Of a stretch of 32,000 nucleotides of DNA, positions 1-32,000 are shown piece after piece (within the stretch, counting starts at the first letter, position 1; every line of letters begins with the position of its first letter). A model generated the notes under the pieces. It made no database searches. It saw nothing but the letters and a program-made list of their open reading frames with translations, and had not been told where the DNA came from. The position numbers and the translations under genes are program-made. This DNA comes from Thermofilum pendens Hrk 5 (GTDB taxonomy: Archaea > Thermoproteota > Thermoprotei > Thermofilales > Thermofilaceae). The stretch is taken from positions 810,001 through 842,000 of the forward strand of contig NC_008698.1 in NCBI RefSeq assembly GCF_000015225.1, in the 5' to 3' direction.

Positions 1-481
1 AGGGAGCCAGGGCGGGGTGCTGGCGCCTAGCGCCGAAGGATAACACGAGCTTATCGCCCGCTGCTTTCTTGACCCTGGCGGCCTTAGTCGCTATGCCGCT
101 GGCAGACGCCAGGAAGCCGAGCAGCGGGGTTTCCAGCTCTACGAACTCGCCGTAAGGTCCTTCCACAGTTAAGACGGGGATCTTGTAGCCGTAGTAGTCC
201 TGCGCCTTGAAGAGCGTGCCCTCCGGGAGAGCGCGCACCGTGACCCTCTTACCCTCCAACAGCTTCAATACCTCTCTCAAACCCGCGAAGACGCCCCACC
301 GGTAGTCCTCAGGCAACCGGCTAGCGGTAACCTCCATGTGAACCTCGGCGTCGAGCAACCCGTACTTTTCGAGGATCCTACGGGTCCTGACGAAGTAGAT
401 GTCCGTGGTCAGCCCGGCCTTGATTTCATCGAAGGTTGCGTAGATGAAACGCTTCTCCCATGCTTCGCTTCTTTGAGCCAC
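1..481 (-). CDS. nicotinate phosphoribosyltransferase-like protein, N-terminal part (3' end runs off the window)
   Basis: Minus-strand frame is open from GTG (complement of 479-481, preceded in frame by TAA) to the window edge. It is absent from the ORF track because there is no stop in the window. My translation VAQRSEAWEKRFIYATFDEIKAGLTTDIYFVRTRRILEKYGLLDAEVHMEV...LKLLEG...ETPLLGFLASASGIATKAARVKKAAG matches the N-terminal pattern of archaeal NAPRTases as I recall them. Confidence 0.7.
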   Translation of the reverse strand, partial: MAQRSEAWEKRFIYATFDEIKAGLTTDIYFVRTRRILEKYGLLDAEVHMEVTASRLPEDYRWGVFAGLREVLKLLEGKRVTVRALPEGTLFKAQDYYGYKIPVLTVEGPYGEFVELETPLLGFLASASGIATKAARVKKAAGDKLVLSFGARRQHPALAP

Positions 482-532
482 AACTTAGTACGTAAAGGTC
501 ACGCTCTTAAGAGTTTCTCTACGCGAGCGTTG

Positions 533-877
533 CTACAGAGGCTCGCGGCGCTGTAGGGCTCTTTCTCTGCCCTCCTCCCGCGGCTGGCGGGCTACCTCTC
601 CGTCCGCCTCGCCGGAGTACTGTGCTTCGTCTGTGATACCGTGGAGCAGGACCTCATTGTTGATGAAGAGCTCGACCCTTTTAGAGTTACGTACCTCTCT
701 GATAAGCCCGACTCTCTCCAGTATGACTAGGTGCCCGCTCAGGGAGCCTATGCTGACTCCGAGGCTTCTGGACAGCTGCCTAATGGACGCCCCAGGGTTG
801 TCCAGTAGGTACGTGACGATCCTCCTCCTGAGAGGGTTCTTTAGAGCCTCCCTGAGCGTCAGCACCTTCGAAGGCAT
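533..877 (-). CDS. ArsR-family winged-helix transcriptional regulator
   Basis: This is the C-terminal 114 codons of track ORF 533..1327, starting at a true ATG (complement of 875-877). MPSKVLTLREALKNPLRRRIVTYLLDNPGASIRQLSRSLGVSIGSLSGHLVILERVGLIREV is a typical ArsR/SmtB HTH. The upstream part of the track ORF is R/P-rich and overlaps the helicase gene, so I trimmed it. Confidence 0.8.
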   Translation of the reverse strand: MPSKVLTLREALKNPLRRRIVTYLLDNPGASIRQLSRSLGVSIGSLSGHLVILERVGLIREVRNSKRVELFINNEVLLHGITDEAQYSGEADGEVARQPREEGRERALQRREPL

Positions 878-939
878 TAGCCCTGCACCTTGCTGTGGAA
901 GAGGTGAAGGAGATCTAGATAAACCTTTTTTGACGCGCG

Positions 940-3180
940 CTACACGAGAGGCTTGCCGTACCTCTCGGGGCTTCTGCCCGCGATCCTCAGCGATAGTACC
1001 TCGCCGAGAACCTGGGAGGCTTTCCGCCTCGAGAGTATCCTGTTGTTGTTGCCGCAGTAAGGAGAGAAAATGCACTTGGGGCATCCATCCTCGCAGGTGC
1101 ACCTCGAGACTATGTCGAACGCCTTGTGCAGAGCTTCTTTGAGCCTCTCCAAGAGTTGCTTCGTTACGCCCGACCCTCCCGGGAAGGCGTCGTAGATGTA
1201 TATGTGGCCGGAGGGGAAGCTGATGCCACCCATGTCTGTCGGCGCAGCGCCTACGACGAGCTGCCCCGCGTAGATCAGGGCGTGTTCTACTGCGTGGAAG
1301 GCTTCCGCGTTTTGAAGCTCGCTCCACTGGGGGTTAGGCTGCATCTCCAGGAGCAACCCCTTCGTCTTGAACCTGTAGGTGAGCTCCTCCTCGAGTATCT
1401 TCTGCGAAATGACGTGGCCCTCTGGGAAGCTCTTCGTGACGTAGCCGTAGACGTGATCCGCAACCTCGAGCTCCAGGTAGGAGACGCGTATCCCGAAAAC
1501 GCTCCTCTCGTCGAGGACCTCATTCTCGAACGGCCAGGTGTAGTATAGCGGCGAGGTCGTCACGGGTATCGTGGACGTCGGTAGAAGCTTGACCCTCGCC
1601 TTCCTACCTTCTATGCCCAGGGAGATGTAGGGAGTTCCCCCATGGATATAGATAGCTCCCGGGTAGAGCTCCTTTATCGCCTGGGGCATCTCCCGGAACC
1701 CGATGACCTTGCCTGTATCCGTTACTATCTTCACCTGCTCCCCTATACCCCTGATGTTGTCGCGGGACGCCAGGAACCTTAACCCCCTGCTTGTCGGCTC
1801 GACGAACCCTCCCGGGGCTAGCCTCAGCAACCCCTCTTCTAGTAGCTTCTCGCATACTCTGCGCTCAGCCCCGCCTAGGCTGTCCAGCCTGAACGGCGCA
1901 TCCTGAGCCATAGCCACCAGGTGTACGCGCATAACTTCCTCGTTTAGGGGATCGAGGAACACCGGGTCCGGCTTTTGGTTGAAAAACTCCGCGGGGTTTC
2001 TCTCATAGTACGAGCTTATCGGGTCGTCCCCGAGGATCATGACGACGTACCCCGTCCTGCCCCGCCGCCCCACCCTGCCGGCTCTCTGCACGTACTTGCT
2101 GAACGTGGGAGGCACGCCGTACAGCACGACGGCGTCGAGCTCGCCTATGTCTATCCCTAGCTCCAGCGTAGGGGTCGTCACGACGGCGTCGAGCTCCCCC
2201 TTCCTGAGCTTCTCCTCGACGCTCCTTCTGTGGCTCGGGAGAAGCCCCGCCCTGTGCACGGAGACTTTAAGCCCCTCGCGTTGCGCTAGGACGCTGAGGC
2301 TCTCCGCCACCTTGTGGCTGTCCACGAAAAGTAACGTCCGCAGACGCCGCTCAGCGAGGATCTTCAAGAGGCGCAGCGCCTCCGCCATGCGTGACCTCGC
2401 CGCGGGCCTTACCATCACGTGGTACACGGGGGCACGCCGGGTCAGACCGGCTTCGACAACCCTGCACTCCTCTCCGAAGAGCTTTTGGGAGAACTCGCGC
2501 GGGTTTCCTATGGTGGCTGAGGAGGCCACGAAGACTGCGTCCGCTGGCATGAACCTCTTCATGCGCTTTAAGACGTAGTGAACGTGGGACCCGAAAACCC
2601 CGCTATATATATGCGCATCGTCCAACACGACGAACTTGGCTTTCTCGAGTATAGGCTTCACGCCTTCCCCTCTGCGCAGGCTCAGGTGGAGCATGTCCGG
2701 GTTCGTTACGAGTAGCCTGGGCGGGTACACTTGTAGCATCTCGCGCTCCTTCTCAGGGGTATCCCCGTCGTACACGGAGACCCTGAAGCCGAAGACAGCC
2801 CCGGCGTACGAGTATATCCTCTCCACCTGGTCCCTTGCGAGCGCCTTCGTAGGGTACACCAGGATGCCGGTCTCCTCGGGCTCCCTATAGAGCCTCTCCA
2901 GGATTGGTACCAGGAACGCCTCCGTCTTCCCAGTACCGGTACCCGCTATTATGAGCGTGTTGTTCCCGGACCTTATCGACTCGATAGCCTCAGCCTGAAA
3001 CCTGTAGAGCCTCGCTATACCCCTGCTTTTCAAAGCCTTGACGAGCACCTCTTCCTTTACGACCTCCTCCACGGGGGGCCCGGGCTCAGGCTCCCTAGGG
3101 CTCTCGAAGAAGACGTAGACTACCCTGTGGCCGCTGTCGTTCCTCAAAGCCTCGAGTACGTCGTCCGAGGACACCGCCAC
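940..3180 (-). CDS. DEAD/DEAH-box (SF2) helicase with C-terminal DUF1998/MZB zinc-binding domain (YprA/MrfA/Hrq1-like)
   Basis: Helicase motifs present: AGTGTGKTEAF (I), PTKALARDQ (Ia), VLDDAH (II), SSAT (III), QRAGRVGRRG (VI). C-terminal CTCEDGCPKCIFSPYCGNNN is the DUF1998 cysteine cluster. The longest ORF reaches GTG at 3318 but would overlap the divergent TIP49 gene by 39 nt. I prefer the in-frame GTG at 3180 (VAVSSDD...), about 35 nt downstream of a minus-strand TATA-like TTTAAAG (plus 3211-3218). The start remains uncertain. Confidence 0.85.
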   Translation of the reverse strand: MAVSSDDVLEALRNDSGHRVVYVFFESPREPEPGPPVEEVVKEEVLVKALKSRGIARLYRFQAEAIESIRSGNNTLIIAGTGTGKTEAFLVPILERLYREPEETGILVYPTKALARDQVERIYSYAGAVFGFRVSVYDGDTPEKEREMLQVYPPRLLVTNPDMLHLSLRRGEGVKPILEKAKFVVLDDAHIYSGVFGSHVHYVLKRMKRFMPADAVFVASSATIGNPREFSQKLFGEECRVVEAGLTRRAPVYHVMVRPAARSRMAEALRLLKILAERRLRTLLFVDSHKVAESLSVLAQREGLKVSVHRAGLLPSHRRSVEEKLRKGELDAVVTTPTLELGIDIGELDAVVLYGVPPTFSKYVQRAGRVGRRGRTGYVVMILGDDPISSYYERNPAEFFNQKPDPVFLDPLNEEVMRVHLVAMAQDAPFRLDSLGGAERRVCEKLLEEGLLRLAPGGFVEPTSRGLRFLASRDNIRGIGEQVKIVTDTGKVIGFREMPQAIKELYPGAIYIHGGTPYISLGIEGRKARVKLLPTSTIPVTTSPLYYTWPFENEVLDERSVFGIRVSYLELEVADHVYGYVTKSFPEGHVISQKILEEELTYRFKTKGLLLEMQPNPQWSELQNAEAFHAVEHALIYAGQLVVGAAPTDMGGISFPSGHIYIYDAFPGGSGVTKQLLERLKEALHKAFDIVSRCTCEDGCPKCIFSPYCGNNNRILSRRKASQVLGEVLSLRIAGRSPERYGKPLV

Positions 3181-3279
3181 TCGCCGCGCGCTATAATCTA
3201 CGCATGCTAGCTTTAAACCTAAACGCGCGTAGCTTGCGCGAAGGCTTTTTAACTCCTGCGTTATTGAGGAGATATTTCG

Positions 3280-4605
3280 ATGATGAAGAGCGGGGAGAGG
3301 ATCGGGGTTCACAGCCACATCAAAGGCCTCGGGATAAGGAACAACGAGCCGCTACCAGTGGCAGACGGCCTCGTGGGGCAGATAGAGGCTAGGCGGGCGG
3401 CGTGGCTCGTAGTCCAGTTAATCAAGGCTGGCAAGATGGCTGGGAGGGCGATCCTGCTTGTCGGTCCTCCCGGCACCGGGAAAACTGCTATCGCGGTCGC
3501 GATCGCTAGGGAGCTCGGCCCGGAGACTCCCTTCATGGCCCTCTCGGGTAGCGAGATTTACTCCGCGGAGCTGAAGAAGACAGAGGTTCTCATGCAGGCG
3601 TTGAGAAAGTCCATAGGCGTAAGGATAAGGGAAAGGCGCTGGATCTACGAGGGAGTGGTCGACAAGGTGGACTACAAATTCGACAGGCACCCGCTTAACC
3701 CGTACGTACAAGTACCCGTTGGCGGGACGATTACGCTCAGGACGGAGAAGGAGACCAGGAGCCTACGCGTAGACTCGAACATAGTCTACCAGCTTCTCCA
3801 GAAGGGCGTTGAGGAGGGCGACGTGATCTGGATAGACGAGGAGACGGGTAGGGTTACGCGCGTGGGTAGGGCTAAGGGCGCGGCGAACTACGACGTGGGG
3901 GTGCGGGAGCTCGTCGACGTGCCGTCGGGCCCCGTCTACAAGGAGAAGGAGTTCGTGTACACGCTCACACTACACCAGCTCGACGAGATGCATGCTAGGA
4001 GCGAGAGCCTGCTCTCCCTGATTTTCGGTGCCCCGGAGTACAGGGAGATTCCCCCGGACGTCAGGGCTAAGGTGGATAAGACCGTGAAGGAGTGGGTGGA
4101 CAGCGGGAGGGCTGAGCTCATACCCGGTGTTCTCTTCATCGACGATGCTCACATGCTAGACATAGAGGCTTTCAGCTTCCTCTCAAGAGCCATGGAGAGC
4201 GAGCTAAGCCCCATAATTATACTCGCGACGAACCGCGGCTTCACGAAGATCAGGGGGACAGACGTGGAGGCGCCGCACGGAATGCCCCTAGACCTTCTGG
4301 ATAGGCTCCTGATAATCAAGACGAAGCCGTATACTGCGGATGAGATAAGGGAGATACTCAAGATCAGGGCGAAAGAGGAGGGCGTCACGCTCGACGAGCA
4401 GGCGCTGGAAGAGCTCGTTAGGCTGGGAACGGAGAGAAGCCTGCGCTACGCTGCGCATCTCTTAGCGCCCGCAAAGATACTAGCCGAGCAGAGGGGTAAG
4501 AGCTCCGTGGGAGTAGAAGAAGTGAGGGAGGTGAGCACGCTGTTCATAAGCACGAGGGAATCGGCGCAGTACCTTAAGGAGTTCGAGGAGAAAATGTTAA
4601 AATAG
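3280..4605 (+). CDS. TIP49 / RuvB-like AAA+ ATPase
   Basis: N-terminus ERIGVHSHIKGLGI, Walker A GPPGTGKTAIA and Walker B-like VLFIDDAHMLD, at a length (441 aa) typical of RuvBL/TIP49. ATG start sits about 30 nt downstream of CTTTTTAA (3245-3252). Confidence 0.85.
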   Translation: MMKSGERIGVHSHIKGLGIRNNEPLPVADGLVGQIEARRAAWLVVQLIKAGKMAGRAILLVGPPGTGKTAIAVAIARELGPETPFMALSGSEIYSAELKKTEVLMQALRKSIGVRIRERRWIYEGVVDKVDYKFDRHPLNPYVQVPVGGTITLRTEKETRSLRVDSNIVYQLLQKGVEEGDVIWIDEETGRVTRVGRAKGAANYDVGVRELVDVPSGPVYKEKEFVYTLTLHQLDEMHARSESLLSLIFGAPEYREIPPDVRAKVDKTVKEWVDSGRAELIPGVLFIDDAHMLDIEAFSFLSRAMESELSPIIILATNRGFTKIRGTDVEAPHGMPLDLLDRLLIIKTKPYTADEIREILKIRAKEEGVTLDEQALEELVRLGTERSLRYAAHLLAPAKILAEQRGKSSVGVEEVREVSTLFISTRESAQYLKEFEEKMLK

Positions 4606-4663
4606 CGTGAATCCTGCGCATCAATGCCTTTCGGGCGCACAAAAAGGGTAGATTTTTGCGTGT

Positions 4664-5509
4664 TTAGCCTTTGTAGAATATTAGTTTTAATGCTCCGATG
4701 TACGGTATTACGATCTGAACCTTTCCGTATATCGCGTCTTTACCTAGCACGATGTTGTCAGCCTGGGGGTTGGCGTCTCCCTTAGTTACGTACTTGCCGT
4801 TCACCGATAAAACTATTCGGTGAACTATGAGCTCTCCTCCTCTCTCGTATATCACGATATCGCCGAGTGTGTAGCTGTTCCCCCCGGCGACTACCACGAC
4901 GTCTCCAACGTGTAGCACGGGCTCCATGGACCAGCTCGAAACAACGGCTAGGGGGACGGGGGTTGAGAGCACGAATCGAAGCGATAACAAGAAGACCAGC
5001 AACCCCACTATAGTCAAAGCATACAATACAATTTCCCTCCAACCCCCAACCACTACGCCTCTAGACTCACTCCGGCGCTCCTGGCTGCTCGGTGTGCTTA
5101 CTTCTTTGCGGAAGGCGAGCAGTGTTAGAATGAGAACTACAAGCCCCATGTCTAGGAAGAATGGGCTATGCTCGCCAACGAGGTAGAACAGGGGCATGAG
5201 CTGTACTCGTACGTACCTGCTGACAACCCAGAGCTGGGAGTAGTGGAAAGTCACGAAGGCGGCCGAGCTGCCCAGGAAGACTTTCTTCAGAAAATAACGC
5301 TTTTCCGAGTACGTTGCCCCCGAGAATATCCACAGGAGGAGTGCGACGAACATCCCCCTCCAGGGGTAGTACCATGCGTACTGTACTCCGAACGGGTACT
5401 TCGAGAGAAAGTTCTCTATGGGTATAAGCATCGCGAGCGAAGAAACTACCGCGGGACCAACGATCGCCGCCACGTCTAACGCGAGTTCTCTTGAAAGTTG
5501 CACTTTCAT
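4664..5509 (-). CDS. signal peptidase I, archaeal/ER type (S26B), with a long polytopic N-terminal extension
   Basis: The C-terminal ~90 aa carry the S26 boxes SWSMEP (Ser), GDVVVV, HRIV (His) and GDANPQAD. About 190 aa with roughly 5 hydrophobic segments precede them. The track start at 5524 is GTG; I use the true ATG at 5509 (MKVQLSREL). Confidence 0.8.
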   Translation of the reverse strand: MKVQLSRELALDVAAIVGPAVVSSLAMLIPIENFLSKYPFGVQYAWYYPWRGMFVALLLWIFSGATYSEKRYFLKKVFLGSSAAFVTFHYSQLWVVSRYVRVQLMPLFYLVGEHSPFFLDMGLVVLILTLLAFRKEVSTPSSQERRSESRGVVVGGWREIVLYALTIVGLLVFLLSLRFVLSTPVPLAVVSSWSMEPVLHVGDVVVVAGGNSYTLGDIVIYERGGELIVHRIVLSVNGKYVTKGDANPQADNIVLGKDAIYGKVQIVIPYIGALKLIFYKG

Positions 5510-5610
5510 AGGTACCCGTCTCACTGCGCCGCGTCCGCCAATAAAAACATCGCGCGTAGAGTATCGATAGATTGAATAAGCGCACAGTTTCTTGTACCTG
5601 CTGACCGTGG

Positions 5611-6753
5611 ATGGAGGCAGGCAGTCTCTTCGCGTTGCTGGTTGCGGCCGGGCTCTACATGCTCGTATATCTGGTGCTCAGGGCGAGGAGCGGTGTTGCG
5701 GGCACGTGGCTCGAACTTCAGGGCGGCGTTGTAGTGTTGAAGACTAGGAGGCTTAACAGGCTAGTGGAGGATGTCGGCAAGAAGTATAAGCGGCTAATGG
5801 GCCTTGTAGGGGATCTCGGCGTAGTAACGGGGATCGCTCTTGGAGCCTACGGAGTATTCTTCCTGCACGACAACCTCTTCAAGTTGCTTACCGCGAGCCC
5901 GGGGGCGAGCCCTGTATCGCCGCTGGTACCTGGGGTCACAGTCGGACTGAACGAGCTTGCCTACTTCCTACTGGCGGTAGCGGTAACGCTAATCCCCCAC
6001 GAGCTTTCACACGCTTTCCAGGCGGCGGCCGAAGGCGTCAGGATAAAGTCCATGGGTGTATTCCTCGCGTTCCTAGTACCTGGAGGCTTCGCCGAGATAG
6101 ATGAGGACGAGCTGGACAGCAAGCCCCTCAGGAGTAAGCTGAGAGTGCTCGCCGCCGGGAGCTTCGCCAACATCGCCACGTTCCTTCTACTAGTGGCGCT
6201 GTTCTACCTCGTACTCTTCACACCCCTAGCCCCCAGGCCCAACGGTGTCCTGGTGTCGGGGGTTATCCAGGGGTCTCCGGCCTTCCAAAGGCTTCAACCG
6301 GGCGACGTAATAGTAGCGGTGAACGGGACCCCAACGCCTACTCTGGAAGGCTTCTCAAAGGTCATGGAGCGCTCAGCCCCGGGTAGGCTCATAAAACTCA
6401 CGGTGATGAGGGGCAGCGTGCTCGTGAATTACTCCTTGGTGCTAGCCCAGCACCCGGAGAGCCCGGGGAGGGGGTTCATAGGCGTGAAGATCGACCAGAG
6501 CTACTCCAACGAATGGCTCTACAGGGCTTTTTGGTGGATGTTGGTGGTGACGTCGAGTGTCGCCATCATAAACATGTTGCCGATAGTCCCGCTGGACGGA
6601 GGAAAACTCCTCAGCTACTTGCTCCAGGCAGTCGCGCCTGGGCGTGCATCCAAGGTGGCTGTGTGGGCCTGTAGCGCTTATATGCTCATAGTACTTTTGG
6701 CAAGCATGGCGACATCGGCCGGCGTCTTCGGGCTCGCGCCACTAACCCCCTAA
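5611..6753 (+). CDS. site-2 protease family (M50) zinc metalloprotease with PDZ domain
   Basis: HELSHAF (HExxH) lies in a TM segment. NMLPIVPLDGG is the NxxPxxxLDG motif. A PDZ-like segment is GVIQGSPAFQRLQPGDVIVAVNG. ATG start. Confidence 0.88.
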   Translation: MEAGSLFALLVAAGLYMLVYLVLRARSGVAGTWLELQGGVVVLKTRRLNRLVEDVGKKYKRLMGLVGDLGVVTGIALGAYGVFFLHDNLFKLLTASPGASPVSPLVPGVTVGLNELAYFLLAVAVTLIPHELSHAFQAAAEGVRIKSMGVFLAFLVPGGFAEIDEDELDSKPLRSKLRVLAAGSFANIATFLLLVALFYLVLFTPLAPRPNGVLVSGVIQGSPAFQRLQPGDVIVAVNGTPTPTLEGFSKVMERSAPGRLIKLTVMRGSVLVNYSLVLAQHPESPGRGFIGVKIDQSYSNEWLYRAFWWMLVVTSSVAIINMLPIVPLDGGKLLSYLLQAVAPGRASKVAVWACSAYMLIVLLASMATSAGVFGLAPLTP

Positions 6754-6883
6754 CCCCGGGCCTTCAGGGTTTCTAGTAAACGCTACAAGCTCCACGGACA
6801 TCCGCTTGTTCTCTCATCGCTCCTTTAGCGCCTCCCCCTACGGGTCGGGGGGCTCTTAGAGAAGGACGAAAGCGTCCCGAAGA

Positions 6884-7591
6884 TCAACCTACTTCTACCT
6901 CGGCGCCCGCGCCCGGTACATCGTACTCTAAGGGGTGTTTGTTGAGCGTTTTCACTATGCTCCTCCTAGCCTCTAGGCTCGTTGAGTGTAGCGGGAAGAC
7001 TAGGCTTAGGCCCCCGCGCGCGAGCCGCCTTAGGAACCTCATGTTGACGAAGTCCCGGGTACTTATCCCCAGGCCGCCGACTAGGCCGTAGAGCTTCAAC
7101 GAGCCTTTGAGAATCCAGCCGAACGTCTCGTAAAAGCCGTGCACGCTGCACCCCGTTATGAGGACTGCTCCCAGCTCCAAGGACACCATGAGGGCCTGCT
7201 CATTCCAGTGGCTCGGAGACATCACCAGGTAGAAGCCCGGCAAGTGCGGTAGCTCGGATATGCTAGCCTCACGCGGCTCCGGGAGCACCCTTCGGGGCTT
7301 GATAACCGGTATGCGGCGATCTAGTATTTTAAAGCCGCCCACGTGGTGGTAGAGCGGCAGGCTTCCCACTGCGAAGTCAGGCTTAAGGTCTACCCCCATT
7401 ATCTTCGCATTGTAGAGTAGTATTCTTCCGGAGGGACCCGCGTCGAAGAGCAATCTCTTTTCGTACCCCCTGTACCTAGCCTCTACGAGGATGGATAAGC
7501 CGTGAGCAGGGACGACACCCTCCACAGACGGGACGTCGTCTACAAGTACCTTCAACGTTAAAGAGACAGGGGCTTCGCCAGTACCCGTCAT
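6884..7591 (-). CDS. metallo-beta-lactamase-fold protein (COG1237-like) with a degenerate HxHxDH motif
   Basis: LKVLVDD...AHGLSILVE...LLFDAGPSGRILLYNAKIMGVDL follows the COG1237 MBL pattern. The position of HxHxDH reads SLPLYHHVGG. I trimmed to ATG at 7591 (MTGTGE) because the track start at 7693 would overlap the upstream Hjc gene by 82 nt. Confidence 0.6.
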   Translation of the reverse strand: MTGTGEAPVSLTLKVLVDDVPSVEGVVPAHGLSILVEARYRGYEKRLLFDAGPSGRILLYNAKIMGVDLKPDFAVGSLPLYHHVGGFKILDRRIPVIKPRRVLPEPREASISELPHLPGFYLVMSPSHWNEQALMVSLELGAVLITGCSVHGFYETFGWILKGSLKLYGLVGGLGISTRDFVNMRFLRRLARGGLSLVFPLHSTSLEARRSIVKTLNKHPLEYDVPGAGAEVEVG

Positions 7592-7611
7592 GGCGCGCAA
7601 CACTCCCCCGG

Positions 7612-8007
7612 CTAGGGCTTCCAGTCGCTCTCGTCTTCGCTCGTTATCACGATGTCCGAGGCGAAAAGCCCGTCGACCCTCCTGAATACCCACTTCCCCT
7701 CAGAGGAAAACCATACTGCTATCACAGCCTCCCTCGTCTTGTACTTTTTGAACGCCTCCAGGAACCGGAACAGCTTGGAGACCTGGTGCGCCTTAACCTT
7801 CACCTTGGAATTCACCGTAGTCTTTACCTCGAAGGCGACGACTCGATCCTCCACGTTGTTTACCAGGAACACGTCGGGGAAGTTCTCGCCTACCCCGCTC
7901 ACGGGCACCCTGAAGACGTAGTTTTCCCTGTTCGACGACAGCATCTTAACGAGTCTTCTCTCCACGTTGAATGCTTTCTGTCTTCTGCTAACTACTTCTC
8001 TAGACAT
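7612..8007 (-). CDS. hjc: Holliday junction resolvase Hjc
   Basis: FNVERRLVKML...FRVPVSG...FPDVFLVN...VAFEVKTT carries the E...PD...E-V-K archaeal resolvase signature at the right size (131 aa). True ATG at 8007; the track start at 8013 is TTG. Confidence 0.8.
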   Translation of the reverse strand: MSREVVSRRQKAFNVERRLVKMLSSNRENYVFRVPVSGVGENFPDVFLVNNVEDRVVAFEVKTTVNSKVKVKAHQVSKLFRFLEAFKKYKTREAVIAVWFSSEGKWVFRRVDGLFASDIVITSEDESDWKP

Positions 8008-8065
8008 GCACAATCTCTAAGTTTTTATCGCGCGCCACACCTATATAAGCGCACAGCGCGCGCGT

Positions 8066-9127
8066 CTAAGTCTTCATCTTCTCGGTAAGTATTGATTGAA
8101 GCTCTTTAGCAATGTGCCGTACGGGGTCTTGGAAAAGTTTGCTTGCTTTTGCCTTTACCTTCATCTTGCCTTCTATGCTTTGATCAGCTCTTAAAATGCG
8201 GGGCAAGTTTTCCAGTGTTACACCGCTGTACACTGGGAAGCCGTTCGCCCGCAGGTACTCGTGTACCTCTACTCTGCCAGGAAACGTTGTTATAGCCGGT
8301 GTACCGAGTAGCGCAGACTCCGTCGCGATGGTCCCTCCGCCCGTGATAACGAGGCGGGCAAAGAACTCGAGGTGTACGAGTACCTCGGCTCGCTCTAGGA
8401 AGACTAGCCTACCTTCGTACCCGCTCAGCCCCTTAGCTAAAGCCGTCTTCTGCTCGGGGTAGCGCGGGTATAGCAAGACCTTCATGTCCGTTTTCCGCAG
8501 AATGTACCTAGTCATTCTGAGAGGCACTTCGAGCGCGGCGCGCGGCTCCTTGTAGTAGAAAGCCTTTTCCTCTCCTGTTCTCACGATCACGTAGTTGAGC
8601 GGTTCGAGGCCCAGGGACCGGGGAACCCTCTCGTCCGGCTGGGTTCTAGCGACCCAGGCTACCTCGAATACTCCTCTGAAGGGGCTTATACGCGTTAACC
8701 TCGCGTAGTCCTCGAAGTACGCGGCGACAGGCTGGGGAACCACAAGCACCTCTGCTAGCGGTATTACCAGCCTGGACACTATGGTCGAGTGGGGTGTGTC
8801 GTTGCAAGCTACAACGGGTATGCCTACTCCGTAGGCTACTCGAGCGCTATCAGGAGACACGAAGGTTACGTGGGCATCAGGGTTCTTCGACTCCACCAGT
8901 CGTAGTAGCGAGGCCTGCCTCCGAAGGCTCTCGGCAACCTTCCCCCGAGGGGTCCGCCCCCCGTGCCTACCAACTACGTAGTACTCTTTCCACAGCTTTC
9001 CCGCGAGCTCTCTGTTCAGGTCGTAGTCCCTGGTTGTGAGGAAGAACTCGTAGCCTGGAAGCTCGTGCTGGAGGTACGAGAAGAGAAGCACCTGTTTAGG
9101 GGTCAGCGCTTCGACCCACACGCGCAC
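8066..9127 (-). CDS. DUF354-family protein (GT-B / epimerase-like fold)
   Basis: N-terminus MRVWVEALTPKQVLLF resembles the MKIWIDITNPPHVHFF start of DUF354 proteins as I recall it. Length 353 aa, with a C-terminal GGGTIATESALLGTP nucleotide-sugar-enzyme-like motif. GTG start. The family call is from memory only. Confidence 0.55.
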   Translation of the reverse strand: MRVWVEALTPKQVLLFSYLQHELPGYEFFLTTRDYDLNRELAGKLWKEYYVVGRHGGRTPRGKVAESLRRQASLLRLVESKNPDAHVTFVSPDSARVAYGVGIPVVACNDTPHSTIVSRLVIPLAEVLVVPQPVAAYFEDYARLTRISPFRGVFEVAWVARTQPDERVPRSLGLEPLNYVIVRTGEEKAFYYKEPRAALEVPLRMTRYILRKTDMKVLLYPRYPEQKTALAKGLSGYEGRLVFLERAEVLVHLEFFARLVITGGGTIATESALLGTPAITTFPGRVEVHEYLRANGFPVYSGVTLENLPRILRADQSIEGKMKVKAKASKLFQDPVRHIAKELQSILTEKMKT

Positions 9128-9139
9128 CGTGGCTCACGC

Positions 9140-9439
9140 CTACCATTCTTCTTCCTGCGTGACGCTCGGAGCCCCTCTCGGTTGCTCGACCGGCGTAGCA
9201 GGCTCCTCTCCTAGCTCCTCGTTCTTCTTCGCTAAAACGTACATTGCCGCTGTAGCAGAGAGGAAGGCTACCGAGAAGATAACCCCGAGAGCTATCATCG
9301 TACTTCGCGGTTGCCCGTCGGGAGCTAACCAGGGGTACCCGCCAAGCACGTACCCACCTACGATCAACGGGTACGGCGACCAGTAAAGCGCTATCGCCAA
9401 CACCGAGAGCAGAGCCACCAGGACTACTTTCGCGTTCAC
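9140..9439 (-). CDS. small membrane protein (hypothetical, 2-3 TM, acidic C-terminal tail)
   Basis: Hydrophobic segments VVLVALLSVLAIALYW, LIVGGYVLGGYPW and MIALGVIFSVAFLSATAAMYVL. GTG start lies 28 nt downstream of a minus-strand TATA (GATTTATACC, plus 9463-9472). The stop is 12 nt before the DUF354 start. Preferred over the overlapping R-rich ORF 9096..9473. Confidence 0.5.
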   Translation of the reverse strand: MNAKVVLVALLSVLAIALYWSPYPLIVGGYVLGGYPWLAPDGQPRSTMIALGVIFSVAFLSATAAMYVLAKKNEELGEEPATPVEQPRGAPSVTQEEEW

Positions 9440-9590
9440 GGAGAAAGGCTAGCACTCGCGGGGTATAAATCACTAACTATCGCGCAATCCTTGCTGTTCG
9501 CAGAGATATGGAGGTCTCGGCTTGCCAGCAGGTCGGGTGCGAACAGTTACATATTTAATCATGCTTGCAAAGGTTATGTTTCGAGAGAGT

Positions 9591-9836
9591 ATGAGCTCTC
9601 AAAACAAGATAACGGTGTTCTTGCTCGTCAACGTAGGTGTTGGGAGGGAAGACGACGTTCTAAAGGCTATAAGGTCGATGGAGTTCGTCGAGGAGGCATA
9701 CATCGTCTACGGGGAATACGACATCGTAGCTAAAATCTCGCTTCCCGCGCTTGAGCTTCTCGACAAGGTAGTAACGAACATCAGGAAGCTTGGAGGAGTT
9801 ACGAGAACTTCTACCCTCATAACCTCCTCGCGATAA
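9591..9836 (+). CDS. stand-alone Lrp/AsnC ligand-binding (RAM) domain protein
   Basis: ITVFLLVNVGVGREDDVLKAIRSMEFVEEAYIVYGEYDIVAKISL...LGGVTRTSTLI is the AsnC_trans_reg pattern without an HTH. ATG at 9591 lies ~36 nt downstream of ATATTTAA (9550-9557). The track start at 9522 is further upstream. Confidence 0.7.
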   Translation: MSSQNKITVFLLVNVGVGREDDVLKAIRSMEFVEEAYIVYGEYDIVAKISLPALELLDKVVTNIRKLGGVTRTSTLITSSR

Positions 9837-10026
9837 CCCATGCTTGCGCACGCTAGAGGAAAAAGGACGCGCATTTTATCTTTCCCTTACGTTACGTAGA
9901 AATACCCCTTATTCCCTTTTGCAGTGGGATGAGGAGAGCGTTGGTGGACGATTTGATGAGTAGCGAACGGGCGGACTGACCGTCTTGTGGATTGTACTTT
10001 GGGTATGCGGAGAGTTTCTGTTTGTG

Positions 10027-10914
10027 CTAGGTGCCCGAAACGAGGGTGTAGGCTAGGTACGCGGCGACGGAGAATGCTACGGGTAGGGGGAGCGCTGGCA
10101 TATACCTTCTCCTCTTTAGCATCTCTAGGGTTGCGTACAGCCCGGCTGTTAGCGCTAGGTTAGAGAGAATCCACCTCTCCACGGACACTCTTGGGTAAAG
10201 GAGAAAGGCTGGGCTGAGCATAGAGTATACTAGTACGTCGCCCATGCCGAGGGCTAGCCCCCGGATCACGACAACTGAGCCTCTGAGCGGGGAGTGGAGC
10301 TTGTCTGCTGGGGCTTGCTCCTGCGCGATTGTGCTTTCCAGTATCTTCTTGAGAGGACCTCTGAAGACTGAGTAGAGGTCGTAGGCTGCCAGCACTACGG
10401 CTATCCCGAAAACGCTCCACGAGGGTAGGGTTGCGAAGAGTAAGGCGCCAGCCATCGTTCCGTAGGCTATGAGCAACGCGTTGAGTAGTGTCGCGTTTAC
10501 GGGCTTCAGGATTAACGCCCCGGTCGTAACCGCCAGGAGGATCGATGTAGCGTCGGCGATGGGCAGTATTCTCTGGTCGAAGGCAGAGAATGCGTAGAAG
10601 TATAGCTCGGAGATCCCCCAGAACGAGAACGCCACTGCGAACGCCGTAAGCGCGGGTATGAAGCGCGCTTTCCTCAGCTTGATCATCGCGAGTAACACGC
10701 CGGTGCCAAGAAGTACCAGCAAGAGCGTGAGGACGCTGTTGACTATAGCCCCCCTAGGCCCCTCTTCGTAGACAAAGGGGCTACCCAAAACCTCGGTTAT
10801 CCCACTCGAGACGAGCACTAACGCCCATACAGCTGACAATAAAGAGACTACCACCGCGACTGCAAGCATAGATGCAACTGTGGATCGCCCGATTTCCCGC
10901 ACATTTTCTTCCAT
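10027..10914 (-). CDS. presenilin / signal-peptide-peptidase homologue (A22 intramembrane aspartyl protease, PSH)
   Basis: Polytopic membrane protein with the three family signatures in order: LAAYDLYSVF (YD), LGMGDVLVY (GxGD) and PALPLPV (PAL). True ATG at 10914 (MEENVRE); the track start at 10947 is TTG. Confidence 0.8.
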   Translation of the reverse strand: MEENVREIGRSTVASMLAVAVVVSLLSAVWALVLVSSGITEVLGSPFVYEEGPRGAIVNSVLTLLLVLLGTGVLLAMIKLRKARFIPALTAFAVAFSFWGISELYFYAFSAFDQRILPIADATSILLAVTTGALILKPVNATLLNALLIAYGTMAGALLFATLPSWSVFGIAVVLAAYDLYSVFRGPLKKILESTIAQEQAPADKLHSPLRGSVVVIRGLALGMGDVLVYSMLSPAFLLYPRVSVERWILSNLALTAGLYATLEMLKRRRYMPALPLPVAFSVAAYLAYTLVSGT

Positions 10915-11179
10915 ACCAACCACGTGTCTAGGCGTCGAAGCCTTCAAGCGTTCTCGTGAAAAACTAACTACTTATCCTTTTTTACTGTACTTCATGCGTC
11001 GTGCGCCTGAGCTCTCTTCTCAGAAAAGTAAAGCTGATAAGACCGTGTATTGCTGTGTGAAATGCATGATGAGACAGCTCGCGCACGACTATGGTGAAGA
11101 AGCTCTCGATTTCTGATGTTTTCTGTTGCGTTGCGCGTGAAGTCTGATTAACGCGAGGTTCACGTTTGTTCGAGAATAC

Positions 11180-11212
11180 TTTCAATGTTCTCTAGTAACA
11201 TTGAAAATAAAT
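11180..11212. promoter_or_regulatory. perfect 10-bp inverted repeat overlapping the Orc1/Cdc6 TATA region (candidate operator)
   Basis: TTTCAATGTT (11180-11189), a 7-nt spacer, then AACATTGAAA (11197-11206). It is followed directly by AAATAAAT (TATA-like, ~11204-11212) about 30 nt before ATG 11240. Confidence 0.55.
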
Positions 11213-11239
11213 TTCCAGTACGGTCTTCGGGAAGAGGGT

Positions 11240-12412
11240 ATGATCCTAGCGAACCCCTCGGCGCTCAGCAGCAGGTACGTCCCGAGGCGGCTTCCGCACA
11301 GGGAGCCTCAAATAGAGCGCTTGGCATCGCTTTTCCCGGAGTTACCTAAAGCCCCCTTCTTCAGGGTTGTCCAGTTGATAGGGCCTACGGGTACGGGTAA
11401 GACCTCGACGTCCCTGTTCTTCGCGAGGAGCGTGGAGCAGCAGAGCGAAAACGTGTCCACGATCTACGTCAACCTGAAGTCTCTGAGAAGTAGAGATGCC
11501 GACGGCTTTCCATGGATAGTCTACACCAGTATTCTCAGCCAGCTGGGTGCTAAGCCTTCGAGGAGCCTCAGCGCGGCGGAAGTCTTCATGAAGGTGGTGG
11601 GCGAGCTGTCTAGGAGGCAGAAGAAGCTACACCTGGTAATAGTGGACGAGGCAGACGAGCTAACGGGACCACGAAGCCTCCAGGGAGGCCAGATAGTCTA
11701 CAACCTGACGAGGCTCCCGGAGCTCGGAGTCAGCAACGTTGCAGGCGTGATCTTTATAGCTAGGAACGACGACTGGGCTCGGGGGCTGGCGCCCGAGGAG
11801 AAGTCTTCCCTGGGCGCGCTAGTCGTGCGCTTCCCACCCTACACTCTATCGCAGCTTGTCGACATCCTTCTCTACAGGGCGAGCGAGGCTCTCGCAAGCC
11901 CGGAGGCTCTCCCGGAGCCCGTAGCGGAGTACATCGCGGAGATAACGGTCGACATGTTCGAGAGAGATGTGAGGAAGGCTCTAGACGTGCTCCTCTACTC
12001 TGCGCTGATAGCCGACAAGGAGGGGAGCGACAAGATTACGCGTCTCCACGTAACGAGGGCCCTAGCAGAGATAATGGGGAGAAGCTACCTCGACGACGAT
12101 GCAGCGAAGATGCTCGGCAGAACGGAGAGAATAGTCCTCGCAGCTGCGCTTAGAGCGGCCGGTAGTAGCGACACGATCTACGTGAGCGAGCAAAGAGTAC
12201 TCGAAGAGGCCCAGGCGATCTGCGAGAGGCTGGGAATACCCCCGCTGGGCAGAAGGGAGATCGCAACGGCTTTGCAACGCCTCCACGACCTGGGGTACAT
12301 AAAGGTCAGCGGTCCCTTGAAGATCTTTGTGAATTTAGTTGCTGGAGAAAACGTCGAAGAACTGCTTCTCGGAAATACCCTTAGGAAGGCTAGAGGAAGC
12401 TATAATCGCTGA
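11240..12412 (+). CDS. cdc6: Orc1/Cdc6 replication initiator family AAA+ protein
   Basis: YVPRRLPHREPQIERLASLF, Walker A GPTGTGKTST, Walker B LVIVDEADEL, sensor-like VIFIARND, FPPYTLSQLVDIL, and a C-terminal winged-helix-like region (LQRLHDLGYIKV). True ATG at 11240; the track start at 11201 is TTG inside the promoter repeat. Confidence 0.85.
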   Translation: MILANPSALSSRYVPRRLPHREPQIERLASLFPELPKAPFFRVVQLIGPTGTGKTSTSLFFARSVEQQSENVSTIYVNLKSLRSRDADGFPWIVYTSILSQLGAKPSRSLSAAEVFMKVVGELSRRQKKLHLVIVDEADELTGPRSLQGGQIVYNLTRLPELGVSNVAGVIFIARNDDWARGLAPEEKSSLGALVVRFPPYTLSQLVDILLYRASEALASPEALPEPVAEYIAEITVDMFERDVRKALDVLLYSALIADKEGSDKITRLHVTRALAEIMGRSYLDDDAAKMLGRTERIVLAAALRAAGSSDTIYVSEQRVLEEAQAICERLGIPPLGRREIATALQRLHDLGYIKVSGPLKIFVNLVAGENVEELLLGNTLRKARGSYNR

Positions 12413-12860
12413 AGACCAGCGCCACCACGACGCTACCGTAGTAGCCTGGAGGGATTTCGAGCTCCTCTACCAGGTAGCGAGGCTCTTCGAGCTCAAGAAC
12501 GTCTCTCAGCCTAATCTCACTCCACATCGCCGAAAGGTTGCTTGAGGTCTCGGCCGAGCTGTTGCCGTCGTGGAACTCTATGACGTACCCGTGGGGCTTT
12601 CCGCGAGCCCAGGATATGCCGGTGCTTATCCTCGCCGGACCCTTCGCTCTCTTCTCGCTCATAACGACGAACGCTATACTGCCGGCTGGAAGCCTCCTGG
12701 GGCTCTCCTCCTCGACCTCCGGTGGAAGGATGGAGGAGACGGGCACAAGGTTCAACTGGTGTATACCGGCCTCTCTCAACGCATTGTTGAACGCCATCAG
12801 CGGCGATACGTTGCTCAGCCCCTTACCCTTCGTTACGAAGTACTTTTTCGGGAGCAACAT
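12390..12860 (-). CDS. pdaD: pyruvoyl-dependent arginine decarboxylase
   Basis: PLMAFNNALREAGIHQLNLVPVSSILPP matches the PdaD self-cleavage region (SS site) of M. jannaschii PdaD as I recall it. 156 aa, ATG start. Its 3' end overlaps the convergent orc1/cdc6 gene by 23 nt. Confidence 0.8.
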   Translation of the reverse strand: MLLPKKYFVTKGKGLSNVSPLMAFNNALREAGIHQLNLVPVSSILPPEVEEESPRRLPAGSIAFVVMSEKRAKGPARISTGISWARGKPHGYVIEFHDGNSSAETSSNLSAMWSEIRLRDVLELEEPRYLVEELEIPPGYYGSVVVALVFSDYSFL

Positions 12861-12958
12861 CCTCGAATCTCGCGGAGCAAAACCCCCGCGAAGATAAAAA
12901 CGTATCGATCTTTAATGAGGAGGGGGCCGGGCGCCTTTTCCTGCCGGTCTTACCCCTT

Positions 12959-14431
12959 TTATTCTTGCTTTGCCCCAGCTGGTTTAAATCTTAGCAGTTC
13001 TTCGACTAGCTTCCTCGCGGCCGGCTTAGCCTGCGCCTTTGCAACTGCGAAGCGGTATAGCGCCTCCCAGAGCTCCGGGTTCTCGCCCGCGTGCTCAAAT
13101 AACGAATCTTGGGGGATCTGGTAGTACTCCCTGTCACTCATGCGAACCACCCGGACGTCCCAGCCTTCCTCCAGCGCGCGCTGGTACCAGCCTGGAGGCG
13201 CGCTATCAACGGGTATACGGGCGTAGATGTAGGCATACTCGTCGCCGACAGTAACCATAACGAGGTTAAGCAACGCGCCGGCGACCGGCGCATAGAGGCC
13301 GAGCCACTGGCAAGCCACCTTCTGCCCGGGCTTCCTGCCCCTCTTACCCGGTGCTCCGTAGGCAACGAATAGGACGTGCCTAACCTTTGCGCACCTAGTA
13401 ACTTTGCCCACAAATGCTACGTATTCGCTGGCCCGTTCGACAGCAACACGAGCGTTAAAGACAGCGCTCTCCGTAGGTAAGTAAACTATCTCGTTGCCAA
13501 CCCTGAAGTAGAGCCATCGAAGCCTTAGGAAGAACGCAAGGATGCCGTCCCCCAGGAAGGCGGTTATCAGCGCCACCGAGTCACCATTAAGCGCCTTGCA
13601 CTCCTCGACCAAACTGCGGTACTCAGCGCGCTTAACCTCGCCGACAAGCCTTGAAGCCCAGGAAAGCTCCTCCGCATAGCCATAGATGCTCACTCCCCAC
13701 ATAATGCTCATCTTGGTGGAGCCGAGAACTCCTGCTCTAATGCCGAGGTGGACATCGTCGCTTGGAAAGTCGGCGAGCGTGGCTGGAAGTTGCCACGCCT
13801 GGGTAGTGCTGAAGGAAACGTAAAGGTAACTTTCACGTGGCGGCATTACGTCCGTAAGAAGCCACCCTTTCTGCAGGCTTCTTAGGATGTCGGGCGAAGT
13901 CCTCGCGAGTACCTCCGGGAACTCTGACTCAACCCAGTAACCCTCCAATGGGACGTGGACAGTCCAGCTATGTGCATTGGGCCTTGAGACTGTCACATGC
14001 CAGTTCTCCCTGGGCGGGTAGACGCGCCAAATCTTTCCGTGCCTCTCAACTTTAAGGCCGTCTTCTGTTGCATCGACGATTGCTTGTAGCTTTCCTTTGA
14101 GCTCCACGACCGCGCTTCCCTCTCTCGGTCTCTCGCTGTCTCCCAGTAGTAGGTACTGCCTCAAATCGTAGTCAAACAGCCTGCCAAACCTGGGGTAAAC
14201 CTCGTCCGGCACGACACTCAGCGCGTGCGCCACGAAGCGCGTAAAGTCCCAGTTAATTTCGGTCACAGCATCATGCAGGCCGCGGTAATGTACTCTGCCC
14301 TTCTTCCCGCCCCTAGACCTCCTCTTATCCTCTGTCCTGGTGGCATACAAGCTTTGAGCCGCCCTCCCGTAGACAAGCTTCCTAACAACCTCCTCGCCCT
14401 CTTCACCCCCCGTCATGCCTCTACCACTCAT
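12959..14431 (-). CDS. conserved hypothetical protein, copy A of a duplicated ~480-aa family (function unknown)
   Basis: 490-aa ORF with ATG start. By eye it is roughly 60% identical over ~450 aa to the ORF at 30277-31713. Shared blocks include LYATRTEDKR, REGSAVVEL, LQAIVDATEDGLKVERHG, LRSLQKGWLLTDV and NGDSVAL.TAFLGDG. I do not recognise a family. An alternative start is ATG at 14416. Confidence 0.8.
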   Translation of the reverse strand: MSGRGMTGGEEGEEVVRKLVYGRAAQSLYATRTEDKRRSRGGKKGRVHYRGLHDAVTEINWDFTRFVAHALSVVPDEVYPRFGRLFDYDLRQYLLLGDSERPREGSAVVELKGKLQAIVDATEDGLKVERHGKIWRVYPPRENWHVTVSRPNAHSWTVHVPLEGYWVESEFPEVLARTSPDILRSLQKGWLLTDVMPPRESYLYVSFSTTQAWQLPATLADFPSDDVHLGIRAGVLGSTKMSIMWGVSIYGYAEELSWASRLVGEVKRAEYRSLVEECKALNGDSVALITAFLGDGILAFFLRLRWLYFRVGNEIVYLPTESAVFNARVAVERASEYVAFVGKVTRCAKVRHVLFVAYGAPGKRGRKPGQKVACQWLGLYAPVAGALLNLVMVTVGDEYAYIYARIPVDSAPPGWYQRALEEGWDVRVVRMSDREYYQIPQDSLFEHAGENPELWEALYRFAVAKAQAKPAARKLVEELLRFKPAGAKQE

Positions 14432-14440
14432 ACCAACACC

Positions 14441-14468
14441 CCTCCTTAAATGGTGGACGGGGCGCCCC
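14441..14468. promoter_or_regulatory. conserved divergent control region of module copy A (TTTAAGGA box plus GGGGCGCCCC palindrome)
   Basis: TCCTTAAA (14443-14450) lies between the two divergent start codons, which are only 18 nt apart. The 10-bp palindrome GGGGCGCCCC is at 14459-14468. The same 31-nt block is nearly identical in copy B. Confidence 0.45.
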
Positions 14469-14668
14469 TGCGAGGGGCGCGCTCGAGACTTTTGGCGAGC
14501 ACTCTTAAGGGGGACGGGCTGTACGAGGCGCGGCTCGTCAAGGCGTTAGACGCGATAGAGGAGTTCCTAGCCTCCGTGAGAGGCGCCCCGCGCGTCGAGG
14601 AAGACGAAGAGCTAGCAAGAGAGATTGAGGAGAACGTCGAGGAGCTAAGGGGGCTAGGGCTAGCATAA
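14450..14668 (+). CDS. small hypothetical protein (72 aa), partner ORF of module copy A
   Basis: Conserved with the ORF at 30012-30215. In the 22-codon block LASTLKGD.LYEARLV.ALDAI, 4 of the 6 differing codons are synonymous in this frame, which argues for coding selection. The C-terminus ELRGLGLA is also conserved. Start is uncertain (ATG 14450 or TTG 14492). Confidence 0.5.
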   Translation: MVDGAPLRGARSRLLASTLKGDGLYEARLVKALDAIEEFLASVRGAPRVEEDEELAREIEENVEELRGLGLA

Positions 14669-14842
14669 AATTCACTCTCTTTTTCTTGGTTTGTAAACCG
14701 GGAAGCGTTTCCCGGGTTTAGCGCGCGATTACTCTGACTGGGTGCCCGTGCGTGGACATATCATCCCTATCGACGTTATCAGAAAGCGAACTTTTGTATC
14801 CCTGTGTAAGGGTCTCTTTTCGTATCCAGCGCGCTCTAAAGG

Positions 14843-15382
14843 TCAAGGTTTCAGCGCGCGTAGACAGAAGAGTTTCTCGAAGAAGAGTCTTCTCTCCTCT
14901 GCCACCTCAACGCTCGCGTAAAGGCCCCTTAATACATCGAGGAGCCTCTCGAAATTCGAAATAGACGACGCAACTAGGAATAGCTCTCCGCTCCTACGTA
15001 GAACCCTGAAGGCTTCTCGTGCAAGCCTCGCCGAGAACTCAACGCCGTCTTCGCCGCCGCAGACTAGGGGGTCTTCTCGGTAATCGCAAGGAAGGTAGGG
15101 CGGGTTCGAGGCGACGACGTCAGCCGAGGAATCCCTAAAGGGGTTTAGCATATCCGCCTGTACGAAGTCGACTAGGCACTCTTTCGATGCGCGCGCAAGC
15201 TCGCGGGAAAGCCTAACAGCCTCCCACGCGATGTCCACCCCGACGACGTAGTCAGCTCTGTTCGACGCGTAAACGCTGACCACTCCCTTGCCACAGCCTA
15301 CCTCTACAAGCACGCCTCCGCGGAAACCCCGCTTCAAGCAATCCAAAAGGAGAAAAGTATCCTCACGTGGCTCGTATACCAC
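14843..15382 (-). CDS. HemK/Mtq2-like N5-glutamine (release factor) methyltransferase
   Basis: YEPREDTFLL, SAM motif VLVEVGCGKGVV and catalytic NPPY (VASNPPYLP). 179 aa, typical of archaeal Mtq2-like proteins. GTG start lies 1 nt after the stop of the upstream DUF59 gene. Confidence 0.8.
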   Translation of the reverse strand: MVYEPREDTFLLLDCLKRGFRGGVLVEVGCGKGVVSVYASNRADYVVGVDIAWEAVRLSRELARASKECLVDFVQADMLNPFRDSSADVVASNPPYLPCDYREDPLVCGGEDGVEFSARLAREAFRVLRRSGELFLVASSISNFERLLDVLRGLYASVEVAEERRLFFEKLFCLRALKP

Positions 15383-15383
15383 G

Positions 15384-15692
15384 CTATATCCCTAGTAGCC
15401 GCCTCACCTCCGGCTTAATGCGGTCTGGCGTCCAGGGAGGGTCGAAGACGAGGTCTACCTCCACGTCTTCAACCTCCGGGATCTTCTCCTTGATAACATC
15501 CCTGACCATCTCAACGAGGAAGTACGACATCGGGCACCCAATAGCCGTCAGCGTCATCTTCACCTTTACTTTTCTACCGTCAACTTCGACGCCGTATACG
15601 AGGCCTAGATCCACCACGTTAAACGGTATTTCCGGGTCGTATACCTCCTTTAAAGCCTCCATGACGCGCTCCTGGGTGACTTCTCCCGCCAT
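15384..15692 (-). CDS. DUF59 / MIP18 (SufT-like) Fe-S cluster assembly domain protein
   Basis: VMEALKEVYDPEIPFNVVDLGLVY...VKMTLTAIGCPM...DPPWTPDRI is the canonical DUF59 pattern. ATG start. Confidence 0.85.
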   Translation of the reverse strand: MAGEVTQERVMEALKEVYDPEIPFNVVDLGLVYGVEVDGRKVKVKMTLTAIGCPMSYFLVEMVRDVIKEKIPEVEDVEVDLVFDPPWTPDRIKPEVRRLLGI

Positions 15693-15744
15693 ATTCCCCC
15701 GTCATATCGCCGCACACCCCCTTAAAAATGTTTAGTAGCGCGCG

Positions 15745-16485
15745 TTACTCGCCCTCCCCGCGAGCTTGGTCAAGCTCTTCTTCGTTGCTGTTCGCCTCGG
15801 CTTTGCGGGAGTCGCTCAGCATCTTAGCGGACACGTAGGAAGTGTCTAGGACCTGGAGTATCTTCTGTATCCGCTTAGGCCCGAGCCCGTGGATTCTGCG
15901 AAGCTCCGCCGGTGTCGCCGTGAAGAAGCGTCTAGGGGTGTGAAACTCTCTCAGTATCCTGTCCGCCATCTCCCTGCTTATCCCCGGCAGGCTCGCTATG
16001 AGATTGAGCTGTACTACCGGTATGCTGGTAGACTCCTTGAAGACCTTCTTCTTCGACCTAACGAGAAAGCTTGACCCGTGTTTCTGAAGCCTCTTCCACA
16101 GCACGTATATCAGAAGCGCCGTCTCCGCGTAGCTCCTAACCTGGAGAACGGAGACCCCGTTCTCGGCCAGCGCCGCTAGAGCTCCGAAAAGAGGGTTCAG
16201 GGATACTTGCCTCCGGCTAACCTCCTCCGATAGATCGCCCTCCACGACTATTATAGCAGTCTCGTACGACTCCCGAAGGTACTTTGCCTGCTCGAAAAGC
16301 CTCCCATCGATAACCGAGTTCACGAAGTCGCCAGAACTCTTCCGCTCCACCCCGTAAACGCCGCCGACATCGTAGTCCCCGACCTCTAGCCTGGCAACCG
16401 AGTACCTAACGCCCAGCCTAGCCAGCTCGGAGAGCACGGGAGACCTTCTCTCACGGTCATCCACAATAACAACAGGTACCTGCAT
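15745..16485 (-). CDS. xpf: XPF/ERCC4-family structure-specific nuclease, short crenarchaeal form (nuclease + HhH2)
   Basis: VIVDDRERRS...GDYDV...VERKSSGDF...DGRLFEQ is the ERCC4 motif. C-terminal helix-hairpin-helix elements are LPGISREMADRIL and IHGLGPKRIQKI. ATG start. Confidence 0.85.
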   Translation of the reverse strand: MQVPVVIVDDRERRSPVLSELARLGVRYSVARLEVGDYDVGGVYGVERKSSGDFVNSVIDGRLFEQAKYLRESYETAIIVVEGDLSEEVSRRQVSLNPLFGALAALAENGVSVLQVRSYAETALLIYVLWKRLQKHGSSFLVRSKKKVFKESTSIPVVQLNLIASLPGISREMADRILREFHTPRRFFTATPAELRRIHGLGPKRIQKILQVLDTSYVSAKMLSDSRKAEANSNEEELDQARGEGE

Positions 16486-16643
16486 CTCTCTCCAGGTAGG
16501 CAGAAGTCCTTGCTAAAAAGATTTTCGCGAGCATAGGAAACTCCCAGTATCTTCGCAGAGCAAAGGTAAGACACGCCTAGGCATGCGCGCTAGGTTTATA
16601 TACTAGGAGGGGTTCAAGACGTTGCGATTAGTGGGTGGAAGGC

Positions 16644-16970
16644 ATGGAGTACGTGTATGCAAGCCTGTTGCTGTACCACGCTGGGAAGGAGATAAGCGAG
16701 GAAAACGTGAAGCGCATACTCGAAGCTGCAGGAATACAGGTTGACGACGTCAGGGTAAAAGCTCTAGTCGCGGCATTGAAGGAAGTGAACATAGAGGAAG
16801 CACTTAAAACCGCCGCCCTACCAGTCGCGGTAGGAGCCCCGGCCCCAGCTACGGCGCCCGCGCAGGCTCCGCCCGCCGAGGAGAAGAAGGAGGAGAAGAA
16901 AGAGGAGAAGAAGGAAGAGGTAAAGGAGGAAACGGTCGAAGAGGGTCTCGCGTCCCTCTTCGGCTTCTAG
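16644..16970 (+). CDS. rpl12: 50S ribosomal stalk protein P1 (L12e)
   Basis: [31 protein letters not shown]..., an Ala/Pro hinge, an EEKKEE repeat and C-terminal GLASLFGF. True ATG at 16644; the track start at 16635 is GTG. Confidence 0.9.
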
Positions 16971-16981
16971 GAAGACGGTAC

Positions 16982-17665
16982 ATGTGCTTTCATGACGCTA
17001 TTTCTTTGCTGCGAAGCCTGGTGGTAGCGGGTACTCTCTGGGTAGCGGCTTACCAAGACTTCAGAACGCGCGAGATCGACGACAAGGTATGGATTGCGGG
17101 AACCCTTCTGGCAACCCCCCTCCTCGCGGCGGAGCTAGCTTCTGGAAGAATCGTACTCCAACTCTACCTGTTATCCCTAGCTGTAAGCCTCGCCTTGGCA
17201 GTTCTATCCCTTAAACTGGGCTTAACTGGTGAAGCCGACGCCATAGCCTTCGCTTTCCTGGGCTTCTTCGAGCCGCCGAGGCTATCCCCGCTCTTCGCCG
17301 TGCCACTGGGAACGATCCTGCTCCTCTCCCTCGTACCAACAGCCTTCTTCGCGGCTTACAACGTCTACTGGAACCTCGGCAAGCCTCAGAAATTCGAGGG
17401 CTACAGGCTGAATACTCTCGAAAGGTTGGTTGCACTCGTAGCTATGAGGTACGTCTCCAGGGAGGAGTACGAAAGGTACTCCTACATGCTCGCCCCCGCC
17501 ACGAGGGTAGACGCGGATGGGCTTAAAATAGAGATAGGCGTCGGAATCCCGGGCCGCGCCGAGCCCCCGTCCCTCCCCGGCTTCTGGGCGACAGCGCTAG
17601 CCCCCTATGTTACCTTCATAGCCCTAGGCTACTCTGCCTACCTAGCCTTATGCTGGTTGCTTTGA
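16982..17665 (+). CDS. type IV prepilin/preflagellin peptidase-like (A24 family, PibD/FlaK-like) membrane aspartyl protease
   Basis: Polytopic membrane protein with a first Asp motif YQDFRTREIDDKVW and a second LTGEADAIAF (GxxDA-type). The size and topology fit archaeal A24 peptidases. ATG start is 11 nt after the P1 stop. Confidence 0.65.
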   Translation: MCFHDAISLLRSLVVAGTLWVAAYQDFRTREIDDKVWIAGTLLATPLLAAELASGRIVLQLYLLSLAVSLALAVLSLKLGLTGEADAIAFAFLGFFEPPRLSPLFAVPLGTILLLSLVPTAFFAAYNVYWNLGKPQKFEGYRLNTLERLVALVAMRYVSREEYERYSYMLAPATRVDADGLKIEIGVGIPGRAEPPSLPGFWATALAPYVTFIALGYSAYLALCWLL

Positions 17666-17854
17666 GGCTGCTCACAAAAGCTTTTTTGACGTGCATGCAG
17701 TGATTCACTTGAGCAATGATCGGAAATCCGGGTACTGAGCAGATGAAGAACAGGGCTAGGTGGAGAGCTCCTCGCTCAGCCAGCGAGAAGCCAAGTTCAA
17801 GTATGGGAAGACGAAAAGAAATCTTTCGGGAACCCGCCTAACCCTTTTCCGCGC

Positions 17855-18559
<705 letters not shown>

Positions 18560-18635
18560 TTATCGAGCTTAAAAGCTTTGAGAATTAAATGTAGAAAGTA
18601 ACGGATTTATCGTCTTCGGCGGTATACTGGTTAGG

Positions 18636-19760
18636 ATGCGGTTTAGGGAGGAATACGAGTACATATCGCTCATAAGGCCCGACTCGGTGACCGTTTGGGA
18701 GTACCCCGAGGTCAGGGAGAGGCTTTCACACTACCTCGGCGTGCTCAGGGGTGAGAAGCCGGCGCGCTACCGCGTTGCCAGAAGAATGCCCGTAGATTAC
18801 GATGAAAAGGCGCCCCTCGAGGAGCTTCTCGACGTGCATAGGAGCTACTCCAGAGATTTTGAAAAGGTTTACGCGGAGTCCGTGGAGAAGGGCTTGGAGA
18901 AGAATTTGCCGAGCAAGTCGTACCTCGACTTGAAGATCGAGATCGCAAAGAGAATGCTTCGTAGCTGCTTTTTCTGCGAGTGGCGTTGCATGGTGAACAG
19001 AGAGGAGGGCAAGAGGGGCGTCTGCGGGCTAGGCAAGGAGGTGCGTGTTGCTAGCGCTTTCCTCCATGTCGGGGAGGAGGCGCCGCTAGTACCGTCCGGG
19101 ACAATTTTCTTCACGGGTTGTAGCTTCAAGTGCGTGTATTGCCAGAACTGGGATATCTCCACCAGGGTTGATAACGGCGAGAAGGTTACTCCACAGGAGC
19201 TCGCAGGAATAGCCACCGCCCTGTACCTCAGGGGGGCCAGGAACATTAACTACGTGGGCGGGAACCCGGATCAGCAGCTCCACGTTATACTCGAGTCGTT
19301 GCGCTACATGGACGTAAATGTCCCACTGCTGTGGAACTCCAACATGTACATGTCGCAGGAGGCTCTATCACTGCTCCTAGACGTGGTGGACATATGGCTA
19401 CCGGACTTCAAGTACGGTAATGACGATTGCGCTAGGAGGCTCTCCGGGGTTCCAAGGTACTTCGAGGTTGTTTCGAGAAACCACAAAGTAGTCTGCGACG
19501 CAGGCAGAGACATAATCATCAGGCACCTGGTGCTCCCGTCGCACGTAGAGTGCTGCACCAAGCCCGTCCTGAAATGGATCTCGGAAAACTGTCCAAGAGC
19601 GCTTGTCAACGTGATGGACCAGTATAGGCCCGAGCACCTCGTGGCGAGGTTCCCACAAAGGTGGCCCGAGATAGCTAGGCGCCCAACCGCTAGCGAAATA
19701 AGAGAGGCCTACGAGTACGCGGATAGGCTGGGTCTAGCATGGAGGCCGGTCTCTCTGTAG
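18636..19760 (+). CDS. radical SAM protein, PflX-like (pyruvate formate-lyase activase homologue, COG1313-type)
   Basis: CSFKCVYCQNW is the CxxxCxxC radical SAM cluster motif. An upstream cysteine-rich region is CFFCEWRC...GVCG. ATG start. Confidence 0.7.
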   Translation: MRFREEYEYISLIRPDSVTVWEYPEVRERLSHYLGVLRGEKPARYRVARRMPVDYDEKAPLEELLDVHRSYSRDFEKVYAESVEKGLEKNLPSKSYLDLKIEIAKRMLRSCFFCEWRCMVNREEGKRGVCGLGKEVRVASAFLHVGEEAPLVPSGTIFFTGCSFKCVYCQNWDISTRVDNGEKVTPQELAGIATALYLRGARNINYVGGNPDQQLHVILESLRYMDVNVPLLWNSNMYMSQEALSLLLDVVDIWLPDFKYGNDDCARRLSGVPRYFEVVSRNHKVVCDAGRDIIIRHLVLPSHVECCTKPVLKWISENCPRALVNVMDQYRPEHLVARFPQRWPEIARRPTASEIREAYEYADRLGLAWRPVSL

Positions 19761-20761
19761 GCGGCTACGAGGTGGACCTGCGCCCCGTCCGAGAGATCAG
19801 GAAGCTGGGGGCGCGCAGAGTTCTACTTCAGGCTCCCGACGGGCTCAAACACGTCGCCAGAGAGCTGGCGGCAAGGCTTGCCGCTGACGGCGTCGAAGCA
19901 TACGTTTCGGGCGGGCACGCTTGGGGAGGGTGCGACGTAGCCTTGCAGGAAGCTCGGGCAATCAACGCCGACGCGATACTGCACTTAGGGCACCACGGCT
20001 TCGTGGGCGCTAGGGTGGACGCGCCCCCTGTCATCTTCGTGCCTGTCTACTACGAGGGTTTGCTTTTCGAAACCTTCGAGAAAGTCGTGAGGAACGTAGC
20101 CCTCAAGGGGTACAGGAGGGTAACTATAGGCACGACTTACCAGCACGCGAAGTACTTCTCCAGGCTCGTGAGGCTCGCCGAGGATGCCGGGCTAACGGTT
20201 GCAGGGAGGCACCTCGACGGGTACCTTGGGCTGGTAGTCGGGTGCAACTATGCGGCACTCGCCGAGGACGCTGAGGCCGTGATCGTAGTGGCTGGCGGCG
20301 TCTTCCACGCTCTGGGAGCGGCGCTCTGGACCGGCGCGCCCACGTGGAGGGTAGATCCGTACACTGGGGACTACGGGCCCGTTGACGTAAAGCCGATTGT
20401 AGCCAGGAGGCTCAGAGACCTCTCCCGCGCCATAGAGGCTAGAAGCTTCCTAGTGGCGGTATCGTCAAAGACGGGCCAGAGGAGGCCGGAGATCGCGCGG
20501 AGAATCAGGGATCTCCTCGCGGAGCGCGGGCTGCGGGCTGAGCTCGCAGTGTTCGACGAGGTCACAAGAGAGGGTCTGCTCAACCTAGGCTCCTACGACG
20601 CCTACGTCAACACGGCTTGCCCGAGGCTCGCAGTCGATGACCCCGACTTATTTCCTGGGCCCGTGGTAAACCCAGGGGAACTTAAGTACGTCCTAAAGGG
20701 GAGCCTAGAGGGTTACTCGCCCCGGGATCTCTTCCGCTTCGACGTCCTGGCCCCGCCGTAG
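19739..20761 (+). CDS. dph2: 2-(3-amino-3-carboxypropyl)histidine synthase Dph2 (diphthamide biosynthesis)
   Basis: YEVDLRPVREIRKLGARRVLLQAPDGL, GGCDV, ADAILHLGH, LGLVVGCNY, GGVFHALG and NTACPRLAVDD parallel P. horikoshii Dph2 as I recall it. ATG start overlaps the radical SAM gene by 22 nt. Confidence 0.85.
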   Translation: MEAGLSVGGYEVDLRPVREIRKLGARRVLLQAPDGLKHVARELAARLAADGVEAYVSGGHAWGGCDVALQEARAINADAILHLGHHGFVGARVDAPPVIFVPVYYEGLLFETFEKVVRNVALKGYRRVTIGTTYQHAKYFSRLVRLAEDAGLTVAGRHLDGYLGLVVGCNYAALAEDAEAVIVVAGGVFHALGAALWTGAPTWRVDPYTGDYGPVDVKPIVARRLRDLSRAIEARSFLVAVSSKTGQRRPEIARRIRDLLAERGLRAELAVFDEVTREGLLNLGSYDAYVNTACPRLAVDDPDLFPGPVVNPGELKYVLKGSLEGYSPRDLFRFDVLAPP

Positions 20762-21588
20762 TAAAGCTCCTTGAGAAGAAGCGCGTCCTGCTCTAGGTTT
20801 GGGCTCTCCGAAATAACTACTCCCTTAACATTGTAGTCCCTGAGGACCTTCACGAGTAGCTTGTAGTCCAGGTCGGCCTCCGTGAGGTTGAGGTGCCTGA
20901 TCTCCCCTTTCTCACCGTACTCGATGCCGGATACGTGGATATGCATGTTGTCGAGTGCTATTCTGCCGAGCCTGCTTTCGAGTGCATCCAGCACCGCGGC
21001 GAAGTCCTGGTACTGCCTGAGCGCGCCTTTACCCCTAGCGTGCAAGTGGGCAAAGTCGATCGTAGGCAGTACATTCTCCACTTCCTCGCTTAGTCGAATA
21101 ACTTCCTCCAATGAACCGAACTCCGAGGGCTTGCCGAGAACCTCGGGCCTAAGCCATATCTCGACGCCTTCGTCTCGAAGTTGCCTCGCGATCGCGGCTA
21201 CCTCCGACTTTATCCTGGCGTACGCGGACTCCGGCTCGCTGTCCCCGTAGTACCCCGCGTGGAAGCAGACGCTCCAAGCGCCAGCCTTGAAGCCTACCTC
21301 GGCGCTCCTCAACACCCTCTCCGCGCTGGCCTTCACCTTCGACTCATCGGCGCTGTTCAGGTTGACGTAGTAGGGAGCGTGGACCGTGAGCACTATTTCC
21401 AGCTCGTGCCGCAACTTCTTGACCTCCTGAGCGCTCTTATCGTCCAGGAAGATCTTCCTCACGAACTCTATCTCCATGGCATCCAGCCCGAGCCGCTTAA
21501 CCTCAAGCATCCCCTCCTTTACACCACCCTTAGAAACCGTGGTCGGTATCCCGGCAGGCCCGAAATACAGCTTATCAGGTTTCCACAT
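20713..21588 (-). CDS. nfo: endonuclease IV-like TIM-barrel protein (AP endonuclease family 2)
   Basis: HAPYYVNLNS, CFHAGYYG, LRPEVLG, IDFAHLHARG and NMHIHVSG follow the Nfo metal-ligand pattern. True ATG at 21588 (MWKPDKLYFGPAG); the track start at 21606 is GTG. Its 3' end overlaps dph2 by 49 nt (convergent). Confidence 0.7.
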   Translation of the reverse strand: MWKPDKLYFGPAGIPTTVSKGGVKEGMLEVKRLGLDAMEIEFVRKIFLDDKSAQEVKKLRHELEIVLTVHAPYYVNLNSADESKVKASAERVLRSAEVGFKAGAWSVCFHAGYYGDSEPESAYARIKSEVAAIARQLRDEGVEIWLRPEVLGKPSEFGSLEEVIRLSEEVENVLPTIDFAHLHARGKGALRQYQDFAAVLDALESRLGRIALDNMHIHVSGIEYGEKGEIRHLNLTEADLDYKLLVKVLRDYNVKGVVISESPNLEQDALLLKELYYGGARTSKRKRSRGE

Positions 21589-21695
21589 ACTAAGCAATCT
21601 CTCCACGCGAGCCTAAAAACTTGATCAAAGGCGACGGCGACTTATCTGGCGGTAAAGTAAATAAAAAGATGGGTGAAGTGGTTAAGGGGGTTGCA

Positions 21696-22832
21696 ATGTC
21701 GCTTCCGTTTACACCTGCTACTGAGAAGCAGAAGATGTTGCTGGGAGCTCTCGAAAGCCCGGACGTGGACCTAGTGGGGGTCTTCGGTCCCAGCGGTACG
21801 GGGAAAAGCTTCGTCGTGCTCCTCTACGGCCTCTCTGCGGTTCGGAGCGGGAAGTACAAGAGGATGGTGGTCGTAAAGCCTCTAGTAAGCCTCTCCAGGT
21901 CTAAGGTACTCGACTCCAGCGAGATGGGTAACCTCTTCTTCGAGATAGCCTCCTCCTACGTGGAAGACGTGGCCGGCGACTACGTAGACCTGAAGGAGCT
22001 TAGGGAGATGTTCGACCAGAGAAAGGTGGTGTTCGTCGACCCGGACTTCCTCGCAGGTAGGACTTTCGACAACAGCCTGGTCTTCCTGGACGACGTCCAG
22101 TACGCCTCGCCCGACCTCGTGACGGAGTGCATCATTAGAACCGGGAAGAACTCCAAGCTCGTAATAGCTGGTGACCCCATACTCCAGGCGCTCGAAGGAA
22201 AGACGAGAAACACTGCCGCTATAGCCCGGGAGTTGCTCCTCGGGGAGGAGAGGTCCCTCGTTATAAACATGGGTATAAACGACATAGTGAGGCCCGGCTC
22301 CAAGAGAGGCTTCAAGCTGGCGCTCGAGTCAAGGTTGAGGCGCAGGGCCCTCAGCGAAGAGGAGGAGAAGGTGAAAGCGATACTTCAAAGCCATGCCCCT
22401 GACGCCGACGTGGTGACCGTGGTCTGGCTAAAAGACCTGAAGGAAAAGTTCGGCGCGCACACAGCCCCCGATGTCCTGGCGGTCGCGAAGGAGAATACCC
22501 TGAGCAGGCTTATAGGGAAGAAGGGCGAAAGGATAAACAAGGCCCAGGAGGAGGCGGGGGTCCAGATAAGGGCTGTCGAGTTGACGCAGGATCTCGGGGA
22601 GATAGTGAAGGCAATACACCCAGTGGGGTGGATCAGGAAGCATATCACGAGCGTAGAGATAGAGGGCTCGGAGCTCGCCGTATACGTAAATCCCGACGAG
22701 TACGGAGCATTCGTAGGCAAACAAGGGTCCTACATCAGGTTCTTGGACGCCGCTGTACGGAGGCTTCTGGGGCTCGGGGTCAGGGGGAAGCACGCCGAGA
22801 AGACCGAGCAGCGAGGAGCAAAGAGGAAGTAA
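21696..22832 (+). CDS. PhoH-like ATPase with two C-terminal KH domains
   Basis: FTPATEKQKMLLGAL, Walker A GPSGTGKSF, VFLDDVQYASPD and IAGDPILQAL follow the PhoH motif order. The C-terminus carries KH GxxG loops LIGKKGERINK and FVGKQGSYIRF. ATG at 21696 lies ~33 nt downstream of AAATAAAAAG (21658-21667). The track start at 21621 is TTG. Confidence 0.75.
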   Translation: MSLPFTPATEKQKMLLGALESPDVDLVGVFGPSGTGKSFVVLLYGLSAVRSGKYKRMVVVKPLVSLSRSKVLDSSEMGNLFFEIASSYVEDVAGDYVDLKELREMFDQRKVVFVDPDFLAGRTFDNSLVFLDDVQYASPDLVTECIIRTGKNSKLVIAGDPILQALEGKTRNTAAIARELLLGEERSLVINMGINDIVRPGSKRGFKLALESRLRRRALSEEEEKVKAILQSHAPDADVVTVVWLKDLKEKFGAHTAPDVLAVAKENTLSRLIGKKGERINKAQEEAGVQIRAVELTQDLGEIVKAIHPVGWIRKHITSVEIEGSELAVYVNPDEYGAFVGKQGSYIRFLDAAVRRLLGLGVRGKHAEKTEQRGAKRK

Positions 22833-22838
22833 TGGGTA

Positions 22839-24734
22839 ATGAGCTACAAGGCAGTCATAGTAGCAGAGAAAAACTCTGTTGCGCGTGCAATAGCCAGCTT
22901 CCTAGGCGGGAGTAGCGTCCGGAGGTTCCGCGTCGAGAGGGTGCCTGCCTACGAGTTCCTCTGGGAGGGAGGAAAGCACCTATCCATAGGCGTGAGCGGG
23001 CACATACTTGACTTCGACTTCCCCGAGGAGTATAACAAGTGGGAGAGCGTCGACCCCCGGGTACTCTTCTTCACGAACCCCGTGCTCGTCACTCGGGAAG
23101 GCGCGTACATCTACGTCAGAGCCTTGAAGACTCTGGCCCGGCAGACGTCGACAGTGATACTCGCGCTTGACGCGGACGTCGAGGGCGAGGCGATAGCCTT
23201 CGAAGTGATGAGGATAATGAAGAGCGTGAACCCGGAGCTCGAGTTCCGTAGAGCGTGGTTCAGCGCGGTGACTAAAAGCGATATACTGGAGGCTTTCAGG
23301 AAGCTGAGGGAGCCGAACGAGAACCTGGCGAACAAGGCTTTTGCTAGGATGGTTGTAGACCTCACGATAGGTGCGAGCTTCACGCGTATACTCACTCTCT
23401 CGGCTAGGAGGAACGGCGGGGTAATGCCGAGGGGTAGCTTCCTGAGCTACGGGCCATGCCAGACGCCGGTCCTCTACCTGGTGGTTAAGAGGGAGCTCGA
23501 AAGGGAGCAGTTCAAGAAGAAGAAGTACTACGTCTTGAGGGTCAGGTTTAGGAGCCAGGAAGGCGTGTTCACGGCCTCCGCCACGTTCGAAGACCAGGAG
23601 AAAGCGAAGAGTGCTCTCGATAGCGTTAAGAGGACCGGCGTGGGGGTCGTTGTATCAGCGGAGTTCAACGCGGTAGAGGTGGAGCCCCCCGTTCCTCTGA
23701 ACACGGTGTACCTCGAGAGCAGGGCGAGCCTTTTCTTGAACCTCAGGCCCAAGGAAACTCTCTCGATAGCGGAGAAGCTTTACTCCTTCGGCTACATATC
23801 CTACCCGAGAACCGAGACCACAATCTACCCGCCGACGCTTAACCTGCGCGGAATAGCGTCCATGTTCACCAGGTGGGAGGACGCCGGCTGGTACGTAGCC
23901 AAGGTGCTTGCAAAAGGCTTCACGCCGACGCGGGGACGGGAAGACGACAAAGCCCACCCGCCCATCTACCCGACGAGGAGCGCGTCCCGCGAGGAGATAA
24001 CCAGAAGGTTCGGCGAGAAGGCGTGGAAAGTCTACGAGTACGTCGTCAGGCACTTCCTAGCAACGATCAGCGAGAACGCAGTAGTCGAGAGGCAGAGGGT
24101 AGTCGTGAAGGTGGGGGAGCTCTCCCTGCAGTCGGAGGGCCGAAAGCTGGTCTATGCTGGTTTCTACAACGTCTACAAGTACTCCGTCCCGAAGGACGAG
24201 CCCTTGCCGTACGTCGTGGAAGGAGAGGAAGTCGAAGTCGAGGATGCAAAAATCGAGGCGAGAACCACCCAGCCTCCACCCTACCTCAGCGAGTCTGAGC
24301 TACTCGCCCTGATGAAGAAGTACGGCATTGGTACGGATGCCACAATGCAGGAGCACATACACACCAACATAGAGAGGAGATACTTCGTAGTTAAGAACAA
24401 GCGGTGCATACCCACGCCTCTAGGCAGGACTCTCGCCCTGGCGCTCTACGAGACCGTCCCGGAGCTCGTACTACCAGAGGTGCGCGGCAAGATGGAAGCC
24501 TCACTCTCGAAGATAGCTACTGGCGAGAGAACCCCCGAGGAAGTCGTAAACGAGATGCGTAGCGAGTTCCTGGAGTACTACGACCGCCTAGTCGAGCGCA
24601 TAGACTACGTCTCCAAGAAGATAGTAGAGGGGCTGAAAATGGTCTTCCAGGACGAAAAGCAGCAAGCTCGAGCAGGCTCAGTGGGCGAAGAACGTTCGCG
24701 CTCCACGCGTACACACCGTAAAGGTAAAAAGTAG
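22839..24734 (+). CDS. topA: type IA DNA topoisomerase (topoisomerase III-like)
   Basis: Toprim N-terminus KAVIVAEKNSVARAIA...LALDADVEGEAIAFEV and active-site region GYISYPRTETT. 631 aa with a basic C-terminal tail and no obvious zinc fingers. ATG starts 6 nt after the PhoH-like stop. Confidence 0.9.
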   Translation: MSYKAVIVAEKNSVARAIASFLGGSSVRRFRVERVPAYEFLWEGGKHLSIGVSGHILDFDFPEEYNKWESVDPRVLFFTNPVLVTREGAYIYVRALKTLARQTSTVILALDADVEGEAIAFEVMRIMKSVNPELEFRRAWFSAVTKSDILEAFRKLREPNENLANKAFARMVVDLTIGASFTRILTLSARRNGGVMPRGSFLSYGPCQTPVLYLVVKRELEREQFKKKKYYVLRVRFRSQEGVFTASATFEDQEKAKSALDSVKRTGVGVVVSAEFNAVEVEPPVPLNTVYLESRASLFLNLRPKETLSIAEKLYSFGYISYPRTETTIYPPTLNLRGIASMFTRWEDAGWYVAKVLAKGFTPTRGREDDKAHPPIYPTRSASREEITRRFGEKAWKVYEYVVRHFLATISENAVVERQRVVVKVGELSLQSEGRKLVYAGFYNVYKYSVPKDEPLPYVVEGEEVEVEDAKIEARTTQPPPYLSESELLALMKKYGIGTDATMQEHIHTNIERRYFVVKNKRCIPTPLGRTLALALYETVPELVLPEVRGKMEASLSKIATGERTPEEVVNEMRSEFLEYYDRLVERIDYVSKKIVEGLKMVFQDEKQQARAGSVGEERSRSTRTHRKGKK

Positions 24735-24760
24735 ATACGCGGTCTATAGGGGAGAGCCTG

Positions 24761-25354
24761 GTGTCGGAGCACGCAAATACGTTCAACAGGAAGCTAGGAA
24801 GGACTTTGAGGTTCAAAGCGAAGTATATCGATATGTTGCTCAGCGGCGAGAAGGTAACGACGATAAGAAGGGGGATCGTCACGCCTACGAGGGACGAGGT
24901 TTTCCTGGAGAGCGATGGGAAGATATACGGCACGGCTAGAGTGAAGTCCGTCAGGTATACCAAGGTAAGTGAGCTAAACAGCGACGACGCCGTCCGGGAC
25001 GGCTTTGCGGATAAGGAGGATTTGAAGAAGGCCCTGAAGGAGATATACCCGGACCTCAAGGACGACGAGTGGGTGACAATAATATTCCTTGAAGACGTGA
25101 ACAGGTTCTCCAGCCCGCTCCCGCTCGAAGCGTTGCAGAGAGACATAGACTTCGAGAGAGCCTCCAGAATAGCGCAACTAGCGCTGGCGCACGGAGTGTT
25201 GAACGAGAAGCTCGCCAGGCAGGTTCTCGCTAGGGTCGCTCTCTCGGGCGACGTCAAGGACGCGGCGAGAAAGCTCGGAGTGGACGAAAACAAGGTGAAG
25301 ATAATACTTGCTAAAGCCGTGGAAGAGCTGAGAAAGAGGGGTGTAGAGGTTTGA
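24761..25354 (+). CDS. ASCH-domain protein (YqfB-like) with a C-terminal helical/HTH-like extension
   Basis: LRFKAKYIDMLLSGEKVTTIRRG...DLKKALKEIYPD...WVTIIFLE parallels E. coli YqfB (ILAGRKTITIR...ELKKVIADIYPG...YVIEFK) as I recall it. An extra ~85 aa contains DVKDAARKLGVDENKVKIILAKAVEELRK. GTG start. Confidence 0.65.
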   Translation: MSEHANTFNRKLGRTLRFKAKYIDMLLSGEKVTTIRRGIVTPTRDEVFLESDGKIYGTARVKSVRYTKVSELNSDDAVRDGFADKEDLKKALKEIYPDLKDDEWVTIIFLEDVNRFSSPLPLEALQRDIDFERASRIAQLALAHGVLNEKLARQVLARVALSGDVKDAARKLGVDENKVKIILAKAVEELRKRGVEV

Positions 25355-25959
25355 ACCGCGACTACGACCCGTGCGACGAGCTTTCCCTAGAGATCGTAGC
25401 CTCCGGTGAAGGCTACGAAGTAGCGCTGAAAGTCTCGAGACACCTGGCGGAAATCTGCCCGCGCATCGAGCAACTGGGAAGCCTCCTCGGAATGGCTAGG
25501 AGGAACCACGAGTTCACGAAGACTGTGGGAAGGTCTGAGCTGGCCCCTCTCTTATCGGAGCTTTCGAGGCTTCTCGGAGAGTTGTCGGAGGAATGCACAG
25601 TGCTACGGCCCGGGCTCAGCGTTGGAGGCCTGCTCCACGCTCTCGAAAAGCGCGGCTGGCTAGCCGAAGCCTCGGGCAACTCTGTCGAAACAAGGAGGGT
25701 GTTAGGGGAGGGGCGCGTACGGGTAGACGTGCGCTGCACAATTGTGTCCTCCTTCTTGGTAAGGGTACAGCTTCGAGTGAAGGTCCCGGTAGGCTCCGTC
25801 GCGGAGGGAGAAGAGGCGCGGCGCCGCTTCCTGCTGGCCGGCTACCGCGTGTCGTCGTCTTTCCCTGTGCTTACGGCGGAGAAGGAGCTCTTCCCCGTAT
25901 TTCTCTGCAACGTCGCGGAAGTCCTGGACAAAGAGATGGGAGAGATGGAGAGGATATGA
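25351..25959 (+). CDS. hypothetical protein (202 aa), translationally coupled on both sides
   Basis: TTG start overlaps the ASCH stop (TTGA), and its stop overlaps the DHH start (ATGA). No motif recognised. The composition looks protein-like rather than antisense R/S/P-rich. The first internal ATG is codon 48, so the start is uncertain. Confidence 0.5.
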   Translation: MNRDYDPCDELSLEIVASGEGYEVALKVSRHLAEICPRIEQLGSLLGMARRNHEFTKTVGRSELAPLLSELSRLLGELSEECTVLRPGLSVGGLLHALEKRGWLAEASGNSVETRRVLGEGRVRVDVRCTIVSSFLVRVQLRVKVPVGSVAEGEEARRRFLLAGYRVSSSFPVLTAEKELFPVFLCNVAEVLDKEMGEMERI

Positions 25960-26924
25960 GGATCTACGCCTTTGTACTCCACGGGGACCTTGATGGGCTC
26001 TCCGCTACAGCCACGGTTGCCGCCGCGTTGAAGCACGCGGAGAAGGACGCGGAGCTGAGGTTTTACTTCTCACAGCCCTACGAGCTGGACAAAGACCTAG
26101 CCCGCGTGGATCCCCGAGCGGAGGGCATCTACATAGTTGACCTAGCGATAGACGCGGACGTGTGGCCGAGGCTCAGCGCGGAGCTCGGCAAGCTTGTGGC
26201 GTCGAAGAGGGTGACTTGGATCGACCACCACCCTTCTACCATTGAGCGGGTCGAGGAGCTGAAGAGGATCGGGGTGGAAGCCATGCTGGCAGAGGCCGCG
26301 TCGGCGTCGACTATAGCTAGGAGCTTCCTGGACAGAGTCCCGGACCCCGCCTTCTTCGAGAAGATAATCACGATAGGAGAGGTTGCCGACAGGGCTGTGA
26401 GCGTAGCACGGGAGGACCCGCTCTTCCACTACGTCGAGGTTCTAAGCCTGGTCCTCGGGTACCGCGTGCGGGACGAGCAGATAAGGAGAAGGATACTCAG
26501 AGCCTGGATCACCGAGAGGGTAGTAGTCCCCGACGAAGTAGCAAAGGCCGCAAGTGAAGCGGAGAAGGTGTTTCAGGACCTCCTTAGGGAGGCGCGCCTC
26601 AGGGTAGTCTACCGCTCCGAGAAGGTTGTAGCCGTGGATATGAGGGACAAGAGGGTATACGGCTTCGCCGGCATGCTGGCATCCATCATCGCCAGCGAGG
26701 AGGGGAGGATCGCGTTGATTCTCAGCAGGGTCGGCGAGGCGGCACTCCTAACGCTGAGAGCACCTCCCGGGGCAAAGGGGAACCCGTCGAAGACTGCATG
26801 GGATGTGGCATCGCGATACGGGGGGTCGGGCGGCGGCCACGCAGGCGCTGCATCCTTCAAGGTTCCCGGGACCTACGCCGAGAAAGTTCTCGCGGAGATC
26901 GTACGTGCACTAGAAACTGGCTAA
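25956..26924 (+). CDS. DHH/DHHA1 family phosphoesterase (NrnA/RecJ-like)
   Basis: Motifs HGDLDGLSA (I), VDLAID (II), IDHHPS (III, DHH) and DHHA1 GGGGHAGAASF. ATG at 25956 (MRIYAF). I discard the upstream 121 codons of the track ORF because they are R/G-rich and overlap the previous gene in another frame. Confidence 0.8.
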   Translation: MRIYAFVLHGDLDGLSATATVAAALKHAEKDAELRFYFSQPYELDKDLARVDPRAEGIYIVDLAIDADVWPRLSAELGKLVASKRVTWIDHHPSTIERVEELKRIGVEAMLAEAASASTIARSFLDRVPDPAFFEKIITIGEVADRAVSVAREDPLFHYVEVLSLVLGYRVRDEQIRRRILRAWITERVVVPDEVAKAASEAEKVFQDLLREARLRVVYRSEKVVAVDMRDKRVYGFAGMLASIIASEEGRIALILSRVGEAALLTLRAPPGAKGNPSKTAWDVASRYGGSGGGHAGAASFKVPGTYAEKVLAEIVRALETG

Positions 26925-27451
26925 CTTAGAGTTACACGTTTAACCGCCGGGTGTTGCAGTATCTTCTCTATCACTTCCCCGGGAACGGGCTTGGAGACTA
27001 CGACGTAGAGTTTAGGCTCCCTGTATATGTTCGGGTCCTCCGCCACCACCTGGAGGATATTTATGCCCTTCTCGGCGAGGGCGGACGCTACCCACGCGAG
27101 TATCCCGGGCCTATCCTCGTGTATCTCGACCACTAAGCACCGGTAGCCAAGCACGCGTGCAACGGATACCAGCGAGGGTCCCGCGGGCCTCAGGTTGTAG
27201 AAGAACTCCCTCAGGTAGCTGTCCGAGAGTATGCGTTTAAGAGTCTCCAGCACAATCCTCCTATCGACCTGAGCTTCTTCCGCCACGGAGCTCACGGTGA
27301 CTTTCACTTTGTCCCCGATGTACAGCCCGTCTTCCCTTACGCTGATCCCGTACTTCAACAGTAGCCTAACTACGTTCATCCTTTTCTCCGACTTCACGAC
27401 TTCACTAACCCTTCTCCAAAAGCCCCCCTCCACGTGTACAAAAATGGACAT
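26921..27451 (-). CDS. ACT-domain regulatory protein (COG2150-like predicted amino-acid metabolism regulator)
   Basis: The C-terminal half, LVVEIHEDRPGILAWVASALAEKGINILQVVAED...YVVV, is an ACT fold pattern. The N-terminal ~90 aa (VVRLLLKYGISV...) is HTH-like. ATG lies 27 nt downstream of a minus-strand TTTTATTC box. Divergent from the TrpB2 gene. Confidence 0.6.
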   Translation of the reverse strand: MSIFVHVEGGFWRRVSEVVKSEKRMNVVRLLLKYGISVREDGLYIGDKVKVTVSSVAEEAQVDRRIVLETLKRILSDSYLREFFYNLRPAGPSLVSVARVLGYRCLVVEIHEDRPGILAWVASALAEKGINILQVVAEDPNIYREPKLYVVVSKPVPGEVIEKILQHPAVKRVTLS

Positions 27452-27498
27452 CGTGTATTAAAACGTGATATGTGAATAAAATTGGGAAAAACGCAATA

Positions 27499-27506
27499 TT
27501 TATATA
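27499..27506 (+). promoter_or_regulatory. TATA box of the TrpB2 gene
   Basis: TTTATATA is centred ~29 nt upstream of ATG 27532, inside an 80-nt very AT-rich divergent intergenic region. Confidence 0.6.
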
Positions 27507-27531
27507 CCATTATGATCATTTTTGACGAGTT

Positions 27532-28914
27532 ATGAGCAAAAAATACTTCCTAGACGAAGAGGAGCTACCGAGGGAGTGGTACAATATACTACCAGACCTG
27601 CCCGAGCCCCTACCGCCACCGCTGAACCCCGCAACCGGGAAGCCCGTCTCGCCAGAAGACCTTGAACCCATATTCCCCAAGGAGCTTATCAGGCAGGAGG
27701 TATCGCAGGAGAGGTTTATCCCGATACCCGAAGAGGTACTCGAGGTGTACAGGATATGGAGGCCTACCCCCCTCATCAGGGCCACCAGGCTGGAGAAAGC
27801 CCTCAGGACCCCTGCGAGGATCTACTACAAGTACGAAGGGGTATCGCCCCCAGGGAGCCATAAGCCGAACACGGCTGTCGCGCAGGCGTACTACAACGCG
27901 CGCGAAGGCGTGGCGCGCCTCACGACGGAGACCGGGGCTGGGCAGTGGGGAAGCGCTTTATCGTTCGCGACCATGCTGTTCGGGCTCAAGCTTACGGTGT
28001 ACATGGTGAGGGTGAGCTACCAGCAGAAGCCCTACAGGGCTATACTGATGCAGACTTGGGGCGCCGAGGTCGTCCCGAGCCCCAGTAACAGGACTAAGGC
28101 GGGCAGGGCTTTCCTCGAGAAGGACCCCGAGCACCCCGGCTCTCTCGGTATAGCGATCAGCGAGGCGCTGGAAGACGCAATAGAGCACGAGGACACGAAG
28201 TACAGCCTGGGTAGCGTGCTAAACCACGTGCTGCTCCACCAGACGATCATAGGGCTCGAAGCCATCAAGCAGATGCAGGCGCTCGACGAGTTCCCCGACA
28301 TAGTGATAGGCTGTGTGGGCGGTGGGAGCAACTTCGCGGGAATATCGTACCCCTTCTACTACCTGGTGCGTAGCGGGAAGGCACCGAAGAAGACGAGGTT
28401 CCTCGCCGTGGAGCCTGCGTCCTGCCCCTCCATGACCAAGGGAGAGTACATGTACGACTTCGGCGACACGGCGAGGCTTACACCGCTCCTAAAGATGTAC
28501 ACGCTGGGACACGACTTCGTGCCACCGCCGATTCACGCCGGCGGACTACGTTACCACGGCGCGGCTCCAACCCTAAGCCTTCTCAAAAAAGCGGGGATCT
28601 TCGAGAGCGTTGCCTACAACCAGGTGGAAGTCTTCGAGGCGGCGAGGCTCTTCGCCCGGACGGAGGGCATAGTGCCTGCTCCTGAGAGCGCCCACGCCAT
28701 AAAGGCGGTCATCGACGAGGCCCTAGAGGCTAAGAGGAAGGGCGAGGAAAAGGTCATACTCTTCAACCTGAGCGGGCACGGGCTCTTGGATCTCGCCGCC
28801 TACAGGGAGTTCCTCGAGGGACGATTACCGGCGCACGAGTACCCCGCCGAGGCGATACAGAAGTCCATCGCGAAGATCAAGGAGTACCTACTCGCGCGGG
28901 GCATACAGCCCTAG
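27532..28914 (+). CDS. trpB: tryptophan synthase beta-subunit paralogue, TrpB2 type (PLP-dependent)
   Basis: The long N-terminus [22 protein letters not shown]...[17 protein letters not shown] is characteristic of TrpB2. PLP Lys region GSHKPNTA, plus [11 protein letters not shown] and LSGHG. No trpA or other trp genes lie nearby. Confidence 0.88.
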
Positions 28915-28965
28915 CCTAGAACGCGAAAGTTTTTTCTGTTCTTTCTCACCGTAGAGTTGAAGCTT

Positions 28966-29934
28966 ATGCAAGCGACGCGCTCGAGCGCACCCGCCAAAGT
29001 GATACTCTTCGGCGAGCACTTCGTCGTTGAGGGGCAACCGGCAATCGCGGCGGCTATCTCTCTGAGGGCACATGTCACCGTTGAGCCCGCGGACACCGAC
29101 GGGATACTGGTGTACTCCAAGAACCTCGGCTTGCTCGAAGAGTACCGGTTCGCGGAGCGCGGGGCGTGGAGCGGTAAAATGCTCTCCATAGCGATCGCCG
29201 CCTACACAGCTATGGAGTCGCTGGGCAGGAAGTCCGGAGTTAAGGTAACCGTGGACTCTGAGATACCGCCCGGGAGCGGTATGGGCTCCTCCGCTGCAGT
29301 TGCCGTTGCAACTACGCATGCGACTTTCAGGGCGTTCGGCGAGGAGCCGGACCTCAAGGAGGTTTCCAGGATAGCCTTCGAGGCTGAGAAGGTCGTCCAC
29401 GGGAAGCCGAGCGGCATCGACAATACTGTTGCGACGTACGGAGGCGTCATAGCGTACAGGAAGGGGGAGGGCTTCATACCCCTTAAAGCCGAGCTTAACG
29501 GTGTAAGGCTCGTCCTAGCTGATAGCGGCGTGCCCAGGAACACCGGGGAAATGGTCAAGAGAGTGCTGGAGCTGAAAAACACGTACCCCTCCGTGCTGGA
29601 ACCACTGTACCACGCGGCGGGCCGCCTCGTGGTGGAAGCGGCGAGGCGCCTCGAAGAAGGAGACTACGAGTCTCTGGGAAGGCTCATGAACGTGAACCAC
29701 GGATTCCTCTCAGCGATAGGGGTCTCCACGCTGGAACTCGAGAAACTCGTATACACGGCTAGGCGCGCCGGGGCGCTTGGGTCGAAGCTGACTGGCGCGG
29801 GCGGGGGAGGCTTCATCGTAGCCCTAGTAACGGCGGAGAAAGAGAAGGAGGTAGTCGAGGCTCTTCGACAGCTAAGCCCGAGGATCTTCTCCGTCGAGAT
29901 ATCCTCCGAAGGCGTGAGGAAAGAACCACTGTAA
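28966..29934 (+). CDS. mvk: mevalonate kinase (GHMP kinase)
   Basis: SAPAKVILFGEHFVV, GHMP motif PPGSGMGSSAAVAVA, HGKPSGIDN and KLTGAGGGGF. True ATG at 28966; the track start at 28957 is TTG. Confidence 0.88.
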   Translation: MQATRSSAPAKVILFGEHFVVEGQPAIAAAISLRAHVTVEPADTDGILVYSKNLGLLEEYRFAERGAWSGKMLSIAIAAYTAMESLGRKSGVKVTVDSEIPPGSGMGSSAAVAVATTHATFRAFGEEPDLKEVSRIAFEAEKVVHGKPSGIDNTVATYGGVIAYRKGEGFIPLKAELNGVRLVLADSGVPRNTGEMVKRVLELKNTYPSVLEPLYHAAGRLVVEAARRLEEGDYESLGRLMNVNHGFLSAIGVSTLELEKLVYTARRAGALGSKLTGAGGGGFIVALVTAEKEKEVVEALRQLSPRIFSVEISSEGVRKEPL

Positions 29935-30011
29935 CCAAGCGCGCTGGCAAAACGCTTAACGCGTAGGGCTGAAAAGAGAAAGCCATCGGGGAAAGTGCCA
30001 AGCGCGAGATT

Positions 30012-30215
30012 TTACGCTAGCCCTAGCCCCCTGAGCTCTTTGATGTCCTTCTCCAGCTCTCTCCAGTTTTTCGTCCTCTTCGACCTGCGGGGCGCTTCCC
30101 ACGGAGGCGAGGAACCCTTGATCGCGTCTAACGCTTCGACGAGGCGCGCCTCGTACAGCTCGTCGCCCTTAAGAGTGCTCGCCAGGATACGCGAGGGGGC
30201 GCTTATCGCCCGCAC
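30012..30215 (-). CDS. small hypothetical protein (67 aa), partner ORF of module copy B; possibly degenerate
   Basis: Shares LASTLKGDELYEARLVEALDAI and ELRGLGLA with the copy A ORF. Its central ~20 codons are read in a different frame: a 1-nt deletion followed by a 2-nt deletion relative to copy A. GTG start. The ATG equivalent to 14450 is present (complement of 30257-30259) but runs into a stop after 18 codons. Confidence 0.35.
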   Translation of the reverse strand: MRAISAPSRILASTLKGDELYEARLVEALDAIKGSSPPWEAPRRSKRTKNWRELEKDIKELRGLGLA

Positions 30216-30240
30216 GGTAACCCTCGAGCGCGCCCTCGCA

Positions 30241-30268
30241 GGGGCGCCCCCTCCACCATTTAAGGAAA
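30241..30268. promoter_or_regulatory. conserved divergent control region of module copy B (GGGGCGCCCC palindrome plus TTTAAGGA box)
   Basis: GGGGCGCCCC at 30241-30250 and TTTAAGGA at 30259-30266. These are equivalent to 14441-14468 in copy A, with one mismatch by eye over the 31-nt block. Confidence 0.45.
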
Positions 30269-30276
30269 GGTTAAGT

Positions 30277-31713
30277 ATGGTTGGAGAGAAGATGATGAGG
30301 AATGAAGAGGTCGAGAAGGTTGTTAGGGAGGAGGTTTGGAGGCGTGCGGCTTTAAGCCTCTACGCCACCAGAACAGAGGATAAGAGGAAAGCCAGGGGCG
30401 GGAAGAAGGGCGAGATACACTACCGCGGCCTGTATGACACTGTGAGCGAGGTTGACTGGGACTTCACTAGGTTCCTCATAAACGGGTACAGCGTCGTGCC
30501 GGACGAAGTCTACCCGAGGTTTCACCGCTTCATAGACATCGACGCGAGGAAGTACCTTCTACTGAACGACGACAGCAAGCCGAGAGAGGGAAGCGCTGTC
30601 GTAGAGCTACGCGATAGGCTACAAGCAATCGTCGACGCTACCGAAGACGGCCTCAAAGTTGAGAGACACGGCAGAGTCTGGCACGTTTACGTGCCCGGCG
30701 AAAACTGGTACGTAACTGTCTCGAGGCCCAACGCGAAGAGCTGGAGGGTGCGCGTACCACTGGAAGGCTTCTGGGTTGAATCGGAGTTTCCCAAGGTTCT
30801 AGTGAATACTCCGAGCGATGTTCTCAGAAGCCTGCAGAAAGGGTGGCTTCTCACAGATGTCACTCCGCCGCACGGGCGCATCAGCGACGTACATTTCAGC
30901 ACAACGCAGAGCTGGCAGTTGCCAGCGACGCTCGCCAGCTTCCCGGGAGAAGTCAGGCTCGGCGTCACGGCGGGCATTCTCGGCAGTACTAGGCTGAGCA
31001 TCCAGTGGCAGGCGCGCGTTGACGGTTACGAGGAGGAGCTGGGCTGGGCCTCCGAGCTCATCGGCGAGGTTAAACGTGCAGAGTTTCGTCAGCTCGTCGA
31101 GAGGTGTAAGGAGCTTAACGGTGACTCGGTGGCGCTGACGACCGCCTTCCTGGGGGACGGCGAGCTCGAATTCTTCCTAAAGCTTCGGGTGCTCTTCTTC
31201 AAGGTTGGACATGAAGACATCTACTTGCCGGCGGAAAGCGCTATAGCTAATGCCCGCTTAGCCGTGGAGAGAGCTAGCGAGTACGTGCGCTTTGTCTCGC
31301 TGGTAACTAAGTGTCCAAAGATTAAACACTTCCTCTTCGTCGGCTACGGATTGCCGCAGAAGAGAGGTAAGAAGGACGGCCAAAGAAATAACCCGTTCTA
31401 CGCCGAGGTGGCAGGGGCGCAGCTACACCTTGTCTACATCTCTACGAGGAACCACGTCTACGCTAGAATCGCAGTCGAAGCTGTGCCTTCGGGCTGGGTG
31501 GAGGAGGCACGCGCTCAAGGCTGGGACGTCCGAGTGGTTCGAATGGGTGGCAGGGAGTACTACCAGGTCACTCATGCTTCTTTGATGGAGCATGCCTGTC
31601 ACGACGAAGCACTGCGTATAACACTCCTCGCCTTCACGAAGTACAAGGCCGAGCGATACCCCAAGGCGCAAAGCCTCGTAGAACGCCTCGAAAAACTGGG
31701 GACAGAAGACTAA
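30277..31713 (+). CDS. conserved hypothetical protein, copy B of the duplicated ~480-aa family (function unknown)
   Basis: Homology to copy A begins at the conserved GTATG (ATG 30277, MVGEKMM). I reject the 94 upstream codons of track ORF 29995..31713 because copy A has no equivalent and they are antisense to the small ORF. Alternative starts are ATG 30292 and 30295. Confidence 0.8.
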   Translation: MVGEKMMRNEEVEKVVREEVWRRAALSLYATRTEDKRKARGGKKGEIHYRGLYDTVSEVDWDFTRFLINGYSVVPDEVYPRFHRFIDIDARKYLLLNDDSKPREGSAVVELRDRLQAIVDATEDGLKVERHGRVWHVYVPGENWYVTVSRPNAKSWRVRVPLEGFWVESEFPKVLVNTPSDVLRSLQKGWLLTDVTPPHGRISDVHFSTTQSWQLPATLASFPGEVRLGVTAGILGSTRLSIQWQARVDGYEEELGWASELIGEVKRAEFRQLVERCKELNGDSVALTTAFLGDGELEFFLKLRVLFFKVGHEDIYLPAESAIANARLAVERASEYVRFVSLVTKCPKIKHFLFVGYGLPQKRGKKDGQRNNPFYAEVAGAQLHLVYISTRNHVYARIAVEAVPSGWVEEARAQGWDVRVVRMGGREYYQVTHASLMEHACHDEALRITLLAFTKYKAERYPKAQSLVERLEKLGTED

Positions 31714-31780
31714 AGAGTAAGACCGGCAGGGAACAGGCGCCCAGCCCCCTCCTCGCGTTAGGCAAGCGCGCGAAGCAAAG

Positions 31781-31787
31781 TTTATAA
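31781..31787 (+). promoter_or_regulatory. TATA box of the tRNA-Thr gene
   Basis: TTTATAA is centred 28 nt upstream of tRNA position 1 (31812) and preceded by purine-rich GAAGCAAAG (BRE-like). Confidence 0.6.
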
Positions 31788-31811
31788 TTCTCAACCTGTG
31801 AATAGAGGGTA

Positions 31812-31904
31812 GCCCCGGTAGCTCAGTTGGAAGAGCGCCGCTCTGGTAACTAGCCCTGGCTGGAAAGGCGGAGGTCCCGGGTTCAATCCCCGGCCGGGGC
31901 TCCA
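31812..31904 (+). tRNA. tRNA-Thr (anticodon GGU) with a 17-nt intron at the canonical 37/38 position; CCA encoded
   Basis: Hand-folded. Acceptor GCCCCGG/CCGGGGC, D arm GCTC-AGTTGGAA-GAGC, anticodon stem CCGCT/GGCGG (one G-U pair), loop CTGGTA|A, variable loop AGGTC, T arm CCGGG-TTCAATC-CCCGG, discriminator T, then CCA. The total of 93 nt equals 76 plus 17. Confidence 0.85.
31849..31865 (+). other. tRNA intron (bulge-helix-bulge substrate)
   Basis: The intron is ACTAGCCCTGGCTGGAA. Positions 32-35 (CUGG) can pair with intron CUGG (31860-31863: C-G, U-G, G-U, G-C) to form the 4-bp helix. That helix is flanked by the 3-nt bulges UA|A and AA|A, which carry the two splice sites. Confidence 0.7.
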
Positions 31905-32000
31905 TGCGTCATGTTCTCTTTGAACGTACCCTCCGGGGTACTCTCATTTGTCATTATCTATCACGAGTCATGGATTTAGCCTGTTGTCTAGCGGGGTTTT

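What the first reader, a model, noticed from the sequence alone, without database searches (positions are those of the whole stretch)
21696..26924. Tightly coupled five-gene array: PhoH-KH ATPase, topoisomerase III, YqfB-like ASCH protein, unknown protein, DHH/DHHA1 phosphoesterase
- **Arrangement:** five co-directional genes have junctions of a 6-nt gap, a 26-nt gap, a 4-nt overlap (TTGA) and a 4-nt overlap (ATGA). The only obvious TATA-like box lies upstream of the first gene. They therefore look co-transcribed and partly translationally coupled.
- **RNA link:** four products have nucleic-acid roles with an RNA flavour.
  - KH domains bind RNA or ssDNA.
  - Type IA topoisomerase III enzymes have reported RNA topoisomerase activity.
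  - The ASCH domain resembles E. coli YqfB, a family that includes N4-acetylcytidine amidohydrolase.
  - DHH/DHHA1 proteins of this size include nanoRNases (NrnA).
- **Status:** I do not recognise this as a described operon. It could be an RNA (or ssDNA) unlinking and turnover module built around Topo III.
- **Caveat:** the functional link is inference from gene order only.
Basis: partly seen in the sequence, partly recalled or inferred. Interest (0 to 1): 0.65.

Follow-up and report, generated by a model that had tools for sequence, protein, structure and literature searches.

The report
PhoH-KH ATPase–topoisomerase III gene pair
In one family of heat-loving archaea (Thermofilaceae), the gene for topoisomerase III always sits directly behind a gene for an ATPase that binds single-stranded nucleic acid, which hints at an undescribed motor–topoisomerase partnership, while the other three genes of the five-gene array are only loosely attached.

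Summary
Gene 4 is a real but fast-evolving protein family.

Comparison with 103 related loci shows three modules, not one fixed five-gene operon.
- **PhoH-KH to Topo III pair.** It is invariant across Thermofilaceae: 35 of 35 testable loci, forming a single clade. Gaps are mostly -4 to +15 nt. The flanking genes change, and Topo III has no promoter-like box of its own.
- **ASCH gene.** It usually follows Topo III, but more often on the opposite strand than on the same strand.
- **Gene 4 to DHH pair.**

Outside Thermofilaceae both PhoH-KH and Topo III exist but are never adjacent (0 of 31 PhoH-KH loci; 0 of 12 Topo III loci). These lineages include Desulfurococcaceae, Sulfolobales, Thermocladium, Vulcanisaeta, Pyrobaculum and Methanomethylicia.

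A second AT-rich box lies inside the 3' end of the Topo III gene, in front of ASCH. This suggests two transcription units.

The closer assignments fail the curated NCBIfam cut-offs (YqfB, archaeal RecJ) or rest on fold similarity alone (NrnA).

My best reading is that the ATPase with its KH domains prepares or holds single strands for the type IA topoisomerase. This is inference from gene order only, and whether the substrate is DNA or RNA is open.

Interest is moderate: the pairing is undescribed in the literature I could search, but it is confined to one family.

The parts
21653..21670 (+). A/T-rich TATA-like box (TAAAGTAAATAAAAAGAT). Candidate promoter P1 for the PhoH-KH / Topo III unit.
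   Evidence: Seen in the sequence. It lies 26-43 nt before the ATG at 21696. A box at the same relative position occurs in 23 of 33 distinct related loci, against 5 of 33 upstream of Topo III (Fisher p = 1.4e-5). Promoter function is inferred, not shown.
21696..22832 (+). PhoH-family P-loop ATPase (aa 6-206) fused to a NusA-like tandem of KH domains (about aa 260-360) with a basic C-terminal tail. 378 aa.
   Evidence: - Pfam: PhoH 121 bits (cut-off 27), KH_1 29.1 bits, KH_2 26.9 bits.
- Walker A (GPSGTGKS) and Walker B (FLDDVQ) are invariant in 8 orthologues.
- Profile against PDB: 3b85 PhoH 1.8e-20; 2cxc archaeal NusA KH pair 1.8e-7.
- Orthologues across Thermoproteota are annotated only as 'PhoH family protein'.
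22839..24734 (+). Type IA DNA topoisomerase (archaeal Topo III), 631 aa. Toprim plus topoisomerase core, with a Lys/Arg-rich tail and no zinc-finger domain.
   Evidence: - Pfam: Topoisom_bac 386 bits, Toprim 49.6 bits.
- Invariant in 15 orthologues: E10, D111/D113/E115, and Y322 within GYISYPRTET.
- PDB phmmer: human TOP3B 302 bits, TOP3A 290 bits, Sulfolobus Topo III 170 bits.
- It lies directly downstream of PhoH-KH in 35 of 35 testable Thermofilaceae loci.
24725..24733 (+). Second A/T-rich box (TAAAAAGTA) inside the 3' end of the Topo III gene. Candidate internal promoter P2 for ASCH, gene 4 and DHH.
   Evidence: It lies 28-36 nt before the ASCH GTG. Equivalent boxes, for example GGTTTATAAGCGC, occur in 7 of 8 distinct loci with a co-directional ASCH, against 5 of 33 before Topo3 (p = 2.5e-4). 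Background in the array's coding sequence is 6.8%. Only about 4-5 independent lineages contribute, so this is inferred.
24761..25354 (+). ASCH-domain protein (aa 16-111) with an 85-aa helical C-terminal extension that may be a helix-turn-helix. 197 aa.
   Evidence: - Pfam ASCH: 56.6 bits (cut-off 21.2).
- C-terminal region: weak Sigma70_r4_2 match, E = 0.02.
- The YqfB equivalog scores 20.3 bits against a cut-off of 93.
- Among the 90%-dereplicated clusters, the orthologue lies within two genes after Topo III in 13 of 17 fully testable ones, but on the same strand in only 3.
25351..25959 (+). Gene 4: a fast-evolving Thermofilaceae-specific protein family (202 aa) that always sits directly upstream of the DHH gene.
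   Evidence: - No Pfam, NCBIfam or PADLOC hit.
- Only 4 weak hits among 1.84 billion representative proteins.
- Positional homologues are 23-28% identical.
- The 221-aa gene between Topo3 and DHH in L016/L057/L058 belongs to the same family: hhalign probability 97%, E = 1e-10.
- AlphaFold2 model: pLDDT 88, pTM 0.82. No significant PDB fold match.
25956..26924 (+). Two-domain DHH/DHHA1 phosphoesterase, 322 aa, with a complete catalytic motif set.
   Evidence: - Pfam: DHHA1 26.2 bits (cut-off 25.9); DHH 24 bits (cut-off 28.1).
- Motifs H-x-D-L-D-G, D62, D90-H-H, D145 and GGSGGGH are invariant in 5 homologues.
- AlphaFold2 model: pLDDT 93.6.
- Foldseek top matches: M. thermautotrophicus RecJ-Cdc45 (E = 2e-14) and archaeal PAP phosphatase 8a8k (TM 0.64-0.67). 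Pfu RecJ, MjRecJ2, GdpP, PggH and NrnA follow.

Best explanation
**What it is.** This is a gene neighbourhood specific to the family Thermofilaceae. It is built from three modules, not one obligate five-gene operon.

**Module 1: PhoH-KH ATPase followed by topoisomerase III.** This is the invariant core.
- The two genes are read from one promoter in front of the ATPase gene.
- They are translationally coupled.
- I think the most likely function is a motor/adaptor-topoisomerase partnership:
  - The NusA-like KH tandem holds single-stranded nucleic acid.
  - The PhoH P-loop domain uses ATP to open or remodel it.
  - This gives the type IA topoisomerase the single-stranded segment it needs for strand passage.
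- This would be analogous to RecQ/Hel112 with Topo III, to the helicase half of reverse gyrase, or to the KH and Tudor adaptors of TOP3B.

**Module 2: ASCH.** This is a nucleic-acid-binding or hydrolase accessory gene. It stays beside Topo III but in either orientation.

**Module 3: gene 4 plus DHH/DHHA1.** This is an active phosphoesterase with a lineage-specific partner protein. It probably removes short single-stranded oligonucleotides or nucleoside bisphosphates.

**In this genome** all three modules point the same way and are packed tightly. They are probably read from two promoters: P1 at 21653-21670 and P2 at 24725-24733.

**Shown:**
- gene anatomy and domains;
- intact catalytic motifs;
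- the pattern of conservation and its phylogenetic limits;
- the distribution of promoter-like boxes.

**Inferred:**
- co-transcription;
- any physical or functional coupling of PhoH-KH with Topo III;
- the substrate (DNA versus RNA);
- the roles of ASCH, gene 4 and DHH.

**Confidence.** The figure of 0.45 refers to the functional partnership of PhoH-KH and Topo III. For the modular anatomy my confidence is about 0.85.
For: **Pair conservation.**
- In a neighbour-joining tree of 74 PhoH-KH proteins, the Topo III-linked ones form one clade.
- In that clade 35 of 35 testable loci have Topo III immediately downstream. Outside it the count is 0 of 31.
- Gaps are -4, -1 or 1-15 nt in most loci.

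**Pair kept while flanks change.** Among 21 clusters dereplicated at 90% identity:
- at least 9 different genes lie upstream of the pair;
- 6 kinds of gene follow Topo III: ASCH on the minus strand, Sua5, ASCH on the plus strand, XPF, DHH and gene 4.

**Promoter-like boxes.** A box precedes PhoH-KH in 23 of 33 loci but Topo III in only 5 of 33 (p = 1.4e-5).

**Both enzymes look active.**
- Walker A and B are invariant in PhoH-KH.
- The Toprim acidic residues and the catalytic tyrosine are invariant in Topo III.

**Single-strand binding.** The C-terminal half of PhoH-KH matches the archaeal NusA KH pair.

**Established knowledge.**
- Type IA enzymes need single-stranded regions.
- They work with RecQ-family helicases, including Hel112 in Sulfolobus.
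- Reverse gyrase fuses a helicase-like domain to a type IA core.
- All three points are from review PMC11894792, read.

**Modularity of the remaining genes.**
- ASCH orientation flips between lineages.
- An AT-rich box precedes a co-directional ASCH in 7 of 8 loci.
- Gene 4 homologues always abut DHH.
Against: - **Restricted range.** The linkage exists in one family only. Every other sampled Thermoproteota lineage keeps both genes apart. So the partnership is either not general or does not need adjacency.
- **No sign of co-adaptation.** Linked and unlinked orthologues show no clade-specific insertions or diagnostic residues.
- **Not a proven helicase.** PhoH has a single RecA-like domain. Helicase activity is documented only for bacterial PIN-PhoH2 proteins, and on RNA (my own knowledge of Andrews and Arcus; PhoH2 is mentioned in PMC5499597, listed).
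- **No fusions found.** None appeared among the 120 best Topo III homologues listed.
- **Operons can be functionally mixed.** Archaeal operons often combine unrelated housekeeping genes.
- **No experimental data.** No interaction, expression or biochemical evidence exists. Literature searches found nothing on crenarchaeal PhoH-KH.
Confidence: 0.45

Rival explanations
1. **Expression convenience without a shared pathway.** In the Thermofilaceae ancestor the Topo III gene lost its own promoter and became dependent on the upstream PhoH-KH promoter. The adjacency is now kept because breaking it would silence an important gene. The two products work in unrelated processes. ASCH, gene 4 and DHH are simply neighbours in a slowly rearranging region.
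For: - The linkage arose once and is confined to one family.
- Both genes are conserved separately in all other lineages sampled.
- There are no co-adaptive sequence changes.
- A larger block is also syntenic in the nearest relatives: radical SAM, Dph2, AP endonuclease 2, the array, an ACT regulator, TrpB2 and a GHMP kinase. So part of the conservation is plain synteny.
- The neighbours of PhoH-KH elsewhere are heterogeneous.
Against: - The pair survives at least 9 different upstream and 6 downstream rearrangements without a single break in 35 loci.
- The stop/start overlaps (-4, -1) are kept. This is more than promoter sharing requires.
- A P-loop ATPase that binds single strands is the kind of partner type IA enzymes are known to use (PMC11894792).
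Confidence: 0.35
2. **The first reader's model.** All five genes form one co-transcribed RNA (or ssDNA) unlinking-and-turnover machine. PhoH-KH unwinds RNA. Topo III passes RNA strands. ASCH removes N4-acetylcytidine. DHH acts as a nanoRNase.
For: - **Arrangement.** All five genes are co-directional with gaps of 26 nt or less in the window and in the Thermofilum pendens-like group.
- **KH domains.** The tandem resembles RNA-binding NusA.
- **PhoH relatives.** The ones that have been studied act on RNA (own knowledge).
- **Topo III.** Type IA Topo III enzymes can act on RNA (PMC11894792; PMC11743793, listed). This Topo III is closest in sequence to human TOP3B.
- **DHH fold.** It matches PAP phosphatase and NrnA among others.
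- **Other neighbours.** Sua5 and wyosine-pathway genes occur near family members.
Against: - **ASCH position.** It is on the opposite strand in most lineages and absent in some.
- **Internal promoter.** A promoter-like box lies before ASCH.
- **Family assignments.** YqfB membership fails (20.3 against 93 bits). There is no NrnA family hit, and the DHH fold is equally close to RecJ-type DNA nucleases.
- **TOP3A similarity.** TOP3A, a DNA enzyme, scores almost the same as TOP3B: 290 against 302 bits.
- **DNA-side neighbours.**
  - PCNA lies upstream of PhoH-KH in Desulfurococcaceae.
  - XPF lies downstream in Infirmifilum and in L090.
  - An endonuclease III-type glycosylase lies near PhoH-KH in other lineages, and an endonuclease IV-like (AP_endonuc_2) gene is the divergent upstream neighbour in the window.
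Confidence: 0.12
3. **DNA repair or replication module.** PhoH-KH with Topo III resolves replication or recombination intermediates (hemicatenanes, precatenanes, double Holliday junctions). DHH acts as a RecJ-like ssDNA exonuclease, helped by gene 4.
For: - Archaeal Topo III is a decatenase linked to chromosome segregation (PMC5778498, listed; PMC11894792).
- DNA-metabolism genes lie near family members in several lineages:
  - PCNA;
  - XPF;
  - a NERD/Hjc-like nuclease;
  - an endonuclease III-type glycosylase (HhH-GPD);
  - an endonuclease IV-like (AP_endonuc_2) gene.
- The best sequence and fold matches of DHH are archaeal RecJ-Cdc45 proteins.
- Gene 4 has a local fold match to RecJ-Cdc45: 80 columns, probability 0.99 but E = 0.1.
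Against: - None of these neighbours is consistently present.
- The DHH protein lacks the extra domains of RecJ and GAN. It scores far below their family cut-offs: 29.5 against 360, and 17.7 against 850.
- The KH tandem and the PhoH family lean towards RNA.
- This model overlaps with the best explanation and differs only in fixing the substrate as DNA.
Confidence: 0.25
4. **Mobile element or anti-virus defence island.** The array would carry a Toprim/topoisomerase gene, an ATPase and a nuclease.
For: Superficially, the combination of ATPase, Toprim and phosphoesterase resembles some defence systems. There is a weak PADLOC hit of the Topo III core to DpdF.
Against: - **Composition.** It is uniform across the window.
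- **Mobility genes.** Pfam and NCBIfam scans of the five genes and six neighbours found no integrase or transposase, and no repeat search was run.
- **Conservation.** The genes are single-copy housekeeping orthologues, conserved in position across a family.
- **Defence families.** PADLOC gives no system-level match.
Confidence: 0.02

Closest known systems
RecQ-family helicase with topoisomerase III (bacterial RecQ-TopB, eukaryotic BLM/Sgs1-TOP3A-RMI, Sulfolobus Hel112-SsTop3)
   Same: A type IA topoisomerase of the Topo III class is paired with a separate P-loop NTPase that binds nucleic acid and could expose single strands. The partnership is needed because type IA enzymes act on single-stranded segments (PMC11894792).
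   Different: - The partner here is a PhoH-family ATPase with one RecA-like domain plus KH domains, not an SF2 RecQ helicase.
- The link here is genomic (a coupled bicistron) and has not been shown biochemically. I know of no report that the known pairs are encoded as operons.
- It is limited to Thermofilaceae.
Reverse gyrase (helicase-like domain fused to a type IA topoisomerase)
   Same: An ATPase module and a type IA core are made in fixed stoichiometry. Here this would come from translational coupling instead of fusion.
   Different: - There is no fusion.
- The ATPase is a PhoH type, not SF2.
- The Topo III matches the NCBIfam reverse gyrase model only through its shared topoisomerase core (169.7 bits against a cut-off of 471.7).
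TOP3B-TDRD3-FMRP RNA topoisomerase complex of animals
   Same: - The Topo III here is closest in sequence to TOP3B among solved structures (302 bits).
- Its genomic partner carries KH domains, as FMRP does.
- RNA is a possible substrate.
   Different: - TOP3A scores almost as high (290 bits).
- There is no Tudor or OB adaptor.
- The KH protein here is also an ATPase.
- There is no evidence of ribosome or mRNA association.
Bacterial PhoH2 (PIN-PhoH RNA helicase/RNase) and YbeZ/PhoH next to YbeY
   Same: Same PhoH P-loop domain: Pfam 121 bits, PDB 3b85 at 1.8e-20. As in those systems, the ATPase is combined with a nucleic-acid-processing partner.
   Different: - There is no PIN domain.
- The PhoH2 model scores 33.8 bits against a cut-off of 680.
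- The KH tandem is C-terminal.
- The partner is a topoisomerase, not an RNase.
NrnA / PAP phosphatase / archaeal RecJ-like DHH phosphoesterases
   Same: Two-domain DHH-DHHA1 core of about 320 aa with the full motif set. Fold matches have TM scores of about 0.5-0.67.
   Different: - It scores far below the curated cut-off of the only DHH-type NCBIfam models it hits, the RecJ and GAN models.
- It is only 13-18% identical to the solved structures.
- It is always preceded by the gene 4 family, which has no counterpart in described DHH systems.

Membership tests
Type IA DNA topoisomerase (Topo III class) | Toprim domain plus topoisomerase IA core domains | tested here: met
   Pfam: Toprim 49.6 bits (cut-off 23.1); Topoisom_bac 386 bits (cut-off 35.1).
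Type IA DNA topoisomerase (Topo III class) | Catalytic tyrosine and Toprim acidic residues | tested here: met
   Y322 within GYISYPRTET, together with E10, D111, D113 and E115, is invariant in 15 orthologues.
Type IA DNA topoisomerase (Topo III class) | Passes NCBI's curated equivalog thresholds (archaeal topA / topB models) | tested here: not met
   The best model, PRK07220, scores 444 bits against a cut-off of 635. topA_arch scores 314 against 458. The protein is clearly a family member but lies below the equivalog thresholds.
Type IA DNA topoisomerase (Topo III class) | C-terminal zinc-finger domain as in Sulfolobus Topo III (10.1101/706986) | tested here: not met
   The C-terminal 60 residues contain no cysteine (translation). 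The match to PDB 6k8n ends at chain residue 591 of 668.
Type IA DNA topoisomerase (Topo III class) | Decatenase, relaxase or RNA strand-passage activity | not testable with these tools
   Needs biochemistry.
PhoH family P-loop ATPase | PhoH domain above the Pfam threshold, with Walker A and B motifs | tested here: met
   PhoH scores 121.2 bits (cut-off 27). GPSGTGKS and FLDDVQ are invariant. PDB 3b85 matches at 1.8e-20.
PhoH2 (PIN-PhoH RNA helicase) | N-terminal PIN domain and the equivalog score | tested here: not met
   The PhoH domain starts at residue 6, and there is no PIN hit. NF053827 scores 33.8 bits against a cut-off of 680.
KH-domain nucleic-acid-binding proteins | KH domain above the Pfam threshold | tested here: met
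   KH_1 scores 29.1 bits (cut-off 21.5) and KH_2 scores 26.9 bits (cut-off 22). The profile matches the NusA KH pair 2cxc over aa 261-360 at 1.8e-7.
ASCH domain superfamily | ASCH domain above the Pfam threshold | tested here: met
   56.6 bits (cut-off 21.2), aa 16-111.
YqfB / N4-acetylcytidine amidohydrolase | Equivalog score | tested here: not met
   NF003443 scores 20.3 bits against a cut-off of 93. There is no PDB sequence match.
YqfB / N4-acetylcytidine amidohydrolase | Single-domain protein of about 100 aa | tested here: not met
   The protein has 197 aa, with an extra C-terminal region of 85 aa.
DHH/DHHA1 phosphoesterase superfamily | DHH motifs I-IV and the DHHA1 GGGH motif; two-domain fold | tested here: met
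   All motifs are invariant. The AlphaFold2 model has pLDDT 93.6. Foldseek gives 76 PDB matches at E <= 0.001, and the listed top matches are all DHH-superfamily proteins. Pfam DHHA1 scores 26.2 bits (cut-off 25.9), while DHH scores 24 bits, below its cut-off of 28.1.
NrnA nanoRNase / pAp phosphatase | Family-level sequence match | tested here: inconclusive
   There is no NCBIfam NrnA hit. The fold resembles PAP phosphatase 8a8k (TM 0.64-0.67) and NrnA 5ipp (TM about 0.5), but no more closely than it resembles RecJ-type nucleases.
NrnA nanoRNase / pAp phosphatase | Activity on 2-5 nt RNA and on pAp | not testable with these tools
   Needs biochemistry.
Archaeal RecJ / GAN / Cdc45 | Equivalog score | tested here: not met
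   RecJ_archaeal scores 29.5 bits against 360. GAN scores 17.7 against 850. RecJ_Meth scores 16.1 against 550.
Archaeal RecJ / GAN / Cdc45 | Extra domains beyond the DHH-DHHA1 core (about 450 aa) | tested here: not met
   The protein has 322 aa, against about 430-470 aa for archaeal RecJ and GAN structures.
Single operon (one transcription unit of five genes) | Same strand with short or overlapping junctions | tested here: met
   Junctions are 6 nt, 26 nt, -4 and -4.
Single operon (one transcription unit of five genes) | No internal promoter | tested here: inconclusive
   A candidate TATA-like box lies at 24725-24733 before ASCH. It recurs in 7 of 8 related co-directional loci. No such box lies before Topo III, gene 4 (at a suitable distance) or DHH.
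Single operon (one transcription unit of five genes) | Gene order and orientation conserved across genomes | tested here: not met
   This holds only for PhoH-KH and Topo III (35 of 35) and for gene 4 and DHH. ASCH is inverted or absent in most lineages.
Single operon (one transcription unit of five genes) | One transcript observed | not testable with these tools
   No RNA-seq data are available here.
Helicase-topoisomerase IA partnership | Physical interaction and functional stimulation | not testable with these tools
   Only single-chain structure prediction is available, and there is no biochemistry.
Anti-phage defence system | Match to a known defence system | tested here: not met
   PADLOC gives only a generic match of the Topo core to DpdF and a 15-bit HamB hit.

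The most novel reading that the evidence does not exclude
PhoH-KH is the dedicated ATP-driven partner of archaeal topoisomerase III. The two would form a two-subunit machine: a 'split', non-SF2 counterpart of reverse gyrase or of RecQ-Top3. Alternatively it would be an archaeal forerunner of the KH-assisted TOP3B RNA topoisomerase complex. The Thermofilaceae operon would then be the genomic trace of a partnership that operates throughout Thermoproteota, where both genes are conserved. It would also give the widespread and uncharacterised archaeal 'PhoH family protein' its first function.
Probability: 0.15. Interest if true: 0.75.

Novelty: new variant of a known kind. Interest (0 to 1): 0.45.

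Why it matters
**Unassigned proteins.** PhoH-family ATPases are among the most widespread P-loop proteins without a settled function. The crenarchaeal PhoH-KH form is annotated only as 'PhoH family protein'.

**Missing partners.** The partners of archaeal Topo III are poorly known beyond Hel112 in Sulfolobus (PMC11894792).

**A testable hypothesis.** A strictly conserved, translationally coupled PhoH-KH / Topo III bicistron gives a concrete proposal. An ATPase with KH domains supplies or holds the single strand for a type IA topoisomerase. Two recombinant thermostable proteins would be enough to test it.

**Secondary leads.**
- Gene 4 and DHH form a conserved pair, and gene 4 has a confidently predicted fold with no match among solved structures.
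The unit under selection is the two-gene core, not the five-gene array, and an RNA role is not established.

Tried and rejected
- **Word-indexed homology search for gene 4.** It found only the window's own protein. A full HMMER scan of 1.84 billion representatives gave 4 weak hits. Homologues had to be recovered by position and confirmed by profile-profile comparison.
- **Same search for DHH.** It gave only 4 homologues, because of the candidate cap. More were found through the loci.
- **Genome scan with the Topo III alignment.** That was enough for the out-group test but is not a full survey.
- **Fold search of the gene 4 model against PDB.** No significant match was found. The LAGLIDADG hits have TM scores of about 0.2 and I reject them. 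The DR_1245 and RecJ-Cdc45 matches are local only.
- **PDB sequence search for ASCH.** It returned only noise.
- **Sigma-70 promoter and intrinsic terminator scan.** It is not applicable to archaea and gave nothing above the shuffled controls.
- **Search for residues or indels specific to the linked clade.** There were none in Topo3 and two conservative changes in PhoH-KH, so there is no sign of co-adaptation.
- **Defence-system hypothesis.** Rejected.
- **DHH as the inactive crenarchaeal Cdc45 homologue.** Rejected, because all catalytic motifs are intact. The second DHH paralogue also keeps them.
- **Literature searches linking PhoH to Topo III or to Crenarchaeota.** They found nothing relevant.
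- **Not tried.**

Full report
**1. What is in the window**

Five + strand ORFs occupy 21696-26924.
- TAA, then 6 nt, then ATG between genes 1 and 2.
- 26 nt between genes 2 and 3.
- A TTGA overlap between genes 3 and 4.
- An ATGA overlap between genes 4 and 5.

Pfam results:
- Gene 1: PhoH (121 bits) plus KH_1 and KH_2.
- Gene 2: Topoisom_bac (386 bits) plus Toprim.
- Gene 3: ASCH (56.6 bits, aa 16-111).
- Gene 4: nothing.
- Gene 5: weak DHHA1 and DHH.

NCBIfam adds no equivalog-level assignment:
- PhoH2 scores 33.8 bits against a cut-off of 680.
- YqfB / ac4C amidohydrolase scores 20.3 against 93.
- Archaeal RecJ scores 29.5 against 360.
- The best topoisomerase model scores 444 against 635.

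Flanking genes:
- Upstream: radical SAM, Dph2 and a divergent AP_endonuc_2 (endonuclease IV-like) gene.
- Downstream: a convergent TrpY-like ACT regulator, a TrpB2-like PLP enzyme and a GHMP kinase.

Base composition is even across the window. PADLOC finds no defence system.

The organism belongs to Thermofilaceae. Its Topo III is 62-74% identical to proteins from Infirmifilum, Thermofilum and related metagenome-assembled genomes.

**2. The individual proteins**

*PhoH-KH*
- Eight orthologues align over their full length, with invariant Walker A (GPSGTGKS) and Walker B (FLDDVQ) motifs.
- The alignment supports the ATG at 21696 as the start.
- Against PDB, the profile matches the PhoH structure 3b85 (1.8e-20, aa 5-200). 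It also matches the two KH domains of archaeal NusA, 2cxc (1.8e-7, aa 261-360).

*Topo III*
- The Toprim acidic residues and the catalytic tyrosine in GYISYPRTET are invariant.
- Among solved structures it is much closer to human TOP3B (302 bits) and TOP3A (290 bits) than to Sulfolobus Topo III (170 bits).
- It lacks the cysteine-rich C-terminal domain of the Sulfolobus enzyme.

*DHH*
- All DHH motifs and the GGGH motif are conserved.
- The AlphaFold2 model is confident, with pLDDT 93.6.
- It resembles several DHH subfamilies about equally:
  - M. thermautotrophicus RecJ-Cdc45;
  - an archaeal PAP phosphatase (TM 0.64-0.67);
  - P. furiosus RecJ and M. jannaschii RecJ2;
  - GdpP, PggH and NrnA.
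- The subfamily, and so the substrate, stays open.

*Gene 4*
- It has almost no detectable relatives.
- The genes in the same position in related loci do align with it at 23-28% identity.
- The 221-aa gene between Topo III and DHH in other Thermofilaceae belongs to the same family: hhalign probability 97%, E = 1e-10.
- Its model is confident (pLDDT 88, pTM 0.82) but has no significant match in the PDB.

**3. Is the arrangement conserved?**

I gathered related loci three ways:
- Contigs encoding DHH and Topo III homologues.
- A scan of one genome per species with a Topo III alignment (14 loci).
- A metagenome scan with the PhoH-KH alignment (80 loci).

ORFs in all 104 fetched loci (two of them short contigs identical in this region to the window) were searched with the window proteins and with family HMMs. 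They were then clustered.

Full-array conservation:
- The full five-gene order, with the same flanks, recurs in the Thermofilum pendens-like group (L003, L024, L029-L031, L037).
- In that group DHH is only about 39% identical to the window's.

The strictly conserved feature is narrower:
- In a neighbour-joining tree of 74 PhoH-KH proteins, those followed by Topo III form one clade.
- In that clade 35 of 35 testable loci have Topo III immediately downstream. In the remaining clades the count is 0 of 31.
- Gaps between the two genes are -4, -1 or 1-15 nt in most loci.

Within that clade the surroundings have been reshuffled. The 21 clusters dereplicated at 90% identity show:
- at least 9 different upstream neighbours;
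- six kinds of gene after Topo III: ASCH on the minus strand in 7, Sua5 in 4, ASCH on the plus strand in 3, XPF in 2, DHH in 1 and gene 4 in 1.

The unlinked PhoH-KH orthologues come from several lineages, all annotated simply as 'PhoH family protein':
- Thermogladius and other Desulfurococcaceae;
- Sulfolobales/Desulfurococcales;
- Thermocladium;
- Verstraetearchaeota/Methanomethylicia.

Conversely, Topo III loci from Thermoproteales, Pyrobaculum, Vulcanisaeta, Nezhaarchaeales and others have none of the four partners within 10 kb, even with HMMs.

The adjacency therefore arose once, in the Thermofilaceae lineage. It has been kept there without exception.

**4. The other three genes**

- ASCH lies within two genes of Topo III in about three quarters of the dereplicated Thermofilaceae clusters.
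- It is more often convergent (opposite strand, 8-11 nt from the Topo III stop or overlapping it) than co-directional.
- In some clusters a Sua5 gene separates it from Topo III.
- In Infirmifilum, ASCH, gene 4 and DHH are missing from the locus, and an XPF nuclease gene follows Topo III.
- Gene 4 homologues always directly precede DHH.
- The array is therefore modular: PhoH-KH with Topo III, then ASCH, then gene 4 with DHH.

**5. Transcription signals**

The bacterial-type scan is uninformative. I counted A/T-rich 8-mers (at least 7 of 8 A or T) starting 22-50 nt before the start codon.

| Position | Loci with a box |
|---|---|
| Before PhoH-KH | 23 of 33 |
| Before Topo III | 5 of 33 (p = 1.4e-5 against PhoH-KH) |
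| Before co-directional ASCH | 7 of 8 (p = 2.5e-4 against Topo III) |
| Background in the array's coding sequence | 6.8% |

- In the window the two boxes are 21653-21670 (TAAAGTAAATAAAAAGAT) and 24725-24733 (TAAAAAGTA). The second is 28-36 nt before the ASCH GTG.
- This fits two units: PhoH-KH with Topo III, and ASCH with gene 4 and DHH.
- The ASCH sample covers only about 4-5 independent lineages, and no transcript data are available. This remains inference.

**6. What it most likely does**

- Type IA topoisomerases need a single-stranded segment. They are known to work with helicases (RecQ in bacteria and eukaryotes, Hel112 in Sulfolobus) or to be fused to a helicase-like domain (reverse gyrase) (PMC11894792).
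- A P-loop ATPase carrying a single-strand-binding KH tandem, made from the same message in fixed proportion, is a plausible partner of this kind.
- I put the functional partnership at about 0.45.
- The main rival, at 0.35, is that Topo III merely became dependent on the upstream promoter in the family ancestor. Three points support it:
  - The link is confined to one family.
  - Linked and unlinked orthologues show no co-adaptive differences.
  - Part of the wider block is plainly syntenic.

**7. DNA or RNA?**

This cannot be settled here.

Pointing to RNA:
- The KH tandem is NusA-like.
- Studied PhoH relatives act on RNA (own knowledge).
- Topo III enzymes can act on RNA (PMC11894792).
- Sua5 and wyosine-pathway genes (Trm5/Tyw2, Tyw1) occur nearby in some lineages.

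Pointing to DNA:
- PCNA lies directly upstream of PhoH-KH, on the same strand, in Desulfurococcaceae.
- XPF lies downstream in Infirmifilum and in L090.
- Genes for an endonuclease III-type glycosylase, an endonuclease IV-like protein and a NERD/Hjc-like nuclease also occur nearby.
- Archaeal Topo III is a known decatenase (PMC5778498, listed).

**8. Novelty and verdict**

- Full-text searches found no paper linking PhoH to Topo III in archaea, and no study of crenarchaeal PhoH-KH.
- The pairing looks like a new variant of the known ATPase/helicase plus type IA topoisomerase theme. It is supported only by gene order and confined to one family.
- Its interpretation as a five-gene RNA unlinking and turnover operon is only partly supported.
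- Interest: 0.45.

Noticed in passing
window 22839-24734: By sequence, this crenarchaeal Topo III is far closer to human TOP3B (302 bits) and TOP3A (290 bits) than to the solved Sulfolobus solfataricus Topo III (170 bits). It also lacks that enzyme's C-terminal zinc-finger domain.
   Followed up: partly
window 25351-25959; L016:11925-12590; L058:4030-4692: The gene 4 family gives a confident AlphaFold2 model (pLDDT 88) built from two beta-beta-alpha-rich halves, yet it has no significant PDB fold match. The only local matches of high probability are DR_1245 (4h5b) and about 80 columns of M. thermautotrophicus RecJ-Cdc45 (7bih). That is curious, because gene 4 always precedes a DHH gene.
   Followed up: partly
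L063:5916-6650, L064, L066, L069, L080, L081, L085-L087: In Desulfurococcaceae-type contigs a PCNA gene lies on the same strand just upstream of the PhoH-KH orthologue. In several of these loci a small unknown gene (cluster c40, about 200 aa, no Pfam hit) lies between them.
   Followed up: partly
L023:9903-10646; L008:12140-12853; L090/L091: An ERCC4/XPF nuclease gene directly follows Topo III in Infirmifilum. In another lineage it follows PhoH-KH and an NAD-kinase-like gene. XPF is therefore associated with PhoH-KH in two different contexts.
   Followed up: no
L003:18269-19249; L006:7966-8889: A second DHH/DHHA1 paralogue, about 20% identical, lies 7 kb downstream of the array in a Thermofilum-like contig. 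In another lineage it lies directly next to the DHH orthologue. It also keeps all the catalytic motifs, so neither copy looks like the inactivated crenarchaeal Cdc45 homologue.
   Followed up: partly
window 18636-19760 and 19739-20761: A radical-SAM gene overlaps the start of the diphthamide synthesis gene Dph2 by 22 nt. The order radical SAM, Dph2, divergent AP endonuclease 2 is conserved in many Thermofilaceae loci.
   Followed up: no
window 24761-25354 (aa 112-197): The ASCH protein carries a conserved helical C-terminal extension of 85 aa. It has a weak helix-turn-helix signal (Sigma70_r4_2, E = 0.02). The L022/L025 orthologue is shorter, at 153-163 aa.
   Followed up: partly
L022:11765-13096; L041: An unknown protein of 425-478 aa (cluster c113, no Pfam hit) is inserted just upstream of DHH in L022/L025. 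It also appears after the inverted ASCH in L041.
   Followed up: no
window 31812-31904: A tRNA gene of about 90 nt. ARAGORN cannot assign the anticodon, which probably means it contains an intron. Rfam confirms a tRNA at 56 bits.
   Followed up: no
window 29995-31713: A 572-aa ORF downstream of the GHMP kinase has no Pfam family even at E <= 1.
   Followed up: no
window 26921-27531: A TrpY-like ACT-domain regulator (NCBIfam TrpY_fam 150 bits, below the cut-off of 180) is divergent from a TrpB2-like PLP enzyme. The 80-nt intergenic region between them is strongly A/T-rich and has several TATA-like boxes.
   Followed up: no
L019-L021 (Vulcanisaeta JCM draft genomes): The Topo III gene appears split into 2-3 ORFs in three draft assemblies. 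These are most likely sequencing frameshifts rather than real pseudogenes.
   Followed up: no
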